Numbered from the stretch's first letter, positions 1 to 64,000 are shown. The stretch is DNA of 64,000 nt from Dehalococcoidia bacterium (GCA_965243255.1 CBDEUH010000004.1:1790979-1854978), one strand, 5' to 3'. Notes: generated from the sequence alone by a model not told the origin. Numbers and translations: made by a program.

Positions 1-725
1 AGGAGAGTCTGAAAGCCATTTACCAAATCCTGTCCATCCACCTGGGGAACCCGCCGGACAACTTTGACTGGCAGTGGAAGGACAAGGACGGCGAGTTTCA
101 CCGTGAAGGCGCGATGACGCCGTTGGAGTTCGCGGAGAAGTACATCGCCACGCCGATGGAGGAGTACGTGTGCCTGGTTCACGACCCGCGGCAGTCCAGC
201 CCGCCGGGGCGCACCTACACGGTGCAGTACCTGGGGAACGTGGTGGACGGGACCCGCATCAAGTACCTGAACGTGGACATTGAGCTGATGAAGGACATCG
301 CCATGCGGATGCTGCAGGACGGTCAGCCCGTGTGGATGGGTTGCGACACCGGCAAGCAGATGCACCGGGACAAGGGACTGTGGGACGCCGAACTGTTCGA
401 CTACGGCAGCGTGTACAGCGCCGACTTTGAGATGGACAAGGCGGACCGGCTGGAGTACCACCAGACGGCGATGACCCATGCGATGCTGTTCACCGGCGTG
501 GACGTGGTGGACGGGAAGCCTCGCCGCTGGCGGGTGGAAAACAGCTGGGACGACAAGGTGGGCGACAAGGGATTCTTCCTGATGAACGATTCCTGGTTCG
601 CCGAGTACATGTTTGAGATCGCGGCGCCGAAGAGCTACCTGCCGGCCGAGCTGCAGGAGGCGCTGGACCTGGAGCCGATTGTGCTGCCGCCGTGGGACCC
701 TATGGGGTCGCTGGCGACGGCCTAG
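1..725 (+). CDS. pepC: Aminopeptidase C / bleomycin-hydrolase-type C1 cysteine peptidase, C-terminal part (5' end outside window)
   Basis: Frame 3 is open from nt 3. Translation (...FDWQWKDKDGEFHREGAMTPLEF...THAMLFTGVD...WRVENSWD...GFFLMNDSWFAEYMFEIA...) fits the PepC-family C-terminal half. Stop at 723-725, followed by a hairpin. Confidence 0.8.
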   Translation, partial: ESLKAIYQILSIHLGNPPDNFDWQWKDKDGEFHREGAMTPLEFAEKYIATPMEEYVCLVHDPRQSSPPGRTYTVQYLGNVVDGTRIKYLNVDIELMKDIAMRMLQDGQPVWMGCDTGKQMHRDKGLWDAELFDYGSVYSADFEMDKADRLEYHQTAMTHAMLFTGVDVVDGKPRRWRVENSWDDKVGDKGFFLMNDSWFAEYMFEIAAPKSYLPAELQEALDLEPIVLPPWDPMGSLATA

Positions 726-737
726 CGGGGTGCATGC

Positions 738-762
738 AGGGGCGGGTCTAAGACCCGCCCCT
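738..762. terminator. GC-rich hairpin between convergent genes
   Basis: aggggcgggtc-taa-gacccgcccct (11-bp stem). Confidence 0.6.
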
Positions 763-788
763 AAACTTATTGGGCGGTGGCCGGCCGG

Positions 789-1142
789 TCAGGCTTCGGC
801 GTCGAACCAGGGCTTGGCGGCGGCTTCGTCCGGCCAGAGGAAGTCGAAACCGTTGCGGAGGGCGTTCTGGCGGTCGAGGTCTTCCCGGTCGCCGATGTGG
901 TAGTAGGCGTCGGCCTCGAAGCCGGACTTGACCTCGGCCAGCAGATGCTTGGCGACGGTGAAGTCAACGCTGATGTCAAATTCCTCCCACATGGAGCGCT
1001 GGCTGCTGGGGGGTCGGTCGGAGCAGCTGCCGATGAGGAAGCCCTTGTCGCGGACGATGCGGACCATCTCCATGGTCAAGGGGCCGGGCGGGTCGCCCAC
1101 CTCCAGGGTGCCGTCGATGTCAAAGCTGATGAGGATTGCCAT
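789..1142 (-). CDS. Small HAD-superfamily hydrolase-like protein
   Basis: 117-aa ORF with HAD motif I (SFDIDGTL), motif II-like (GSCSD) and motif IV-like (IGDREDLD). Short and cap-less. Confidence 0.6.
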   Translation of the reverse strand: MAILISFDIDGTLEVGDPPGPLTMEMVRIVRDKGFLIGSCSDRPPSSQRSMWEEFDISVDFTVAKHLLAEVKSGFEADAYYHIGDREDLDRQNALRNGFDFLWPDEAAAKPWFDAEA

Positions 1143-1221
1143 ACTGTTGCCTCGGTTGGGGTTGATGGGACGGAAGTTGGGGCGCCCACGGGGGACGCCC
1201 GGATTGGTTTCCGCAGTGTCT

Positions 1222-1249
1222 GGATTCCCGCCTTCGCGGGAATGACGGG
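1222..1249 (+). repeat. REP-like palindromic element, family A (GGATTCCCGC-N-GCGGGAATGACGGG)
   Basis: ggattcccgccttcgcgggaatgacggg; intergenic. Confidence 0.8.
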
Positions 1250-1258
1250 GGTTATTGG

Positions 1259-2590
1259 CTAGCTGGGGGTGGCGCTCCAGACGGTGAAGTTGCCGCCCAT
1301 GGGCATGGGGCCACCGGAGACGGCGATTTCGGGCTTGACGCCGGTGACGGAGCGGGCACCGGCCCGGCCCTGGATCTGCTGGATGCAGTCGGTGTGCATC
1401 CAGAAGCGGCTGCGTCCGCTGCCGATGTTGCCGCCGCTGGGCAGGACGGGGTTGGGGCCCTCGATGCTGATGTCGGTCTGGTAAAAGTCAAGGGCGTCGC
1501 CGCGCTGCATACCTCGGTAGCGCAGTCCCTCGATGTGGAACTGGTGGAACTGGGCGAAGCCGTCGTACATATTCTCGAAGGACAGGTCATCGGGGGAGAT
1601 ACCGGCGCTTTCGTAGATTTTGCGGCCGGTGGAATCGGTTTCGGCCTCAACCTCTTCGAGGGTGGGGACGATGCTGCGGGCGAGGCCGCGGCTGGAGGCG
1701 TGGCCGAGGATATAGACGGGCTTCTGGGCCATGTCCTGGGCCTTCTCGGCGGTGGTGAAGAGGTAGGCGGCCGAGGCCATGATGGGGATGTCGTTGTCGA
1801 ACAGGTTGGCCGGCTTGGCAATCCAGCGGGAGTTGAGGTAGTCCTCCGGGGGGAGCTGCTCGGGGCGATGCTGGGCCCAGTACCCTTCGGGGAAGAGCAG
1901 GCCGTTGCGGCGGGAGTTTTCCATGAAGGGGGCCATCATGTCGTGGTGTTTGCCGTACTTGGTGCAGTACTGGGCGAACTGGAGGGCGGTGCCGTAGCAG
2001 CCGGGGGCGCCCCAGAGGGTGCGGCCGGGGCTGAGGGCGAAGGAGCCGGGAACCTCGTTGGCGGCGCTGATGCCGCCGTGGTTGTAGCGACCCTCCAGGT
2101 TGTGCCAGCCCTTGAGGACCAGGCAGGTGCTGGCGAGGCCATCGCCCACGGCCTGGGCGGCGACGGTGATGGCGGCGGACATGCAGCCGGGGGCGTACAT
2201 GGTGAACTTGACGTTGGTCAGCTCGGGCATGTTCTTGAGGAGCCATTCGGCGCTGAGCTGGCCGATGCCGTCCAGGAGGTCGTCGGTGGGATTGAAGGCG
2301 TTGACCACGTCCATGGGGACGGGAGTGTCTGCGTCCCAGTGGGCGCCGGTGGTGGTTACGGGAACGAGGACAATGCCGTCAACCTGGCTGGGATCGACGC
2401 CGGCGTCTGCGATGGCCTGGCGGCAGGCCATGATGCTCTGAGCGCCGACGGAGGTTTCAGCCCGGCCGTCCCAGCGGCGGGCGGTGGGGGAGTGGCCGAT
2501 GCCGACGGCGGCGACCTTGCCCCGGTGGGGCCAGACACCGAGGCCCTCGGTGGAGCGGTACATTGATTCTGGCGCCATTTGAGTGGTCAT
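1259..2590 (-). CDS. Thiolase-fold protein (SCP-x / lipid-transfer type)
   Basis: 443-aa ORF with thiolase-like layout (…YAPGCMSAAITVAAQAV…, C-terminal GGNIGSGRS…). It sits directly downstream of a DUF35-type partner, which is the usual pairing. Confidence 0.75.
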   Translation of the reverse strand: MTTQMAPESMYRSTEGLGVWPHRGKVAAVGIGHSPTARRWDGRAETSVGAQSIMACRQAIADAGVDPSQVDGIVLVPVTTTGAHWDADTPVPMDVVNAFNPTDDLLDGIGQLSAEWLLKNMPELTNVKFTMYAPGCMSAAITVAAQAVGDGLASTCLVLKGWHNLEGRYNHGGISAANEVPGSFALSPGRTLWGAPGCYGTALQFAQYCTKYGKHHDMMAPFMENSRRNGLLFPEGYWAQHRPEQLPPEDYLNSRWIAKPANLFDNDIPIMASAAYLFTTAEKAQDMAQKPVYILGHASSRGLARSIVPTLEEVEAETDSTGRKIYESAGISPDDLSFENMYDGFAQFHQFHIEGLRYRGMQRGDALDFYQTDISIEGPNPVLPSGGNIGSGRSRFWMHTDCIQQIQGRAGARSVTGVKPEIAVSGGPMPMGGNFTVWSATPS

Positions 2591-2666
2591 ATCTCACTCC
2601 TTGGGTACGAATTGCGTACCGACGATGAGCAGTTTTCAGCGGGGGAGGGGTGGGAGGCGGGGGCGG

Positions 2667-3077
2667 CTATTCGACCAGCACCCACTCGGGAACCTTCTGG
2701 CCGTTGGCGGTCTCCTCGAAGATGACGCGGACGGCAGCGCCAACGGGCACCTCATCTGGGGGGACGCCCGGCAGGTGGGAGTACATCAGGATGCCGGGGT
2801 CTTCGTCGAGCATGATGGCGGCGAGGTTGAAGGGAAGGTCTTCTTTGAGGGACGCCACCGGGCAGTCGTAAACGACGCAGTAGTTGTAGATGGTGCCCCG
2901 TCCGCTGACTTCCTTCCAGACGACGCTTTCGCCCTCGCCGCAGATTTCACTGGCGGGACGGGGCGGGAAATACAGGCGGTCGCTGTTGGTGACAGACTGC
3001 ACCACCAGACGGCCCTCGTTAGCGGCGTCGAAGAAAGGCTTGTTAAAATCGTCGGGCACGACACCTTGTTTGACCAT
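2667..3077 (-). CDS. DUF35-type OB-fold protein (thiolase partner)
   Basis: ATG at 3075-3077 is the only plausible start in the tail of the 1089-aa shadow ORF. The 136-aa product (…GTIYNYCVVYDCP…PFNLAAIMLDEDPGILMYSHL…VRVIFEE) has the DUF35 OB-fold pattern. The Zn-ribbon cysteines are mostly absent. Confidence 0.75.
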   Translation of the reverse strand: MVKQGVVPDDFNKPFFDAANEGRLVVQSVTNSDRLYFPPRPASEICGEGESVVWKEVSGRGTIYNYCVVYDCPVASLKEDLPFNLAAIMLDEDPGILMYSHLPGVPPDEVPVGAAVRVIFEETANGQKVPEWVLVE

Positions 3078-3299
3078 GGTTTCCCCCAATTGATGTTGCC
3101 GAGGCCGGGCCGACAAATCCCGGCGTTGTCCGCCGGGAAGAGCGCCGGAATCGGATGATTTAGCAGGGCAAAGGTTATGCGGGAACGGCAGGCGTGTCAA
3201 GTTAGGAAACGACGGTTGCCCCATGCCCGGCGATGTGGCACCATTACGCTCGCAAAAATGAGGCACGGGAACAGGGACGCCAGGGAGAGGAACGCCGCC

Positions 3300-4094
3300 A
3301 TGAGCCTGGACATTTTCGACGTAGCCGGACAGAAGGTGCTGCTGACGGGCGCCGGTCGCGGCATCGGCAAGGGGATTGCGCTGGCCTTCGCCCAGGCCGG
3401 GGCCGACGTGGCGGTTACTGGGCTGACACCCACAGGGGTCAACCAGGTGGCGGAGGAGGTGCGCGCGCTGGGTCGGGTGTGCCTGCCGCTGACCGGGGAC
3501 GCGACGACAGGGGCGGACACCGACGCCATCGTAGAGCAGACCATTGCCGAGTTCGGCCACATCGACACGCTGGTGAACTGCGTGGGCGACGCCATCCGCA
3601 GGCCGGTGGTGCAGCTGCCGGGCAGCGACGTGCCCGGCATGACCGAGTCGGAGTGGCACAGCATCGTTGACATCAATCTGACGGAGGCGTTCCAGGGGTG
3701 CCGGGCCGTGGGGCCGCACTTGCTGGAGCGAGGCCGGGGCAGCGTCATCAACATCAGCGGGTGGGCGTCCTTCCGGGGGCGTCCCATGTCGGCCGCGTAC
3801 GATGCGGCCAAGGCGGGGCTGATGCGGTTCACCGAGGTGGTCGCGCAGGAGTGGGCGCCCCACGGCATTCGCTGCAACGCCATCGCGCCGGGGACGTTTC
3901 CCGACCCGGAGCAGATGTCGGCGGAGGCGTTCGCCGCGCGGGACGCCGGGGCCGCAGAGACCATTCCGCTGGGGCGGGTCGGCCGGCTGATTGAGGTGGG
4001 CTACCTGGCGGTGTACCTGGCCTCGCCGGCGGCGGCGTACGTTACCGGGCAGACGTGGGCCATTGATGGCGGCGTCAGCATCAAACATCCGTAA
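3300..4094 (+). CDS. SDR-family oxidoreductase
   Basis: Start moved to ATG 3300 (MSLDIFDV…). TGAGRGIGKG cofactor motif, YDAAK catalytic motif and C-terminal …VTGQTWAIDGG. Confidence 0.85.
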   Translation: MSLDIFDVAGQKVLLTGAGRGIGKGIALAFAQAGADVAVTGLTPTGVNQVAEEVRALGRVCLPLTGDATTGADTDAIVEQTIAEFGHIDTLVNCVGDAIRRPVVQLPGSDVPGMTESEWHSIVDINLTEAFQGCRAVGPHLLERGRGSVINISGWASFRGRPMSAAYDAAKAGLMRFTEVVAQEWAPHGIRCNAIAPGTFPDPEQMSAEAFAARDAGAAETIPLGRVGRLIEVGYLAVYLASPAAAYVTGQTWAIDGGVSIKHP

Positions 4095-4116
4095 GAGCGG
4101 GAGCAAAAGGATGCTG

Positions 4117-4143
4117 GGTTCCGGCTGGCGCGGGAATGACGAG
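4117..4143 (+). repeat. REP-like element, family A (degenerate left arm)
   Basis: ggttccggctggcgcgggaatgacgag; intergenic between the SDR and acyl-CoA synthetase genes. Confidence 0.7.
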
Positions 4144-4163
4144 ACACGTGCGGGAGGTCCGCC

Positions 4164-5777
4164 ATGACGATGCGATACGAACTGCTGGCGCACCGGATTC
4201 TGGAGCGGGCGGCGACGCAGTTTCCCAAGAAGCAAATCATCACCCGGGTGGGCGAGGGAACGCATCGGTACAGCTACGGGGATATGTTCACCCGCACGGC
4301 CCGGCTGGGCAACGCGCTGCGGGAGCTGGGCGTGGGGCCGGGGGACCGGGTGGGGACGTTTGCGTGGAACACCTACCGGCACCTGGAAGCATACTTCGCG
4401 CCGCCGACCATCGGGGCGGTGCTGCATACCATCAACATCCGCTTGGCTGCCGACGACATTGCGTACATCATCAATCACGCCGGGGACAAAGTGCTGCTGA
4501 TCGACCCGGACCTGGCGCCGCTGATTGAAGCCATCGCCGACCGGCTGACCACGGTGCAGCATTTCGTCATCCTGGGGGAGCCGAAGGAGGTAACCACTAC
4601 GCTGCCCGGCGCCGTGTGTTACGAGACGCTGCTGGCCGCAGCGTCGCCGGAGTACCGTCCGGCCGAGGTGGACGAGTACACGACCATGGGGCTGTGCTAC
4701 ACGTCGGCGACGACGGGGCTGCCCAAAGGGGTGGCCTATTCGCACCGGGCGGTGTATCTGCACTCGTTGACCTCGGCGATGACCGATATGTTCTCGCTGT
4801 CGGAGCGGGACCGGGTGATGGCGGTGGTGCCGATGTTCCACGCCAACTGCTGGGGGCTGCCCTATACGGCGACGCTGGTGGGGGCCGATCAGATTTTCCC
4901 GGGGGTGCGTCCGGACCCGCGGGCGATCTGCGAACTGGTGGAACGGGAGGGGGTAACGCTGAGCGCCGGCGTGCCCACCATCTGGATCGGGGTGCTGGAC
5001 TACCTGGAACGGTCGGGGGTGGAGCATGACCTGTCCACGCTGCGGCAGGTGGTGAGCGGAGGATCGGCGCTGCCGGTGGCGGTGCTGCAGGCATACCGGG
5101 ACCGGCTGGGCGTGGAGATGACCCACGCCTACGGGATGACCGAGGCGACGCCGCTGATATCGGTGAACCGTCGGCGCAGCTGGCTGGACGAGCTTTCGGC
5201 GGAGGAGCAGCTGGAGTTGTGCGCCAAGCAGGGGGTGGTTGCGCCGGGCATAGAGATGCGGCTGGTGGACGAGAACGGGAACGAAGCGGCGTGGGACGGC
5301 GAGCAGCGGGGGGAGTTGTGGTTCCGGGGGCCGTGGCTGGCCGGGGAGTACGTGAACGACGAACGCAGCGGGGAGACGTTCGTGGACGGCTGGTACCACA
5401 GCGGGGACATCGCCTCGATTGACCGCGACGGCTACATTCATATCGCCGACCGGGTGAGGGACATGGTGAAGAGCGGGGGCGAGTGGATATCGTCGGTGGA
5501 TTTGGAGTCGGCGATAATGGCGCATCCGGACGTGCTGGAGGCGGCGGTAATCGCGGTGCCGCATCCGCAGTGGCAGGAGCGTCCGCTGGCCTGCGTGGTG
5601 GCGAGGGCGGAAGCGTCGGGGCCGTTGACCAAGGACAAGATACTGGAGTTCATCCAGCCCCGGTTCGCGCGGTGGTGGCTGCCCGACGACGTGGTGTTCA
5701 TCGAAGAGATACCGAAGACCAGCGTGGGCAAGTTCGACAAGAAGGTATTGCGGGAGCGGTTTGAGCATCACCGCTGA
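4164..5777 (+). CDS. AMP-dependent acyl-CoA synthetase/ligase
   Basis: 537 aa with the AMP-binding motif YTSATTGLPKGV, …WYHSGDIA…DGY.HI.DR… and C-terminal …IPKTSVGKFDKK. Confidence 0.85.
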   Translation: MTMRYELLAHRILERAATQFPKKQIITRVGEGTHRYSYGDMFTRTARLGNALRELGVGPGDRVGTFAWNTYRHLEAYFAPPTIGAVLHTINIRLAADDIAYIINHAGDKVLLIDPDLAPLIEAIADRLTTVQHFVILGEPKEVTTTLPGAVCYETLLAAASPEYRPAEVDEYTTMGLCYTSATTGLPKGVAYSHRAVYLHSLTSAMTDMFSLSERDRVMAVVPMFHANCWGLPYTATLVGADQIFPGVRPDPRAICELVEREGVTLSAGVPTIWIGVLDYLERSGVEHDLSTLRQVVSGGSALPVAVLQAYRDRLGVEMTHAYGMTEATPLISVNRRRSWLDELSAEEQLELCAKQGVVAPGIEMRLVDENGNEAAWDGEQRGELWFRGPWLAGEYVNDERSGETFVDGWYHSGDIASIDRDGYIHIADRVRDMVKSGGEWISSVDLESAIMAHPDVLEAAVIAVPHPQWQERPLACVVARAEASGPLTKDKILEFIQPRFARWWLPDDVVFIEEIPKTSVGKFDKKVLRERFEHHR

Positions 5778-6465
5778 TAATCCGGACGGCGGCAGCGTCG
5801 CCATTGCCGCCGCCGGCATCCGCAAGGAGTACGGGGACCGGGCCGTGCTGCGGGGCGTTGACCTGACGGTAGGCTGGGGCGAGATAGCCGTGCTGTTCGG
5901 GGCCAACGGGGCGGGCAAGACGACGCTGCTGCGCATCCTGGCCGGGCTGACGCGGGCGGACGGCGGAGCGGTCCGGCTGGCGGGACGGCCGATGCATCGC
6001 CGGGGGAACCGGGCGCGCCGGCTGGTGGGGTTCGCCGGTCATCAGACGATGCTGTACAACGACCTGACGTGCCGGGAGAACCTGGCTTTTTACGCCCGGC
6101 TGTACGGCATCCGGAACGCGGGGCGGCGGATTGATGACGCGTTGGGTCAATTGCACCTGTCGGACCGGGCCAACCGGCGGGTGCGCACGCTGTCGCACGG
6201 GATGCAGAAGCGGCTGGCCATGGCGCGGGCGATATTGCACGAGCCGGAGGTGCTGCTGCTGGACGAGCCGGAATCGGGTCTGGACGGAGCGTCGGTGGAG
6301 ACGCTGGGGGAGCTGCTGAGGGAGTGGGCGGCGTCGGGGCGGGCGGCGCTGCTGACGACGCACAGTATTGAGGTGGGGCTGGCCTGGGCGCATCGGGCGT
6401 TGACGCTGGAGGGTGGTCGGGTGAGCGGGGTTGCTCCCGCTGATCCTTCGACAGGCGCAGGATGA
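5761..6465 (+). CDS. ccmA: Heme exporter ATP-binding protein CcmA (ABC ATPase)
   Basis: Walker A GANGAGKTT, signature LSHGMQKRL, Walker B LLLLDEP. First gene of the ccmABCDE order. TTG start overlaps the preceding gene by 17 nt, so the start is uncertain. The last ~10 codons lie in a palindromic repeat. Confidence 0.7.
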   Translation: MSITADNPDGGSVAIAAAGIRKEYGDRAVLRGVDLTVGWGEIAVLFGANGAGKTTLLRILAGLTRADGGAVRLAGRPMHRRGNRARRLVGFAGHQTMLYNDLTCRENLAFYARLYGIRNAGRRIDDALGQLHLSDRANRRVRTLSHGMQKRLAMARAILHEPEVLLLDEPESGLDGASVETLGELLREWAASGRAALLTTHSIEVGLAWAHRALTLEGGRVSGVAPADPSTGAG

Positions 6466-6472
6466 GCGGGAG
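6434..6472 (+). repeat. Palindromic element, family B (CTCCCGCTGATCCT-11 nt-AGGATGAGCGGGAG)
   Basis: 14-bp arms with one mismatch. Overlaps the last codons and the stop of ccmA. Confidence 0.8.
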
Positions 6473-6502
6473 TCGGACGGAGTGATAGAGAGCGGGGCGG
6501 TA

Positions 6503-7177
6503 ATGGAACTGTTGCGGGGGACGCTGGCGATTGCGTGGAAGGACGTTCGGCTGGAGCTGCGCTCCCGGGACGTCATCACGTCGGCGCTGGTGTTCGGGCT
6601 GATCGTGGTGGTGGTGTTCAACTTCGGGTTGAACCGGGCGCCGGGGAGCTTGGCTCCGGTGGCGCCGGGTTTGTTGTGGGTGGCGTACGCATTCATTGGG
6701 GTGCTGGCGATGAACCGGGCCTTTACGCGGGAGCTGGAGCAGGGCGGGATGGACGGGCTGCTGCTGGCGCCGGTGAGCCGGGACGCGGTGTTCCTGGGCA
6801 AGATGCTGGGGAGCTTGATTTTCATGCTGGTGATTGAGGCGATACTGCTGCCGGTGTTCGCGGTGATGCTGGACCTGCCCACGCTGTCGCCGACGCTGGG
6901 TCTGGTGATACTGCTGGCCACGGTGGGGTTTGCGACGGTGGGGACGTTCTTCGCGGGGATTGCGGTGCAAACGCGTTCGCGGGAGATACTGCTGCCGGTG
7001 CTGTTCTTTCCGGTGATTGTGCCGGTGATCATCGCTGCGGTGGAGGCGTCGGCGCTGGTATTGCAGGGTGGGCCGATGACAGGGGTTTGGACGCGGTGGC
7101 TGCCGCTGCTGGTGGTATTCGACGCGCTGTTTCTGGTAATATGTCCGTGGATTTTCGGGTTCATTTTCGAGGGATAG
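6503..7177 (+). CDS. ccmB: Heme exporter membrane protein CcmB
   Basis: ATG 6503 chosen (MELLRGTLAIAWKDVRLELRSRD…). Polytopic membrane protein typical of CcmB, positioned between ccmA and ccmC. Confidence 0.75.
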   Translation: MELLRGTLAIAWKDVRLELRSRDVITSALVFGLIVVVVFNFGLNRAPGSLAPVAPGLLWVAYAFIGVLAMNRAFTRELEQGGMDGLLLAPVSRDAVFLGKMLGSLIFMLVIEAILLPVFAVMLDLPTLSPTLGLVILLATVGFATVGTFFAGIAVQTRSREILLPVLFFPVIVPVIIAAVEASALVLQGGPMTGVWTRWLPLLVVFDALFLVICPWIFGFIFEG

Positions 7178-7183
7178 CGTAGA

Positions 7184-7924
7184 TTGGCGGCGATAGCAGG
7201 CCAACCGACGAGCAAGAGACCCAGGCGCGCGGCGATACGAGACGCGCGCTTTTGGCTGTTGCTGCTGGCCGCCGCGCTGACGCTGGTGGACGGCTACCTG
7301 ATTTTTGTGGTCGCGCCGACTGACTGGGTCCAGGGACACGTGGGAAGGACGCTGTACGTCCATGTTCCGATATCGATCCTGTCGTTTTTGGGGTTCCTGC
7401 TGTGCGCCATCGCGGGCGTCGGCTACCTGATACGGCGCAGCGAGGGTTGGGATCGGCTGGCTCACGCTGCCGCCGAGGTGGGCGTGGTGTTTGTGACGCT
7501 GGCGCTGCTGACTGGCATCATCTGGGGGAAGCCCATCTGGAACGCGTGGTGGCAGTGGGATGCGAGGCTTACTACTACTCTCATTCTCTGGTTCATCTAC
7601 GTGGCCTATTTGATGATACGGCAGTACGCGCCGACGCCGCAACAGGGCCGTGTCTGGTCGGCAGTGGTGGGCATCATTGGTTTCGTTGACGTGCCCATCG
7701 TGTACTTCTCGGTGAAGTGGTGGCGCACGTTGCATCCGGAGCAGGTGATCGGGCCGGCGGCGGCTGAGGGAAGCCTGGAGCCGATAGTGGCGCGCATCCT
7801 GATATTCTCGCTGGGGGCGATGCTGGCGCTGTTTGCCTATCTGCTGCTGGAGCGGATGGCGCTGCGAAAGACCGAGGACACGCTGGCGCAGTTGCGTCGA
7901 GAGGCGAATCTGGACCAGGCTTAG
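7184..7924 (+). CDS. ccmC: Heme exporter / heme lyase protein CcmC
   Basis: Contains the WWD-type tryptophan-rich motif WGKPIWNAWWQWDARLT and conserved His residues. TTG start at 7184. Confidence 0.85.
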   Translation: MAAIAGQPTSKRPRRAAIRDARFWLLLLAAALTLVDGYLIFVVAPTDWVQGHVGRTLYVHVPISILSFLGFLLCAIAGVGYLIRRSEGWDRLAHAAAEVGVVFVTLALLTGIIWGKPIWNAWWQWDARLTTTLILWFIYVAYLMIRQYAPTPQQGRVWSAVVGIIGFVDVPIVYFSVKWWRTLHPEQVIGPAAAEGSLEPIVARILIFSLGAMLALFAYLLLERMALRKTEDTLAQLRREANLDQA

Positions 7925-7942
7925 AAGGAAGCACGGAACAGT

Positions 7943-8140
7943 ATGACGGACATACCATCGGACAACCTGCCGCATCTCTTTGCCGCCTTCGCCATTGTGT
8001 GGGTGGTGTTTTTCATCTACGCCGGGTATATGTCGTGGCGGCGGCGGTCGGTGCAGCAGGAGCTGGAGGAACTGCGGGAGTCGGGGGAGGATGAGGAAGG
8101 GCGGGTCCTTCGACAGGCTCAGGATGAGCGGGAGCAGTAG
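7943..8140 (+). CDS. ccmD: Small single-TM protein, CcmD-like
   Basis: 65 aa with one hydrophobic helix (LFAAFAIVWVVFFIYAGYM) followed by a charged tail. Lies between ccmC and ccmE. The C-terminus (…LRQAQDEREQ) is encoded by a repeat element. Confidence 0.5.
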   Translation: MTDIPSDNLPHLFAAFAIVWVVFFIYAGYMSWRRRSVQQELEELRESGEDEEGRVLRQAQDEREQ

Positions 8141-8162
8141 GGTACAGGATGAGCGGGAGCAG
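8107..8162 (+). repeat. Family B element, partial, with duplicated right arm
   Basis: tccttcgacaggctcAGGATGAGCGGGAGCAG…tacAGGATGAGCGGGAGCAG. Supplies the C-terminus and stop of ccmD. Confidence 0.7.
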
Positions 8163-8214
8163 CAGGGTATAATGGGAAGACGAAGCCGGGCCCGTTGAGG
8201 ACGTACCGAAGCCA

Positions 8215-8778
8215 ATGCAGTCTGAGAACTACACCGACCAACCGGGGGAAACGATAGCCCCGTACCTGGAAGCCGATGCCGGCGAGGAGCGCTCCGGGTG
8301 GCGCAGCCATCGGGTGCGGCTGGGCATTCTGGCCGGCGTGATTGCGTTGGCGGTGGCGTATATGGTGTATGCGGCGTTTCCGGGGAACACGCTGTACTTC
8401 GTAACCGTGAGCGAGTTTGTGGAGGACCCCAGGCTGCACGACGGGCAGACGCTGCGGGTGGCCGGGGCGCTGTCGCCGGACAGCTTCCGGCGGGAGGACG
8501 GATCCGCGGTGTCGCGGTTCGCCCTGGGGGACAAGGAGCCGGACGTGCCGGGGATCGCGGCGGGCAGTCCGGAGATGGCGGCGAGCTATGTGGGGGTGCT
8601 GCCGGACCTGTTCTTCAACCCACACTCGGAGATCATCCTGGAAGGCAGCTACGACGGGGAGAGCGGCGTCTTCGTGACGGACAACATCCTGGTGAAGTGT
8701 CCGTCGAAGTACCAGTCGCTGCAGGCGGAGAATCCGGACGTGGTTCCGGGGGCGGCGGTTCCGCAAGGCGGGTATTGA
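8215..8778 (+). CDS. ccmE: Cytochrome c maturation heme chaperone CcmE, Cys-type (CxxxY) variant
   Basis: N-terminal TM anchor, OB-fold core (…LRVAGAL…ILEGSYD…GVFVTDNILVKCPSKYQS) with C-P-S-K-Y where canonical CcmE has H-x-x-x-Y. Confidence 0.75.
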   Translation: MQSENYTDQPGETIAPYLEADAGEERSGWRSHRVRLGILAGVIALAVAYMVYAAFPGNTLYFVTVSEFVEDPRLHDGQTLRVAGALSPDSFRREDGSAVSRFALGDKEPDVPGIAAGSPEMAASYVGVLPDLFFNPHSEIILEGSYDGESGVFVTDNILVKCPSKYQSLQAENPDVVPGAAVPQGGY

Positions 8779-8808
8779 GGTTAGGGCAGCTGGGATGCGA
8801 GGTGGGCG
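8748..8808 (+). repeat. 61-bp direct repeat, copy 1 (flanks protease cassette)
   Basis: 59 of 61 positions identical to 9447-9507. Contains the ccmE stop (8776-8778) and a copy of the vapC 3' end. Confidence 0.9.
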
Positions 8809-8811
8809 ATT

Positions 8812-9054
8812 ATGTTTGAGACGCCAACGACTATTGACAACGTAGGGAAACGTGGCCAAGCCGTGTACGACGAAAACATACGGCATTTGGTGGAGTCGGA
8901 GCATCACGGCCGGTTCATAGCGGTGGAGCCGGACAGCGGCGACTATGTGATTCGAGACCGAATTGTGGACGCCCAGCTTGACATGCAGGCCAAACGACCC
9001 AACACGTATTCGCACATCATTCGCATTGGCCACAAGGCCGCCATCATCAGGTGA
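8812..9054 (+). CDS. Small conserved partner protein of retropepsin-like protease (function unknown)
   Basis: 80-aa ORF starting 3 nt after the first copy of a 61-bp repeat. The …HGRFIAVEPDSGDYVI…IIRIGHKAA pattern is recalled from small genes found upstream of clan-AA proteases. Overlaps the next ORF by 4 nt. Confidence 0.55.
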   Translation: MFETPTTIDNVGKRGQAVYDENIRHLVESEHHGRFIAVEPDSGDYVIRDRIVDAQLDMQAKRPNTYSHIIRIGHKAAIIR

Positions 9055-9437
9055 GGGCTGTGGTTAGCGGAAGCATCAATCGGGCGGGACAGGCGATGTT
9101 GCCGCTAGCCGTGCAGGGTGTAGCGCGGCAACGATTCATCACGTTCAACTTCAACGTGGATACGGGATTCAACGGCGACTTGCAGTTGGCCGTTGCAGAC
9201 ATTGGCAGGCTGGAGTTGACTCCGGCAGGAATTGCCAATTCGCAATTGGCTGACGGGCAAATTGTTGAAGATAGAACGTACCCGGCGACAGTTCTGTGGT
9301 TGGGAACTCCTACGGCAGTGAACGTGATTGAGTCTGCAAATAACATCTCGCTAATTGGGACGGGGTTGCTTTGGGGGAGCGTGATGACTGTGGAGTGGGA
9401 GTTTGGCGGCAGCGTGACGGTTGAGCCGATTGCCTGA
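9051..9437 (+). CDS. Clan AA (retropepsin-like) aspartic protease
   Basis: 128 aa with catalytic VDTGFNGDL (D-T-G) and a downstream …LIGTGLL flap/dimer motif. Lower GC than neighbours. Confidence 0.7.
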   Translation: MRAVVSGSINRAGQAMLPLAVQGVARQRFITFNFNVDTGFNGDLQLAVADIGRLELTPAGIANSQLADGQIVEDRTYPATVLWLGTPTAVNVIESANNISLIGTGLLWGSVMTVEWEFGGSVTVEPIA

Positions 9438-9446
9438 ACCGGGATT

Positions 9447-9507
9447 GGGGGCGGCGGTTCCGCAGGGCGGGTATTGAGGTTAGGGCGGCTGGGATGCGAG
9501 GTGGGCG
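9447..9507 (+). repeat. 61-bp direct repeat, copy 2
   Basis: Contains the functional vapC 3' end (stop 9480-9482, minus strand) and a copy of the ccmE tail. Confidence 0.9.
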
Positions 9508-9923
9508 GCGTTTAGCGGGTCCAATCTTTGGAGCCAGGGAATGCGGTCGAGGTTCTGGTCGGCGGAGACGATGCGGTCGGTGCCGACGCGCTGCATGACG
9601 GCGGCGTGGAAGCAGTCCCGGGCGCTGACGCCGGCTTGCTGACCGACCATTTCGGCGGCGCGGAGGGCATCCTCCGGGTGGACGGATTCGATGCGCCCGC
9701 TCATCACGGCGGCGAAGCGGTGGAGCACCTGGTAGCCAAGCTGCCAACGATTGCGGGCACTGTAGTAGTGGATGAGTTCCTGCAAGACCTCGGCGCTGGT
9801 GAGGAAGCTTTCCGGGCGCTGGGCCGCCAGTCGCAGTATCCGCAGCGCGGGGTCTTTGAGAGGGTGGGCGGTTCCGGCAGCATAGATGGGAATGTTGGCA
9901 TCAACGAAGTAGGGGCGGTTCAT
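9480..9923 (-). CDS. vapC: PIN-domain toxin VapC
   Basis: 147 aa with N-terminal FVDANIPIY acidic motif, …SAEVLQEL…, …ARDCFHAAVM… and …IVSADQNLDR, typical of the PIN fold. Overlaps the upstream antitoxin gene by 23 nt. Confidence 0.8.
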   Translation of the reverse strand: MNRPYFVDANIPIYAAGTAHPLKDPALRILRLAAQRPESFLTSAEVLQELIHYYSARNRWQLGYQVLHRFAAVMSGRIESVHPEDALRAAEMVGQQAGVSARDCFHAAVMQRVGTDRIVSADQNLDRIPWLQRLDPLNAAHLASQPP

Positions 9924-10152
9924 GGGCAGCCTCGAGGACTTCGCGGAGTTGCATCGGGTCCTCCGGCACTTCCAGGGACATGGCAGCCAGGTCCCCGACG
10001 GCCTGCAGCCTCTGCCGGCTGACGGCGTCGCGGTGGGCGTTTTCGATCAGAGTGCGGATTACCGCGGAGGCGGACATTCCACGGGAGGCGGCCAGCTGGC
10101 TCAGCTGTTCGCGGAGCTTGTCGTCCAGCCTGACCTCGAACCTGGTAGCCAT
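9901..10152 (-). CDS. vapB: Ribbon-helix-helix (CopG-like) antitoxin VapB
   Basis: 83 aa with N-terminal beta-strand plus helices (RFEVRLDDKLREQLSQLAASRGMSASAVIRTLIE), directly upstream of vapC. Confidence 0.7.
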   Translation of the reverse strand: MATRFEVRLDDKLREQLSQLAASRGMSASAVIRTLIENAHRDAVSRQRLQAVGDLAAMSLEVPEDPMQLREVLEAAHEPPLLR

Positions 10153-10223
10153 CTCTTTACCCCTTCAACATACGTACAAATTGATACGGGTATAATGATA
10201 CGGCATTGGTGAGAAACAGGAAA

Positions 10224-10246
10224 GCCCCCGGCGCGGCGGCGGGGGC
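10224..10246 (-). terminator. Hairpin + T-rich tract after korB
   Basis: gcccccg…cgggggc, followed on the minus strand by tttcctgtttctc. Confidence 0.5.
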
Positions 10247-10273
10247 CTGGGTTGCGGTGGTTTGGGTTGGGGG

Positions 10274-11140
10274 TTAGAAGGTGTAGGCGTCCATGAGCTG
10301 TTCGACGGTGCGCTCGCGGGCCTTGCCGCGGATGATGCCCATGTTGGCGTCTAGGGACTGGCGGGTCTCATCCTTGTAGATGATGCCGACGGGGAGGCCG
10401 CCGCGCTGGACCAGTTCCTGGGCCGCCTGCTTGCTGCTGGCGTCGTGGTCGTCGGGGATGTCCCACAGCGCGGGGGCGATGCCTTCCTTGGGGTTGCCCT
10501 TGATGAGCTGGTAGGTGTCGTTGTAGGTAACGCAGGGGGACTGGACGTGAATCATGGACATGCCGTCGTGGTTCATGCCTTCGTTGATGAGCTGGGCGAG
10601 CACGCGGGGCTGTCCGGAGAAGCCGGAGGCGATGAAGGAGACGCCCAGGGTGAGGTAGAGTTCCAGGGGGTCGAGGTCTTCTTCGATTTTGCCGAAGGGG
10701 GTGCTGCTGGTGATGGCGCCCATTTCGGTGGTAGGCGAGCTTTGGCCCTTGGTGAGGCCGTACACGCCGTTGTCCATGATGACGGCGGTGATGTTGAGGT
10801 TGCGGGCAGCCTGGGGGGCGATGTGCTCGCCGCCGATGCTGAGGAAGTCGCCATCGCCGGCGACGACCACGACGTTGAGCTCGGGACGGGCCATCTTGAC
10901 GCCGAGGGCGACGGGGAGGGTGCGTCCGTGGATGCCGTGGATGCCGTAGGGCTGCTGGCCTTCGAGGAGGTGAACGAGGTTGCCGCTGCAGCCGATTCCG
11001 GCGACGACGACGTTGTTCTCGATGGGCAGGCCGGTTTCTTCCAGCCGGTTAATCATGGCGAATTCCAGGGCGCGACGCACGCCGAAGTCGCCGCAGCCGG
11101 GGCACCACTTGAAGTCGTATTCGGGGTTCTTCTTGCTCAT
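10274..11140 (-). CDS. korB: 2-oxoacid:ferredoxin oxidoreductase, beta (TPP-binding) subunit
   Basis: 288 aa with N-terminal WCPGCGDFG Cys motif and TPP motif GDGD…; 4-nt overlap with the alpha subunit. Confidence 0.9.
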   Translation of the reverse strand: MSKKNPEYDFKWCPGCGDFGVRRALEFAMINRLEETGLPIENNVVVAGIGCSGNLVHLLEGQQPYGIHGIHGRTLPVALGVKMARPELNVVVVAGDGDFLSIGGEHIAPQAARNLNITAVIMDNGVYGLTKGQSSPTTEMGAITSSTPFGKIEEDLDPLELYLTLGVSFIASGFSGQPRVLAQLINEGMNHDGMSMIHVQSPCVTYNDTYQLIKGNPKEGIAPALWDIPDDHDASSKQAAQELVQRGGLPVGIIYKDETRQSLDANMGIIRGKARERTVEQLMDAYTF

Positions 11141-12846
11141 ACCCGCGCTGCCTCCGTGTGCTCAGACACAATATTTTTGACTTTGGACACCAGATCGCTG
11201 ACCTTGAAGGGCAGGCCGGTGTATTGGGTGATTGCCTGGGCCCTGACGCCTTCGGAGCGCAGGATGCCGGCCCATTGGCCCTGGTAGTTGAGTTCCGGCA
11301 CGATGACCAGATCCTTGCTGCGCAGTTCCTCCAGCAGGCGTGGGGGCAGCGGGTGGAGGAACATGGTGAAGTACCAGCCGACATCGACGCCCTGCTCGCG
11401 CAGTTCGTCGAAGGCTTCCCGGGCCGGGCCCTTGGAGCCGCCCCAGGACATGATGGCGATGCTGGCGGCGTTGTTTTCGGCTTCGTAGTTGTCCTCTTCC
11501 AGGAGCTTGAGCTTGCTGAAACGGCGCTCGGTCATCTGGATGTGGCGGCTGGGCAGGTGGGTGGTATCGCCCATTTCGTCGTGCTCGCTGCCGTTGGCGA
11601 CGTAGGCGCCGGGGCCGCCGGGCAAGGGCATGGGAGACAACTCGTGGCCGGAATAGCGGTGGTAGCCGTTGCTGCCTTCGTAGGTGAGACGTTCCTCCAC
11701 CGGGATTTTGTTCAGGTCGGGCCGGGGGATGTTCTGGACGCGTTCGGCCATGGACATTTCGCTCATGAGGATGACGGGCCCCTGGTAGCGTTCGGCCCAG
11801 TTGATGGCGTGGGCCGCCGCGACGAAACATTCTTCCACGGAACCGGGGGCGATGATGGGCATTCGGACGTCGCCGTGGGCGGGATACATACAGCCCATGA
11901 GGTCGGACTGCTCGGTCTTGGTGGGCAGGCCGGTGGCGGGGCCGCCGCGCTGGACATCGACGACGACGAGGGGGATTTCGGCCATCCAGGCCAGGCCGAG
12001 GCCCTCGCTCATGAGGGAGATACCGGGGCCGGCGGTGGCGGTCATGGATTTCTTGCCAGCGTAGCCGGCGCCGAGGATGGCGGTGATGGCCTCGATTTCG
12101 GAGGAAACCTGATAGGCGAACTTGTCCTCACCGACCAGGTTGCGCTCCATCCAGAGGAGGATGGTGGTGGCGGGCGAGATGGGATAGCCGGCGTAGAAGC
12201 GGAGGCCGGCGTGGGTGGCGCCGAGGGCGATGGCCTCGTTGCCCTTGAGCATCATCTGCTGGTAATCGGGCGGGTTGGGAGGGGCGAGGTCGCCGAGGAC
12301 AAAGCCGCTTTCGGCGGCGTTCTGCCGTCCCAGCCGCATGGCTTCGATGTTGGATGAGATGATTTCGTCGTCGTTGTCGCGGCCGCGGCGGAAGCGGGCT
12401 TCGACGAAGTCTTCCAGGTACTGCTGGGGCATATGGACGAGTTGGGCGAGGGCGCCGATGACGACCATGTTAGCGGCCCGGTTATTGCCGGTGGAGCGGG
12501 CCAGGGTATCGATGGCGAGGCCGAAGGACCGGGGGTCGGTCATGGTGAAGTCGTCGGCGTTATAAATAATAACCCCGCCGTCGCGCACTTCTTCGGCGTG
12601 GGTTTCGTAGGCTTCTTCGTTGAAAGCGACCAGTACATCCACCTGGTCGCCGGAGCTCAGTACGGGCTCGGTGCGGATGCGGGCCTGGGTCCAAGTGGGG
12701 CCGCCGAGGATCTGTGAGGGGAAGGTGGCGTAGGTGAGGGCGTGGTAGCCGACCTGGGTGGAAGCCTGGGCCAGACCTTCCGCCGAGGTAACGACGCCCT
12801 GGCCACCTTCACCGGCGAACCGGACGACGAAGTCGTTCATTTGCAT
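11137..12846 (-). CDS. korA: 2-oxoacid:ferredoxin oxidoreductase, alpha subunit
   Basis: Start set at ATG 12844-12846 (MQMNDFVVRFAGEGGQGVV…) with GGAGGAA RBS upstream. Fused gamma-like and alpha domains typical of KorA. Confidence 0.9.
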   Translation of the reverse strand: MQMNDFVVRFAGEGGQGVVTSAEGLAQASTQVGYHALTYATFPSQILGGPTWTQARIRTEPVLSSGDQVDVLVAFNEEAYETHAEEVRDGGVIIYNADDFTMTDPRSFGLAIDTLARSTGNNRAANMVVIGALAQLVHMPQQYLEDFVEARFRRGRDNDDEIISSNIEAMRLGRQNAAESGFVLGDLAPPNPPDYQQMMLKGNEAIALGATHAGLRFYAGYPISPATTILLWMERNLVGEDKFAYQVSSEIEAITAILGAGYAGKKSMTATAGPGISLMSEGLGLAWMAEIPLVVVDVQRGGPATGLPTKTEQSDLMGCMYPAHGDVRMPIIAPGSVEECFVAAAHAINWAERYQGPVILMSEMSMAERVQNIPRPDLNKIPVEERLTYEGSNGYHRYSGHELSPMPLPGGPGAYVANGSEHDEMGDTTHLPSRHIQMTERRFSKLKLLEEDNYEAENNAASIAIMSWGGSKGPAREAFDELREQGVDVGWYFTMFLHPLPPRLLEELRSKDLVIVPELNYQGQWAGILRSEGVRAQAITQYTGLPFKVSDLVSKVKNIVSEHTEAARV

Positions 12847-13011
12847 CTGAGGGTTCCTCCGAACCGGCATATCAGCATCCGGCAGGCTGCTCTGGAGCGA
12901 ACCTCCGGGCCGTTTGGAATGGCGATTCAAGCACGATTGTGCGAGGGTGTTTAGCAGGGGGAATATAGCATTGCGGCCCCGAAGTTGTCAATTTATAACT
13001 GTGCCAAAGGT

Positions 13012-13020
13012 TGCTATAAT
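13012..13020 (+). promoter_or_regulatory. Extended -10 box TGCTATAAT, 8 nt upstream of the GT2 ATG (leaderless or near-leaderless mRNA)
   Basis: tgctataat-cggctgcc-ATG, with no Shine-Dalgarno sequence in between. Confidence 0.35.
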
Positions 13021-13028
13021 CGGCTGCC

Positions 13029-13793
13029 ATGCCGATTACCCTGGACGTTGTTATACCCTGCCTGAACGAGGAGCGGGCGCTGCCGGCGTGCATCAGACGG
13101 CTGCACGGATTCATGTCGGAGGCGATGGCGGCCTATGACTGGTCGATCACGGTGGCGGACAACGGATCGACGGACGGGACGCTGGAGGCGGCGGGGGCGA
13201 TGGCGGCGGAGTTTCGGGAAGTGGGGTGCATTCGGCTGGAGCAGCGGGGCCGGGGCCGGGCGTTGCGGCGGGCGTGGACGGAGAGCCGGGCGGACGTGGT
13301 GGCCTACATGGACGTTGACCTGTCCACGGATTTGGAGCACCTGCCGGCGCTGGTAGCGGCGGTGGCCGAGGAGGGCTATGACATCGCCACGGGTTCGCGG
13401 CTGCTGGGGGACTCGGAGGTGGTGGGACGGACGTTGAAGCGGGAGATAACGTCGCGGGGGTACAGCCTGCTGTTCCGGGGGATGTTCTTCACGTCGTTCC
13501 GGGACGCGCAATGCGGGTTCAAGGCGGCGGGCCGGCGGGCGGCGGACGAGCTGGCGCCGCTGGTGGAGGACAACGGTTGGTTCTTCGACTCGGAGTTGCT
13601 GATCCTGGCGGAGAAGTGCGGGTATCGCATCCGGGAGCTGCCGGTGCACTGGGAGGACGACCCGGACAGCCGGGTGCGCATCCTGCGGACGGCGTGGGAG
13701 GACGTGAAGGGGTTGCTGCGCCTGAAATTCGGCGGAGTGGGGCGAGCCCGGCGGGAGCTGGGCAATCGTGGGAACCGAGGTTTGCCGGGTTAG
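13029..13793 (+). CDS. Family-2 glycosyltransferase (dolichyl/polyprenyl-phosphate sugar synthase-like)
   Basis: 254 aa with VVIPCLNEE…, DNGSTDGT, YMDVDLSTD (DxD) and …GFKA…, typical of GT2. Confidence 0.85.
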   Translation: MPITLDVVIPCLNEERALPACIRRLHGFMSEAMAAYDWSITVADNGSTDGTLEAAGAMAAEFREVGCIRLEQRGRGRALRRAWTESRADVVAYMDVDLSTDLEHLPALVAAVAEEGYDIATGSRLLGDSEVVGRTLKREITSRGYSLLFRGMFFTSFRDAQCGFKAAGRRAADELAPLVEDNGWFFDSELLILAEKCGYRIRELPVHWEDDPDSRVRILRTAWEDVKGLLRLKFGGVGRARRELGNRGNRGLPG

Positions 13794-13829
13794 TGGACTG
13801 GCAGGATTTGGGGTCGGCCGGGCAGAGGG

Positions 13830-14690
13830 TCAGGGGCCGCGGATGCGTTTGAGGGCCTGGGCGGCGTTGAGGCGGTTGAGGTGTTGCCAGTTGGGGGAAA
13901 TCCAGTGGATCCGGTTGATGTCGATGGGGACTTCCGGGTGCTCCACGTTCCAGCGCTCCACGTACTTGGTGTAGCGGGCGAAGTAGTCTGCCATCACGTC
14001 GGCTTGGGCTGCGCCGATGACGAATTGGCCTCCGGGGGCTTCCTGGGCCATTTCCACACGCTGCTCGTCATCCAGGAGGTTGCCCTTGCAGTCGTGGAGT
14101 CGGTCTTCGCAGACGCAGGGGTAGGGGCGGATATTCGCGTAGTACGTCGAGCTGTGGCGGGCGAATTCCTGGTCTTCGGCCTGGCGGCGCCTGGCCTCCC
14201 GCTCCGCCGGGTCCAGGTCCAGGTCGAAGTCGTCGTCTGGGGTCTCTTCCGGTTCGGGGACGTAGTCGAAGCCCCGCTGCAGCAGCTCTTTGGCCGCGGA
14301 CAGCCGGTGGCAGGGTTTGAAGTCGGCGAACTCGCCCTGCATGGCGTCGATGAGGAAGCGGACGGCGACCCGGCCATCGTCGGTTTCCTCCCGGACGATG
14401 CGGGCCAGCTGGGCGCGTACATCGTTGGCCGCGTCCTGGGCTTCCCCCGCCTCCGCCCCTGGATTCCCGCCGGCGCGGGAATGACGGGATGCGGCGCGTT
14501 GGTCGGCCCGGGCCCGGTCAACGACGGCCTGGGCCTGGTCAAAGCCGAGTTTGACCAGGAGGCGGGCGGCATCGATGCGGTGGCAGGGGAGGAAGTCCGG
14601 GAGTTGGCCCTCCATGGCGGACAGCAGGAAGCGGACGATGCGGCGACCGTCCTGGGTTTCCTGGGCGATGACGTGGGCCAATGCGGACAT
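13830..14690 (-). CDS. Hypothetical protein with two tandem ~50-aa repeats and a Cys-containing C-terminal domain
   Basis: ATG 14688-14690 selected inside the 624-aa ORF; upstream of it the translation is Arg/Pro/His-rich shadow. Repeats are …QETQDGRRIVRFLLSAMEGQLPDFLPCHRIDAARLLVKLGFD and …REETDDGRVAVRFLIDAMQGEFADFKPCHRLSAAKELLQRGFD. Confidence 0.55.
   Translation of the reverse strand: MSALAHVIAQETQDGRRIVRFLLSAMEGQLPDFLPCHRIDAARLLVKLGFDQAQAVVDRARADQRAASRHSRAGGNPGAEAGEAQDAANDVRAQLARIVREETDDGRVAVRFLIDAMQGEFADFKPCHRLSAAKELLQRGFDYVPEPEETPDDDFDLDLDPAEREARRRQAEDQEFARHSSTYYANIRPYPCVCEDRLHDCKGNLLDDEQRVEMAQEAPGGQFVIGAAQADVMADYFARYTKYVERWNVEHPEVPIDINRIHWISPNWQHLNRLNAAQALKRIRGP
14461..14488 (+). repeat. 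REP-like element, family A, inside a CDS
   Basis: ggattcccgccggcgcgggaatgacggg. Lies in-frame within CDS 13830-14690, where it encodes …SRHSRAGGNPG… on the minus strand. Confidence 0.8.
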
Positions 14691-14823
14691 ATATTCTATT
14701 TTAGGATGGGTGACGGCGGGTGTCAACGGGGAGGTGTCATTGTCAGAATCAGGATTTTCGGGATTTGGGGATTGGCAGGATTGGGGGTGGGAGCATGGGA
14801 TGATGGCCACCCAGCTCCTGGAT

Positions 14824-14848
14824 GCCGGATCAAGTCCGGCATGACGGG
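14824..14848 (+). repeat. REP-like element, family A variant
   Basis: gccggatcaagtccggcatgacggg has the same ATGACGGG tail with a different 6-bp stem. Confidence 0.6.
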
Positions 14849-14963
14849 TGTGGGTGGGTGGGTTTGCGTTGACCGATTGGCGATGGTGGGTTAGATTCAG
14901 GGCTGGCACGGGGAGGCAGAGCGTTATCCCGTGCGAGTTGCCGAAGGATGGAGGACGATCGCT

Positions 14964-15734
14964 ATGCCGTTTTACGAAAGAGGCGCGACCCGCATTTATT
15001 ACGAAGAGGTGGGATCGGGGTTTCCGCTGCTGATCATTCCGGGCGGAGGGCTGGTGAATTCCACGGTGGAGGGGCTGAGAACCTCGCATCCGTTCAATCC
15101 GCTGGAGACGTATGGGGGCGACTTCCGCTGCATTGCGTCGGACCTGCGGAACGCACCGAACGGGCAATCGACCGGGCCGCTGGAGATTGACCGGCCCTGG
15201 GACGCGTTCACCGACGATCAGATCGGGCTGATGGACCACCTGGGCATCGACAAGTTCGGGGTGATTGGCTTCTGCATCGCCGGGCCGATGATACTGAACC
15301 TGCTGAGCCGGGCCGGTGGGCGAGTGGTGGCGGCGGCGCTGATGCAGCCCAGCGGGTACCGTCCGGAGCTGCCGGATCTGTTCTATCAGAACAACATCAC
15401 GGGCTGGGGGCCGCCGCTGTGCGAGCAGAGGTCGGACATCACCATGGAGATGGTGCACGACTTTTTGACGAACATGTACGTGAAGCGGGCGGATTTCGTG
15501 TTCACGGTGTCGCGGGAGTTCGTGAGCGGGCTGCAGACGCCGCTGCTGATCGCGCCCGACGACGTGCCGGCGCATCCGTACGCGCGGGCGATGGAGGTAG
15601 CCAACCTGGCGCCGAACTCGGAGGTAACCATCTATCCGTGGAAGGACACGCCGGAGCACACCGCCGAGGTGGTGGCGCACGGGCGTCGGTTCCTGAAGGC
15701 GCATACGCCGGCGGCGGTGGGGGCGGCGGACTGA
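14964..15734 (+). CDS. Alpha/beta-fold hydrolase
   Basis: ATG 14964 with AAGGATGGAGGA RBS upstream. MPFYERGATRIYYEEVGSGFPLLIIPGGG…, nucleophile-elbow-like GFCIAG. Confidence 0.75.
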   Translation: MPFYERGATRIYYEEVGSGFPLLIIPGGGLVNSTVEGLRTSHPFNPLETYGGDFRCIASDLRNAPNGQSTGPLEIDRPWDAFTDDQIGLMDHLGIDKFGVIGFCIAGPMILNLLSRAGGRVVAAALMQPSGYRPELPDLFYQNNITGWGPPLCEQRSDITMEMVHDFLTNMYVKRADFVFTVSREFVSGLQTPLLIAPDDVPAHPYARAMEVANLAPNSEVTIYPWKDTPEHTAEVVAHGRRFLKAHTPAAVGAAD

Positions 15735-15789
15735 CGGGGGGTTATCGAGGCGCTTGCGGGCATCGGCGTGGGATGTGTATCATAGGTGT

Positions 15790-15993
15790 ATGGCACGCAC
15801 CAACGTTGATATAGACGACCAGGCTTGCGCCGAGGTAATGCGGCGTTATCGGCTCCCTACGAAGCGGGAGGCCATCAACTTCGCTCTGCGAACGCTGGCG
15901 GCCGAACCCGCTTCGGTGGATGAGGCGCGTTCGATGCGGGGCATCGGATGGGAGGGCGACCTGGACGGGATGCGCGCGACTCGCGCACCGTGA
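15790..15993 (+). CDS. vapB: VapB-family type II antitoxin
   Basis: MARTNVDIDDQACAEVMRRYRLPTKREAINFALRTLA… is the typical VapB (MT-type) N-terminus. Its stop overlaps the GTG of the downstream vapC remnant (GTGA). Confidence 0.75.
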   Translation: MARTNVDIDDQACAEVMRRYRLPTKREAINFALRTLAAEPASVDEARSMRGIGWEGDLDGMRATRAP

Positions 15994-16165
15994 TACTGAT
16001 CGACACCTCGGCCTGGGTGGAATTTCGGAAGGGGAGACGGTACGGAAGTTGATGGACTGTCTCATCGGGGCGATAGCGATCCGGGCCGGGGTTCCCATCC
16101 TGCACAACGACGGGGATTACGACGTGCTGGCGCGCCACACCGAATTGCGAGTTTACGGGCGCTAG
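15990..16165 (+). pseudogene. vapC: vapC (PIN toxin) remnant with internal out-of-frame deletion
   Basis: Frame 0 reads VILIDTSAWVEFRKGRRYGS-stop (16050-16052). Frame 2 continues …GETVRKLMDCLIGAIAIRAGVPILHNDGDYDVLARHTELRV. These are the N- and C-terminal PIN segments; the ~70-80 central codons are missing. Confidence 0.7.
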
Positions 16166-16227
16166 GGTTGTGGCCGCAGATCTGAAGGGTGTGCCGGCGG
16201 CGGTGGGGGCGGCGGACTGACGGGGGG

Positions 16228-17967
16228 TTATTGGTCGATGCGGCAGCTGATGATGTCGAGGCCGTAATACTTGCGGTGGTGGACGGACGAGGCGTAATGG
16301 CGCAGGATGCGCACCGATAGCTGGCGTTCATCTTCCAAAGCGTGCTGGTCGCCCAGGTAGGCGATCTGGTCTTCGATATTGCCCTGGATGGCGTCGTGGG
16401 CGGCGACCATGATTTCGAGGTCGGCGGCGGCGCCGTCCGGGCGGATTGAGGCGATGAGGCGACGCTGCTGATCTTCGGGGCCGTGGTTTTCTTCCTGGAG
16501 CAGGCTGAGCACGGCCTCTTCGCCGACCAGACGCAGGCGGTTTTTGCCGACTTCGGTCCAGGAATGGCGGTCGGCGAACTGGGCGAGGAAGTCGTCGATG
16601 GCGGGCAGTGAGGACTGGGACAGGTCGATGCGCAGCTTGCGGGCGCGGAGGGCCGGCAGTTCGGTGAACAGGGTCATCACGATGGCGACCAGGCCGCCAA
16701 CGACGATGGTGTTGCCCACCAGGTGGCTGGATATGGTCCCTTCGACGAAGCCGCTGAGGACGCCGGCGGACAGGCCCAGGACGGTGGAGACGCCGGCGAT
16801 GCCGGCCTTTTTGTGGTCGATGGGGCCGGTGAAGACGGACTTGGCCCCCTCGACGAAGAGGGCTCCGAAGATGACGATATAGACGGCGCCGACGACCTGG
16901 CTGGGAACGGCGGTGAGGATGGCGAGGAGCTTGGAAAAGGGCGCCACGGCGATGGTGAACAGCCCCAGGTAGAGGCCCACGCTCCTGGCGGCGACGCCGG
17001 TGAAGCTGATGTACACCACGGTGGTTACCCAGGGCGCGGCCACGGGCAGGGTGCCGAGGAGACCGGAGAGCAGGGTTCCGATTCCGTACACGTTGAGTCC
17101 GCCCTGGACCTTGCGGAAGTCGATGGCGGCGAGATTGCGGCGGGATGCGGCGTAAACGATGGAAAGGTCTCCGGCCACCTTCATAAAGGCGGTAAGTTTG
17201 ACGAAGACGAAGACGGGAAGCAGGGTCCAGAAATCGGGGCCGAAGGTCAGGTCCAGTCCGGGCCACTGGAGATGGGGCAGGCTGAGCCAGGGCGCATCGA
17301 GGATGATGCCAACGTCGTAGAAGCCCAGGGGGACGGCGACCAGCAGGCCGACCATCACCATGCCGGGCAGGATCCACATGCGCCAGGCCGGGGAGTCTTT
17401 CATCAGGATGAAGGCGCCGGCGGCGAGGGCGGCGACTCCGGGGGCCAGGAAGAGGGCGGTTGAGGTGTCTTCGGGCTGAACGACGCCTCGGCTGATGATG
17501 AAGGGGACGGCGGAGATGGCCACCAGCATGACGATGACGCCGCTGACCGTTTGGGTGAAGATGCGACGCAGGGAGGCGAGGCGGAAGGTGAGAACGGTTT
17601 GGAGCAGGGTGGAGACGACGACGAGGGTGGCGAGGAGGCCGGGGCCGCCGGTATGGAGGGCCAGCACGGAGACGGCCAGGAAGGGCACGTTGAAGTTGCA
17701 GACGACGAGGCCGCCGGAGCCGAGATAGCGCAGCTGGATTGCCTGCAGGATCATGGCGACGCCGGAAGCGGCGAGGACGGTGAAGGTGGCCCAGGCGAGA
17801 TAGGCGTCGGACTGGCCGGAGGCGCGGACGACGAGGCCCACCAGCATGACCAGTCCGATGGTGTTGGGAACGAAGATCTGCAATGCCGAGGTAATACTCA
17901 GCAGAGGCGGGCACTGATCATCCGGCTCGAAGCGAGGGCCATGTCGCGCCTGGGCATCCCTGGACAT
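16228..17967 (-). CDS. Polytopic permease (NCS2/xanthine-uracil-permease-like) with ~130-aa cytoplasmic C-terminal domain
   Basis: 579 aa, with ~12 hydrophobic segments followed by a soluble tail (…LRIDLSQSSLPAIDDFLAQFADRHSW…RILRHYASSVHHRKYYGLDIISCRIDQ). Family assignment is by eye only. Confidence 0.55.
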   Translation of the reverse strand: MSRDAQARHGPRFEPDDQCPPLLSITSALQIFVPNTIGLVMLVGLVVRASGQSDAYLAWATFTVLAASGVAMILQAIQLRYLGSGGLVVCNFNVPFLAVSVLALHTGGPGLLATLVVVSTLLQTVLTFRLASLRRIFTQTVSGVIVMLVAISAVPFIISRGVVQPEDTSTALFLAPGVAALAAGAFILMKDSPAWRMWILPGMVMVGLLVAVPLGFYDVGIILDAPWLSLPHLQWPGLDLTFGPDFWTLLPVFVFVKLTAFMKVAGDLSIVYAASRRNLAAIDFRKVQGGLNVYGIGTLLSGLLGTLPVAAPWVTTVVYISFTGVAARSVGLYLGLFTIAVAPFSKLLAILTAVPSQVVGAVYIVIFGALFVEGAKSVFTGPIDHKKAGIAGVSTVLGLSAGVLSGFVEGTISSHLVGNTIVVGGLVAIVMTLFTELPALRARKLRIDLSQSSLPAIDDFLAQFADRHSWTEVGKNRLRLVGEEAVLSLLQEENHGPEDQQRRLIASIRPDGAAADLEIMVAAHDAIQGNIEDQIAYLGDQHALEDERQLSVRILRHYASSVHHRKYYGLDIISCRIDQ

Positions 17968-18111
17968 ATTGCTGAATCACTCGTTGGAAAGGGCCGGCTG
18001 GTTGTGGTGAACCCCTGGCCGGCTGAGCCATGCTATCACACGTGTGAAAAAGATGTGAGTTATGATAGGATGATTTTCCTGAAATTGGGCAAGTCGTAGG
18101 AGGTCGCCTAG

Positions 18112-20064
18112 ATGCGATATGAGCAGTACGTTAATACTCGGACGGGGTCGGCGGGGTTGATGAGCCAGGGGCTGCGGTCCGGGATCAGGGCATTGATTCT
18201 GACATTGATCATTGCGTCCTTGGCGGCGCTGGTGATTGCCTGCGGGGACGACCCGGCGCCGACGGCGGCGCCCACCGTTGCGGCGGCGCCGGCGGCAACG
18301 GCGACCACGGCGCCAACTGCAACGACAGCGCCGGCGGCCACTGCCATCCCGGCGCCGACGGCGGCACCGGGCCCGACGGCGGCGCCCACGGCTACGGCGA
18401 CCCCGGTGGCTACGCCCACGGCGGTTCCGGCGCCGACGCCGACCACCGCGCCGGAGCCGGACGTTACGCCGGCGCCGACACCGACGCCCACGGCGGAACC
18501 GACGCCGGAGCCGGTGGCGTTGGACGACGAGGGGGTGACCCGGGCCTACGTGGAGCAGGCCATCGACTATTACCGGGAGAATGGACTGGAGGCCACGGTT
18601 GAGTTCTACAAGAGCGACGCCAGCATCGCAGACGGTCGGCATCTGACCCTGATCGACAAGGGCGAGAGCGTGCTGCTGGTGTACCGTCCGACGCCGACGC
18701 TGCAGGGGCAGTACATTGGGCCCGGTTCGCCGTACCCGGGGCTGGAGCAACTGGCGAGCCTGGCTACGGATGAGGGTTTCTGGGGGACGGCCCGAGGCAT
18801 CAACCTGAACACCAGGCTGGAAGAGCCGCGGCGGATTTTGACCGTGCTATATGACGGGTACGTGTTCACCTCAAGCCATTCGGCGCTGATTGAAGACGTG
18901 GCCGCGTCCACGCAGGAGTACGTGGGCAAGGCGATTGCCAGGTACGACAGCGACGGGCTGGAGGCCGTCATCGGGCATTACAACAGCATGGACAGTCTGG
19001 ACGGTCAGTTCTACCTGTTCCTGATCGGGGAGGATGACCTGTATCTGGCGCATCCCATCTTTTCGCACCTGATCGGTTCGGACATCAAGGACGTGGTGGG
19101 GTCAGACGGACAGGAGCTGGGGAAGGAGATAGCGGAGGCCGGCGAGGATGGCATCTGGGTGGAATACCTGTGGCCGCATCCGGTGTCGCGGAAGGAGCAG
19201 CAGAAGGTTACGTGGGCGGTGCGGCACGACGGGCTGATCTTCGCGTCGGGGTATTATGCCGGCGAACCGGAGACCGGGCCGCCGGCGTGGCGTGGCGCGG
19301 ACCCCCGGGAGTACACGGAGGAGTACGTACACCGGGCCGTGGAGCGATACGAGCGGGACGGTTTGCAGTCGATGCTGAACTACTACAACAGCGTGGCCAG
19401 CTTTGAAGGGGAGTGGTATCTGTTCGCGACGGACGACGCCGACATCTATCACGTGCACCCGCTGGTGCCGGAGCTGATTGGAACGGACATCAAGGAGATA
19501 GTAGGGCCCGACGACTTCCGGTTGGGCGAGGCTCTGGCCAAGGCCACGGAGGAGGGCCTGTGGGTGGATTATTTGTGGCCGCATCCGGTGACGCTGAAGC
19601 AGGCTCCCAAGGCGGCTTACGCGGTGCGCCGGGACGGGATGCTTTTCGCTTCGGGATACTACGTACACATCGAGGATCCCGTGGCACGGACCAAGTCATA
19701 CGTGCAGCGGGCCATCCACCACTACGAGGAAAACGGGCTGGAAGGGACGATTGACTATTACAACAACGAGGAAAGTTTCGACGTTCAGTGGCAGCTTTTG
19801 ATGGCGGATGAAGACCTGACGCTGCTGCTGTCGCCGGTGGCGCAGCACCTGGTGGGGACCAACCTGCACCTGCTCTTCCGAAACATCAATCGGCAGGCCG
19901 CCAACGAGCTGGCCGGGGCTACCGAGGAGGGGGTCTGGATCACCTACATACGTCCGAACGTGAGGTCATCGGAGACGCTGTACGCGCACATGTGGGCGGT
20001 GCGGCACGACGGGTTTATATTCATGTCGCGCTACTTTGACGACCAGCCGGAGGATCCGGAGTAG
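18112..20064 (+). CDS. Secreted lipoprotein with Pro/Thr/Ala linker and four tandem sCache_2-like domains
   Basis: RBS TAGGAGG upstream; lipobox LVIAC; ~95-aa APT-rich linker. Four repeats follow, of the pattern Y(V)..AI..Y…GLE…Y…WYLF…HP…L(I/V)G(T/S)(D/N)…EG.W..Y.WP.P……A(V)R(H/R)DG.(I/L)F.SGYY. Confidence 0.7.
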   Translation: MRYEQYVNTRTGSAGLMSQGLRSGIRALILTLIIASLAALVIACGDDPAPTAAPTVAAAPAATATTAPTATTAPAATAIPAPTAAPGPTAAPTATATPVATPTAVPAPTPTTAPEPDVTPAPTPTPTAEPTPEPVALDDEGVTRAYVEQAIDYYRENGLEATVEFYKSDASIADGRHLTLIDKGESVLLVYRPTPTLQGQYIGPGSPYPGLEQLASLATDEGFWGTARGINLNTRLEEPRRILTVLYDGYVFTSSHSALIEDVAASTQEYVGKAIARYDSDGLEAVIGHYNSMDSLDGQFYLFLIGEDDLYLAHPIFSHLIGSDIKDVVGSDGQELGKEIAEAGEDGIWVEYLWPHPVSRKEQQKVTWAVRHDGLIFASGYYAGEPETGPPAWRGADPREYTEEYVHRAVERYERDGLQSMLNYYNSVASFEGEWYLFATDDADIYHVHPLVPELIGTDIKEIVGPDDFRLGEALAKATEEGLWVDYLWPHPVTLKQAPKAAYAVRRDGMLFASGYYVHIEDPVARTKSYVQRAIHHYEENGLEGTIDYYNNEESFDVQWQLLMADEDLTLLLSPVAQHLVGTNLHLLFRNINRQAANELAGATEEGVWITYIRPNVRSSETLYAHMWAVRHDGFIFMSRYFDDQPEDPE

Positions 20065-20116
20065 CGGTAGGGGGGCGCTATCCTCCACCTTCCGGATTCC
20101 TCATTGGCTCCTAGCA

Positions 20117-20147
20117 CAGCGCGGACTTGGCGGCGCTGGGGATTTTT
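20117..20147 (+). terminator. Hairpin + T-run after Cache lipoprotein gene
   Basis: cagcgc(g)-gacttgg-(c)ggcgctg, followed by gggGATTTTT. Confidence 0.4.
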
Positions 20148-20201
20148 GGTGGCAAGGCGGGGCCTACTGTTCCAATCGGGGCGGCGATGGAGCATAATAA
20201 A

Positions 20202-20275
20202 TGGCTGGGGATACAGGATTCGAACCTGTGATACCTGATCCAGAGTCAGGCGTCTTACCACTAGACTAATCCCCA
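20202..20275 (-). tRNA. tRNA-Gln (anticodon CTG)
   Basis: Hand-folded 74-nt cloverleaf: acceptor TGGGGAT/ATCCCCA, D arm GTCT-AGTGGTA-AGAC, anticodon arm CCTGA-CTCTGGA-TCAGG, variable TATC, T arm ACAGG-TTCGAAT-CCTGT, discriminator G, encoded CCA. Confidence 0.9.
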
Positions 20276-20311
20276 GCGCGGGTTTTGATTCTATCAAAGG
20301 AGAGTTTTGTG

Positions 20312-21178
20312 ATGCAACTGGGAGCCATCTTTCCGCAGACTGAGATCGGGGCCGACCCGGCGGCCGTGAAGGACTTTGCCCAGGCCGCCGAGGCGCTGGG
20401 CTATGAGCATCTCTTGGTGTTCGACCACGTGCTGGGAGCGGACCATACGCAGCGGGCGGAGTGGAACCGTCCGTACAACAAGGACGATATGTTTCACGAG
20501 CCGTTTGTGATGTTCGGCTACCTGGCCGGGGTGACGGAGAGGATCGAGTTCTGCACGGGCATCATCATCCTGCCGCAGCGTCAGACGGCGCTGGTGGCGA
20601 AGCAGACGGCGGAGGTGGACGTGCTGACGGGCGGTCGGCTGCGGCTGGGCATCGGCGTGGGCTGGAACGACGTGGAGTATGAGGCGCTGGGGGAGAACTG
20701 GGAGAATCGGGGACGCCGCTCGGCCGAGCAGATTGAGGTGCTGCGGATGCTGTGGACGCAGGAAGTGGTGAACTACGAGGGGCGTTACCACAAAATCACC
20801 CACGCCGGCATCAATCCGCTGCCGGTGCAGCGACCGATTCCGGTGTGGCTGGGGGGCGGCGCGCCGCAGGTGGTGCGGCGACTGGCGCGGATGGGGGACG
20901 GATGGTTTCCGCAGTTTCAGCCGGACGCGGCCGGACGGGAACGACTGGACGAGATGCGGGAGCTGGCCCGGGGCTACGGACGGGACCCGTCGGCCATCGG
21001 CGTGGAGGGTCGGGTCGCGTTGATGGACAGCGACAACCCGGACGACTGGAACCGGCTGGCGGCGGCCTGGGACGAGGCGGGGGCGACGCACCTGTCGGTG
21101 AATACGATGCGGGCGGGGCTGAAGGGGCCGGACGAACACATTGAGGCGATCCGGCGGTTCAAGGAGGCGACTGGGTGA
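20312..21178 (+). CDS. LLM-class (luciferase-like) F420/flavin-dependent oxidoreductase
   Basis: ATG 20312 with AAAGGAGAG RBS upstream. MQLGAIFPQTEIGADPAAVKDFAQAAEALGYEHLLVFDHV… and …RLRLGIGVGWN…, typical of the LLM fold. Confidence 0.8.
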   Translation: MQLGAIFPQTEIGADPAAVKDFAQAAEALGYEHLLVFDHVLGADHTQRAEWNRPYNKDDMFHEPFVMFGYLAGVTERIEFCTGIIILPQRQTALVAKQTAEVDVLTGGRLRLGIGVGWNDVEYEALGENWENRGRRSAEQIEVLRMLWTQEVVNYEGRYHKITHAGINPLPVQRPIPVWLGGGAPQVVRRLARMGDGWFPQFQPDAAGRERLDEMRELARGYGRDPSAIGVEGRVALMDSDNPDDWNRLAAAWDEAGATHLSVNTMRAGLKGPDEHIEAIRRFKEATG

Positions 21179-21294
21179 CGGGGGTTTGGGCCGAGAAATC
21201 CGGGCCGTCTTGACACCTGAGGGGGATAGCGGGCAAAATCATCTTTACGGAAATCTCACACACATTCAATCCAAATGACCGGGAGGAATTCTCC

Positions 21295-21537
21295 ATGCCG
21301 TCAACTGAAGAACGTCTCAGGAAGCTGATAGCCGACAACCTGGAAATCGACGGGAAGCCCATCAACGACGTGAACATGAGCAACAGCCTGCGGGACCTTG
21401 GGGTGTCGTCGGTGGACATTCTGGCCTTCGCCAGGGTGGTGCAGGCGGAGTTCGGCATCCAGTTCGGCGTGGAACAGTGCACCGAGCTGAAGAACCTGAA
21501 CGAGGTGATCGCGTACGTGGACGCGAATAGTGGGTGA
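21295..21537 (+). CDS. Acyl/peptidyl carrier protein
   Basis: 80 aa with GGAGG RBS and the phosphopantetheine attachment motif LGVSSVDIL in a four-helix-sized protein. Confidence 0.7.
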   Translation: MPSTEERLRKLIADNLEIDGKPINDVNMSNSLRDLGVSSVDILAFARVVQAEFGIQFGVEQCTELKNLNEVIAYVDANSG

Positions 21538-21552
21538 AGCTTCGGATTGAGG

Positions 21553-22098
21553 CTATGTTCCAGACTGGGCGAGGACAATAAACCTGGTGATATTGTCGGG
21601 TCGGTCCTGGATGCGGCGGGCGATAATCTCGGCCCTTCCCTCTGCGGCCCGTTGCGAGCAGATGGCTGCGGCCGGCTCTGCGCAGCGCTCCATGTCGTCC
21701 AGGGCCGCGGCGGTGCTTGCGGAGGTCGATTGCCTGGCCTGCGGCCAACAGCGCTCCAAGTAGCCCCGACACTCGAGGAGCGCCTGCGGATGGGAGAACA
21801 CCACCCGCACCTCTGACGCGCTCACGCCGCACCGGGTTGCCAGGCAGTGGTCAGTGGGCAGGTCTATCGCGTCGAGTGTAACTGCTCCGGTCTGCTGGGC
21901 GAGCAGCTCCGCCGTGGCGGCTACCGGCCCGCCCAACGTGCTTTCGAACGGGACCACGCCCCGTTGGGCAAGGCCGGAGGATACCGCCTCAAACACCTCC
22001 GCGATGGATGTTAGCGGGAGCAGTTCAGCGTTGGCGTCGTAACGGGTGGCAGCTTCTTCGCTGAACGTCCCCGGCGGTCCCAAATAGGCAATTCGCAT
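21553..22098 (-). CDS. pheA: Prephenate dehydratase catalytic (PDT) domain protein lacking ACT domain
   Basis: 181 aa: MRIAYLGPPGTFSEEAA…VVPFESTLGG…FSHPQAL.ECR.YL…DNITRFIVL. It ends where the ACT regulatory domain normally begins. Confidence 0.75.
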   Translation of the reverse strand: MRIAYLGPPGTFSEEAATRYDANAELLPLTSIAEVFEAVSSGLAQRGVVPFESTLGGPVAATAELLAQQTGAVTLDAIDLPTDHCLATRCGVSASEVRVVFSHPQALLECRGYLERCWPQARQSTSASTAAALDDMERCAEPAAAICSQRAAEGRAEIIARRIQDRPDNITRFIVLAQSGT

Positions 22099-22147
22099 AT
22101 TCTTCGCTCCAACCGTGCTTGAGGATGGAGTTCAAGATAGTTGGCAG

Positions 22148-22168
22148 CTTGCGCCGGAATGACGGGGG
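22148..22168 (+). repeat. REP-like element, family A, right half only
   Basis: …gcgccggaatgacggggg shares CCGGAATGACGGG with the 35193 copy. Confidence 0.5.
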
Positions 22169-22173
22169 AGGCG

Positions 22174-23106
22174 CTATACCTTGCCCACCAGGTTTTTGAG
22201 GGCGGCGTAGGTTCGGGGGGCTGAGTCGTTGGGGTCGGCGGTGGTGAAGATGTTGGCAATGAAGTCGGTGGCGCCGGCGGCGGCGAATTGTTGGAGCTGG
22301 GTTTGTAGGGAGGCCTCGTTGCCGACTACGGCGACTTCGGAGGGGCCCTCCACGTCTTCAACGTCGAGGATGCGGCGGTAGTTGACCAGGCGTCCGTAGC
22401 GTTCGTAGGACTGGGCGGCGGCGCGGCGTCCGGCGGCTTCGTCGTCGCAGACGGTGGCGGGCAGTCCGACGCAGATGCGGGGTTCGGGTCGGCCGGCGGC
22501 CTCGGCGGCGGCGTTGATGCGGGGACGGACGTGGTCGCGGATGGCGCGGGGGCCGGCCATCCAGGTGATGGTGCCGTCGGCCTGCTGTCCGGCGAGGCGG
22601 AGCATCCGGGGCGCGAGGGCGGAAATGAGCACTGGACAGTTGGGACGGTCCAGCACGTCCAGCTCGGCGTTGACGTTGTAGAAGTCGCCGGAGAATTGGA
22701 CGCGGCCCTGGTCGATGAGGGGGCGCAGGACGGAGAGGTATTCGCGGGTGTGCTGGGCCGGGCGGTCGTAGGAGAGGCCGAAGCTATCCTCGATGCCGGG
22801 GCGATGGGACGGGCCGATGCCGAGGAGGAAGCGTCCGCCGGCGGCAGTGGCGGTGGTCAGCGCCTGTTGCGCCAAGGCCATGGGGTGGCGGGGGTAGGTG
22901 GGCACGACGCCGACGCCCAGCTCGATGCGGGAGGTCTGGGTACCGGCCAGGGCGAGGACGGTGAGGGCGTCGTAGCCGCGGGCGGAGATGTGGGGGACCC
23001 AGAAGCTGTCGAATCCGTCGGCTTCGGCCTGCTTGATGCGGGCGATGAGTTCGTCCAGGCTGATGAGGTCGGCGGTGGATGCGCCGACGAAGACTCCGAT
23101 ACGCAT
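22174..23106 (-). CDS. LLM-class F420/flavin-dependent oxidoreductase
   Basis: 310 aa: MRIGVFVG…GFDSFWVPH…IELGVGVVPTYPRHPMALAQQA…. The start codon shares one nt with the SulP stop (TAATG). Confidence 0.8.
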   Translation of the reverse strand: MRIGVFVGASTADLISLDELIARIKQAEADGFDSFWVPHISARGYDALTVLALAGTQTSRIELGVGVVPTYPRHPMALAQQALTTATAAGGRFLLGIGPSHRPGIEDSFGLSYDRPAQHTREYLSVLRPLIDQGRVQFSGDFYNVNAELDVLDRPNCPVLISALAPRMLRLAGQQADGTITWMAGPRAIRDHVRPRINAAAEAAGRPEPRICVGLPATVCDDEAAGRRAAAQSYERYGRLVNYRRILDVEDVEGPSEVAVVGNEASLQTQLQQFAAAGATDFIANIFTTADPNDSAPRTYAALKNLVGKV

Positions 23107-24764
23107 TATGTTTTCTCCGCGGGTTGGGGTGTGATGTTGAGGATGGTGCGGGCGGCGGCTCGGGCGCCGTCGAGGTCAGCGACGAAGCGGTCGGGTGGGA
23201 CTTTGGCCAGGATGTTGAGGGCGGTGAGGTTGCGTTCGACGGGGGAGCCGGTGAGGCCCATGACGATGGACTCGGTGTCTTCGTCGATGGCGATGTCGAT
23301 CATCTGCTCGACGACCATGGCGGCGCTGTCGTCCATGTGGAGGGTTTCGGAGAAGTCGAAGATGACGACGTCGTGGTCGCTGATGTCGCTGCCGATGGTG
23401 TTGACCAGCTTGCTGGAAGAGGCGACGGAGAAACGGCCGCGCATCTTGATCTCACCGCAACGGGCAGCGAAGGGGTCGTTGGCGGCGGCGGCCTCCTCGG
23501 GCGATTCGTAGAGGAAGGTTTGGTCGAGGAGGGGGGTGGAGATAACGCTGTCGAGTTCCTGGCGTTCGAGTTGGCGGGCGGCGACCATGCCGGCGGCGAT
23601 GAGGCCGATGGCGATGGCGGTTACGAGGTCGAGGAACACCGTCAAGGCCAGGGTGATGAGCATGACGACGAGGTGGTCGCGCTGGATGAGATGGGCGCGT
23701 TTGATGAGTCGCCAGTCGATGATGTCCCAGCCCACTTTCATCAGGATGCCGGCGAGGACGGCGCGGGGAATTTCGGCGGCGTATTGACCGACACCCAGCA
23801 CCAGGGCCAGGAGGGCGGCGGCGCACACGACGCCGGAGATGGGGGTGCGTGAGCCGGAGCGGATATTGGTGACGGTGACCACCGTGTTGCCGGCGCCGGG
23901 CAAGCCGCCAATGAGGGCGGCGACGGTGTTGCCGATACCCTGGCCGACGAGCTCGCGGTTGGCGTTGTGGCTGGTGCGGGTGAGGGAGTCGGCGATGAGG
24001 GAGGTGAGCAGGCTGTCGATAGAGCCGAGGAGGGCGAGGACCAGGGCGGGAGTGAGGGAGCTGATGAGGAAGCCGGCGTCGAAGACGGGGATCCAGAGCT
24101 TGGGCAGGCCGGTGGGCACGTTGCCGATGACGGAGAGGTTGTTGAGCCAGAAGATGCCGATAATCGAGCCGACGATCATGGCAGCCAGGGGAGCCGGCAG
24201 GTAGCGGCGGGCCTGGGAAGGCCAGAGCGCGGCGACCAGCAGGGTGATGGAGGCGACGATGAGGGCGTGGACCTGGGCGTTGGAGATGGCGTCGGGGAGG
24301 GCGCGGATCTTATCCAGGACGCCGCCGGGCTCGATTTGGGCGCCGACGAAGGGCGCGACCTGGACGAGCATCACGATGACGCCGATGCCGGTCATGAAGC
24401 CGGAGATGACGGAGTAAGGGGTGTAGGCGACGAACCGTCCGATCCTGATTGCGCCGAGGACAATCTGGATGAGGCCGGCCAGCACGACGACGGTGAAGGC
24501 CCTGGCGAAATCGCCATCGGAGTGGACGGTTACGATGACGGCCATGGCGACGCTCATGGGGCCGGTGGGACCGGAAATCTGGGAGCGGGTGCCGCCGAAG
24601 ACGGCGGCGAAGAAACCGACGGCGATGGCGCCATACATGCCGGCGATGGGGCCGAGACCGGAGGCGACGCCGAAGGCCAGGGCGACCGGCAACCCCACCA
24701 CCGATGCCGTGAGACCACCGAAGAGGTCGCCGCGCAGCGCGGCGAGGGTATAGCGTGGTCTCAT
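23106..24764 (-). CDS. SulP-family anion transporter with C-terminal STAS domain
   Basis: 552 aa with the SulP membrane core (…GDLFGGLTASVVGLPVALAFGVASG…) and a STAS tail (…VVIFDFSETLHMDDSAAMVVEQMI…). Confidence 0.9.
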   Translation of the reverse strand: MRPRYTLAALRGDLFGGLTASVVGLPVALAFGVASGLGPIAGMYGAIAVGFFAAVFGGTRSQISGPTGPMSVAMAVIVTVHSDGDFARAFTVVVLAGLIQIVLGAIRIGRFVAYTPYSVISGFMTGIGVIVMLVQVAPFVGAQIEPGGVLDKIRALPDAISNAQVHALIVASITLLVAALWPSQARRYLPAPLAAMIVGSIIGIFWLNNLSVIGNVPTGLPKLWIPVFDAGFLISSLTPALVLALLGSIDSLLTSLIADSLTRTSHNANRELVGQGIGNTVAALIGGLPGAGNTVVTVTNIRSGSRTPISGVVCAAALLALVLGVGQYAAEIPRAVLAGILMKVGWDIIDWRLIKRAHLIQRDHLVVMLITLALTVFLDLVTAIAIGLIAAGMVAARQLERQELDSVISTPLLDQTFLYESPEEAAAANDPFAARCGEIKMRGRFSVASSSKLVNTIGSDISDHDVVIFDFSETLHMDDSAAMVVEQMIDIAIDEDTESIVMGLTGSPVERNLTALNILAKVPPDRFVADLDGARAAARTILNITPQPAEKT

Positions 24765-24779
24765 CGGGCAGCTATGCCG

Positions 24780-25988
24780 TCATTTGGGCAGCAGGGCGGC
24801 GACCCGGTCGAGGATGCGATGGCCGACCTCGTATTTGGTGAGCAGGGGGAGTCGCTCCACCTGGAGCTCGCGGTCGATGAGGACAACGCGGTTGGTGTCC
24901 ACGCCGAAACCGCTGCCCTCCTCGGTGATGTCGTTGGCGACGATGAGGTCGAGGGACTTGCGGCGGACCTTGTCGGCGGCGTTGGCCTCGAGGTTTTCGC
25001 TCTCGGCGGAGAAGCCGACGCGGACGAAATCGCCGGTGGCGGTGGCCAGGATGTCGGTGGTCTGCTCCAGGTCGATGGACATTTCATCGGCGGCGGTCTT
25101 CTTGATCTTCTGCTGGGCGGCGACGGCGGGGCGGTAGTCGGCGACGGCAGCGGCCATGATGAGGGCGTCGGCGGTGGGGGTTTCGGCGAGGACGGCGTCG
25201 CACATTTCCTGGGCGGAGCGCACCGGGGCCATCTTGATGAGCGGAGGGTCGGGCAGCGCGGTGGGAGCGGCGACGAGAACGACCTGAGCGCCCCGGTCGC
25301 GGGCGGCTTCGGCGACGGCGTAGCCCATGCGGCCGGAGGAGTGGTTGGTGATGACGCGGACGGGGTCGATGGCCTCCTGGGTGCCGCCGGCGCTGACGAT
25401 GACCTTGCGTCCGGCGAGGTCGCCGTTTTGGCCCAGGGCGGCGGCGATGTGGCCGAGGAGGTCGGCGGGTTCGACCAGGCGGCCCATACCGATGAGGCCG
25501 GAGGCGAGGCGTCCGGGGGCCGGGCCGGCCAGGAGGACGCCGCGACTACGGAGGCGGGCGACGTTTTCCCGGGTGGCGGGATGGTCGAACATGTTGGCGT
25601 CCATGGCCGGTGCGACGAGCAGGGGGGCCTCGGTGGCGACGACGGTGGTGGTGAGGGGGTCGTCGGCGAGTCCGGCGGCGAGCTTGGCGATGCAGTGGAC
25701 GGTGGCCGGGGCGATGACGACGATGTCGGCCCAGCGGGCCAGGGCGACGTGTTCGACGCTGTGCTCGGAGTTGGCGTCGAAGGTGTCGGTGACGACGGGG
25801 CGATGGGTGAGGCTGCGGAAGGCCAGGGGGGTGACGAAGTGGGTGGCCCCGTAGCTGAGGATGGTTTCGACGTTGGCGCCGGCCTGGACCAGCTTGCTGG
25901 CGAGATCAAGGGCCTTGTAGCAGGCGATGCTGCCGGTAACTCCGAGGACGATGTTTTTTCCGGCCAGTGCAGATTGCATAGGGGTCAC
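24780..25988 (-). CDS. coaBC: Bifunctional phosphopantothenoylcysteine decarboxylase / phosphopantothenate-cysteine ligase
   Basis: 402 aa with the flavoprotein N-domain (KNIVLGVTGSIACYKA…) and the CoaB domain (…VITNHSSGRMGYAVAEAA…). Confidence 0.92.
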   Translation of the reverse strand: MTPMQSALAGKNIVLGVTGSIACYKALDLASKLVQAGANVETILSYGATHFVTPLAFRSLTHRPVVTDTFDANSEHSVEHVALARWADIVVIAPATVHCIAKLAAGLADDPLTTTVVATEAPLLVAPAMDANMFDHPATRENVARLRSRGVLLAGPAPGRLASGLIGMGRLVEPADLLGHIAAALGQNGDLAGRKVIVSAGGTQEAIDPVRVITNHSSGRMGYAVAEAARDRGAQVVLVAAPTALPDPPLIKMAPVRSAQEMCDAVLAETPTADALIMAAAVADYRPAVAAQQKIKKTAADEMSIDLEQTTDILATATGDFVRVGFSAESENLEANAADKVRRKSLDLIVANDITEEGSGFGVDTNRVVLIDRELQVERLPLLTKYEVGHRILDRVAALLPK

Positions 25989-25991
25989 CTT

Positions 25992-26819
25992 TTATCCGGC
26001 GCCATTCATGCGGTAGATGAGGTCGAGGCCCACGAGGGTCAGTTCCTGGTTGATGTCGTCAAAGACGGGGGAGTGATCGGCGATGACGGTAACGAGGCCG
26101 CCGGTGCCGACGACCCTGGCATCGGAGCCGATTTCGGACTTGAACCGCTGGACCATGGTGGTAACCAGACCGGCGTAGCCGAGGACGAGGCCGGACTGCA
26201 GGGCGGCGGTGGTATTGCGTCCGACGGCTTCGGGCGGGGCGACCAGCTCGACGCGGCGGAGCAGGGAGGTGTTGTCGTAGAGGGCGTCGGCGGAGAGGTT
26301 GATGCCGGGGGCGATGGCGCCGCCCAGGTACTCACCGTGGCGGGAAACGGCGTCGAAAACGGTGGCGGTGCCCAGGTCAACGACGATGACGGGGGAGCCA
26401 TAGAGCTTGACGGCGGCGACGGCGTCCACGATGCGGTCGGCGCCGACGTCGCGGGGGTTGTCGTAGCGGACGGGCATACCGAGGTCAACCTGGGAGTTGA
26501 CCAGCAGGGGCGGGACGCCGAAGAAGCTACGGCAGACATCTTCGAAGAGGCCGGTGAGAGGTGGGACGACGGAGCAGATGCAGGCGGCGGTGATGTCGGC
26601 GGGGGAGATGCCGCGGAACTCGAGGAGGTTGCGGAGCAGGATGCCGTATTCGTCGGCGAGGCGGCGGGAGTCGGTGGCGATGCGAAGGGTGGTTACGAGG
26701 CGTTGGGTGGGGTTGGCGTCGTTGGGGTCGGCAGCGGCGGGCGGGCCGTTGAGTGGCTGGGGGTCGTGGAAGACGCCGAGGGTGACGGCGGTGTTGCCGA
26801 TGTCGATGGTGAGCAGCAT
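25992..26819 (-). CDS. coaX: Type III pantothenate kinase
   Basis: 275 aa: MLLTIDIGNTAVTLGVF…VVDLGTATVFD…GGAIAPG… is the ASKHA-fold CoaX signature. Immediately upstream of coaBC. Confidence 0.9.
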   Translation of the reverse strand: MLLTIDIGNTAVTLGVFHDPQPLNGPPAAADPNDANPTQRLVTTLRIATDSRRLADEYGILLRNLLEFRGISPADITAACICSVVPPLTGLFEDVCRSFFGVPPLLVNSQVDLGMPVRYDNPRDVGADRIVDAVAAVKLYGSPVIVVDLGTATVFDAVSRHGEYLGGAIAPGINLSADALYDNTSLLRRVELVAPPEAVGRNTTAALQSGLVLGYAGLVTTMVQRFKSEIGSDARVVGTGGLVTVIADHSPVFDDINQELTLVGLDLIYRMNGAG

Positions 26820-26875
26820 GTGAAAACCCGGCTAATAGTATAACTTTCCTATATTGCCGACTGCCAGCGTGGGGG

Positions 26876-27361
26876 TTAGCGGCGGTCGAAGCCGATTTGG
26901 ACGATGCGGGGTTGGTCAACGCCGGCGACGCCGACGTACTGGAAGAGGGCGCCGTCGGCATCGCGGGGTTGGGCGTCCTGGACGATGACGGTTTCGCCGC
27001 CGAGGAGGAGGTTGGCGAAGGGCGCGGCCTGGGAGTCGGAGCCCGGGTCGGTGGGGAAAACGAAGCTGAGGCCGGGGACGTTGGTGAACTCGATATGTCC
27101 GTCTTCGTCGCTAATCCAGAATTCGTCGATGGTGGTGGAGTCGGCGATGCGGCCGAGGGCGACGTCGATTTCCTGGGGGGTCATGCCGGCGCGGAGGGCG
27201 GCGTCGATGTAGTAGGCAGTGAGGGTGGCTTGAGCGACCATGTGGTCGGTCTCGGGGATTGGGGCGGCGACGGGAGCATCGGCATCGTTGCCGTTAGCGC
27301 CGCAGGCGATGGCCAGCGCCAGGATGATGGAGAGGGCGGTAAAGAGTATGGCTCTGGGCAT
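26876..27361 (-). CDS. Small lipoprotein, function unknown
   Basis: ATG 27359-27361 chosen (MPRAILFTALSIILALAIACGANG…); lipobox LAIAC; 161 aa. Confidence 0.55.
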   Translation of the reverse strand: MPRAILFTALSIILALAIACGANGNDADAPVAAPIPETDHMVAQATLTAYYIDAALRAGMTPQEIDVALGRIADSTTIDEFWISDEDGHIEFTNVPGLSFVFPTDPGSDSQAAPFANLLLGGETVIVQDAQPRDADGALFQYVGVAGVDQPRIVQIGFDRR

Positions 27362-27382
27362 TAGTGGGTCTCCTTGGCCTCG

Positions 27383-27418
27383 GTATGGGGCCGACGTATG
27401 GGGCCTGTGTATGGCGGG
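27383..27418 (+). repeat. Three direct 10-nt repeats with 13-bp period (GTATGGGGCC x2, GTATGGCGGG)
   Basis: Copies at 27383, 27396 and 27409, in the divergent intergenic region between the lipoprotein and PRP-TIR genes. Confidence 0.6.
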
Positions 27419-27451
27419 TATTTTACACGATACGGTTAGAGGGGTGATTTG

Positions 27452-27460
27452 TGCTAGAAT
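27452..27460 (+). promoter_or_regulatory. Extended -10 box TGCTAGAAT upstream of PRP-TIR gene
   Basis: 31 nt upstream of ATG 27492; a GGAG RBS follows. Confidence 0.4.
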
Positions 27461-27491
27461 CGTGGCCGAAATCCCTTTTGGAGACATACTG

Positions 27492-28775
27492 ATGGCCAAT
27501 ATGGAACTGGTCCAAATCGTGAAGCAGGGGCGGGACGCCGTGACAGCGTGGCGGGAGGAGAACCCCAATCAGCAAATGGACCTGAACGCGTGCTACATGA
27601 GCCATGCCCGGATTCCCATGGTGAACCTGCGGGGCGCGGATATGCGGGACGGCGACTTCATGGGGGCGATGGTGCGCCGGGCGGACCTGTCGAACAGCTA
27701 TCTGAACGACGCGCACTTTTACCGGGCCGACCTGCGGGAGGTGAACCTGAGCCGGGCGATTGCGCCGGGGGCGAACCTGCGGGGGGCCGACCTGCGCAAC
27801 GCCAACCTGGCCGGGATTAACCTGGACCGGGGGACGCTGTCGGAGGCGAACCTGTCGGGGGCGGATTTGACCAACGCCAACCTGGACCGGGCCAACCTGG
27901 ACCGGACCAACCTGACCGGGGCGAACCTGACCGGGGCCAGCTTCAACGGGGCGAATCTGTCGCGCACCAACCTGTCGGGGGCCATTCTGAACGAGGCGGA
28001 CTTTTACGAGGCGGTGCTGAACGACACGGTTACCGAAGAGGCGGACTTTCACAACTGCATCATCGGGTACACGGTGTTCCAAAACTGCGCCATGGACGCG
28101 GCGGTGGGCCTGGAGAGCGTGCGGCACGACGCGCCGAGCACCATTGGGCTGGACACCCTGCTGAGGTCACGGGGCATGTTGCCGGAGTCGTTCATCCTGG
28201 GTTCCGGGGTGCCGATTGGGGTATCGGGGATACAGGACTCGGTGTCGGACGCGCTGGTAACGACGCTGGAGGTGCACATTTCCTGCGCGAACGGGGACAT
28301 TGAGTTTGCCCGGCAGCTGGAGGCCAACCTGCGGGCGCAGGGAGTGCGCAGCTGGGTGTTCGCCGAAGGGTTCCGGGGCAATCCGCTGGTGGACCGGCGG
28401 GCGACGTCCGGTGAGGAAGAAATCGAGAGGTGGATTCGGCATTACGACCGGCTGGTGGTGGTGTGCACGGCGGACGGGCTGGACAGCGAGACGGTGCGCA
28501 ACGACATCACGGCGGCGCAGGAAGCGGAGCGAAGCGGGGACCAGTGGACGATGTACCTGGTGGACGCCGACGGCGTGATGGGCGCCGGGCGCAACCGGGC
28601 GGCGCGGCTGCTGAAGGAGGAGCACCGGGTGTTTGACCTGACCGGGCAGGATGGAGGGTCGGAGGAGTACCAGGCGGCGTTGGTGGACCTGATTGACAAC
28701 TTGAGGCAGGAGCAGCCGGCCAGCGCGGCGAAGCCACCGCGGCAGGCGGCGGACCCGAGGACGCTGCAGCTGTAG
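27492..28775 (+). CDS. Pentapeptide-repeat protein with C-terminal TIR-like domain
   Basis: ATG 27492 with GGAG RBS upstream. ~35 A(D/N)LxG pentapeptide units (…ANLRGADLRNANLAGINLDRGTLSEANLSGADLTNANL…). The C-terminal ~150 aa begins VHISCANGDIEFARQLEANLRAQGVRSWV…RLVVVCTADGLDSETVRNDI…, a TIR_2-like pattern of strands and helices. Confidence 0.7.
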   Translation: MANMELVQIVKQGRDAVTAWREENPNQQMDLNACYMSHARIPMVNLRGADMRDGDFMGAMVRRADLSNSYLNDAHFYRADLREVNLSRAIAPGANLRGADLRNANLAGINLDRGTLSEANLSGADLTNANLDRANLDRTNLTGANLTGASFNGANLSRTNLSGAILNEADFYEAVLNDTVTEEADFHNCIIGYTVFQNCAMDAAVGLESVRHDAPSTIGLDTLLRSRGMLPESFILGSGVPIGVSGIQDSVSDALVTTLEVHISCANGDIEFARQLEANLRAQGVRSWVFAEGFRGNPLVDRRATSGEEEIERWIRHYDRLVVVCTADGLDSETVRNDITAAQEAERSGDQWTMYLVDADGVMGAGRNRAARLLKEEHRVFDLTGQDGGSEEYQAALVDLIDNLRQEQPASAAKPPRQAADPRTLQL

Positions 28776-28838
28776 GTTTGCGTCCTCACCCCGGCCCTCG
28801 CCCGCAAGGGGAAGAGGGAGACGGGTATTAAATGAGTA

Positions 28839-28864
28839 CAGGGGCGGGAGTGATCCCGCCCCTG
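28839..28864. terminator. Hairpin between convergent PRP-TIR and rdhA-like genes
   Basis: caggggcggga-gtga-tcccgcccctg (11-bp stem). Confidence 0.6.
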
Positions 28865-28911
28865 CGTTTGGTCTGTTCCGGAGAACCGACGGATTCGGTC
28901 GGCTACATGGT

Positions 28912-30186
28912 TTAGATGTAGTCTTCCTCTTCGTACATCATGTCGACATTATCGGTGCTCTGGCCGAGGCCGCGGGTGACGTCGTTGCGGAAGGCTTCCA
29001 GCATCGAATCGGTGATCTCGTTGCCGTTGGCGCGGGCGGCGTCCTTGAGCTGGTCGAAGGCCCACTCGGAGGTGTCGCCGTGGGGCATGTCGAAGAAGCC
29101 GGGCTCGAAGACGGGGAGTTCGCCGGGGCCGAAGTAGCCCTTGCCCTCGATGTTGTAACCTTCGAGGTCGTGGGTGCCCTTGCCGAGGACCTGACCGGTG
29201 GCAGCGTAGTGCTCCATGGTGGCCTTCATGCCGTACTTCTGGATGGGGCAGACCTTCATGCAGACGCCGCAACCGAGGTAGCGGGCCATGACGGGCCGGC
29301 AGCGCTTGAAGTAGAGCTTGTTCTTCTCGATGCCGCGCCACCAGATCTTGTCGCGCATGAGGGCGCGGCCGGGGCAGCGGTTGACGCAGACCTGGCAGAC
29401 CTGACAGAAGGCGTGGATGCCGTAGTCCACCGGGCTGTCATAGGTGACGTTGGCGTCGGTGGTGATCATCATGATGCGGCAGCGGGAGCCGACGTGGGGG
29501 GTCAGCAGGTAGCCGCAGGCGCCGAGCTGTCCGAGGCCGGCGGCGACGAACATCGGGATGTAGGGGCCGGTGTTGTCGTTGGGGCTGTGGACCTGGGCGC
29601 GGTAGCCGAGGCTGCGGACGAAGTTGCCCAGTTCCAGGCCGGCCGCGCCTTCAGTGCGGTAGGTGCTGGAGTGGACGATTTCGGCGTCGATGCTGGGGAT
29701 GGTCTGGGTAGGTTCGAAGTCCTGCTCGTAGGCCAAGCAGATGACGTGGGGGAAGCGGACCCAGTCCTTCTTGCTCTGATAGACGTAGCGGATGTCGAAG
29801 GCAGCGATGCCGACTTCGACGAAGCCGAGCTCGCGGGCCTTCTGCTTGATGGCCTCGGTGACGTCGTCGCCGGAGGATTCGGCGGTGGGTTCGAGGTCGC
29901 CGGTCAAGCGGGCAGCCATGACGAGGTTGCGATTGAGCTTGTCGTGTTCCTTGCGGATTTCGCGCATCTCGGCGTGCTGGTCGCGGAGGGTGTTGGCCCA
30001 GTCGCGGGAGGCTCGCTCGGTGATGTTCATGGTTTCGACGGGATACTCGCGGGAGTACCAGTCAACTTCGCGCTGGTTCATGGGGATGCCGGGAGTGGTT
30101 TCGAGCTCCTCGGGCACCGGGATGGTGACAGGCGCGTCGCCCAGATACTTGCCGGGACGCCGTACCTCATGACCGATGGTTAGCAT
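28912..30186 (-). CDS. Cytoplasmic 4Fe-4S protein of the reductive-dehalogenase / epoxyqueuosine-reductase (RdhA/QueG) superfamily, paralogue 1
   Basis: 424 aa. AAGLGQLGACGYLLTPHVGSRCRIMMITTD core, then CQVCQVCVNRCP (Cx2Cx2Cx3CP) and C…CGVCMKVCP clusters. No Tat signal. Confidence 0.7.
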   Translation of the reverse strand: MLTIGHEVRRPGKYLGDAPVTIPVPEELETTPGIPMNQREVDWYSREYPVETMNITERASRDWANTLRDQHAEMREIRKEHDKLNRNLVMAARLTGDLEPTAESSGDDVTEAIKQKARELGFVEVGIAAFDIRYVYQSKKDWVRFPHVICLAYEQDFEPTQTIPSIDAEIVHSSTYRTEGAAGLELGNFVRSLGYRAQVHSPNDNTGPYIPMFVAAGLGQLGACGYLLTPHVGSRCRIMMITTDANVTYDSPVDYGIHAFCQVCQVCVNRCPGRALMRDKIWWRGIEKNKLYFKRCRPVMARYLGCGVCMKVCPIQKYGMKATMEHYAATGQVLGKGTHDLEGYNIEGKGYFGPGELPVFEPGFFDMPHGDTSEWAFDQLKDAARANGNEITDSMLEAFRNDVTRGLGQSTDNVDMMYEEEDYI

Positions 30187-30233
30187 ATCCTCCTCCTTCT
30201 GATGGACTGCCTAGATAGGCCGAATTTGGAGAA

Positions 30234-30262
30234 AAGATACTGCCGCCCCAAGTAATTGTCAA
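30234..30262 (-). promoter_or_regulatory. Sigma70-like promoter of rdhA-like paralogue 1 (TTGACA-17-TATCTT)
   Basis: Minus-strand reading of 30257-30262 (-35) and 30234-30239 (-10), in a 211-bp AT-rich spacer. Confidence 0.45.
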
Positions 30263-30341
30263 TACTTGGGCAGTGGAATCATCATATTCTATTGCATGAT
30301 GATGATTATTTAGAGGCGGGAATAGGTGAGGAAAGGAAAAA

Positions 30342-30365
30342 GCCGGCGGGATTGCTCCCGCCGGC
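30342..30365 (-). terminator. Hairpin with T-runs on both strands after rdhA-like paralogue 2
   Basis: gccggcggga-ttgc-tcccgccggc, flanked by aaaaa / ttttt. Confidence 0.65.
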
Positions 30366-30397
30366 CCTTTTTGCCGGTTGGCGAGGTTGGGGGGCTA

Positions 30398-31675
30398 CTA
30401 GATGTAGTCCTGGTCCTCGGCCATCATTGCGAGAACGTCGCCGCTCTGCAGGGCAATGGAGCGCTGGATCTGGACCTTGAGGTCTTCGATCATCGCATCG
30501 GGGATTTCGCCTTCGTTCTCAGCGGCGGCTTCCTTCATGGACTCGAAGGCCCACTCGTCGGAGTTGCCGTGAGGCATGTCGAAGAAGCCACGCTCGAAGA
30601 CGGGGAGTTCGCCGGGGCCGAAGTAGCCCTTGCCTTCCAGGTTGTAGCCTTCGAGGTCGTGGGTGCCCTTGCCGAGGACCTGACCGGTGGCGGCGTAGTG
30701 CTCCATGACGTTCTTGAGGCCGTACTTCTGGATGGGGCAAACCTTCATGCAGACGCCGCAGCCGAGATAGCGGGCCATGACGGGGCGACAGCGCTTGAAG
30801 TAGAGCTTGTTCTTCTCGATACCGCGCCACCAGATCTTGTCGCGCATGAGGGCGCGGCCGGGGCAGCGGTTCACGCAGACCTGGCAAACCTGGCAGAAGG
30901 CGTGGATGCCGTAGTCGACGGGCGCGTCGTGGGTGACGTTGGCGTCGGTGGTGACCATCATCAGCCGCATCCGGTTGCCGGTGTGCGGGGACAGCAGGTA
31001 TCCGCAGGCGCCCAGGGAGCCGAGACCGGCGGCCACGAACATGGGGATGACGGGGCCGGTGGCGTCGCTGGAGTGGACGACGTGGGCCTTGTAGCCCAGG
31101 GAGCGGATGAAGTTGCCCAGTTCCAGGCCGGCCGCAGCCTGAGTGCGGTAGGTGCTGGAGTGGACGATCTCAGCGTCGATGCTGGGGATGGTCTGGGTGG
31201 GCTCGAAGTCCTGCTCGTAGGCCAAGCAGATGGCGTGGGGCAGAACGGTGAAGCCGCGCTTGCTCTTGTAGTCGTAGCGGGGGTCGTAGGAGGTGATGCC
31301 CACTTCCAGGTAACCCAGCTGGCGCGCCTTGTCCTTGATGAGCTGAGAGACGTCCTCGCCGCTGGATTCAGCGGTGGGCTCCATCTCGGCGGTGGCGCGG
31401 GCGGCCATGATCAGGTTGGAGTTGAGCTTGTCGTGCTCCTTACGAATCTCCCGCATTTCGGCGTGGAGGTCGCGGAGGGTGTTGGCCCAGTCGCGGGAAG
31501 CGCGCTCGGTGATGTTCATGGTTTCCAGCGGATATTCGCGGGCGTACCAGTCAACTTCGCGGCCGGTCATGGGGATGCCGGGGACAGTTTCCAGTTCTTC
31601 GGGAACCGGAATCGTGATTTCGGCGTCGCCCCAGTGGCGTCCGGGTCGGCGCACCTCGTGCCCAATGGTAAGCAT
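30398..31675 (-). CDS. Cytoplasmic 4Fe-4S protein of the RdhA/QueG superfamily, paralogue 2
   Basis: 425 aa, colinear with paralogue 1 (roughly four-fifths identical by eye). The 66-aa Fe-S block VDYGIHAFCQVC…CPIQKYG is identical. Confidence 0.7.
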   Translation of the reverse strand: MLTIGHEVRRPGRHWGDAEITIPVPEELETVPGIPMTGREVDWYAREYPLETMNITERASRDWANTLRDLHAEMREIRKEHDKLNSNLIMAARATAEMEPTAESSGEDVSQLIKDKARQLGYLEVGITSYDPRYDYKSKRGFTVLPHAICLAYEQDFEPTQTIPSIDAEIVHSSTYRTQAAAGLELGNFIRSLGYKAHVVHSSDATGPVIPMFVAAGLGSLGACGYLLSPHTGNRMRLMMVTTDANVTHDAPVDYGIHAFCQVCQVCVNRCPGRALMRDKIWWRGIEKNKLYFKRCRPVMARYLGCGVCMKVCPIQKYGLKNVMEHYAATGQVLGKGTHDLEGYNLEGKGYFGPGELPVFERGFFDMPHGNSDEWAFESMKEAAAENEGEIPDAMIEDLKVQIQRSIALQSGDVLAMMAEDQDYI

Positions 31676-31730
31676 ATCAGCCTCCTCAGTGGTTGGCTCT
31701 GCCGCAGGATTGCGGCGGTATTTGGGGCAA

Positions 31731-31758
31731 TTTATACCCTATGCGGAACCTTTGTCAA
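31731..31758 (-). promoter_or_regulatory. Sigma70-like promoter of rdhA-like paralogue 2 (TTGACA-16-TATAAA)
   Basis: Minus-strand reading of 31753-31758 (-35) and 31731-31736 (-10). Confidence 0.45.
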
Positions 31759-31907
31759 CAGCAATTTGCAAGTTCCCGGGGGAATTCCCGGTGAATTACG
31801 GATTTCGTCGCCGGAAAGGAGATTTATTCGCGAATGGCTCCGAATTTTGGACGGCAATCGGAACAGGCGGGGTTGGCGGGGAAAAGGTGGCGGGCAACCC
31901 CGGAAAG

Positions 31908-33575
31908 TCAGGAGCCGGTGCGGCGGGCGATCATGGCGTCGGCCAGGGGGCTGGCGCCGGACCTGACGGCGATGTTGACCAGGGAGGGGCGCCCGGAGTT
32001 GATGGCGCGCTCCACGGCCGGGGCCACGTCGTCGGGCTGTTCGACGAGCTCGGCGTGTCCGCCGATGCCGGCCACCACCTGGTCGTAGCGGACGCCGGGG
32101 CGGAGAGCGGTGCCAACGTCGCGTCCGAAGTAGGCCAGCTGGAAGGTGCGGTCGATGCCCCAGTTGCCGTCGTTGCCCATGATGCCGGTGATGTTGAGGT
32201 TGTGGCGGATGCAGGTGTCGTACTCCATGGAGTAGAAGCCGAAGGAGCCGTCGCCCATGAAGGCCAGCACCTTGCTGTCGGGGTAGGCCAGCTTGGCGGC
32301 CATGGCGTAGGGGATTGCGCCGCCCAGGTGGCTCAGGGGGCCGAGGCGCATGAAGTGTCCGGGCTTGCGGGCGGGCAGGTAGCAGCGGCCCCACTGGACG
32401 TAGTCGCCGCCGTCCAGCACGATGAAGGTGTCCTCGTCAACCAGGTGCTCGATGCGGGTGTACACGTCGAGGGGGTGCATGGGGGCCTGGCCGGTGGCGT
32501 TGCTGCGGAGGCTATCGAGCCAGGCGGTGTGTTCCTGCTTGAGTTGGTCGAGCCAGGGGCCGAGGCTGCGGTTGGGTTTGGCGGCGGCGGTGAGCTGGTC
32601 AACGATGGCGCCGAGGTCGCCGAGCAGGCCGACGGCGACGCCCCGGTTGCGTCCGATTTCGGCCGGGGAGGGGTCGGCCTGGATGAGCTTGGTGTCGGCA
32701 TTGAAGATGCCGCCGTAGCGGTAGCGGTGGTCGAGACGCTTGCCCAGGAGCAGGACCACGTCGGCCTCGCGGAACTTGCGAGCGGTATGGTTCAGAGCGC
32801 CGTCGGCGTAGCCGAAGCAGAGGGGATGGAGGTCGTCGATGAGGCCGCGGGCCTGCTCGACGGTGAAGATGGGGGCGCCGGTGGCTTCGACCAGGGCTTC
32901 CAACTGGGCCGGTTCGACGGAGTAGCGGGCCGGGTTGCCGACGATGATGACGGGTCGCTGGGCGTTGGCGAGGAGGTTGGCGGCCTGCTCGATGAGGGTA
33001 GGGTCGCCCTGGGGACGGCCCATGTTGCGGTATTCCTGGGGCAGATACGGGGGCAGGTCTTCCTCGCTGATGGGGGCTTCCTGCAGGTCGATGGGCAGGG
33101 TGAGATGGACCGGGCCGGGGCGTCCGCTCATGGCGGTGCGGAAGGCGGTGGCGACGAATTCGGGGATGCGCTGCTTGTCGTGAATCAGCCAGGAGCCCTT
33201 GGAAACGGGGGCGGCCATGGCGACCTGGTCGATTTCCTGGAAGGTGGCCTGTCCCTTTTCGGGGAGTTCGGCGCAGCCGGCGACGAAGATGACGGGGCTT
33301 TCGGAGGTGTAGATGGCGGGCAGGCCGGAGATGGCGTTGGCGAAGCCGGGACCACCGGTGAACAAAGCGACGGCGGGCTGGCCGGTGATGCGGGCGTAGC
33401 CGTCGGCCATGTGCATGGCGGCGCCTTCGTGTCGGGTGTCGATGAACTCGATGCCCTCGTCGGCGGCGGCGTCCACCAGGGGTAGGATGGTATCGCCCAC
33501 GATGGTGAAGACCTTTTGGACTCCTTCCTGTTTCAGGCAGCGGATAAAGAGGTGGCCCCCGTTCAGGTCCGGCAT
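31908..33575 (-). CDS. Thiamine-diphosphate-dependent enzyme (acetolactate synthase / decarboxylase-like)
   Basis: 555 aa with the three-domain TPP layout: …HEGAAMHMADGYARITGQPAV…GGPGFANA… and the TPP motif GDGSFGF…N. Confidence 0.85.
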   Translation of the reverse strand: MPDLNGGHLFIRCLKQEGVQKVFTIVGDTILPLVDAAADEGIEFIDTRHEGAAMHMADGYARITGQPAVALFTGGPGFANAISGLPAIYTSESPVIFVAGCAELPEKGQATFQEIDQVAMAAPVSKGSWLIHDKQRIPEFVATAFRTAMSGRPGPVHLTLPIDLQEAPISEEDLPPYLPQEYRNMGRPQGDPTLIEQAANLLANAQRPVIIVGNPARYSVEPAQLEALVEATGAPIFTVEQARGLIDDLHPLCFGYADGALNHTARKFREADVVLLLGKRLDHRYRYGGIFNADTKLIQADPSPAEIGRNRGVAVGLLGDLGAIVDQLTAAAKPNRSLGPWLDQLKQEHTAWLDSLRSNATGQAPMHPLDVYTRIEHLVDEDTFIVLDGGDYVQWGRCYLPARKPGHFMRLGPLSHLGGAIPYAMAAKLAYPDSKVLAFMGDGSFGFYSMEYDTCIRHNLNITGIMGNDGNWGIDRTFQLAYFGRDVGTALRPGVRYDQVVAGIGGHAELVEQPDDVAPAVERAINSGRPSLVNIAVRSGASPLADAMIARRTGS

Positions 33576-33643
33576 AGGTATGACTCCTGGTATGGCATGG
33601 GTAGCCCGCTGGGGGCGGGCGGGGTAATGGTATCACAGGCCCA

Positions 33644-33652
33644 TGCTATAAT
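33644..33652 (+). promoter_or_regulatory. Extended -10 box TGCTATAAT upstream of the antitoxin/PIN pair
   Basis: 36 nt upstream of ATG 33689. Confidence 0.4.
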
Positions 33653-33688
33653 CGGGCTACAATCGCTTCGCGGCGAGGGTTGCCTACT

Positions 33689-33955
33689 ATGATCACTCCT
33701 GAAAAGAACGAAGACAAAGAGCCGACCGAACAGGGCGAAGACTCTGCCATCAAAAAGCTCTACGACGCGTTGCCCGATTTTTGGAAAGGGTACGTCGGGG
33801 TGGTGGACAGCAGCAAGGACCCGAATGCCGGTACTTACAAAACATCGGCCTCCAAATACGGCCAAGAATACAGCGACATGCTGTGGGAAGAGTACCAGCG
33901 GGACCAGGCCGAGGCCAAGCTTCGAAACGAACGCGAACGCAAGCGGCAGCAATGA
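33689..33955 (+). CDS. Small charged protein, putative antitoxin partner of downstream PIN gene
   Basis: 88 aa from ATG 33689. Its stop overlaps the PIN start (ATGA). No recognisable RHH/AbrB motif; the call rests on position only. Confidence 0.4.
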   Translation: MITPEKNEDKEPTEQGEDSAIKKLYDALPDFWKGYVGVVDSSKDPNAGTYKTSASKYGQEYSDMLWEEYQRDQAEAKLRNERERKRQQ

Positions 33956-34353
33956 TGCTGACGGACACTGGGCCGCTGGTTGGCCTGATCAACGTCGCTG
34001 ACCAGCATCATGCCCGATGCCTCGCAGCCTTACCCCCGGAGCCGCTACTTACCACCTGGCCTTGCTTCGCTGAGGCTATGCACCTGCTGTGGAGGGACGG
34101 CGGCCATCGCTATCGGGCTACGCTTTGGGATATGTACTTTGACGGGAGGTTGGTACTCCATGAACTGACGGCAGCGGAAACCGTGCGCATGGCCGCGCTG
34201 ATGGAACAGTACCGGGACTTGCCGATGGATTTAGCGGACGCGTCACTGGTGGCGGTAGCGGAGAGCCTGGGTATGCGGCGGGTGTTCACGGTTGACCGGC
34301 AGTTTTTTGTGTATCGGCTGGGGGATGGCGGCGCGCTGACGGTTGTGCCGTAG
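33952..34353 (+). CDS. PIN-domain protein (VapC-like toxin)
   Basis: 133 aa: MMLTDTGPLVGL…, …DLADASLVAVAE…VFTVDRQF.VYR give the acidic PIN residues in the canonical order. Confidence 0.75.
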   Translation: MMLTDTGPLVGLINVADQHHARCLAALPPEPLLTTWPCFAEAMHLLWRDGGHRYRATLWDMYFDGRLVLHELTAAETVRMAALMEQYRDLPMDLADASLVAVAESLGMRRVFTVDRQFFVYRLGDGGALTVVP

Positions 34354-35193
34354 ATGGGCAAGCTGTACGTGGTGGGGACTCCCATCGGGAACCTGGAGGA
34401 CATTACGGTGCGGGCGGCGCGGGTGTTGGCGTCGGCGGCACTGGTGGCGGCGGAGGATACGCGGGTTACGCGGCGGCTGCTGGCGCATCTGGAGGCCAGG
34501 CCGCGGGTGGTCAGTTGCAACGAGCACAACTGGCAACGGCGGCTGCCGTCGCTGCTGGAGGCGTTGGACATCGGCGACGTGGCGCTGGTTACCGACGCGG
34601 GGTCGCCGGCAATCAGCGATCCCGGCGCAGGTCTGGTGGCGGCGATTGCCGGGGCCGGGCATGAGGTGGTCAGCGTGCCGGGGGTTTCGGCGGTGGCGGC
34701 AGCGTTGTCGGTGGCCGGGTTTGCCGCCGACCGGTTCGTGTTCCTGGGGTTTCTGCCCCGGCGTGGGACGGAGCGCAGGGCTGCGTTGGAAGATGCGGCG
34801 AGCCTGGGGCAGACGCTGGTATTGTTCGAAGCGCCGCATCGCCTGAAGGCGACGCTGGCGGACATCGCCGAGACGCTGGGCGACCCGCCGCTGGCGGTGT
34901 GCCGGGAGCTGACCAAGCTGCACGAGGAGGTCTGGCGCGGCACGGCGTCAGGTGCGTTGGATTACTTTGCAGAGCCGAGAGGGGAGTTCACCATTGTGGT
35001 GGGGGCGGCGGCTGATGAGGGCGTGGATGCAGCGGCGACGGAGCCGGCCATCACGGTTGCGGCGGCGCGGGAGGCGTTGGCGCAGCGGCGGGCGGAGGGA
35101 ATGCGCGGGCAGGCGGCGGTGGCGGAAGTGGTGGCGGCCACCGGGCTGTCGCGGCGGGTGGTGTATGGGTTATGGGTGGAGACGGGGGGTTAG
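34354..35193 (+). CDS. rsmI: 16S rRNA (cytidine1402-2'-O)-methyltransferase
   Basis: MGKLYVVGTPIGNLEDITVRAARVL…AEDTR.T..LL…SDAG.P.ISDPG… is the tetrapyrrole-methylase-fold RsmI signature. Confidence 0.9.
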   Translation: MGKLYVVGTPIGNLEDITVRAARVLASAALVAAEDTRVTRRLLAHLEARPRVVSCNEHNWQRRLPSLLEALDIGDVALVTDAGSPAISDPGAGLVAAIAGAGHEVVSVPGVSAVAAALSVAGFAADRFVFLGFLPRRGTERRAALEDAASLGQTLVLFEAPHRLKATLADIAETLGDPPLAVCRELTKLHEEVWRGTASGALDYFAEPRGEFTIVVGAAADEGVDAAATEPAITVAAAREALAQRRAEGMRGQAAVAEVVAATGLSRRVVYGLWVETGG

Positions 35194-35219
35194 ATTCCGG
35201 CTTTCACCGGAATGACGGG
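35193..35219 (+). repeat. REP-like element, family A
   Basis: gattccggctttcaccggaatgacggg; begins at the last base of the rsmI stop codon. Confidence 0.75.
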
Positions 35220-35268
35220 ACGATGCGGGAAAGGACTGGGGCGATGGGAGAGTTGCGGGACGGCGGCG

Positions 35269-36069
35269 CTAGGCGCAGACGACGACGGCTTCGCCGAGGC
35301 CCTCGATGGAGACGCGGCCCTCGGAGGCGAAGCCCAGGGGCGTGGGCGGGACCAGGCTGCCGGTGATGACGGTGTCGCCGGCCTTGAGGGGATGGTTGCG
35401 GGCGGACAGCTCGTTGGCCAGCCAGACCAGCGGCTCGAAGGGGTGGCCCATGACGTCGCGGCCGTAGCCCTCCCCCACCTGCTCGTGGTTGATTTTCATG
35501 ACGCCGTGGCAGCCGACCAGGTCGAGGCTCTGCCAGTCGGTGACCGGGTCGCCGAGGACGACGCCGGCATTGAGGATGTTGACGGCGACGCTGAGCAGGG
35601 TGCGTTCTTCGGTGGTGAGGTCGTCGGGAGTGCGGATGTCCACAATCTCGAAGGCGGTGGCGACTTCGGCGACGGCGTCGGCGACGGTGTCGCGGGTGTA
35701 GGGCGCGCCGGAGGCGGGGAGGTCTTTGCCCAGGGTAACGCCGACTTCCAGCTCGATGCCCAGGTTGACGTACTCGGTGAAGTTGAGGACGACCGGGGAG
35801 CGCAGGATGGTCTTCTCGAAGACGCCGCCGAGCACCGGATGGTTGAGGCCGGCGCGTTCCTGCATAACGGGGGTGGTGTAGGCGAGCTTGTAGCCGGCCA
35901 GCGGCCCCCACAGGCTGGACAACATGCAGTGGAGTTCCAGCTGGATGGCATAGGCCTCGTCCAGGGTTTTGGGAAACAGGCGGTCGGGGAGCCGGTCGAA
36001 GGGTTGCACGGCCTGGTATTTTTCGAAAATCAACTCGGCGGCTTCGCGGGCCGGCGTGGTGGTTACCAT
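35269..36069 (-). CDS. 2-keto-4-pentenoate hydratase-like (FAH-family hydratase/decarboxylase)
   Basis: 266 aa: …LDEAYAIQLEL……GYKLAYTTP…, …IELEVGVTLGKDL…, …GDTVITGSL…. Confidence 0.8.
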   Translation of the reverse strand: MVTTTPAREAAELIFEKYQAVQPFDRLPDRLFPKTLDEAYAIQLELHCMLSSLWGPLAGYKLAYTTPVMQERAGLNHPVLGGVFEKTILRSPVVLNFTEYVNLGIELEVGVTLGKDLPASGAPYTRDTVADAVAEVATAFEIVDIRTPDDLTTEERTLLSVAVNILNAGVVLGDPVTDWQSLDLVGCHGVMKINHEQVGEGYGRDVMGHPFEPLVWLANELSARNHPLKAGDTVITGSLVPPTPLGFASEGRVSIEGLGEAVVVCA

Positions 36070-36106
36070 GGTGGCCTCCTGGAGTACGGTTCGGCTGGGA
36101 TTATAA

Positions 36107-36139
36107 CCAGAGGGGCGGGTGTGTGAAACCCGCCCCTGG
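36107..36139 (-). terminator. Hairpin after CDGSH gene
   Basis: ccaggggcgggt-gtgtgaa-acccgcccctgg (12-bp stem). Confidence 0.55.
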
Positions 36140-36168
36140 TTGATTGCCTTGCGATGGGCGTCCGGAAG

Positions 36169-36375
36169 CTAACGCGCCTCGCTGACCGCCTCGAAGCCGC
36201 AGTCGCGGTGGGTGCCGTCGCAGAAGGGCTTGTTGTCGGACTGTCCGCAGCGGCAGAAGGAGACCCACTGTCCTTCGGGGACGGCGTAGTTGTTGCCGTC
36301 CTGGTCAACAATTTCGATTTCTCCGATGACCCGCAGGGGGCCGTTGCCGCGAACTTCTACCTTGACGTCTGCCAT
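36169..36375 (-). CDS. CDGSH-type iron-sulfur domain protein
   Basis: 68 aa containing CRCGQSDNKPFCDGTH (C-x-C-x2-S-x5-C-D-G-S/T-H). Confidence 0.85.
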   Translation of the reverse strand: MADVKVEVRGNGPLRVIGEIEIVDQDGNNYAVPEGQWVSFCRCGQSDNKPFCDGTHRDCGFEAVSEAR

Positions 36376-36487
36376 TATGACGTTCCTCCTCAGGTTGGTT
36401 TGGTGAATGGCGGTTGCCCAGCCGACGGGGTTAGCGGCGCCGTCGGCAAGGCAAAGTGATTATTCACGAAAACGGGGCGTGGGTCAA

Positions 36488-36883
36488 TTAGAGGTTGACC
36501 ACCAGGTTGTCGGGGGCGCGGCAGAGGATGCCTTCCTGCTCTTCGTCGTAGGGGTTTTCCTCGATGTGGGGGGTGTTGGCCGGGACGAAGATGAAGTCGC
36601 CGGGGCCGGCTTCAATCCATTCCTCGAAGTTCTCGCCGAAATAGACGCGGACGTAGCCACGCAGGACGTAGGCGGCGGTTTCGGCTTCCAGGTGGGTGTG
36701 CGGCGGGCCCTTTTCGCGGGGGGCGGCGGTAACCTTGCCCATCCAGATCTTGGTGGTGTCGCCCTTGCCGGGGACGATGGCGGGCTGGCGGACCATGCCG
36801 GGGGTCTGGATGGTTTCGGAGGCGTCGCCGACGGTGTGGACGACGTAGGGTTTGAGGGTAGTTTGCGGTTGGGTGGTGGTCAT
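36488..36883 (-). CDS. Cupin-domain protein
   Basis: ATG 36881-36883 with AAAGGAGC RBS upstream. 131 aa with cupin motifs (…GPPHTHLEAETAAYVLRGYV…GDFIFVPANTPH…). Confidence 0.75.
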   Translation of the reverse strand: MTTTQPQTTLKPYVVHTVGDASETIQTPGMVRQPAIVPGKGDTTKIWMGKVTAAPREKGPPHTHLEAETAAYVLRGYVRVYFGENFEEWIEAGPGDFIFVPANTPHIEENPYDEEQEGILCRAPDNLVVNL

Positions 36884-36990
36884 GGTTGTTGCTCCTTTGG
36901 TTGATGGGGCGGGTTTGCTGCTGTCGGCGGGTTGGATGATAAGGTCGCGGCGGTTGGGATACAAGGGGGAGGAGATGAGGTGAGTGAGGG

Positions 36991-37953
36991 TCATGGGGCT
37001 GGCTCCGGTGCGCCCACCTTCAATTCGTTTATTACCTGTTTCAAATAAGGTTGAATGGCGTTCTTCAAGTCAACCAGATTGACGAACATCCACTCTCTGA
37101 TTTTGTCAAGTGCTTCGGGCGGGTCGCCGATGGCGCCATTTCGTGACAAGAACACAGAGCACATGCGTTGCTTGTCACGTCTGTCCCATGTCAGTGTCCC
37201 GTTGATCTCACCCTCAATCTCGTTTCGAAGGCCGTGCAACGCGTCAAAAACTTGTTTGTTATATTCCCTATCCTCGGTCGCAATCCACAAATACGCCGAC
37301 GCAGAGGGGCCACTCCAGAAACCCACGGCGTAGGTTATGCCATCGTATCCGGATGGAAACGCGTGGTCATTGGCAGCCAGTGCCGCGACCCGGTCTGTAA
37401 TTCCCTCCTCTCTTAACCGGTCAATCAAAGGCTGAAAGAAATCACGGTATTTTTGTCCATTACTTCGGCGCCCGCTTACGGACGTATAGTCGAAATCGTT
37501 TGGGCCCGCAATGAGTTTGAGATATGGAGCATAGGCGTCTCCAATTCTCCAAGCGCTAACTTCGACAGCGTAAATTCGGACGCCATTTCGATTGAGCCAT
37601 TTTACGGTGCGACGATGCCAATCTGTGAATCCGCTTGCAACCCAGATCAGGATATCCGAGTTGCTATGGGCTGCGTATCCAAGGATGCCAGCGCCATGGT
37701 CGTTGTCGGAGGTTTCCAGTTGGTTTTCGATAACCACCCCGGTTCCCGTGTCAACCTCTTTGGCCAAGATGTCAACGCGTCCTCCCTCGCCGGGTAACGT
37801 TGCTTCCGTGTCGACCAACTCTAACTGCAAGCCAACCGCCTCGCTGAGCACATCAAGATTTCTGGCCAACCAAGGGGTGAAGTTTAACGCTTCGTGCGGC
37901 CAAACGTTGCGAACGCCAACACGTTCGAATTTTCCCAGGTCTCTCGTGGCCAT
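36991..37953 (-). CDS. PD-(D/E)xK nuclease-like N-domain + DUF4268-like C-domain protein
   Basis: 320 aa. N-terminus …VWPHEALNFTPWLARNLDVLSEAVGL…GRVDILAKEVDTGTGVVIENQLETSDNDHGAGILGYAA… carries D…E.Q core residues. GC is clearly lower than the flanks (~47% in one hand-counted line). Confidence 0.6.
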   Translation of the reverse strand: MATRDLGKFERVGVRNVWPHEALNFTPWLARNLDVLSEAVGLQLELVDTEATLPGEGGRVDILAKEVDTGTGVVIENQLETSDNDHGAGILGYAAHSNSDILIWVASGFTDWHRRTVKWLNRNGVRIYAVEVSAWRIGDAYAPYLKLIAGPNDFDYTSVSGRRSNGQKYRDFFQPLIDRLREEGITDRVAALAANDHAFPSGYDGITYAVGFWSGPSASAYLWIATEDREYNKQVFDALHGLRNEIEGEINGTLTWDRRDKQRMCSVFLSRNGAIGDPPEALDKIREWMFVNLVDLKNAIQPYLKQVINELKVGAPEPAP

Positions 37954-37984
37954 AGCCAGGCTTTATAACCTCGTCGCTCGTTAA

Positions 37985-38014
37985 AGTAGGGGCGAATGGT
38001 TGTTCGCCCCTACT
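37985..38014 (-). terminator. Hairpin after molybdopterin-subunit gene
   Basis: agtaggggcgaa-tggttg-ttcgcccctact (12-bp stem). Confidence 0.55.
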
Positions 38015-38042
38015 ATGGTATCACCGGAGTGTTACGGGTTGG

Positions 38043-40376
38043 TTAGGTGGCGTTTTGTTGCCAGAGGGCTTCGAGGACGGCGCCGGGGTTCATGGGGAGG
38101 TTGGTCAGGCGGACGCCGGTGGCGTCGTGGATGGCGTTGGCGATGGCGGCCATGGGCGGGACGATGGGCACTTCGCCGACGCCGCGCACGCCGTAGGGAT
38201 GGCCGGGGTTGGGCACCTCCACCACTACGGTGTCAATCATGGGCAGGTCCAGGGCCGTAGGCATCCGGTAGTCCAGGAAGCTGGAGTTCTGCATCTGGGC
38301 GTCGTCGTTGAAGTAGTACTCCTCGTTGAGGGCCCAGCCGATGCCCTGGACGGCGCCGCCCTGGATTTGTCCCTCCACGTAGGACGGGTGGATGGCGGTG
38401 CCGGCGTCCTGGATGGCGGTGTAGCGCAGGATGTCCACCTTGCCGGTGTCTTCGTCCACGGCCACGTCGGCGATGTGCAGGGCGTAGGCACCGCCGACGC
38501 CGGTGGGGGAGACGTTGGCGCGTCCGACGATGGGGCCGCCGGTGCCGTTGAGACGGGCGGCCAGCTGCTGGAAGGTGAAGCGCAGTTCCGGCTCGGACTT
38601 GTGCTGGATGACGCCGGCGTCGTACTCGACGTTTTCGGGGTCGATGTCCCAGATGCGGGCGGCGCGTTCAATCATCTGGCGTTTCACGTCCTGGGCGGCT
38701 TCGTAGGAGGCCCAGCCGGTCTTGAAGGCGACGCCGCTGCCGCCGGTCATGGAAGTCCAGCCGATGGAGTTGGTGTCGCCGACGGCGGGGGACACGTCTT
38801 CGGCGGCGATGCCGAGGACTTCGGCGACGTGCATGGCGGCGACGGCGCGGGAGCCGCCGATGTCGGGGGAACCCTCGACCAGGCTGACGGTGCCGTCGGC
38901 CAGGACGCTGGCGATGGCGCTGGCGGGGCCGGTGCCGTTGAACCAGAAGCCGCCGGCGACGCCGCGACCGACCTTTTTGCCCTCAGCTTCGGGGGAGCGA
39001 TCGATGGGGGCGTTCCAGTGGTCGTGCTCGCGTCCGGCCTGGACGGTTTCCAGCCAGCCGATGCTGCCGAACTGGGGGCCGGTGACGCGGCGGTCGCCCG
39101 GCCTGGCGCCGTTGAGGGTGCGGAACTCGAGCTTGTCCATGCCGATGGCGTCGCAGATTTCGTCAACGACGGATTCGACGGCGAAGGCGGCGGCCGGGGA
39201 GCCGGGGGCGCGGTAGGCGGCCGTCTTGGGATGGTTGAGCACCACGTCAGCAGCCTCGACGCGGCCGTTTTCGATGTTGTAGCAGGAGAGGGCGCACTGG
39301 GCGCCGGGGTTGACCGGGGAGCCGGGGAAGGCGCCGGCCTCGTAATAGAGGGAGACGTCGGCGGCGGTGATTTTGCCGTCGTTGGTTACGCCCATCTTGA
39401 CGCGGAGGTAGCCGCCGGAGGTGGGGCCGGTGCCCTCGAAGACCTCGGTGCGGGACATTTGAATCTTGACGGGGCGGCCGGTCTTGCGGGACAGGGCGGC
39501 GGCCACGGGTTCGAGGTACACCAGGGTCTTGCCGCCGAAGCCGCCGCCGATTTCCAGCTGGGTTACCAGGACCTTGGACACGGGGATGCCCAGGATGGTG
39601 GCGGTCTGATCGCGGACGTTGAAGTGGCCCTGGCTGCTGCACCAGAGATGGAGTGAACCGTCGGCGTTCCAGAGGGCGGTGGCGGCGTGGGGTTCGATGT
39701 AGCCCTGGTGGACGGCCTTGGTGCGGAACTCGCGCTCGATGACCACGTCGGCGGCGGCGAATCCGGCATCCAAGTCGCCGGTTTCGTAGAAGTAGCGGTT
39801 GGGGACGTTGCCGGTCTTGCCGGCGTCGTCCTCGGCCATGAGGCCGCCGGGGCGGACGTTGGGGTCGTTGAGGTTGGCGAGGCGTTCGTGAACCAGGGGG
39901 GCGTCGTCGCGCATGGCTTCGAGGACGTCCTGCACCGGGGTGAGCACTTCGTAGTCAACGTCGATGAGAGCGAGGGCGAGCTCGGCCTCGTGGGCGCTGT
40001 CGGCGGCAACGGCGGCGATGGCGTGGCCCTTGTAGAGGGCTTTTTCGGCGGCCAGGCAGTTGTTGCTGAGGAACTTGGGGTTAATCATGGCCCCTTCGCC
40101 CAGGTCGATGACCCGGCCGGCCGGCTGGGGGAAGTCGGCGGAGGTTACCACGGCGTGGATGCCGGGCATGGCCTGGGCCTTGCTGGTGTCGATGGACTTG
40201 ATGCGGGCGTGAGCGTGGGGGCTACGCAGGACCTTGGCGTAGAGCATTCCGGGCAGGGTGATGTCGGCGCCGTACTGGGCCCGGCCGGTAACCTTGTCGG
40301 TACCGTCGTGGCGGATGGGACGGCTGCCGATAACGCGGTAGCCATTGGTAGCGGCGGACTGCTGGGTGGTAGTCAT
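38043..40376 (-). CDS. Xanthine-dehydrogenase-family molybdopterin-binding (large) subunit
   Basis: ATG 40374-40376 (MTTTQQSAATNGYRVIGSRPIRHDGTDKVTGRAQYGADI…). 777 aa with the aldehyde oxidase/XDH a/b-hammerhead and MoCo domains. Confidence 0.9.
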   Translation of the reverse strand: MTTTQQSAATNGYRVIGSRPIRHDGTDKVTGRAQYGADITLPGMLYAKVLRSPHAHARIKSIDTSKAQAMPGIHAVVTSADFPQPAGRVIDLGEGAMINPKFLSNNCLAAEKALYKGHAIAAVAADSAHEAELALALIDVDYEVLTPVQDVLEAMRDDAPLVHERLANLNDPNVRPGGLMAEDDAGKTGNVPNRYFYETGDLDAGFAAADVVIEREFRTKAVHQGYIEPHAATALWNADGSLHLWCSSQGHFNVRDQTATILGIPVSKVLVTQLEIGGGFGGKTLVYLEPVAAALSRKTGRPVKIQMSRTEVFEGTGPTSGGYLRVKMGVTNDGKITAADVSLYYEAGAFPGSPVNPGAQCALSCYNIENGRVEAADVVLNHPKTAAYRAPGSPAAAFAVESVVDEICDAIGMDKLEFRTLNGARPGDRRVTGPQFGSIGWLETVQAGREHDHWNAPIDRSPEAEGKKVGRGVAGGFWFNGTGPASAIASVLADGTVSLVEGSPDIGGSRAVAAMHVAEVLGIAAEDVSPAVGDTNSIGWTSMTGGSGVAFKTGWASYEAAQDVKRQMIERAARIWDIDPENVEYDAGVIQHKSEPELRFTFQQLAARLNGTGGPIVGRANVSPTGVGGAYALHIADVAVDEDTGKVDILRYTAIQDAGTAIHPSYVEGQIQGGAVQGIGWALNEEYYFNDDAQMQNSSFLDYRMPTALDLPMIDTVVVEVPNPGHPYGVRGVGEVPIVPPMAAIANAIHDATGVRLTNLPMNPGAVLEALWQQNAT

Positions 40377-40464
40377 GGTTCGTCTCCCAAAGGTGTCGGA
40401 TGGTACGGAAGCGGGGTGATGGCGGCATATTACCATTTATGGCAGGTAATGACAGGGGGCTGCG

Positions 40465-40491
40465 TTGCATTATGCAAACCTGCGCTATAAT
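40465..40491 (+). promoter_or_regulatory. Candidate promoter of CoA-transferase gene: 13-bp palindrome TTGCATTATGCAA over the -35 region, then TATAAT
   Basis: ttgcat-t-atgcaa at 40465-40477 and tataat at 40486-40491. Confidence 0.4.
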
Positions 40492-40548
40492 ATCGCCCGC
40501 AGCAGCGAGGCCGGGGCGAAAAACCGGCTCCGGCGGAGGTAACACTGC

Positions 40549-41748
40549 ATGGCGAAACCATTGGAAGGCATCAAGGTGCTGGACTTGACCCGCGCGCTGG
40601 CGGGGCCCTTCTGCGCGCTAATGCTGGGGGACTACGGCGCGGACGTGATCAAGATTGAGCGGCCCGGGGCCGGGGACGACACGCGGAAGTGGGGGCCGCC
40701 GTTCATCGGGGAAGAGTCGGCCTACTTCCTGTCGGTGAACCGGAACAAGCGGAGCCTTACGCTGAACCTGCGGGACGAGAAGGCGCAGCAGGTGTTTTTG
40801 AAGCTGGCGGCCGACGCGGACGTGATAGTGGAGAACTTCACGCCGGACGTGATGTCCAACTTCAACCTGGGCTACGAGGACATCAAGAAGGTCAATCCGG
40901 GGGTCATCTATTGCTCCATATCCGGGTTTGGGGCGACGGGGCCGTACCGGAATCGGCCGGCCTACGACCAGATCATGCAGGGCATCAGCGGGTTGATGAG
41001 CATTACCGGCGACCTGGGGGGCGACCCGCAGAAGGTGGGCATTGCGGTTGCGGACATCGGCGCCGGGATGTGGGCGGCCTTTGCCGTGATGACGGCCCTG
41101 TTCCATCGCAATTCGCAGAACGGCAGCGGGCAGGGGCAGCACATTGACCTGTCGATGCTGGACGCGCAGGTGGCCTGGATGACGTATCAGGCCGGGTACT
41201 ACTTTGCAACGGGCGAGGCTCCGAAACGGCTGGGCGCGGCGCATCCGACGCTGGTGCCGTACCAGGCCTTCATGGGCAAGGACGGCAAGTACTTCAACGT
41301 GGCGGTGGGATCGGACGCGCTGTGGGATCGGTTCTGCGAGGGGATAGACCGGATGGATCTGCACGAGCACCCGGACTATGCGAGCAACGGCGTGCGGGTG
41401 AACAACCGGTCGAAGCTGGTGCCGCTGCTGCAAGAGTACTTCCTGAAAAAGGACGCGGACGACTGGGTGGCGGACCTGCAGGCGGCGAGAGTGCCGGCCG
41501 GGCCGATCAATGACCTGGCGGACGTGTTTGGCGACGCGCAGGTGCTGCACCGGGAGATGCTGCTGGAGATGCCGCATCCGACGCTGGGCAGCATCAAGCA
41601 GACGGGGCTGCCAATCAAGTTTTCGGAGACCCCGGGCGGGCTGGACCAGCCTCCGCCGCTGCTGGGGGAGCACAATCATCAGATCCTGACCGGGCTGGGG
41701 TATTCGGACGCCGACGTGGAGCAGATGGCCGCGTCGGGGGTCATCTAA
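40549..41748 (+). CDS. Family III (CaiB/BaiF) CoA-transferase
   Basis: 399 aa: LEGIKVLDLTRALAGPFCALMLGDYGADVIKIERPG.GDDTR.WGPP… is the canonical N-terminus. Confidence 0.9.
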   Translation: MAKPLEGIKVLDLTRALAGPFCALMLGDYGADVIKIERPGAGDDTRKWGPPFIGEESAYFLSVNRNKRSLTLNLRDEKAQQVFLKLAADADVIVENFTPDVMSNFNLGYEDIKKVNPGVIYCSISGFGATGPYRNRPAYDQIMQGISGLMSITGDLGGDPQKVGIAVADIGAGMWAAFAVMTALFHRNSQNGSGQGQHIDLSMLDAQVAWMTYQAGYYFATGEAPKRLGAAHPTLVPYQAFMGKDGKYFNVAVGSDALWDRFCEGIDRMDLHEHPDYASNGVRVNNRSKLVPLLQEYFLKKDADDWVADLQAARVPAGPINDLADVFGDAQVLHREMLLEMPHPTLGSIKQTGLPIKFSETPGGLDQPPPLLGEHNHQILTGLGYSDADVEQMAASGVI

Positions 41749-41779
41749 CGCCGGCTGTCGGAATCTGGAGGTAGGCCAG

Positions 41780-42610
41780 ATGGACCTGGGATTGCAGGAT
41801 ACGGTGGCGCTGGTGGTGGACTCCCACCTGGGGCTGGCAACGGCGGCGGCGGCATCGCTGGCCAACGAAGGGGCGCTGCTATCCCTAACGGCCCCGGACA
41901 GCTACAGCATGCGGCACGTGGAGATTGAACTGGCGCGGTCGAACATTCCGCAGGAGCGGTTCCGGGCGGTGATCGCCGACCTGAACCGGACGCGGGACAT
42001 ACACCGGCTGGTGCGGGAGACGCTGCACCGTCAGAATGACATCGGCGTGCTGGTGAACACGGTGCAGGAGCTGGACGCCGCCTCGGCGGTGGAGCTGCAG
42101 GAAGAAAACATTGAGCCGGCGCTGGGGCGCAATTTCTTCGCGGCGGTGCAGCTGACGCGGGAAGTGGTGCCGCACATGAAGCGGCTGGGGATGGGCCGGA
42201 TCATCAACTTGATCCCGTATTCGGCCATTGAAGTGTCGTCGGGGGGGACGCTGTCGTCGCTGAGCCTGGCGCCGCTGCTGGCGTACTTCAAGGGTCTGGC
42301 CTTTGAGCTGGCGTCGAGGAACATCACGGTGAACAACATCATCTACTTTGGCGTGGGGTGCGACGAGCCGGAAAACGGCAATCACGGTCCGGACGGGAAT
42401 GGCGGCACGCAGAACGGCGCAGCATCCGATGATCTGCCGGAAAACGGGGCGAAGCGGCTCGCGGTGGGAGACGATTCTCCGATGCACCGGATGGCGGAGC
42501 CGCATGAAATCGGCGACGTGGTGGCGATGGTGGCATCGTCGCGGGCGTCGTACCTGACGGGGGCCAACATCATCCTGGACGGCGGGCGGCACCGGCAGTA
42601 CTACGCCTGA
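41780..42610 (+). CDS. SDR-fold protein with degenerate cofactor/catalytic motifs and a Gly/Asn/Asp-rich insertion
   Basis: 276 aa. Has a Rossmann-like layout and C-terminal …YLTGANIILDGG, but VVDSHLGLA replaces TGxxxGxG and no clear YxxxK is present. ~45-aa low-complexity insert (CDEPENGNHGPDGNGGTQNGAASDDLPENG…). Confidence 0.6.
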   Translation: MDLGLQDTVALVVDSHLGLATAAAASLANEGALLSLTAPDSYSMRHVEIELARSNIPQERFRAVIADLNRTRDIHRLVRETLHRQNDIGVLVNTVQELDAASAVELQEENIEPALGRNFFAAVQLTREVVPHMKRLGMGRIINLIPYSAIEVSSGGTLSSLSLAPLLAYFKGLAFELASRNITVNNIIYFGVGCDEPENGNHGPDGNGGTQNGAASDDLPENGAKRLAVGDDSPMHRMAEPHEIGDVVAMVASSRASYLTGANIILDGGRHRQYYA

Positions 42611-42650
42611 AGCAGCCCGGACAGCACAGCGACACGGCGGGAGGAATCTC

Positions 42651-43829
42651 ATGACCAGCCGGCAGATGATTGACGACGCGCAAGAATTCCTGGCCAGCGA
42701 AAACATACCCGCCTGGCTGATCTACGATTACCTGGGCTGCAACCCGATACTGGCGCAGGTGGCGCAGCCGTCGGGCCACGTTACCCGGCCGGTATTCCTG
42801 TACGTGCCGGCGGTGGGCGCGCCGCGTCTGCTGACCCATCACGTGGACGCGGGCAAGTTCGCGGACGGCGGGGTTGAAAGCGTGGTGTACCGCAATCGCG
42901 ACAGCCTGGAGTCGGCGCTGGGGGATCTGCTGGCCGGTATGTCACGGGTGGCCATGGAGTATTCGCCGCGGAACGGTCTGCCCCGGGTATCGCGGGTGGA
43001 CGCGGGCACGGTGGAGCTGGTGCAGAGCATGGGGCCGGAGGTGGTGTCCTCGGCGGACCTGATGCAGTATGCCACGCAGCGGTGGTCTGCGGAGCAGCTG
43101 GCCAGCCACCGGCGGGCCGGCGAGACGCTGGGCCGCATCGTGAACGAGGCATTCGTCCGCATCGGGCAGCGCCTGGGGGAGGGGGTTACGGAGTTTGAAA
43201 TCGCCGAGTTCATCCGTCGGCGTTTCCGGGAAGAGGGGCTGACCACGGCGGACGGGCCCATTGTGTCCACCAACGCGCACTGCTCGGATCCGCACTACGA
43301 GCCGGCGGCGGAGGGGAGCAGCGTCATCGGGGCCGGCGACTGGGTGCTGATTGACCTGTGGGCGCGGGAGGACGCGCCGGATGGCGTGTACGCCGACATC
43401 ACGTGGACGGCCTACGTGGGCGACGAGCCGCCGGAACGGAACCGGGAGATCTTTGACATCGTGGTGGGGGCGCGGGACGCCGCGTTGGAGTTCCTACAGG
43501 ACGCGCACGGGGCGGGGGACGCGGTGCAGGGGTGGCAGGTTGACGACGTGGCCCGCCGCTACATCGCCGAGCGTGGCTATGGGGAATACTTCACCCACCG
43601 GCTGGGGCACAGCATCTACCAGACGGTGCACGGCGAGGGGGTCAACCTGGACAACTTTGAGACCCACGACACGCGGCGGGTCATCCCCGGCGTGGGCTTT
43701 TCCATTGAGCCGGGGATTTACCTGCCGGAGTTCGGCGTGCGCTCGGAGATTGACGCCTACGTGGGCGAGGACGGCCCCTACGCGTCGTCGCCGGTGCAGC
43801 GGGAGATAGTGCTGATCACTGGGAAGTAA
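42651..43829 (+). CDS. M24-family metallopeptidase (Xaa-Pro aminopeptidase-like)
   Basis: 392 aa with the pita-bread metal ligand context: …DLWAR……HRLGHSIY..VHG…GFSIEPGIY…GVRSEID. Confidence 0.85.
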   Translation: MTSRQMIDDAQEFLASENIPAWLIYDYLGCNPILAQVAQPSGHVTRPVFLYVPAVGAPRLLTHHVDAGKFADGGVESVVYRNRDSLESALGDLLAGMSRVAMEYSPRNGLPRVSRVDAGTVELVQSMGPEVVSSADLMQYATQRWSAEQLASHRRAGETLGRIVNEAFVRIGQRLGEGVTEFEIAEFIRRRFREEGLTTADGPIVSTNAHCSDPHYEPAAEGSSVIGAGDWVLIDLWAREDAPDGVYADITWTAYVGDEPPERNREIFDIVVGARDAALEFLQDAHGAGDAVQGWQVDDVARRYIAERGYGEYFTHRLGHSIYQTVHGEGVNLDNFETHDTRRVIPGVGFSIEPGIYLPEFGVRSEIDAYVGEDGPYASSPVQREIVLITGK

Positions 43830-44679
43830 TCGTTCCGTTGAAGGCCAGTTCGAGGCGGATGGTGTCATCGACGCTGAGGACGACGGCGACGCGGGGTTTA
43901 TCCATCCCGAAGTCGTCGAAGGTGAACTCGACGATGGCGAGGCCCTTCATGGTACCGGCCTGGGTGAAGACTCCCTGAACGTCCCAGATGACCTGCTCGG
44001 TGCGGTCCTTGATGGTCAGGTCGCCGGTGAGAGTGAAGGCCACCGGGAAGTTGGTGGTGGGCGGCCACTCCAGGTTGTCAACCGCGGTGGGCTGGAACAC
44101 GACCTCGGGGTAGGTGTCGGTCTCCAACGTGCGGTTGCGGACGTAGCCATCGCGTCGGTTGCTGTCGGTGCGCAGGGTGGCGGCCTGCACGGCGAGGCGG
44201 CTTTGGTCGGCAATCACCGCGCCGTCGGCGTCAAAGGCGATGGCGCCGGCCACGTCGGTGGTCTCGCCCACTGCGACGAAGAAACCGGTGTTGGCCAGCT
44301 CTTCCTCGACGCGGTAGCGGGCGACGGTTCCCTCGCCCAAGGTGAAGAGGGTGGCTGCGGCGGGGGGCGCCGGCTCGGGGGTGGGAGGTTCGGCCGGGGC
44401 CTCCGTGGGAGGCGCGGCCGGGGGTTCGGTGGGGGTCGCTGGCGCCGGGGTGGCCGGCGGGGCGGGGGTGGCGGCGGGGGCAGCCGTTGCCGAGGGCGGG
44501 TTGGTGGCGGCCGGGGCCGGGGCTTCCGTGGCCGCAGCGGTGGCCGGGGGCTGAGGGGCCTGGGTAGCGGCCGGGATTGAGGTGGGTTCGGTTGGGGAGC
44601 CGCCGCAGGCGACGACGAAGACGGCAAGAGCCAGGGCAGCGAAGATAAGGGCGGGGGTGAAGCGGTGATCGATGGACAT
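43816..44679 (-). CDS. YceI-like domain lipoprotein with Pro/Thr/Ala linker
   Basis: ATG 44677-44679 inside the 602-aa ORF. Lipobox FVVAC, ~80-aa PA/PT linker, then a YceI-like pattern (…ATLRTDSNRRDGYVRNRTLETDTYPEVVF…LTGDLTIKDRT…). Confidence 0.75.
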   Translation of the reverse strand: MSIDHRFTPALIFAALALAVFVVACGGSPTEPTSIPAATQAPQPPATAAATEAPAPAATNPPSATAAPAATPAPPATPAPATPTEPPAAPPTEAPAEPPTPEPAPPAAATLFTLGEGTVARYRVEEELANTGFFVAVGETTDVAGAIAFDADGAVIADQSRLAVQAATLRTDSNRRDGYVRNRTLETDTYPEVVFQPTAVDNLEWPPTTNFPVAFTLTGDLTIKDRTEQVIWDVQGVFTQAGTMKGLAIVEFTFDDFGMDKPRVAVVLSVDDTIRLELAFNGTITSQ

Positions 44680-44787
44680 GCAGAGTCTCCCTGCGAAAAA
44701 GTTTGCGGGGATTAATTCTAACATTGCCCCGGCCCCGGCGCGGCGGTACAATCCGGCCAACAGCCTAATACCTGGGAGCAGTTGACC

Positions 44788-45936
44788 ATGAAATTCGGCC
44801 TGGCTTACGAAATGCAGCGTCCCGAGCTGGACGACCACGCGGTGATTGAGGAAACCATCGAGCAGGTCTGCCTGGCGGACGAGATGGGGTTTGATTACGT
44901 GTGGTTTGTGGAGCACCACTTTCTGACGACGTTCAGTATGTCGCCGTGCCCGGAGGTCATCTTCGGCGCGCTGAGCAAGCTGACCAAGCGGATCCGGCTG
45001 GGGTTTGGCGTAATCATCCTGCCCTACCATCACCCGGTGCGGGTGGCCGAGCGGGTGGCCATGGTGGACCATCTGACCAACGGGCGGGTGGACATGGGGA
45101 CGGGGCGGAGCGCGGCCTACGAGCAGACGGGGATGGGCATCGACCCGCGGGAAACCAGGGAGATGTGGGAAGAGTCGCTGAAGATGATCCCGCAAATCTG
45201 GGAATCGGATTACTTTGAGTGGGAGGGCCGGTACTGGAACGTGCCGCCGCGCCAGGTGCTGCCCAAGCCGTACCAGCAGCCGCACCCGCCCATCTGGGTA
45301 GCGGCTCTGCAGCCGGCGACCTACGAGCTGGCGGCGGAACGGGGCATCGGGGTGATGGCGCTGGGGGTCAGCGCGCCGTCGGTGCTGGAGCCGCACATCG
45401 CGGCGTACCGGGAGAACATCAAGAAGGCCAAGCCGGTGGGGCAGTTCGTCAACAACCAGTGGCTGAGTTCCATCTTCGGCCTGTGCGGCGCGGACAACGG
45501 GGCAACTCGCCAGCTGTGCGCCGACTCGCTGAAGACGTTCTTCGGGCCGGGGCGTCCCTACGTGCAGGACCAGAAGGACGTGTACGCGCGTCTGCTGGAC
45601 CAGTGGGGCGGCATTCCGGAACACCTGCAGCAGAACTTCTCACGCTACATTGACGTGCCGGAGGAAGGCGCGGATGCCGAAGCCGGCGGCGTTGACCTGT
45701 CTGGGGGCACGGCGCTGGCGCAGAAGATCTGGGAGGAGTTCGACGCGGACACGCTGGCGGAGCGGGGCGTGATCGTGGCCGGCGACCCGGACAGCTGCAT
45801 CAGGGCGGCCAAGCTGCACGAGGCGACCGGGGTTGACCAGCTACAGTTCCTGATGGCCACCGAGACCGTGGCTCACGACAAGGTGATGGAGTCCATCGAG
45901 ATGTTCGGCAAGCACGTGTTTCCGGCGTTTAAGTAG
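44788..45936 (+). CDS. LLM-class flavin-dependent oxidoreductase/monooxygenase
   Basis: ATG 44788 (MKFGLAYEMQRPE…GFDYVWFVEHHF…RIRLGFGVIILPYHHPVRVAERVAMVDHLTNGRVDMGTGRS). Confidence 0.85.
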   Translation: MKFGLAYEMQRPELDDHAVIEETIEQVCLADEMGFDYVWFVEHHFLTTFSMSPCPEVIFGALSKLTKRIRLGFGVIILPYHHPVRVAERVAMVDHLTNGRVDMGTGRSAAYEQTGMGIDPRETREMWEESLKMIPQIWESDYFEWEGRYWNVPPRQVLPKPYQQPHPPIWVAALQPATYELAAERGIGVMALGVSAPSVLEPHIAAYRENIKKAKPVGQFVNNQWLSSIFGLCGADNGATRQLCADSLKTFFGPGRPYVQDQKDVYARLLDQWGGIPEHLQQNFSRYIDVPEEGADAEAGGVDLSGGTALAQKIWEEFDADTLAERGVIVAGDPDSCIRAAKLHEATGVDQLQFLMATETVAHDKVMESIEMFGKHVFPAFK

Positions 45937-47023
45937 GGTCGCCGGTAAGGTCGCTGACGCGGGGGGCGACCTCCTCGGCGATGAGGCGGAGACAGTCCAG
46001 CTCCCACTGGTGGTCGTCGGGGTCCTGGGTGATGCAGAGGAGGTGGCCGAAGCCGCCGACCTCGTCGTAGAGCTGGCGGATGCGCTGGGCGCACTCGTCG
46101 GGGTCGCCGACAATCCAGATGTTTTCCATCATGTAGTCGACGGTGAGGTCGTCGTCGCTCATGTTGGGGTCGATCTTGGTGGCCTGAATCAGGCCGGAAC
46201 CCAGGCGGTTAGGCAGCTGGTGCTGGAGGTAGTTGCGGCCCAGGACGGCGTAGGCGCGCTCGCGGGCCTCCTCGGGGGTTTCGGCGACGAAAACGTCGCG
46301 GCCGATGCGCCAGTCGGCGCGGCTGGCTTCCCGGCCGGCTTCGGCGGCGGCGTCCTCAACGGTGGTCCAGTGGTCGCCCAGGTAGTGCGGGGCCAGGTTG
46401 CTGCTGCTCATGGGGATGTAGCCCTCGCGTCCGGCGACGCGGATGCTGCTGCTGCCGATGGAGGTGGCGGCGACGCCGATGGGGGGATGGGGCTGCTGGA
46501 GGGGCTTCATGTGGAGGCCGCGTTCCAGCACGGGGTCGAGCTCGGGCGCTTCGATGTCGAAGAACTCGCCGTGGTACTCGAACTTGCCCTCGGAGGCCCA
46601 GAGGCTGAGGACGATGTCCAGCACCTCGGCGGCGCGGCGGCGGACGTCGTCGCCCTGGCCGGGGTCCATGCCGAAAAGTTGCAGGTCGGTGGGGATGGCC
46701 CGGTGTCCGATGCCCCAGTAGAGTCGGCCGCGGGTGAGGTGGTCGAGCATGGCGATGCGGTGGGCCAGCTCGATGGGGTTGTGGATGGGCAGGAGGGTGA
46801 CGCCGGTGGCGAGGCGGATGTTCTCGGTGAGGGCGGAGGCCTTGGCAATCAGCAGGTCGGGGAAGGGGGCGTTTTCCCAGCGCTCGGTGAGGTGCTCGCC
46901 AATCCAGGCTTCGTGAAAGCCGAGGCGGTCGGCGGCCTGGAGGAGGTCAAGGTCGCGGTCGTAGGAATCGGCGTAGGAACGGTGGGGTGGATGCAAGGGC
47001 ATCATGAACAGGCCGAATTGCAT
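45929..47023 (-). CDS. LLM-class flavin-dependent monooxygenase
   Basis: ATG 47021-47023 with AAAGGAG RBS upstream. MQFGLFMMPLH…GFHEAWIGEH……LLPIHNPIELAHRIAMLDHLTRGRLYWGIG. Convergent 8-nt overlap with the preceding LLM gene. Confidence 0.85.
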   Translation of the reverse strand: MQFGLFMMPLHPPHRSYADSYDRDLDLLQAADRLGFHEAWIGEHLTERWENAPFPDLLIAKASALTENIRLATGVTLLPIHNPIELAHRIAMLDHLTRGRLYWGIGHRAIPTDLQLFGMDPGQGDDVRRRAAEVLDIVLSLWASEGKFEYHGEFFDIEAPELDPVLERGLHMKPLQQPHPPIGVAATSIGSSSIRVAGREGYIPMSSSNLAPHYLGDHWTTVEDAAAEAGREASRADWRIGRDVFVAETPEEARERAYAVLGRNYLQHQLPNRLGSGLIQATKIDPNMSDDDLTVDYMMENIWIVGDPDECAQRIRQLYDEVGGFGHLLCITQDPDDHQWELDCLRLIAEEVAPRVSDLTGDPT

Positions 47024-47159
47024 GGGGGTACTCCTTTGGTCAACAGACAGCGGGGATGGCGATGCGGCAAGGGTAGGCTGGGCAAGCGTTGGTGTCAACG
47101 GCGTCGGACGTCGGAAATTTGATGACACCTGCAACGATGCGCCGGAGGCTGGGGCACGT

Positions 47160-47165
47160 TATAAT
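47160..47165 (+). promoter_or_regulatory. -10 box TATAAT upstream of mod
   Basis: gttataat lies 33 nt upstream of ATG 47199. Confidence 0.35.
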
Positions 47166-47198
47166 TTCACCCGCAACCGAATCCATTGAGGACAGGTC

Positions 47199-50100
47199 AT
47201 GACTACCTCATCTACCGCCACCGAGACGAACCTAGTCAAGTTCCAGAATCTGCTGTGCGAGCTGTTCCAGTTCGACTGCGCCAACCTGGACTTTGGCATC
47301 TACCGCATCATGAACCACAAGCGGGAGGTCATTAGGCAGTTCATTACAGAAAAGCTGCCGGCTGCCGTCGCTAGCGAACTGGATAGCGGCCCTCTTGCCG
47401 AGCAAGCCCGCGCCCAATCCGCCCTGGAGGAAGCCGCTCAGCGCGTTCGCGACAATATCGATCCTGACGCCATTGACGAGTTCGGCAGCCTTAACGAGCA
47501 ATACCACGGTACGCAGGCCGGTCGCGACTACCTTGCGGCCCAAGCCAACGCCGCCGACGGCAGCCGCAGCCGGGAAGCGGTTGAAGCCGAAATTTACAAT
47601 CACCTCTACACCTTCTTCAGCCGCTACTACGAAGAAGGCGACTTCATTTCCAAGCGGCGTTACTCCCGCAACGAACGCTACGCCATCCCCTACAACGGTG
47701 AGGAAGTCTATCTCCACTGGGCCAACAGCGACCAGTATTACGTCAAAACCGACGAGCACTTCCGCAACTACGACTGGACCGCCCCCAACGGCGTTGCCGT
47801 CCGTTTTCGACTGGACAACGCCGACGTGGAACAGAACAACGTCAAAGGGGACGACCGCCTATTCTTGCCGCTTTGCGACAAATCCCAATGGGACGCTGAT
47901 TCGCAGACGATTACGATACCTTTTGAGTTCCGACCACTGAACGGCGCAGAAAAGCAGCAGTACGGTAAAGGGCGACAGAAGCAGCAAGAGAATATCATCG
48001 CTGGCGCCATCACTGAGATTCAGGAAAACCTGCCACAACATCCCGACGCACTGGCAGCACTGACCGGAGAAGAGCGGAGCAACGGTAACGGACCGGTCAG
48101 CCATTTGGAGCACCACCTATGGCGGTACGTCGCTCGCAACAACGCCGACTTCTTCATCCACAAGGATTTGTCCGGCTTCCTGAATCGGGAGCTGGACTTC
48201 TACCTGAAGAACGAGGTGTTAAACTTGGACAACATGACCATCGCCGGGCAGAACATGGCCGACGGCTGGTTTCAAACGCTGCGGCTGGTCAAGGAAGTCG
48301 GCGGCCAAGTCATCGGATTCCTGGCCCAGATTGAAAACTTCCAGAAGACACTGTACGAAAAGCGCAAGTTCGTCACCGAAACGCACTACTGCATCACCAT
48401 GAACGACATTGGTGCCGATTTCTACCACGAAATCATCGCCAACGAAGGGCAGTGGAACGAATGGCAAGAACTGTTCGACGTTGACGGCACCGACCGCAGC
48501 AATGGCTTCTTGGAAGCGCACCCCACGCTAGTAATTGACACCAGACACTTTCGCGCCGACTTCACCAACCGCTTGCTGGAGTCCTTCAAAGATTTGGACA
48601 GCGTAACCGACGGACTGCTGGTGCGTGGCGAAAACTGGCAAGCCTTACGCCTCTTCGAAGAGAAATACGTGGGCAGAATCAGTTGCATCTACATTGATCC
48701 TCCTTATAACACTGAGACGTCAGAAATACTCTACAAAAATGGCTACAAGGACTCTACTTGGATAACCATGATGAAGGATCGTGTGCTTTTCAATAAGAGT
48801 TTCCTTGCTAGTGGAGGCTTCAACGTCGTTACGATCGACCACGTAGAGTTGCACAACTTGGCGATGATACTGGACCAGACCTTTGGTAAGGAGCAGCATG
48901 TAGGAACGGTCTCTATTCTCATCAATCCCAAAGGGCGGCAACACGAAAAATTCTTTTCCAAGTCCACCGAGTACATGATTGTTCACTGCAACGATTTGGG
49001 TGTTGCAAGGTTCAATCAAGTAGCGATCAGTTCAGAGAAAGCCCAAACTTTCACTCTTTCAGATGGGCAGAGGCGATACCGCCTCGACCCCTTCGCGAGG
49101 ATTCGCAACAGCACAACGAGGGAGATAAAGCCTGAAGCCTATTATCCCATTTTTGTGAGTCCCGATTTAAGCGATCTTACGCTTGAAGAGTCCAAGGTGG
49201 GATATACGGCGGTGTATCCCGTTAATGACGAGGGCAAGGAGTTTTCTTGGAAAGTCGGTCCAGAGACCTTTTCCCAACGGTTGAAGCAGGGCGATTATGT
49301 TGCCAAACGCAACGCACAGGGGAAGTTGCAGATTTTCAACAAATACTACGAGAACCAAGTGCATCACAATCTGTGGCACGATAAGAAGTACTACCCGGAG
49401 TTCAATGGAACGCAGCTATTGAAAGCGCTTTTCGGAGAGTCTTGGTTTTCATACCCGAAATCGGTTTATGCCGTCTCCGACACGCTGAAGCTGATGGCTG
49501 AAGAGCATTCGTTTGTCCTCGACTACTTCGCCGGTTCCGGCACTACTGGCCATGCTGCCATCAACCTAAACCGTGAGGATGGCGGCCAACGCAAGTTCAT
49601 CTTGGTGGAAATGGGCGAGTACTTTGACACGGTACTGCTGCCCCGCATCAAGAAAGTCACCTACTCCCCGGAATGGAAAGACGGCACACCCCAGAGGCAA
49701 GCGACCGCCGAGGAAGTCGAAAGATCGCCCCGCATCGTGAAGTACATTCTTCTTGAATCCTACGAGGACGCGCTGGATAGCATCGAGTTTGACCAAGTAG
49801 TCGTAGAAACTCAACAAAGTTTGACAGAGCCGGATGACGAGTACCTGCTCAAGTATATGCTGGGCTGGGAAACCAAGGACAGCGCAACGCTGCTCAACGT
49901 TGGCAAGCTGAGCAGCCCATTCGACTACCGGCTGCGGGCCCACGTTAACGGCGCAAAGCAGGAACGCGAGGTTGACCTGCCGGAGACGTTTAACTACCTG
50001 CTCGGTCTGAAAGTCCGGAGGCGACGCACCTTCGATGACGATGGACGGCGATACCTGGTGTACCGCGGTGAAACCCGCGCCAATCCGGGCCGAGCGGTAG

Positions 50101-50288
50101 CGGTTATCTGGCGCGCTACCGAGGGATGGGCAGAGGAGGACTTCGCCCGCGACCGTGATTTCGTCGCAGAGCACAATCTGGCCGGCGGCGCCGATACGGT
50201 GTACGTCAACGGTGATTCCTGCATCCCCGGCGCCAAGCCCATTGAGCCAATGTTCAAAGAGCGGATGTTTGCCGGCGTAGACGTCTGA
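47199..50288 (+). CDS. mod: Type III-like DNA methyltransferase (Mod; beta-class N6/N4 amino-MTase) with ~480-aa N-terminal and ~270-aa C-terminal extensions
   Basis: 1029 aa. Motif IV CIYIDPPYNT precedes motif I VLDYFAGSGTTGHAAI, the beta-class order found in PF01555-type Mod enzymes. The N-terminal domain (…CANLDFGIYRIMNHKREVI…) is not assignable by eye. Low GC. Confidence 0.85.
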   Translation: MTTSSTATETNLVKFQNLLCELFQFDCANLDFGIYRIMNHKREVIRQFITEKLPAAVASELDSGPLAEQARAQSALEEAAQRVRDNIDPDAIDEFGSLNEQYHGTQAGRDYLAAQANAADGSRSREAVEAEIYNHLYTFFSRYYEEGDFISKRRYSRNERYAIPYNGEEVYLHWANSDQYYVKTDEHFRNYDWTAPNGVAVRFRLDNADVEQNNVKGDDRLFLPLCDKSQWDADSQTITIPFEFRPLNGAEKQQYGKGRQKQQENIIAGAITEIQENLPQHPDALAALTGEERSNGNGPVSHLEHHLWRYVARNNADFFIHKDLSGFLNRELDFYLKNEVLNLDNMTIAGQNMADGWFQTLRLVKEVGGQVIGFLAQIENFQKTLYEKRKFVTETHYCITMNDIGADFYHEIIANEGQWNEWQELFDVDGTDRSNGFLEAHPTLVIDTRHFRADFTNRLLESFKDLDSVTDGLLVRGENWQALRLFEEKYVGRISCIYIDPPYNTETSEILYKNGYKDSTWITMMKDRVLFNKSFLASGGFNVVTIDHVELHNLAMILDQTFGKEQHVGTVSILINPKGRQHEKFFSKSTEYMIVHCNDLGVARFNQVAISSEKAQTFTLSDGQRRYRLDPFARIRNSTTREIKPEAYYPIFVSPDLSDLTLEESKVGYTAVYPVNDEGKEFSWKVGPETFSQRLKQGDYVAKRNAQGKLQIFNKYYENQVHHNLWHDKKYYPEFNGTQLLKALFGESWFSYPKSVYAVSDTLKLMAEEHSFVLDYFAGSGTTGHAAINLNREDGGQRKFILVEMGEYFDTVLLPRIKKVTYSPEWKDGTPQRQATAEEVERSPRIVKYILLESYEDALDSIEFDQVVVETQQSLTEPDDEYLLKYMLGWETKDSATLLNVGKLSSPFDYRLRAHVNGAKQEREVDLPETFNYLLGLKVRRRRTFDDDGRRYLVYRGETRANPGRAVAVIWRATEGWAEEDFARDRDFVAEHNLAGGADTVYVNGDSCIPGAKPIEPMFKERMFAGVDV

Positions 50289-50317
50289 AACCAGCGATTT
50301 ATTGGAGGAGGCGCACT

Positions 50318-53300
50318 ATGCCGCCCCAACAAGGCTATGCCCAACTGGAGCAGAAGCTGGCGTTACTGGCTTGGCTGCACAGCCGATTGGGCTACACAAA
50401 AACGACCAATCTACTGTCGGACCTGAAGCGGGCCGACGAGGGCTTTGACTCGGAAGACCGCAGCCACGTCTACGCCCGGTTGGCGTCTCAGGCCGAGCAG
50501 CTGCAAGGCGTGACGACGGGCGACTTGGAACGCTACGACGACAACATCCGCCAGCACCTGGACGCTATGAACGCTGGCCGGGCGGAAGCTATTACTTTGC
50601 GTTATTTCCAGTACCTGGCGGCGCTGTACACCGAAATTTACCTTGACCGCTACTGCAACCGTCGTGAAACCTTGCTGCGTTCGCTCAACGAATTCGTAAC
50701 CCAGCATAACGACGGCCTAGTCACCAGTGAGCGCTGGGAATCTTTTGTCAAGGCCGACCTGGACAAACTGGCCTTTTGGATGGCTACGGGCAGCGGCAAG
50801 ACCCTGTTACTGCACCTGAACTACCGCCAGTTTCTTCACTACAATCAGGAAACGTTGGACAACATCCTGCTCATCACACCCAACGAAGGACTGACCCAGC
50901 AGCACATTGAGGAATTGCAAGCCTCCAACATTTCGGCGGAACGGTTTGACCTCAATGATAGCGGCATTTTGCTCAATACAACCGGGACCGTAAAGGTTAC
51001 CGAAATTACGAAGCTGGTAATGGAAAAACGCGGCGAAGGCGACAGCGTTCCGGTGGAGGCCTTCGAGGGCAACAACCTGATTTTCGTGGACGAGGGGCAC
51101 AAAGGCTCGGGCGGGGAAGCATGGCGCAGCGTGCGCGACTACTTGGGCGAAACCGGCTTCACCTTTGAATACAGCGCGACTTTCGGGCAAGCACTGGCCG
51201 CAGCCAACAATGACGCACTGCTTGCCGAGTACGGCAAAGCCATTGCCTTTGACTATTCCTACCGTCACTTTTACAACGACGGCTACGGCAAGGATTTCAA
51301 CATACTGAACCTGCAACAGGAAGTGGTAGCGGAACAGACAGATACATTGCTGCTGGCCAATCTGCTATCTTTCTACGAACAGCAGTTGGTCTTCGAGGAT
51401 AAAGAAGACGCGTTCCGCCCTTACAACCTGTCTAGGCCACTGTGGACTTTTATTGGCGGCAGCGTCAACGCCGTATACCGAGAAAGTGGCCAGCCACGCA
51501 GCGACATTCTCACCGTAGTACGATTCCTACACCGCGTGTTGAGCGAACGGCACTGGGCCGTCCCTGCTATCGACCGGCTGCTAAATGGACAGTCGGGACT
51601 GACTGACGAGCAAGGATGGGACATTTTTGCCGACCGGTTTGACTACCTACGCAGCCTCGGTCTCGAAGCGGCTGGGGTATACCGGGACGCGCTGCAAGAG
51701 GTAATGCATACTGATAGCGGCGGCGGACTTGAGCTGCATGACCTACGCGGTAGCGATGGCGAACTGGGACTGAAAGCAGCCGGCGGCAGCGATTATTTCG
51801 GCGTTATCTATATCGGAGACACTCCCGCGTTTAAGCGATTGGCCGACGGCGCTGGCCTCGAAGTCACCGAGGACGCGTTGCATGGGTCCCTGTTCGACCG
51901 GATCAACGAGCAGGATTCAACGGTTGAGGTACTGGCCGGCTCCCGCAAATTCATCGAGGGATGGAACTCCTGGCGCGTGTCCAACATGGGCCTATTGAAC
52001 ATTGGACGTACCGAAGGTTCCCAAATAATCCAGTTGTTCGGCAGGGGCGTACGCCTACGGGGTCGGGATATGTCGCTGAAGCGTAGTTCGGCGTTCTCGG
52101 ACGAGCAGCACCCACACCACATCAAGCTACTCGAAACCCTCAACATCTTCGCTCTTCGCGCCAACTACATGACTCAGTTTAAGGATTATCTGGAAAGCGA
52201 AGGCATTGATACGCAAGGCCCGCTGGAGCTCCCGTTGTTCATCCAGCCCAATCAGGATTTCCTAAACAAGGGATTAGTCATCCCACGCTTGGACGAAGGC
52301 AAGAGTTTCGCCGGCCAGGAAACTGTGCCGTTGCAGTTCGACCCCAATATCCGACCCGTGTCGGTAGTAATGTCGGCGACGGTTCAACAAATCAGTAGCG
52401 GGCAAGATGGCGTCGTTGAAACCGGCGCCAGCGCCGGGACAGAGAGAACAATTCCCTCAAAAAGCCTGGACCTGGTTGATTGGAGCGAAGTCTATCTCGC
52501 GCTGCTGGAGTACAAGAAGACCAAGGGGTTCAGCAACTTGCTGATACTGCAGGGAGCCTTGCGTGACATCCTGCAAGCCACACCAACGACATACCGTTTG
52601 GAAGCTGAGCAATCCGTGGTTGAACCTAAGAGTTACAGTGACCGGCGACGGCTACAGGAAGCGGTAACCAGCATCTTGCGACGATATGCTGACGCGCTCT
52701 ACCGACGGCGACAAGCGCGTTGGGAATCGAACAACCTGACCTATCGCCGGCTTGATGACTCCGATGACAACTTCCGGTTCAACATCGCCGAAAACAGTGG
52801 CACTGGGCAGTACATCGTCAGAGTTCCTCGCGACCAACCGGACTTGGCGCAGGAAATTGAGCGTCTCGTCGCGGACTGCAATTCCCTCTACCAACAGGAA
52901 CAAGGAGATTTGCCGCGCATCCATTTTGACCGACACCTGTACCAGCCTCTCCTGGTAGAAGCCGACGGTGTAACCTCGTCGCCGGCCGGTTTGCAAGAGA
53001 GCGAGCTCAAATTCGTAGTCGACCTGCGCGACTACTGCTCAAACTCGTCATATGCTCCGACAACGGGGACAGAGCTGTTTTTGCTGCGCAACCTGACGCG
53101 TGGCAAAGGCGTTGGCTTTTTTGAGAGCAGCGGTTTCTACCCCGATTTCATCCTTTGGGTGAAATCGAGCGAACAACAACGCATCGTGTTCGTAGAACCC
53201 CACGGGATGCTGAACGCGAAGGCATACTTTCACGACGACAAAGCCCAACTCCACGAACGCCTGCCGGAACTAGCGCAGCAGATTGCTACCCGCTCAGGCG

Positions 53301-53470
53301 ACCTGGACGTACAACTGGACTCCTTCATCGTCTCGGCCACCCCATACGATGACCTGCAGGAGCGTTACGGTGAAGGCGATTGGAACAAAGCGGATTTCGC
53401 GGCTAAGCACATCCTATTTCAAGAACGCAGCGACACGTACGATTACGTGGCCCAAATCCTCCGGGGCTGA
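50318..53470 (+). CDS. res: Type III-like restriction subunit (Res): SF2 DExH helicase with C-terminal PD-(D/E)xK-like region
   Basis: 1050 aa with GGAGGAGG RBS upstream. Walker A FWMATGSGKTLL, motif II LIFVDEGHKGSG, later …SRKFIEGWNSWRVSNM… (motif VI-like). C-terminal FYPDFILWV…IVFVEPHG is nuclease-like. Starts 29 nt after mod. Confidence 0.8.
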   Translation: MPPQQGYAQLEQKLALLAWLHSRLGYTKTTNLLSDLKRADEGFDSEDRSHVYARLASQAEQLQGVTTGDLERYDDNIRQHLDAMNAGRAEAITLRYFQYLAALYTEIYLDRYCNRRETLLRSLNEFVTQHNDGLVTSERWESFVKADLDKLAFWMATGSGKTLLLHLNYRQFLHYNQETLDNILLITPNEGLTQQHIEELQASNISAERFDLNDSGILLNTTGTVKVTEITKLVMEKRGEGDSVPVEAFEGNNLIFVDEGHKGSGGEAWRSVRDYLGETGFTFEYSATFGQALAAANNDALLAEYGKAIAFDYSYRHFYNDGYGKDFNILNLQQEVVAEQTDTLLLANLLSFYEQQLVFEDKEDAFRPYNLSRPLWTFIGGSVNAVYRESGQPRSDILTVVRFLHRVLSERHWAVPAIDRLLNGQSGLTDEQGWDIFADRFDYLRSLGLEAAGVYRDALQEVMHTDSGGGLELHDLRGSDGELGLKAAGGSDYFGVIYIGDTPAFKRLADGAGLEVTEDALHGSLFDRINEQDSTVEVLAGSRKFIEGWNSWRVSNMGLLNIGRTEGSQIIQLFGRGVRLRGRDMSLKRSSAFSDEQHPHHIKLLETLNIFALRANYMTQFKDYLESEGIDTQGPLELPLFIQPNQDFLNKGLVIPRLDEGKSFAGQETVPLQFDPNIRPVSVVMSATVQQISSGQDGVVETGASAGTERTIPSKSLDLVDWSEVYLALLEYKKTKGFSNLLILQGALRDILQATPTTYRLEAEQSVVEPKSYSDRRRLQEAVTSILRRYADALYRRRQARWESNNLTYRRLDDSDDNFRFNIAENSGTGQYIVRVPRDQPDLAQEIERLVADCNSLYQQEQGDLPRIHFDRHLYQPLLVEADGVTSSPAGLQESELKFVVDLRDYCSNSSYAPTTGTELFLLRNLTRGKGVGFFESSGFYPDFILWVKSSEQQRIVFVEPHGMLNAKAYFHDDKAQLHERLPELAQQIATRSGDLDVQLDSFIVSATPYDDLQERYGEGDWNKADFAAKHILFQERSDTYDYVAQILRG

Positions 53471-53503
53471 AAAGCGGCGTACGCAGTCTCTTCGTTCACC
53501 CGG

Positions 53504-53509
53504 TATAAT
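53504..53509 (+). promoter_or_regulatory. -10 box TATAAT upstream of sppA
   Basis: cggtataat lies 41 nt upstream of ATG 53551. Confidence 0.35.
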
Positions 53510-53550
53510 CCAAACTAACCACTGGTTGCCCACCCTACAGGTAACTGAAT

Positions 53551-54381
53551 ATGCTTTTTTTCAAACGCAGGCCCAGCATTGCCGTTGTTGAGATGCACGG
53601 CACGATTGGCACGGCGATTCGGGAACCGGACTATACTCGCTTGTTTGAGCGGGTGCGGGAAAACCGGAAGGTGGGGGCGCTGGTGCTGGACATTGACTCG
53701 CCCGGGGGTTCGGCTACGGCCAGCGACATCCTGTACGAGAACGTGCGGCGGGTGGCCGAGCGCAAGCCGGTGGTGGCCTACGTGCGCGGACTGGGCGCGT
53801 CGGGCGGTTACTACATTGCCTGCGGCGCCAGCCAGATCATGGCGTCCCGCGCCGCGCTGGTGGGTTCCATCGGGGTGATTTACCTGCGGCCCATCCTGCA
53901 GCAGCTTTTCGGGAAGATGGGCGTTGAGTTCTCGGTGTTCAAGGGCGGGCGGCTGAAGGATATGTCGGGCTTCTGGCGGATGCCCACGGACGAGGAGTCG
54001 GAGAAGTTCCAGGGTCTGATCAGCGAGATGTACGACCTGTTCGTGTCGGTGGTGTCGGAGAGCCGCAAGCTGACGGACGAGCAGACGCGGGAGCTGGCCA
54101 CGGGGGAGCTGTACACGGCGGCGCAGGCCCGGGAGTTGGGTTTGATCGATCGCACCGGCGGGATTGACGACGCCATCGCGGAGGCGATGCGGCTGAGCGG
54201 GGCGCGGCGGAGGATTCGCCATTACCGTCCGAAGCGTGCGTTCATGGCGCGGCTGGGGGTGCCGGGACGGGCCGGGGGTTCCTATCTGTCGGCGCTGGAG
54301 GGGATGGCCGGGATGATGGGCGGCGGGGTTTACTTCATCGAGCCGGGGATGATGGGCGGGTTCGTGTCGAGGGATCGTTAG
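53551..54381 (+). CDS. sppA: Signal peptide peptidase SppA (36K type, S49)
   Basis: 276 aa: …ALVLDIDSPGGSATASD…, …LGASGGYYIACGA……GSIGV… give the Ser/Lys dyad context. Confidence 0.85.
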   Translation: MLFFKRRPSIAVVEMHGTIGTAIREPDYTRLFERVRENRKVGALVLDIDSPGGSATASDILYENVRRVAERKPVVAYVRGLGASGGYYIACGASQIMASRAALVGSIGVIYLRPILQQLFGKMGVEFSVFKGGRLKDMSGFWRMPTDEESEKFQGLISEMYDLFVSVVSESRKLTDEQTRELATGELYTAAQARELGLIDRTGGIDDAIAEAMRLSGARRRIRHYRPKRAFMARLGVPGRAGGSYLSALEGMAGMMGGGVYFIEPGMMGGFVSRDR

Positions 54382-54390
54382 CGATAATCG

Positions 54391-55200
54391 CTAGTTGGCG
54401 GACTTGGCTTCCTGCCAGAGGGCTTCTTTGTCGTCCAGGGGGAGGGCGGTGAAATCCTGGCCGCGTTGTGCGGCGAGGCGTTCCATGATCCGGTAGCGGT
54501 GTCGGAACTTGGCGTTGGTCTGGCGGAGGGCGTCCTCGGTCTGGATGCCGGACCAGCGGGCGACGTTGACCAGGGCGAAGAGCACGTCGCCGAACTCGTC
54601 CAGGCGTTCGGCGTCGGTGGCGGCGGCGCGAAACTCGGCGATTTCCTCCACCAGCTTGTCCAGCACGCCGTTGGCGTCGTCCCAGTCGAAGCCGAAGCGG
54701 GCGGCGCGGTCCTGAATCAGCTGGGCGGCGGCGAGGGCGGGCAGGGCGGCCGGGACGCTGTCCATGGCGGAGGGTTCGGGCTTGCCGGCCTGACGGCGTT
54801 CTTCGGCCTTGAGCTGCTCCCAGTTGCGTTCCACCTGCCGGGCGTCGGAGGCTTCAGCGTCGCCGAACACGTGGGGATGGCGGCGGATGAGCTTGCGGTT
54901 GATGGCGGTGAGGACGTCGGCGATGTCGAAGTGGCCGGCGGCCTGGGCGATGTCGGCGTGAAAGGCGATCTGGACCAGGATGTCGCCCAGCTCTTCGGCA
55001 AGCTCGGCAGGCTGGCCGGCGTCGATGGCCTCCAGGGTCTCGTAACATTCTTCCAGGAGGTTGCGCTTGAGGGACTGGTGGGTCTGCTCGGCGTCCCAGG
55101 GGCAACCGCCGGGGCCGCGCAGGCGGGCGACGATGTCGATGAGGGACTGGAATTCGCCGATGCGGGCTTCGGGTATGGGGGAATGAAGGTTGGTACTCAT
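54391..55200 (-). CDS. mazG: Nucleoside triphosphate pyrophosphohydrolase MazG
   Basis: 269 aa with tandem MazG domains (…GGCPWDAEQTHQSLKRNLLEECYE…EELGD.L…; second …EE..E………EFGDVLFALVNVAR). Confidence 0.9.
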   Translation of the reverse strand: MSTNLHSPIPEARIGEFQSLIDIVARLRGPGGCPWDAEQTHQSLKRNLLEECYETLEAIDAGQPAELAEELGDILVQIAFHADIAQAAGHFDIADVLTAINRKLIRRHPHVFGDAEASDARQVERNWEQLKAEERRQAGKPEPSAMDSVPAALPALAAAQLIQDRAARFGFDWDDANGVLDKLVEEIAEFRAAATDAERLDEFGDVLFALVNVARWSGIQTEDALRQTNAKFRHRYRIMERLAAQRGQDFTALPLDDKEALWQEAKSAN

Positions 55201-55278
55201 AGCGCGGGCAATATAACATAGTGGGCCGCTACGCTATTTTGTCGCGGCAAAGTCCGCCTGGATTGGAACCACAGACGT

Positions 55279-56016
55279 ATGATTTCTCGAACCAACCTTG
55301 CCAGAGCGGCGGCCAACAAGTACCGGGGCGCCGCCATCCTGACCGTGCCCGCCGTGCTGCTGTTCCTGGTGGCCGGCTCGGTGGCGTGGGCGGTGAACGA
55401 CCCCGGGCTGTACCGCAACGGATTTGAGCGGTACGACACGGCGGCGCGCTCCGGCATCACCGACGCCGACCTGATCGTCATCGGGGCCGAACTGCGCCGG
55501 TACTTCAACACCTCCGTCGAGCCGCTGTCGGTGCGGGCGCCGATTTACGGGGTCGAGCAGGACGTGTTCAACGGGCGGGAGGTGGCGCACATGTACGACG
55601 TGAAGCGGTTGGTGCGGGGGACGTACTGGGTAGCCGTCGGGTCGGCGCTGTGGATCCTGGCGACGCTGGCGGGCGGATTTGCGTTGCGGCGGCGGGAGTA
55701 CGTCGGCTCGGCGGCGCGGCTGGCGCTGTGGGGCGGCGGCGTAACGCTGGCGGCGGTGGTTGGGGTCGGGCTGGCGTCGGTGGTGGCCTTCGAGGAGCTG
55801 TTCTTGCTGTTTCACCAGCTGAGCTTCGCCAACGACCTGTGGATCCTGGACCCGCGGACCGACTACCTGCTGATCATGTTTCCGGGGCCGTTCTGGTTCG
55901 ACGCGACGATGCGGGTGGCGGTGACGGCGGTGCTGGGGGCGGTGCTACTGCTGTCCAGCGGGGTTGCCGTGTTATGCTATGAACGTTGGCAATCGAAAAG
56001 GCAGAGCGGAGATTGA
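55279..56016 (+). CDS. TIGR01906/DUF1461-family integral membrane protein
   Basis: 245 aa, ~4 TM segments, with conserved …FNGREVAHMYDVK… and …FHQLSFANDLWILDPRTDYLLIMFP..FW…. Confidence 0.7.
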   Translation: MISRTNLARAAANKYRGAAILTVPAVLLFLVAGSVAWAVNDPGLYRNGFERYDTAARSGITDADLIVIGAELRRYFNTSVEPLSVRAPIYGVEQDVFNGREVAHMYDVKRLVRGTYWVAVGSALWILATLAGGFALRRREYVGSAARLALWGGGVTLAAVVGVGLASVVAFEELFLLFHQLSFANDLWILDPRTDYLLIMFPGPFWFDATMRVAVTAVLGAVLLLSSGVAVLCYERWQSKRQSGD

Positions 56017-56017
56017 G

Positions 56018-57070
56018 ATGACGCGGCAGCTCTCCTTACCCGGCCCCTTTGACTTGGAGCTCAGCCTGACGATGGGGCAGGCGTTTCGCTGGCGTTCGCT
56101 GGGCGACGGCTGGTTTTCGGGTGTGCTGGGGGAGAACCTGGTACACATTCGGCAGACGGAGGACGGGGTTGAGTACCGGGTTGGGGGACCGGAGGGGGAG
56201 CGGGAGGCTGGTGATGCTGATGATGAACTGCTGCGCCGCTACTTCCGGGCGGACGACGACGTTGGGGCGATTTACGCGGACATCAGCGGGCGCGACCCCA
56301 AGCTGGCCACGATCATCGAGGAGTTCCCGGGGTTGCGCATCCTGCGGCAGGATCCGTGGGAGTGCACGGTGGCCTACCTATGCTCGGCGAACAACAACGT
56401 CAAGCGTATCGGCGCGATTGTGGAAAGGATAGCGTGTGAGTTCGGCCGCACGTTGGCGTTGGGCCCCGACGTGAGCGCCGTGTTTCCGACGCCGGATCAG
56501 ATGCTTGCGGCCCGTGACCCCGTTGCGAAGCTTCACAAGATGCAATTGGGATTGTATCGAGACAAGAACATCGTCAAGGCGGCGCACCGCTTTGCGAACG
56601 GGGAATTGGATCCGGACCAGCTCAGGAGCGCGTCGTACCAGGATGTGCTGCCGGTGTTGATGGAGGGGGCGCGTAATAAGAGCAAGGCGAATGGCATCGG
56701 GCCCAAAGTTGCGGATTGCATCGCGTTGTTTTCGCTGGACCAACTGGATGCGTTCCCAGTGGACCTGTGGGTATGGCGGGCCATCACTGAGGCATATCCG
56801 GAATGGGGATTCCAGGAAAATACAAAGCCCAGCGATAAAAACCTCCGCGAGGTGTCTGAACAAGCCCGGCAGGTGTTCGGCGAATACGCCGGTTACGCCA
56901 ATCAGTACCTGTTCTACTGGCGGCGGCGATATGGCGAAGAACCCTTGCCATTTGCCACACGTTGGAGAGGGAAACTACGCATCACGCCGCCGGCTGGCCG
57001 AGAGATTAATGACCAATATCTTGACGACCTGCGCTACGAGTACCTGAAAGCCAAATACCTGTCATGTTGA
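56018..57070 (+). CDS. ogg: 8-oxoguanine DNA glycosylase/AP lyase (OGG1 type) with C-terminal extension
   Basis: ATG 56018. OGG_N pattern (LELSLTMGQAFRW…), …DPWECTVAYLCSANNNVKRI…, HhH-GPD with GIGPKVADCIALFSLD…FPVDLWVWR (catalytic Lys and Asp context). ~45 extra residues follow the fold. Confidence 0.8.
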   Translation: MTRQLSLPGPFDLELSLTMGQAFRWRSLGDGWFSGVLGENLVHIRQTEDGVEYRVGGPEGEREAGDADDELLRRYFRADDDVGAIYADISGRDPKLATIIEEFPGLRILRQDPWECTVAYLCSANNNVKRIGAIVERIACEFGRTLALGPDVSAVFPTPDQMLAARDPVAKLHKMQLGLYRDKNIVKAAHRFANGELDPDQLRSASYQDVLPVLMEGARNKSKANGIGPKVADCIALFSLDQLDAFPVDLWVWRAITEAYPEWGFQENTKPSDKNLREVSEQARQVFGEYAGYANQYLFYWRRRYGEEPLPFATRWRGKLRITPPAGREINDQYLDDLRYEYLKAKYLSC

Positions 57071-57468
57071 TTGACAACAACGTGCTGCTCGATCTTGGAC
57101 TCAACCGGAAGCCGGATTCCTTGATAACTGAGGAACTGCTCAATCGCATTGGGCAGTCGGCAACGACTGCGTTTGTATCTTGGCACTCCGTCGCTACGTG
57201 CCACTACATCATGGAGCGCGACATAGACCGGGCAACGGCCCGCGCTTTCGTTGAGCAACTAACCGCTTTACTTACCGTTGCACCGGTCGGCCACCAATCC
57301 CTTCTTTATGCCCTGACCCTGCCGATGAGCGACTTTGAGGACGCGATGCAGGTTGCCGCTGCCCGAGCCGCCGGGGCGCAGCACATCGTTACCCGCGACA
57401 TCGGGGACTTTGGCAACTCGCCCATTCGTGCGGTTACGCCGGAGGAGGCGTTGCGGGAGCTGTTTTAG
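57064..57468 (+). CDS. PIN-domain protein (VapC-like), no separate antitoxin ORF
   Basis: 134 aa: MLIDNNVLLDL…, …MSDFEDAMQVAAA…HIVTRDIGDF. The ATG overlaps the ogg stop by 7 nt. Confidence 0.75.
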   Translation: MLIDNNVLLDLGLNRKPDSLITEELLNRIGQSATTAFVSWHSVATCHYIMERDIDRATARAFVEQLTALLTVAPVGHQSLLYALTLPMSDFEDAMQVAAARAAGAQHIVTRDIGDFGNSPIRAVTPEEALRELF

Positions 57469-58405
57469 GGGGTGATTTCCGGACGCCGCCGGTGATGATG
57501 CGGAAGTGGGCGATAGTTTGGGCGTCGGCGAAGGCTTGCTGGGCGCGTCGGTAGAGGGGCTTGCTGCGGCGTTGCTGGGCATCGAGGAGGATGCCGACCA
57601 CGGTGCCGCTGTGGGCGACGTTGATGCCGGCCGCGCTGTGTTCTGCGGCGAAATCGGCGGCGCGGGCTACCCATTGGGCCGAGGCCGGCGGATGTCCGGC
57701 CAGGGCGCTAATGGTCGCGCCGCGGCCCACCAGGTTGGCATCGCTGCGGCGGATGCCCTCGCGCACCAGGGCCAGGGCCTCGGCGGTGCGGTGGGCAATC
57801 TCCTGCCACTGCTGCGTGCGGTCGATGCGGTTGAACTCCAGGGTGTCCACGACGCCGCCGGGGTCGATGACGATTACTTCCATGGCCGGCGGAGGCCCCA
57901 GGGATTCGACAGCGCTGCCCCGGCGGTGGTCGAAGAGGGTGATGCCGGGAAACATCACGCCGTCGGTGGGCTCGACGGACAGGGCGATGCGGGCGATTGC
58001 CTGCGGGGGGAAAGCACGGCCGGCGGCGTGGCCCAGCGCGCCGATGGCGGCCGTGATGTCGGCGCTGCTGCTGCCCATGCCCTTACCGGGCGGAATGGGG
58101 TTGGCGATGGACACCTGGGCGGATAGGTTGGCGACGCCGAGCTGGGCGGTCAGTTCGTCAAGGGCGATGGAAACGGCCTGCCGGGTCTTGGGCAGATGAT
58201 CGAGGCCGCGCACCGTGTGTCCGGAGGCGTCGCCGGCGCGCAGGGTGACGGTGGCGCGGGAAAACTGGTTGATGGGGCAGGTAACCAGAAAATCGGCGCC
58301 GTCGGCGATGCCCTGCACCAGTTCGCCGCAGGTTCCGGGGGCGAGGGCGGTGGCAGCGCCGATGGGTTCAGGCAAGGGGTTCACCTTGACCCGAGGCTTT
58401 CCCAT
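57434..58405 (-). CDS. pduX: GHMP-family kinase, probable L-threonine kinase of cobalamin lower-ligand linker synthesis (PduX-like)
   Basis: 323 aa: …APGTCGELVQG… N-terminal motif and GHMP motif PPGKGMGSSSAD. Directly upstream of cobU-cobQ-type neighbours. Confidence 0.6.
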   Translation of the reverse strand: MGKPRVKVNPLPEPIGAATALAPGTCGELVQGIADGADFLVTCPINQFSRATVTLRAGDASGHTVRGLDHLPKTRQAVSIALDELTAQLGVANLSAQVSIANPIPPGKGMGSSSADITAAIGALGHAAGRAFPPQAIARIALSVEPTDGVMFPGITLFDHRRGSAVESLGPPPAMEVIVIDPGGVVDTLEFNRIDRTQQWQEIAHRTAEALALVREGIRRSDANLVGRGATISALAGHPPASAQWVARAADFAAEHSAAGINVAHSGTVVGILLDAQQRRSKPLYRRAQQAFADAQTIAHFRIITGGVRKSPPKTAPATPPPA

Positions 58406-58973
58406 CGCGGGATAGGGCTTTGATTGGGAGGGGGATGCCGGCCACCACCAGGGTTACGGCGTCGGCGTCGGCGGCGATGGTTTGGTTCACGGTGCCCAGG
58501 AGGTCCTGGAACTGACGGCCCAGGGATGAGGTGGCGACGAGGGAGTGTCCGACCTCGCTGCTGACGATGACGGCAAGGGAGTCCAGGTCGGCGACGAAGG
58601 AGGCGAAGCGCCGCACTGCGCCGACGACGCGGGCTTCCAGCTCGGCCGGGGGGGCGTTTTCGTGCTCGAACATCAGGTTGGACACCCAGCCGTCGAGGGA
58701 GTCGAGCAACAGGACGGGCGGGCGGGCCGCATCCAGCGGCAACCCTTGCAGCGCGCCCACGGGGTTCAGGGGGGCTTCCACGGTCTGCCATGCCGCTGGG
58801 CGCCGTTCCTGGTGGCGCCGGATACGATCCGACATTTCGTCGTCAACGGCGACGCCGGTGGCCAGGTAAAGCACCGGGCGGTCGGTGGCCGAGGCCAGTT
58901 GGGCGGTGACCTTTTCGGCGTGGGCGCTCTTGCCGGAGCGGATGCCGCCCAGAACCAGATGGAGGCTGCTCAT
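58368..58973 (-). CDS. cobU: Adenosylcobinamide kinase / adenosylcobinamide-phosphate guanylyltransferase
   Basis: 201 aa with P-loop LVLGGIRSGKSAHAE and a CobU/CobP-sized protein. 4-nt overlap with cobQ. Confidence 0.85.
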   Translation of the reverse strand: MSSLHLVLGGIRSGKSAHAEKVTAQLASATDRPVLYLATGVAVDDEMSDRIRRHQERRPAAWQTVEAPLNPVGALQGLPLDAARPPVLLLDSLDGWVSNLMFEHENAPPAELEARVVGAVRRFASFVADLDSLAVIVSSEVGHSLVATSSLGRQFQDLLGTVNQTIAADADAVTLVVAGIPLPIKALSRDGKASGQGEPLA

Positions 58974-60544
58974 AGCGCCGGGGAGAGGCCCGTCATGTCG
59001 TACACCAAGTCCATGCGCAGGCTGTGGCGGACCCAGTCGGCGAGGCGGTCGTACTCGCGGTCGCGGGCCACGTCAACGCCCTCGGGCAGGGTTACGCCCT
59101 TACGCCGGGCCAGTTCGCCGAGGACGGCGCGGCGGACGCCGGCGTTGTGGAACAGGCCGTGGATGTAGGTTCCCAGCACGCGGCCGGAGGCGTCCAGGGC
59201 GCCGTCGAGGGCGGTGGCTGGCGTTACGGGAGCGTCGGCGCGGTCGTTGACGGCGAAGGGGGGGATGAAACCCTCGCCGACGGTGCGGCCCATGTGAATT
59301 TCGTAGCCGACGACGTTCTCGCCGGACGCGCCGGAGAGCAGGCCGCCGGGGTTGCCGGCCTCGGCGCGCACGGTGGCCTGGACCCGGTGGGTCTCCTTGG
59401 TGCCGGCGAAGGTGGTTGACAGGGGCAGGAGGCCCAAGCCGTCGGCCTGGCCGATGGTGGATTCGATGCCGTCGGGGTCGTAGAGGGTTTCGCCGAGCAT
59501 CTGGTAGCCGCCGCAGATGCCGATGACGGAGGAGCCGCCGGCGACGGTGTCGGCCAACGCGCGGGACAGCCCCTGCTCTTCCATCCAGAGCAGGTCGGGG
59601 ATGGTGGTCTTGCTGCCGGGCAGGATTACCAGGTCGGGGCGGCCCAGGCGGTCGCCGTGCTGGACGTAGCGCAGGGCCACGCCAGGCTCGCGGGCCAGGG
59701 GGTCGAAGTCGTCGAAGTTGGAGATGTGGGGCACCTGGACCACGGCGACGTCGAGGACGGCGGCGGCGGAAGATGACGGCGGCGTGATTTCCAGGGCGAC
59801 GGAGTCCTCTTCGGGGATGTGGATGTCGCGGAAGTGGTGGACGACGCCGACGACGGGCTTGCGGGTGCGTTTCTCCAGCCAGGTGAGGCCGTCGGTGAGC
59901 AGGGAGGCGTCGCCACGAAACTTGTTGATGATCATACCCTTGACCGCAGCCTTTTCCCTCCTGTTCAGCAGCGCCAGGGTGCCGACCAGGGAGGCGAAGA
60001 CGCCGCCGCGGTCGATGTCGCCGCAGAGGAGCACGGGGGCGTCGGCATAGAGGGCGACGCGCATATTGACGATTTCGGTCTTCTTGAGGTTGATTTCGGC
60101 GGGGCTGCCGGCGCCTTCAATAACCACCACATCGTGCTCGCGGCGGAGGGTGTCCAGGGACTGGCTAACGGAGTCCCACAGGGTGGCTTTGAGGTCGAAG
60201 TAGTCGCGGGCGCGCGCCGAGGTCAGCGGGCGGCCCATGAGGACCACCTGGGCGTGGCTGTCGGCTTCGGGTTTGAGCAGGACGGGGTTCATCTCGGCGC
60301 GGGCTTCGACGCCGGCGGCTTCGGCCTGGACGGCCTGGGCGCGGCCGATTTCGGCGCCGTCGGGCGTTACGTAGGAGTTGTTGGACATATTCTGCGCTTT
60401 GAAGGGGGCGACGCGCAGTCCGTCCTGGCGCAGGATGCGGCACAGCGCGGACACGAGCACGCTCTTGCCGACGTGGGACGCGGTTCCCTGGACCATCAGG
60501 ACGCGGCCCAGGGGGGCGGGCAATTCACTACCGACAACTGGCAT
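58970..60544 (-). CDS. cobQ: Cobyric acid synthase
   Basis: 524 aa with the CobQ/CobB ATPase domain (…MVQGTASHVGKSVLVSALCRIL…) and the GATase-3 domain (…ICGGYQMLG…IHG). Confidence 0.92.
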   Translation of the reverse strand: MPVVGSELPAPLGRVLMVQGTASHVGKSVLVSALCRILRQDGLRVAPFKAQNMSNNSYVTPDGAEIGRAQAVQAEAAGVEARAEMNPVLLKPEADSHAQVVLMGRPLTSARARDYFDLKATLWDSVSQSLDTLRREHDVVVIEGAGSPAEINLKKTEIVNMRVALYADAPVLLCGDIDRGGVFASLVGTLALLNRREKAAVKGMIINKFRGDASLLTDGLTWLEKRTRKPVVGVVHHFRDIHIPEEDSVALEITPPSSSAAAVLDVAVVQVPHISNFDDFDPLAREPGVALRYVQHGDRLGRPDLVILPGSKTTIPDLLWMEEQGLSRALADTVAGGSSVIGICGGYQMLGETLYDPDGIESTIGQADGLGLLPLSTTFAGTKETHRVQATVRAEAGNPGGLLSGASGENVVGYEIHMGRTVGEGFIPPFAVNDRADAPVTPATALDGALDASGRVLGTYIHGLFHNAGVRRAVLGELARRKGVTLPEGVDVARDREYDRLADWVRHSLRMDLVYDMTGLSPAL

Positions 60545-60654
60545 AAGGACCTCCGCGGTAATGATACCCTATTCATTGACTGCCGGCGTTGCCTGGGGTA
60601 TGGTAAATGCCGCTATGCGCTTACCTTAGAATCACCGCCAGGGAGTGTGCCAAG

Positions 60655-61080
60655 ATGGCCGAACAAGACCTGCCCGTGTTCGTGTACGACGAAGTCGAAA
60701 TCGGCGAAGAACTCGGCTCCTACGAATATCTGCTGACGCAGGAGATGGTTGACCTGTACCGCAAGGCGGTGGACGACCCGGACGCGGTGTTCCCCACCAT
60801 AGCCGTCAAGCACGACGCCACCTCCCTGGCCCTGGCCTACGACGACCAGACGGGGGGCATCAACGCGGGCAACGAGATCGACCTGCACAATCCGCCGATT
60901 CCCGGCAAGAAGATACGGGTTACCGGGCGGGTGCACGACAAGTACGTGCGTCGGGAGAAGCCCTACCTGGTGATTGAGGCCACGGCGACGGACGAGGACG
61001 GCCGGCTCATTGAGAAAATGCGCACCTATCAAATCAAGAAACCCGAGGAGTTGGGCAAAAAATGGCATCCGCAAGGCTAG
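60655..61080 (+). CDS. Hotdog-fold (MaoC-like dehydratase N-type) protein
   Basis: ATG 60655. 141 aa, …GKKIRVTGRVHDKYVRREKPYLVIEATATDEDGRLIEK…, a typical hotdog sheet ending. Paired with the next gene. Confidence 0.65.
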   Translation: MAEQDLPVFVYDEVEIGEELGSYEYLLTQEMVDLYRKAVDDPDAVFPTIAVKHDATSLALAYDDQTGGINAGNEIDLHNPPIPGKKIRVTGRVHDKYVRREKPYLVIEATATDEDGRLIEKMRTYQIKKPEELGKKWHPQG

Positions 61081-61484
61081 ACAGCGAAACGCTGCCGGTA
61101 ATTTCCAAGCACATCACGCAGGACGTGATCAACCAGTTCGAGTCGTGCGGCATCCTGAACCGGGCGAACATCCACAACGACCCGGAGCTGGCGGCCAAGC
61201 GGCTGGGCACGACCTACGCCATCGCGTCGGGTCGCATGAGCATCGCGTTTTGCACGGAGGCCATGCGCAAGTTCGTGGGGGCGGAGGACTTTCACCGCAG
61301 CGGCAACGTGAGCCTGAAGTTCTTGCGTCCGGTGAAGCACGGCGACACGGTGTCGGTGCACGGGCAGGTGAACAGCCGGCAGCCCCAGGACGACGGCAGC
61401 ACGATGGTCGTGGTTGACGTGTACTGCGAGAACCAGGACGGCGACAAGACGGCGGTGGGGCAGGCGAGCGCGGTGGTTCGCTAG
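61062..61484 (+). CDS. MaoC-family dehydratase (hotdog fold)
   Basis: 140 aa: …NIHNDPELA…, …FLRPVKHGDTVSVHGQV…VVVDVYCENQDGDKTAVGQASAVV. Confidence 0.7.
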   Translation: MASARLDSETLPVISKHITQDVINQFESCGILNRANIHNDPELAAKRLGTTYAIASGRMSIAFCTEAMRKFVGAEDFHRSGNVSLKFLRPVKHGDTVSVHGQVNSRQPQDDGSTMVVVDVYCENQDGDKTAVGQASAVVR

Positions 61485-61526
61485 ACGGGCTACGCCGGCG
61501 GGTATTCGATCAGGTTTGAGCGTGCG

Positions 61527-61883
61527 ATGACTACCGTAGTTGAATACCACGCCGAAAGGAGTTGGCACTTCCTCGACCTGGTGGACGATGAGGTGGAACG
61601 GGGCGAGTTGGAGGAGGCCAGCAACAAGTTGTGGGGCGCGGCCGCTCATGCCATCAAGGCGGTGGCCGAGCGCCGGGGCTGGTTCCACGGCTCGCACAAC
61701 GCGCTGGCGGATACCGTGATGCGCTTGATTGACGATGAAGGCGCCCCGGCAATTCTGTACACGTACTATTCATCGGCAAGCTCGTTTCATTCGCGATTTT
61801 ACGGCTGGCCTCCCGGCGTTAATGAAATCCGGCACGGCAAGGGGGAAATGGCGAACTTCATCCGTATGCTGGAAGATTTGTAA
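61527..61883 (+). CDS. PaREP1-like helical protein
   Basis: 118 aa. …GELEEASNKLWGAAAHAIKAVAERRGW…SH.AL…………FHSRFYGW… follows the pattern I recall for PaREP1-family proteins. Confidence 0.5.
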   Translation: MTTVVEYHAERSWHFLDLVDDEVERGELEEASNKLWGAAAHAIKAVAERRGWFHGSHNALADTVMRLIDDEGAPAILYTYYSSASSFHSRFYGWPPGVNEIRHGKGEMANFIRMLEDL

Positions 61884-61952
61884 GCGAGGGGGCGTCTCTT
61901 GCCGCCGAAGCGCATTGACCTGTTGAACGACCGCATTACAGGAGCAACCCGA

Positions 61953-62267
61953 ATGACCATGACCCGTTCCGAGTTCGGCAAAGTTGAAGTGGACATCGTT
62001 TATTGCGTGCCTTGAGGCTACCACGGCCTCGCCACGTGGCTGGCGACCGAGTTCTGGCGTTCGCAAAACGCCGGCGACATTGCCATCAAACTGACGCCGG
62101 CGGACAAGGGCCGGCTGGAGATTTACCTGGACGGCGCGAAGATATTTGACCGCTTTGACGAGGAAGGGGACGAATACCCCGGCTACAGCAAGGTGAACGA
62201 ACTGAAGATGGTCATTGCCGAGCGCGTCTTCGACGTTGAAGACGAGATGATGGCGGCCAACAACTGA
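61953..62267 (+). CDS. SelW/SelT/SelH (Rdx)-family selenoprotein, TGA(62013-62015) read as selenocysteine
   Basis: GGAG lies 8 nt upstream of the ATG. Single frame: MTMTRSEFGKVEVDIVYCVP-U-GYHGLATWLATEFWRS…IKLTPADKGRLEIYLDGAKIFDRFDEEGDEYPGYSKVNELKMVIAERVF…, with the CxxU motif at the Rdx redox position. Hairpin immediately 3' of the TGA. Not present in the ORF track. Confidence 0.75.
62017..62044 (+). promoter_or_regulatory. Candidate bacterial SECIS hairpin
   Basis: GCUACCACG (62017-62025) pairs with CGUGG-C-UGGC (62035-62044): 9 bp with one bulge and one G-U. The loop is 9 nt (GCCUCGCCA), and the apex lies ~15 nt 3' of the UGA. Confidence 0.5.
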
Positions 62268-62277
62268 CGCCCACTCG

Positions 62278-62302
62278 GTCATTCCCGGGAAGGCGGTAAT
62301 CT
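62278..62302 (-). repeat. REP-like element, family A, inverted orientation
   Basis: gtcattcccgggaaggcggtaatct matches the reverse complement of the 1222 copy at 22 of 25 positions. Confidence 0.65.
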
Positions 62303-62310
62303 GGAACATC

Positions 62311-63012
62311 ATGGCAAACAACGAACACGTGGAAATAGTGCGGGCCGGCAAAGTCGGCCTGGAATCCTGGCGGGCGGACAACCCGGAGGGGACGCTGGAC
62401 CTGAGGGTCGCCGATTTGAGCGGCCTGGACCTGGCCGGGGCCGACCTGCGGGGGAGCGATCTGCGGGGGGCGAACCTGGCCGACGCGCGGCTGACCAGGG
62501 CCAACCTGTCACGCTGCGATCTGCGGGCTACCGACTTCACCGGGGCCGATCTCTATGGGGCGACGCTGGCGTCGGCGGAGATGGCGATGGCCATCCTGCG
62601 CAACGTCAACCTGTTCTGGGCGGACCTGAAGCAATCCAACATGCAGGAAAGCGTTTTGCAGTGGTCGCGGCTCAATCGGGCGTCGTTCCTGAATACGGAC
62701 CTGACCGCCGCCGATTGCAGCCAGACCACGGCCATCGAGGTTGACCTGCGCTCGGCCAACCTGACTGACTCCAACTGGCAGGGGGCGAACATGAACGGGG
62801 CCGACGTGAGCCGGGCCGTGATGCAGGGGGCGGATTTCACCAACGCCAAAATCCGAGACTCCATGTGGATCATGACCGACCTGCGGGGGGCGAACTTCAA
62901 CCAGGCCAGCCTGCATCGCTGCGACATGACCATGGGCAAGTGGGACGATACGACGCGGTTCCCGCCCGGCTTCGACCCCACCCACATCGAAAACCGGGTG
63001 GACGACTACTAA
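62311..63012 (+). CDS. Pentapeptide-repeat protein
   Basis: 233 aa with continuous A(D/N)LxG-type repeats. The N-terminus MANNEHVEIVRAGKVGLESWRADNP is paralogous to that of the 27492 gene. Confidence 0.85.
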   Translation: MANNEHVEIVRAGKVGLESWRADNPEGTLDLRVADLSGLDLAGADLRGSDLRGANLADARLTRANLSRCDLRATDFTGADLYGATLASAEMAMAILRNVNLFWADLKQSNMQESVLQWSRLNRASFLNTDLTAADCSQTTAIEVDLRSANLTDSNWQGANMNGADVSRAVMQGADFTNAKIRDSMWIMTDLRGANFNQASLHRCDMTMGKWDDTTRFPPGFDPTHIENRVDDY

Positions 63013-63020
63013 TTCGGGCC

Positions 63021-64000
63021 ATGGCCATCCTGCTGATAGCATCGCATGGGCCCGGCGCGGGCAAAACGGCAATCGCCGCCGGGCTGGCCAGGCTTATTGA
63101 GCGCAGCGGCGCATCGGTTGCGGTGTGCAAGCCGCTGTCACCGGCCGGCAGCGCCGATCCGGACGCCGGCTATTTTGCGGACGGGTTCGGCGGCAGCGCA
63201 GCGGTGGCGGAAGGCGACGACGGGGCGGCTTTGGATGACGCCGCGAATGCCGTGCGTTCCCTGTCGGGGCGGAGCGAGCACGTTTTGGTGGAAGTGGCCA
63301 ACCCGGTGAGCGGGTCGGGCATCGCGTCATCGTTGACGGCCGGCCTGGCGGAACGGCTCTCGGCGCGGGTGATTGCTATTTTTGGATACGAGGCGCAGCT
63401 GTCCGCGGTGGCCGTATCCGGGGCAGTGGCCACCCTGGGCGACGGACTGGCCGGGGTGATCGTCAACCAGACGCCGCGCTACCGGGCCGGCGAAGTCGGG
63501 GCGATGCTGGCGGAGGTGGCCGCCGCCGGCATTCCGGTCGGCGCCGCGCTGCCGGAAGACCGCTCCATGCTCTCGCTAACGATGACGCAACTGGCGCAGC
63601 AACTGGGCGGACGGTGGGAGCTGGAACCATCGGACGGGGAAGCGTGGATTGACCGCTTTCTCATCGGCGGGAACATCATGGACTCGGGGGCCGGCTACTT
63701 CGGGCGGTACGCTCACCAGGCGGTGATCACGCGGGCGGAACGGCCGGACATCCAGATGGCCAGTTTGACGCAGGACACGCGGTGCCTGGTGCTGACCGGG
63801 GGCGCGCGGCCCACGGAGTACATCCGCGTGGAGGCATCGAAGCGGGATGTGCCGGTGCTGCTGGTGGACGGCGGGACGGTGGAGACTGCCGAGGCGGTGG
63901 GCAACCTGCTGGGCGCGGTGTTGCCCTATCACGCGCACAAGGCGTGGAGGATGGCCGACCTGCTGGCGGAGCGGATTGACCCAGCGGCAGTGTTGGCCGG
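63021..64000 (+). CDS. Phosphotransacetylase-family N-terminal module protein (P-loop/CobQ-like + DRTGG domain), 3' end outside window
   Basis: Frame is open from ATG 63021 to the window end (so absent from the ORF track). MAILLIASHGPGAGKTAIAAGLARL… P-loop, later …DTRCLVLTGGARP… (DRTGG-like). Confidence 0.65.
   Translation, partial: MAILLIASHGPGAGKTAIAAGLARLIERSGASVAVCKPLSPAGSADPDAGYFADGFGGSAAVAEGDDGAALDDAANAVRSLSGRSEHVLVEVANPVSGSGIASSLTAGLAERLSARVIAIFGYEAQLSAVAVSGAVATLGDGLAGVIVNQTPRYRAGEVGAMLAEVAAAGIPVGAALPEDRSMLSLTMTQLAQQLGGRWELEPSDGEAWIDRFLIGGNIMDSGAGYFGRYAHQAVITRAERPDIQMASLTQDTRCLVLTGGARPTEYIRVEASKRDVPVLLVDGGTVETAEAVGNLLGAVLPYHAHKAWRMADLLAERIDPAAVLA

Follow-up and report, generated by a model that had tools for sequence, protein, structure and literature searches.

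Evidence for a SelW-like selenoprotein gene of the Rdx family with a proposed bacterial SECIS hairpin in a Dehalococcoidia bacterium

The window analysed in this study, a stretch of 64,000 nt from a Dehalococcoidia bacterium (GCA_965243255.1, CBDEUH010000004.1:1790979-1854978), very probably contains a SelW-like selenoprotein gene at 61953-62267, in which UGA at codon 21 encodes selenocysteine (Sec) and a hairpin at 62029-62046 serves as the SECIS element. The product is an Rdx-family protein of 103-104 residues, and the source bacterium is a SAR202-like, probably sponge-associated member of the Dehalococcoidia. A first-pass annotation had proposed a hidden selenoprotein gene of this family at the same place. 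Our data support this reading, with the SECIS element reassigned to another hairpin, and describe a real but ordinary member of the known bacterial SelW-like (Rdx) family.

Results

Reading frame and translation signals

The region 61953-62267 (+) encodes a single frame of 104 codons, Sec21 counted, which ends at the terminator TGA 62265-62267 (+). Only one further in-frame TGA is present, codon 21 at 62013-62015 (+), in the context VEVDIVYCVP-[TGA]-GYHGLATWLATEFW. When the translation was repeated, it was identical to that of the first-pass annotation in start, stop, length and the single internal TGA. The ribosome-binding motif noted earlier 8 nt upstream of the ATG was recovered as well. 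It is a Shine-Dalgarno-like AGGAG at 61940-61944 (+), read from the sequence, with its end 8 nt 5' of ATG 61953, and would presumably act in translation initiation. A start at ATG 61959 is as plausible as one at 61953, and more divergent homologues (MPGAEF...) begin at the position that corresponds to the former.

The frame had been described as uncalled in the ORF track since the TGA splits it, and the ORF list does break at 62013-62015: upstream of this position only a 38-aa ORF (61899-62015) is present. Past the internal TGA, no ATG, GTG or TTG occurs in frame before GTG 62193, from which only 24 codons remain. Thus, the downstream part is not an independent gene, in line with the earlier statement that it has no start codon of its own, or more precisely no useful one. 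The Sec codon TGA resembles a stop, and the gene has therefore been overlooked by gene callers.

A crude scan for other TGA-interrupted coding frames in the window yielded 24 composition-passing candidates, of which only the SelW-like gene was convincing. The others that were inspected were neighbouring genes in the same frame.

Rdx family membership and predicted fold

Profile searches in Pfam and NCBIfam were carried out with Sec21 (U) written as Cys. The Pfam model PF10262 (Rdx, formerly PF05169) matched with 43.6 bits (cutoff 22.6; E = 3.5e-11), residues 12-85 corresponding to profile positions 1-69 of 74. The match covers both sides of the TGA, which the first-pass annotation had named as a check on its proposal. 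TIGR02174 (CXXU_selWTH, NCBIfam) was passed marginally, with 35.6 bits at a cutoff of 34.2. The score for the equivalog model NF041051 (SelTWH_Campy) was 35.2 bits at a cutoff of 88, so that the protein is not a member of the Campylobacter-type equivalog.

All significant sequence matches in the PDB were Rdx-family proteins, namely 2p0g, 2obk, 2fa8, 2oka, 2ojl, 3dex and MIEN1. Their CxxC motifs are in exact register with C18/U21, as illustrated by YCRQC and YCTQC of 2p0g and 2obk. The redox motif Cys18-Val-Pro-Sec21 (TGC GTG CCT TGA, 62004-62015, +) therefore shares its columns with the CxxC of solved Rdx proteins, and the TGA is located at the second redox residue of Cys-x-x-Sec/Cys, as had been claimed. 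The solved bacterial Rdx proteins carry Cys where the window protein has Sec, and their similarity to it is low (identity only 24-29%, E from 2e-5 to 2e-2).

As a stand-in for the window protein, P0005, the natural Cys homologue with 65% identity, was modelled using a family alignment. This AlphaFold model (pLDDT 82, pTM 0.75) has the thioredoxin-like topology b1-a1-b2-b3-b4-a2. Strand b1 comprises residues 11-18 and ends at C18, and C21 lies ahead of helix a1 (24-36), which places the CxxC between b1 and a1. In a Foldseek search of the PDB with the P0005 model the top 22 matches were all Rdx/SelW proteins, mouse SelW (2npb) among them, and thioredoxins came next. The fold is the same as in 2fa8 (Agrobacterium Atu0228), 2p0g (Vibrio cholerae), 2obk (Pseudomonas fluorescens), 2oka, 2ojl and 3dex at a Foldseek probability of 1.00, and target-length TM-scores of the model against the top Rdx structure matches ranged from 0.63 to 0.82. 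Mouse SelW has the Rdx fold (target-length TM-score of 0.76 with the P0005 model) and the CxxU motif in common with the window protein, at an identity of 22%.

Orthologous loci

A scan for orthologues restricted to one genome per species resulted in 80 loci (L001-L080), all from metagenome-assembled genomes of Dehalococcoidia/Chloroflexota and many of them from sponges. The nearest relative of the window gene was found on VXTR01000039.1 (Chloroflexi bacterium SB0666_bin_1), with 98% protein identity. These loci contributed 76 distinct DNA sequences, whose gapless alignment was used to compare three candidate hairpins, A, B and C, in the region of the internal UGA.

The proposed SECIS element

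Hairpin A, the proposed bacterial SECIS (62029-62046, +), is formed by a 6-bp stem of 62029-62034 (UCGCCA) with 62041-62046 (UGGCGA) and a hexaloop at 62035-62040 (CGUGGC), which would be the binding site of SelB. Its loop carries G-U at positions 2-3 and is 19 nt from the UGA, and the dG is a modest -8.6 kcal/mol. This hairpin is the RNAalifold consensus, with 100% of the alignment cells paired in 76/76 distinct sequences. Both bases of pair 62030-62045 are synonymous third positions, and the pair occurs as CG (63), UG (6), UA (3), AU (2), GC (1) and GU (1). The observed covariation values were attained in 0 of 500 shuffles. Covariation is confined to this one pair of six, the other five being invariant or changed on one side only, which neither supports nor contradicts the stem.

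Codon usage over hairpin A is similarly constrained. In the per-codon profile the third-position entropy is zero at 62031-62042, with GCC in 80/80 and ACG in 63/63 cases, TGG, and G as the third base of CTG/TTG in 78/78. The GCG codon is found in 73/80 loci; where it is replaced, the change covaries with that at the partner position. Four-fold degenerate codons in the rest of the gene show third-position entropies of 1.1-1.8 bits. The divergent C-V-S-U members keep the hairpin and add a further A-U variant at its covarying pair. The sequence of the Cys homologue (GCC ATG TGG ATG CTG ACC) can no longer form it.

The bSECIS model of Zhang and Gladyshev, as given in PMC13188914, describes a loop of 3-9 nt on a stem of 4-16 bp, with a G in the first two loop positions, at 16-37 nt from the UGA and with an MFE of at most -7.5 kcal/mol. 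The loop typically reads N1-G-[G/U]-N-N2, with N1 and N2 pairing (PMC13188914). Hairpin A lies within all four limits, and 64 of the 76 sequences reach -7.5 kcal/mol or lower. On one sequence the model is weakly specific, as about 13% of the TGA triplets of the window (64% GC) pass by chance. Since compliant hairpins are that common, the case for the SECIS rests on comparative evidence. On its own, the window sequence around the TGA is no more stably folded than shuffled controls (z = -0.45 and -1.18). Rfam searches, at the gathering threshold on the window and with permissive settings on the gene, matched no SECIS-type model and returned only tRNA-Gln and two chance snoRNA matches.

The first-pass annotation had placed the SECIS in a different structure, hairpin B, starting 2 nt after the TGA. 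This hairpin does exist: at 62017-62044 nine pairs, one of them G-U, can form, with a 1-nt bulge at 62040 and a 9-nt loop (GCCUCGCCA). Hairpins A and B have bases in common and are therefore mutually exclusive. The gene might be a selenoprotein gene whose functional SECIS is hairpin B, or in which A and B alternate. Hairpin B is thermodynamically the stronger of the two (-12.6 versus -8.6 kcal/mol), it is compatible with 97.7% of the alignment cells, and some bacterial SECIS elements have been reported outside the consensus model (PMC13188914). Its distance from UGA to loop is only 10 nt, however, below the 16-37 nt of the model, and its pairing probability in the window ensemble is about 0.05. 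None of its pairs shows a two-sided change, and pair 62018-62043 is broken in 16 of the 76 sequences. The variation present is restricted to C/U facing an invariant G at two-fold degenerate codons and hence is uninformative, and hairpin A, being built from the same bases, wholly accounts for the conservation of the 3' arm. We consider a SECIS role of hairpin B, alone or in alternation, improbable. As the primary SECIS it was rejected for its short spacing and absent covariation, and hairpin A is favoured; the structure noted earlier is real and probably is not the SECIS element.

Hairpin C (62014-62030, 6 bp, dG -9.4 kcal/mol) is the MFE structure of the single sequence and overlaps the UGA. 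It was also rejected: only 86.6% of the alignment cells are paired, three pairs are broken in about 20 of 76 sequences each, the 4-nt spacing is outside the bSECIS range, and there is no G in the loop.

In the SECIS of E. coli fdhF, the loop starts about 21-22 nt from the U of the UGA and presents G-U to SelB. Compared with this element, hairpin A is unrelated in primary sequence and has neither a bulged U nor an extended lower stem supported by covariation; the alignment columns flanking hairpin A show no consistent pairing that would extend the lower stem. With the consensus bacterial SECIS it shares a 6-nt N1-G-U-N-N2-N apical loop, a 6-bp upper stem and a 19-nt spacing. Eukaryotic SECIS elements reside in the 3' UTR and work through SBP2/eEFSec. 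The element proposed here thus differs from that of mammalian selenoprotein W, as it is located inside the coding region and would act through SelB.

Decoding of the internal UGA

The codon at the Sec column is TGA in all 80 orthologous loci, within the motif C-V-P-TGA-G-Y-H, and in about 4 more divergent loci (L084-L088). The frames are otherwise intact, without any other stop or frameshift. On both sides of the TGA the flanking codons specify invariant amino acids and change freely at synonymous positions; Val, for example, is encoded by all four of its codons. Hence, both halves are translated in one frame and are under selection at the protein level. The terminal stop of the 80 orthologues drifts (TAG 34, TGA 26, TAA 20), and the internal TGA is never replaced by TAA or TAG. 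A look-up of the DNA of the Cys homologue P0005 revealed a genuine TGT at the Sec column. The alignment of orthologues, another check put forward in the first-pass annotation, therefore resulted in a conserved TGA column with one TGT homologue and no scattered damage.

A single sequence with an in-frame stop would look the same if an Rdx-family gene had been killed by a nonsense mutation, and the public annotations list only truncated products of 57-76 aa. Against such a pseudogene stand the retention of the same TGA in every species, with no other lesion, its strict form where the real stop varies, the two-sided amino acid conservation with synonymous drift, and the position of the TGA exactly at the catalytic CxxC column. 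The 76 distinct DNA sequences argue against copies of one contaminant. We regard decay of the gene as highly improbable, and in fact as ruled out by the comparative data.

Equally hard to maintain is the assumption of two products, a 20-residue leader peptide and an independently started C-terminal protein, as implied by the public records. Gene callers do give proteins of 57-76 aa starting past the TGA in many relatives. The called starts vary among these relatives and fall on non-conserved positions, however, and in the window the first start past the TGA would be GTG 62193 with its 24 codons. The truncated form would have neither strand b1 nor the redox motif, and the Pfam match requires both halves.

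The least probable reading, that of TGA as tryptophan (genetic code 4/25), draws on six database proteins with CVPWGY or CVSWGY and is ruled out by the codon usage of the window, where TGA ends the genes of OGG, CobU and CobQ as well as the SelW-like gene itself and nine other genes contain 38 TGG and no internal TGA codons; moreover, a conserved Trp eight codons past the Sec column is TGG in 80/80 orthologues, whereas code 4 would interchange TGA and TGG, and the W entries checked at the DNA level, P0006 and P0020, have TGA at the Sec column and differ from their database proteins when translated with code 11. Selenocysteine thus is the preferred reading of the internal UGA.

Full-length database entries show W at the Sec column in six cases (P0002-P0004, P0006, P0020 and P0023), C in one and R in one. 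The R entry, P0001, corresponds to L083 47-352 (GCA_044240405.1), a single 878-bp contig with ACT AGA (Thr-Arg) instead of CCT TGA. This singleton keeps hairpin A despite the Arg codon. Sec may have been lost recently in this homologue, or the sequence may represent a non-redox variant or an assembly error.

Immediately 5' of the Sec-UGA, the Pro codon (62010-62012) is CCT in 80/80 orthologues and does not vary synonymously. At this position TCT or AGT is found in divergent Sec forms, ACT in the Arg variant and CCC in the Cys homologue. The base 5' of the UGA is thus U in every Sec form and C in the Cys form. Judged from these sequences, Sec decoding in this lineage may require a U directly ahead of the Sec-UGA, which would be a context effect not noted so far.

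Machinery for selenocysteine insertion

Neither selA, selB, selD nor tRNA-Sec was found in the 64-kb window, where tRNA-Gln was the only tRNA, and Pfam searches of the window ORFs of SelA/SelB/SelD-like size and of neighbouring ORFs likewise found no Sec machinery. The 12-kb flanks of the first 60 loci contained none of the four genes either. Published COG counts for sponge-symbiont SAR202 bins list SelA (COG1921), SelB (COG3276) and SelD (COG0709) with 3, 1 and 1 genes in bin87 and 2, 1 and 1 genes in bin22 (PMC5649159 Table S4). These bins are MPNC and MPMM, respectively (Slaby et al. 2017, PMC5649159 Table 2), to which the TGA orthologues L027 (MPNC) and L075 (MPMM) belong. SelA and SelB co-occur in most of the sponge-symbiont bins (PMC5649159). 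The Sec machinery is accordingly documented for related genomes only, through the published COG table.

Genomic neighbourhood

Directly downstream of the SelW-like gene and on the same strand, a pentapeptide-repeat gene (PF00805; 62311-63012, +; 233 aa) is present in 80/80 loci, about 270 nt after the TGA. It is retained even at a SelW identity of about 66%, and the marine SAR202 contigs L086-L088 have a 233-aa gene at the same position (472-1173). The gap between the SelW-like stop and this gene is 43 nt, and no promoter-like or terminator-like site was predicted in it. The two genes might form a fixed module that is co-transcribed and encodes interacting partners, a proposal that we make tentatively and consider rather unlikely in this full form.

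The pair of genes upstream, 60607-61080 (+) and 61062-61484 (+), overlaps by 19 nt and lies on the same strand as the SelW-like gene in 67/80 loci. A MaoC-like hotdog domain was identified in the latter; the former has no Pfam match. Together they look like a hotdog-fold heterodimeric hydratase pair belonging to the conserved cluster.

Between the MaoC-like and the SelW-like gene, a 118-aa ORF (61527-61883, +) matches PaREP1/PaREP8 (PF05942; 35.3 bits, cutoff 24.4), an archaeal family that is unusual for a bacterium. Such an ORF occurs at this place in only 25-26 of the 80 loci, which suggests that it was inserted into the conserved cluster.

Further upstream and on the opposite strand, a cobalamin-related run (57434-60544, -) comprises a GHMP-kinase-like gene, CobU and CobQ. 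It is common to only 3/80 loci and hence is not linked to the selenoprotein cluster. A gene for an OGG-type DNA glycosylase is located at 55964-57070 (+).

The Cys-form homologue is found in another setting. In L081 (712-1905) the homologue with CVPC is located directly 3' of OsmC and glutaredoxin genes, and the pentapeptide-repeat gene is absent after it. The glutaredoxin gene is also seen in L082 (496-1132). This is a redox context unlike that of the Sec forms.

Elsewhere in the window, a 624-aa ORF at 13830-15704 (-) has no Pfam match and overlaps the plus-strand ORFs 13881-14894 and 14931-15734. Rather than a real gene, this ORF is probably an antisense artefact due to high GC content.

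Discussion

A mechanism in keeping with the established bacterial pathway can be outlined for this gene. Decoding of UGA 62013-62015 as selenocysteine would place Cys18-Val-Pro-Sec21 where b1 meets a1 in a thioredoxin-like fold. With the UGA in the A site, SelB-GTP-Sec-tRNA(Sec) would bind the CGUGGC loop of hairpin A at the ribosomal mRNA entrance, and hairpin C, overlapping the UGA, would already have been unwound inside the ribosome at that point. After Sec insertion, translation would go on to UGA 62265, where there is no SECIS element and termination would be expected. At the N-terminal end of helix a1, the Cys18/Sec21 pair would cycle between the selenol/thiol and the selenenylsulfide state, which would be consistent with a redox function of the protein.

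Bacterial SelW-like CxxU selenoproteins are known from the metagenomes of the Sargasso Sea and GOS, with 48 and 427 genes, respectively, and since 2005 have counted as the most abundant family of marine selenoproteins (PMC1088965, PMC2398784). The window gene resembles these in its length of about 100 aa, the N-terminal CxxU, the in-frame UGA, the rarity of Cys homologues and the marine habitat, and also in the SECIS hairpin just 3' of the UGA within the coding region. Particular to the clade of the window gene (Dehalococcoidia/SAR202) are the C-V-P-U motif, an acidic C-terminal tail, its own SECIS sequence and the fixed pentapeptide-repeat neighbour downstream. These features were not found described in this literature (PMC1088965, PMC2398784); otherwise there is nothing fundamentally different.

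In public protein collections the family is represented by more than 100 truncated entries of roughly 57-76 aa (among P0007-P0120), all of which start past the TGA column. The Trp at the Sec position of the full-length entries probably resulted from gene callers reading TGA as Trp on short contigs. Truncated and Trp entries alike are a systematic annotation artefact. Some of the fragments are already labelled 'predicted Rdx family selenoprotein' by JGI.

Conclusions

Selenoprotein biology as known is not changed by the window gene. If co-transcription and interaction with the downstream gene were true, the pentapeptide-repeat protein could be the partner or substrate that has long been sought for a bacterial SelW-like protein. 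The main value of our analysis is the correction of annotation, as selenium use is undercounted in SAR202/Dehalococcoidia, a major marine and sponge-symbiont lineage. Furthermore, the clade-specific bacterial SECIS with its covariation could seed a model to find further selenoprotein genes in Chloroflexota.
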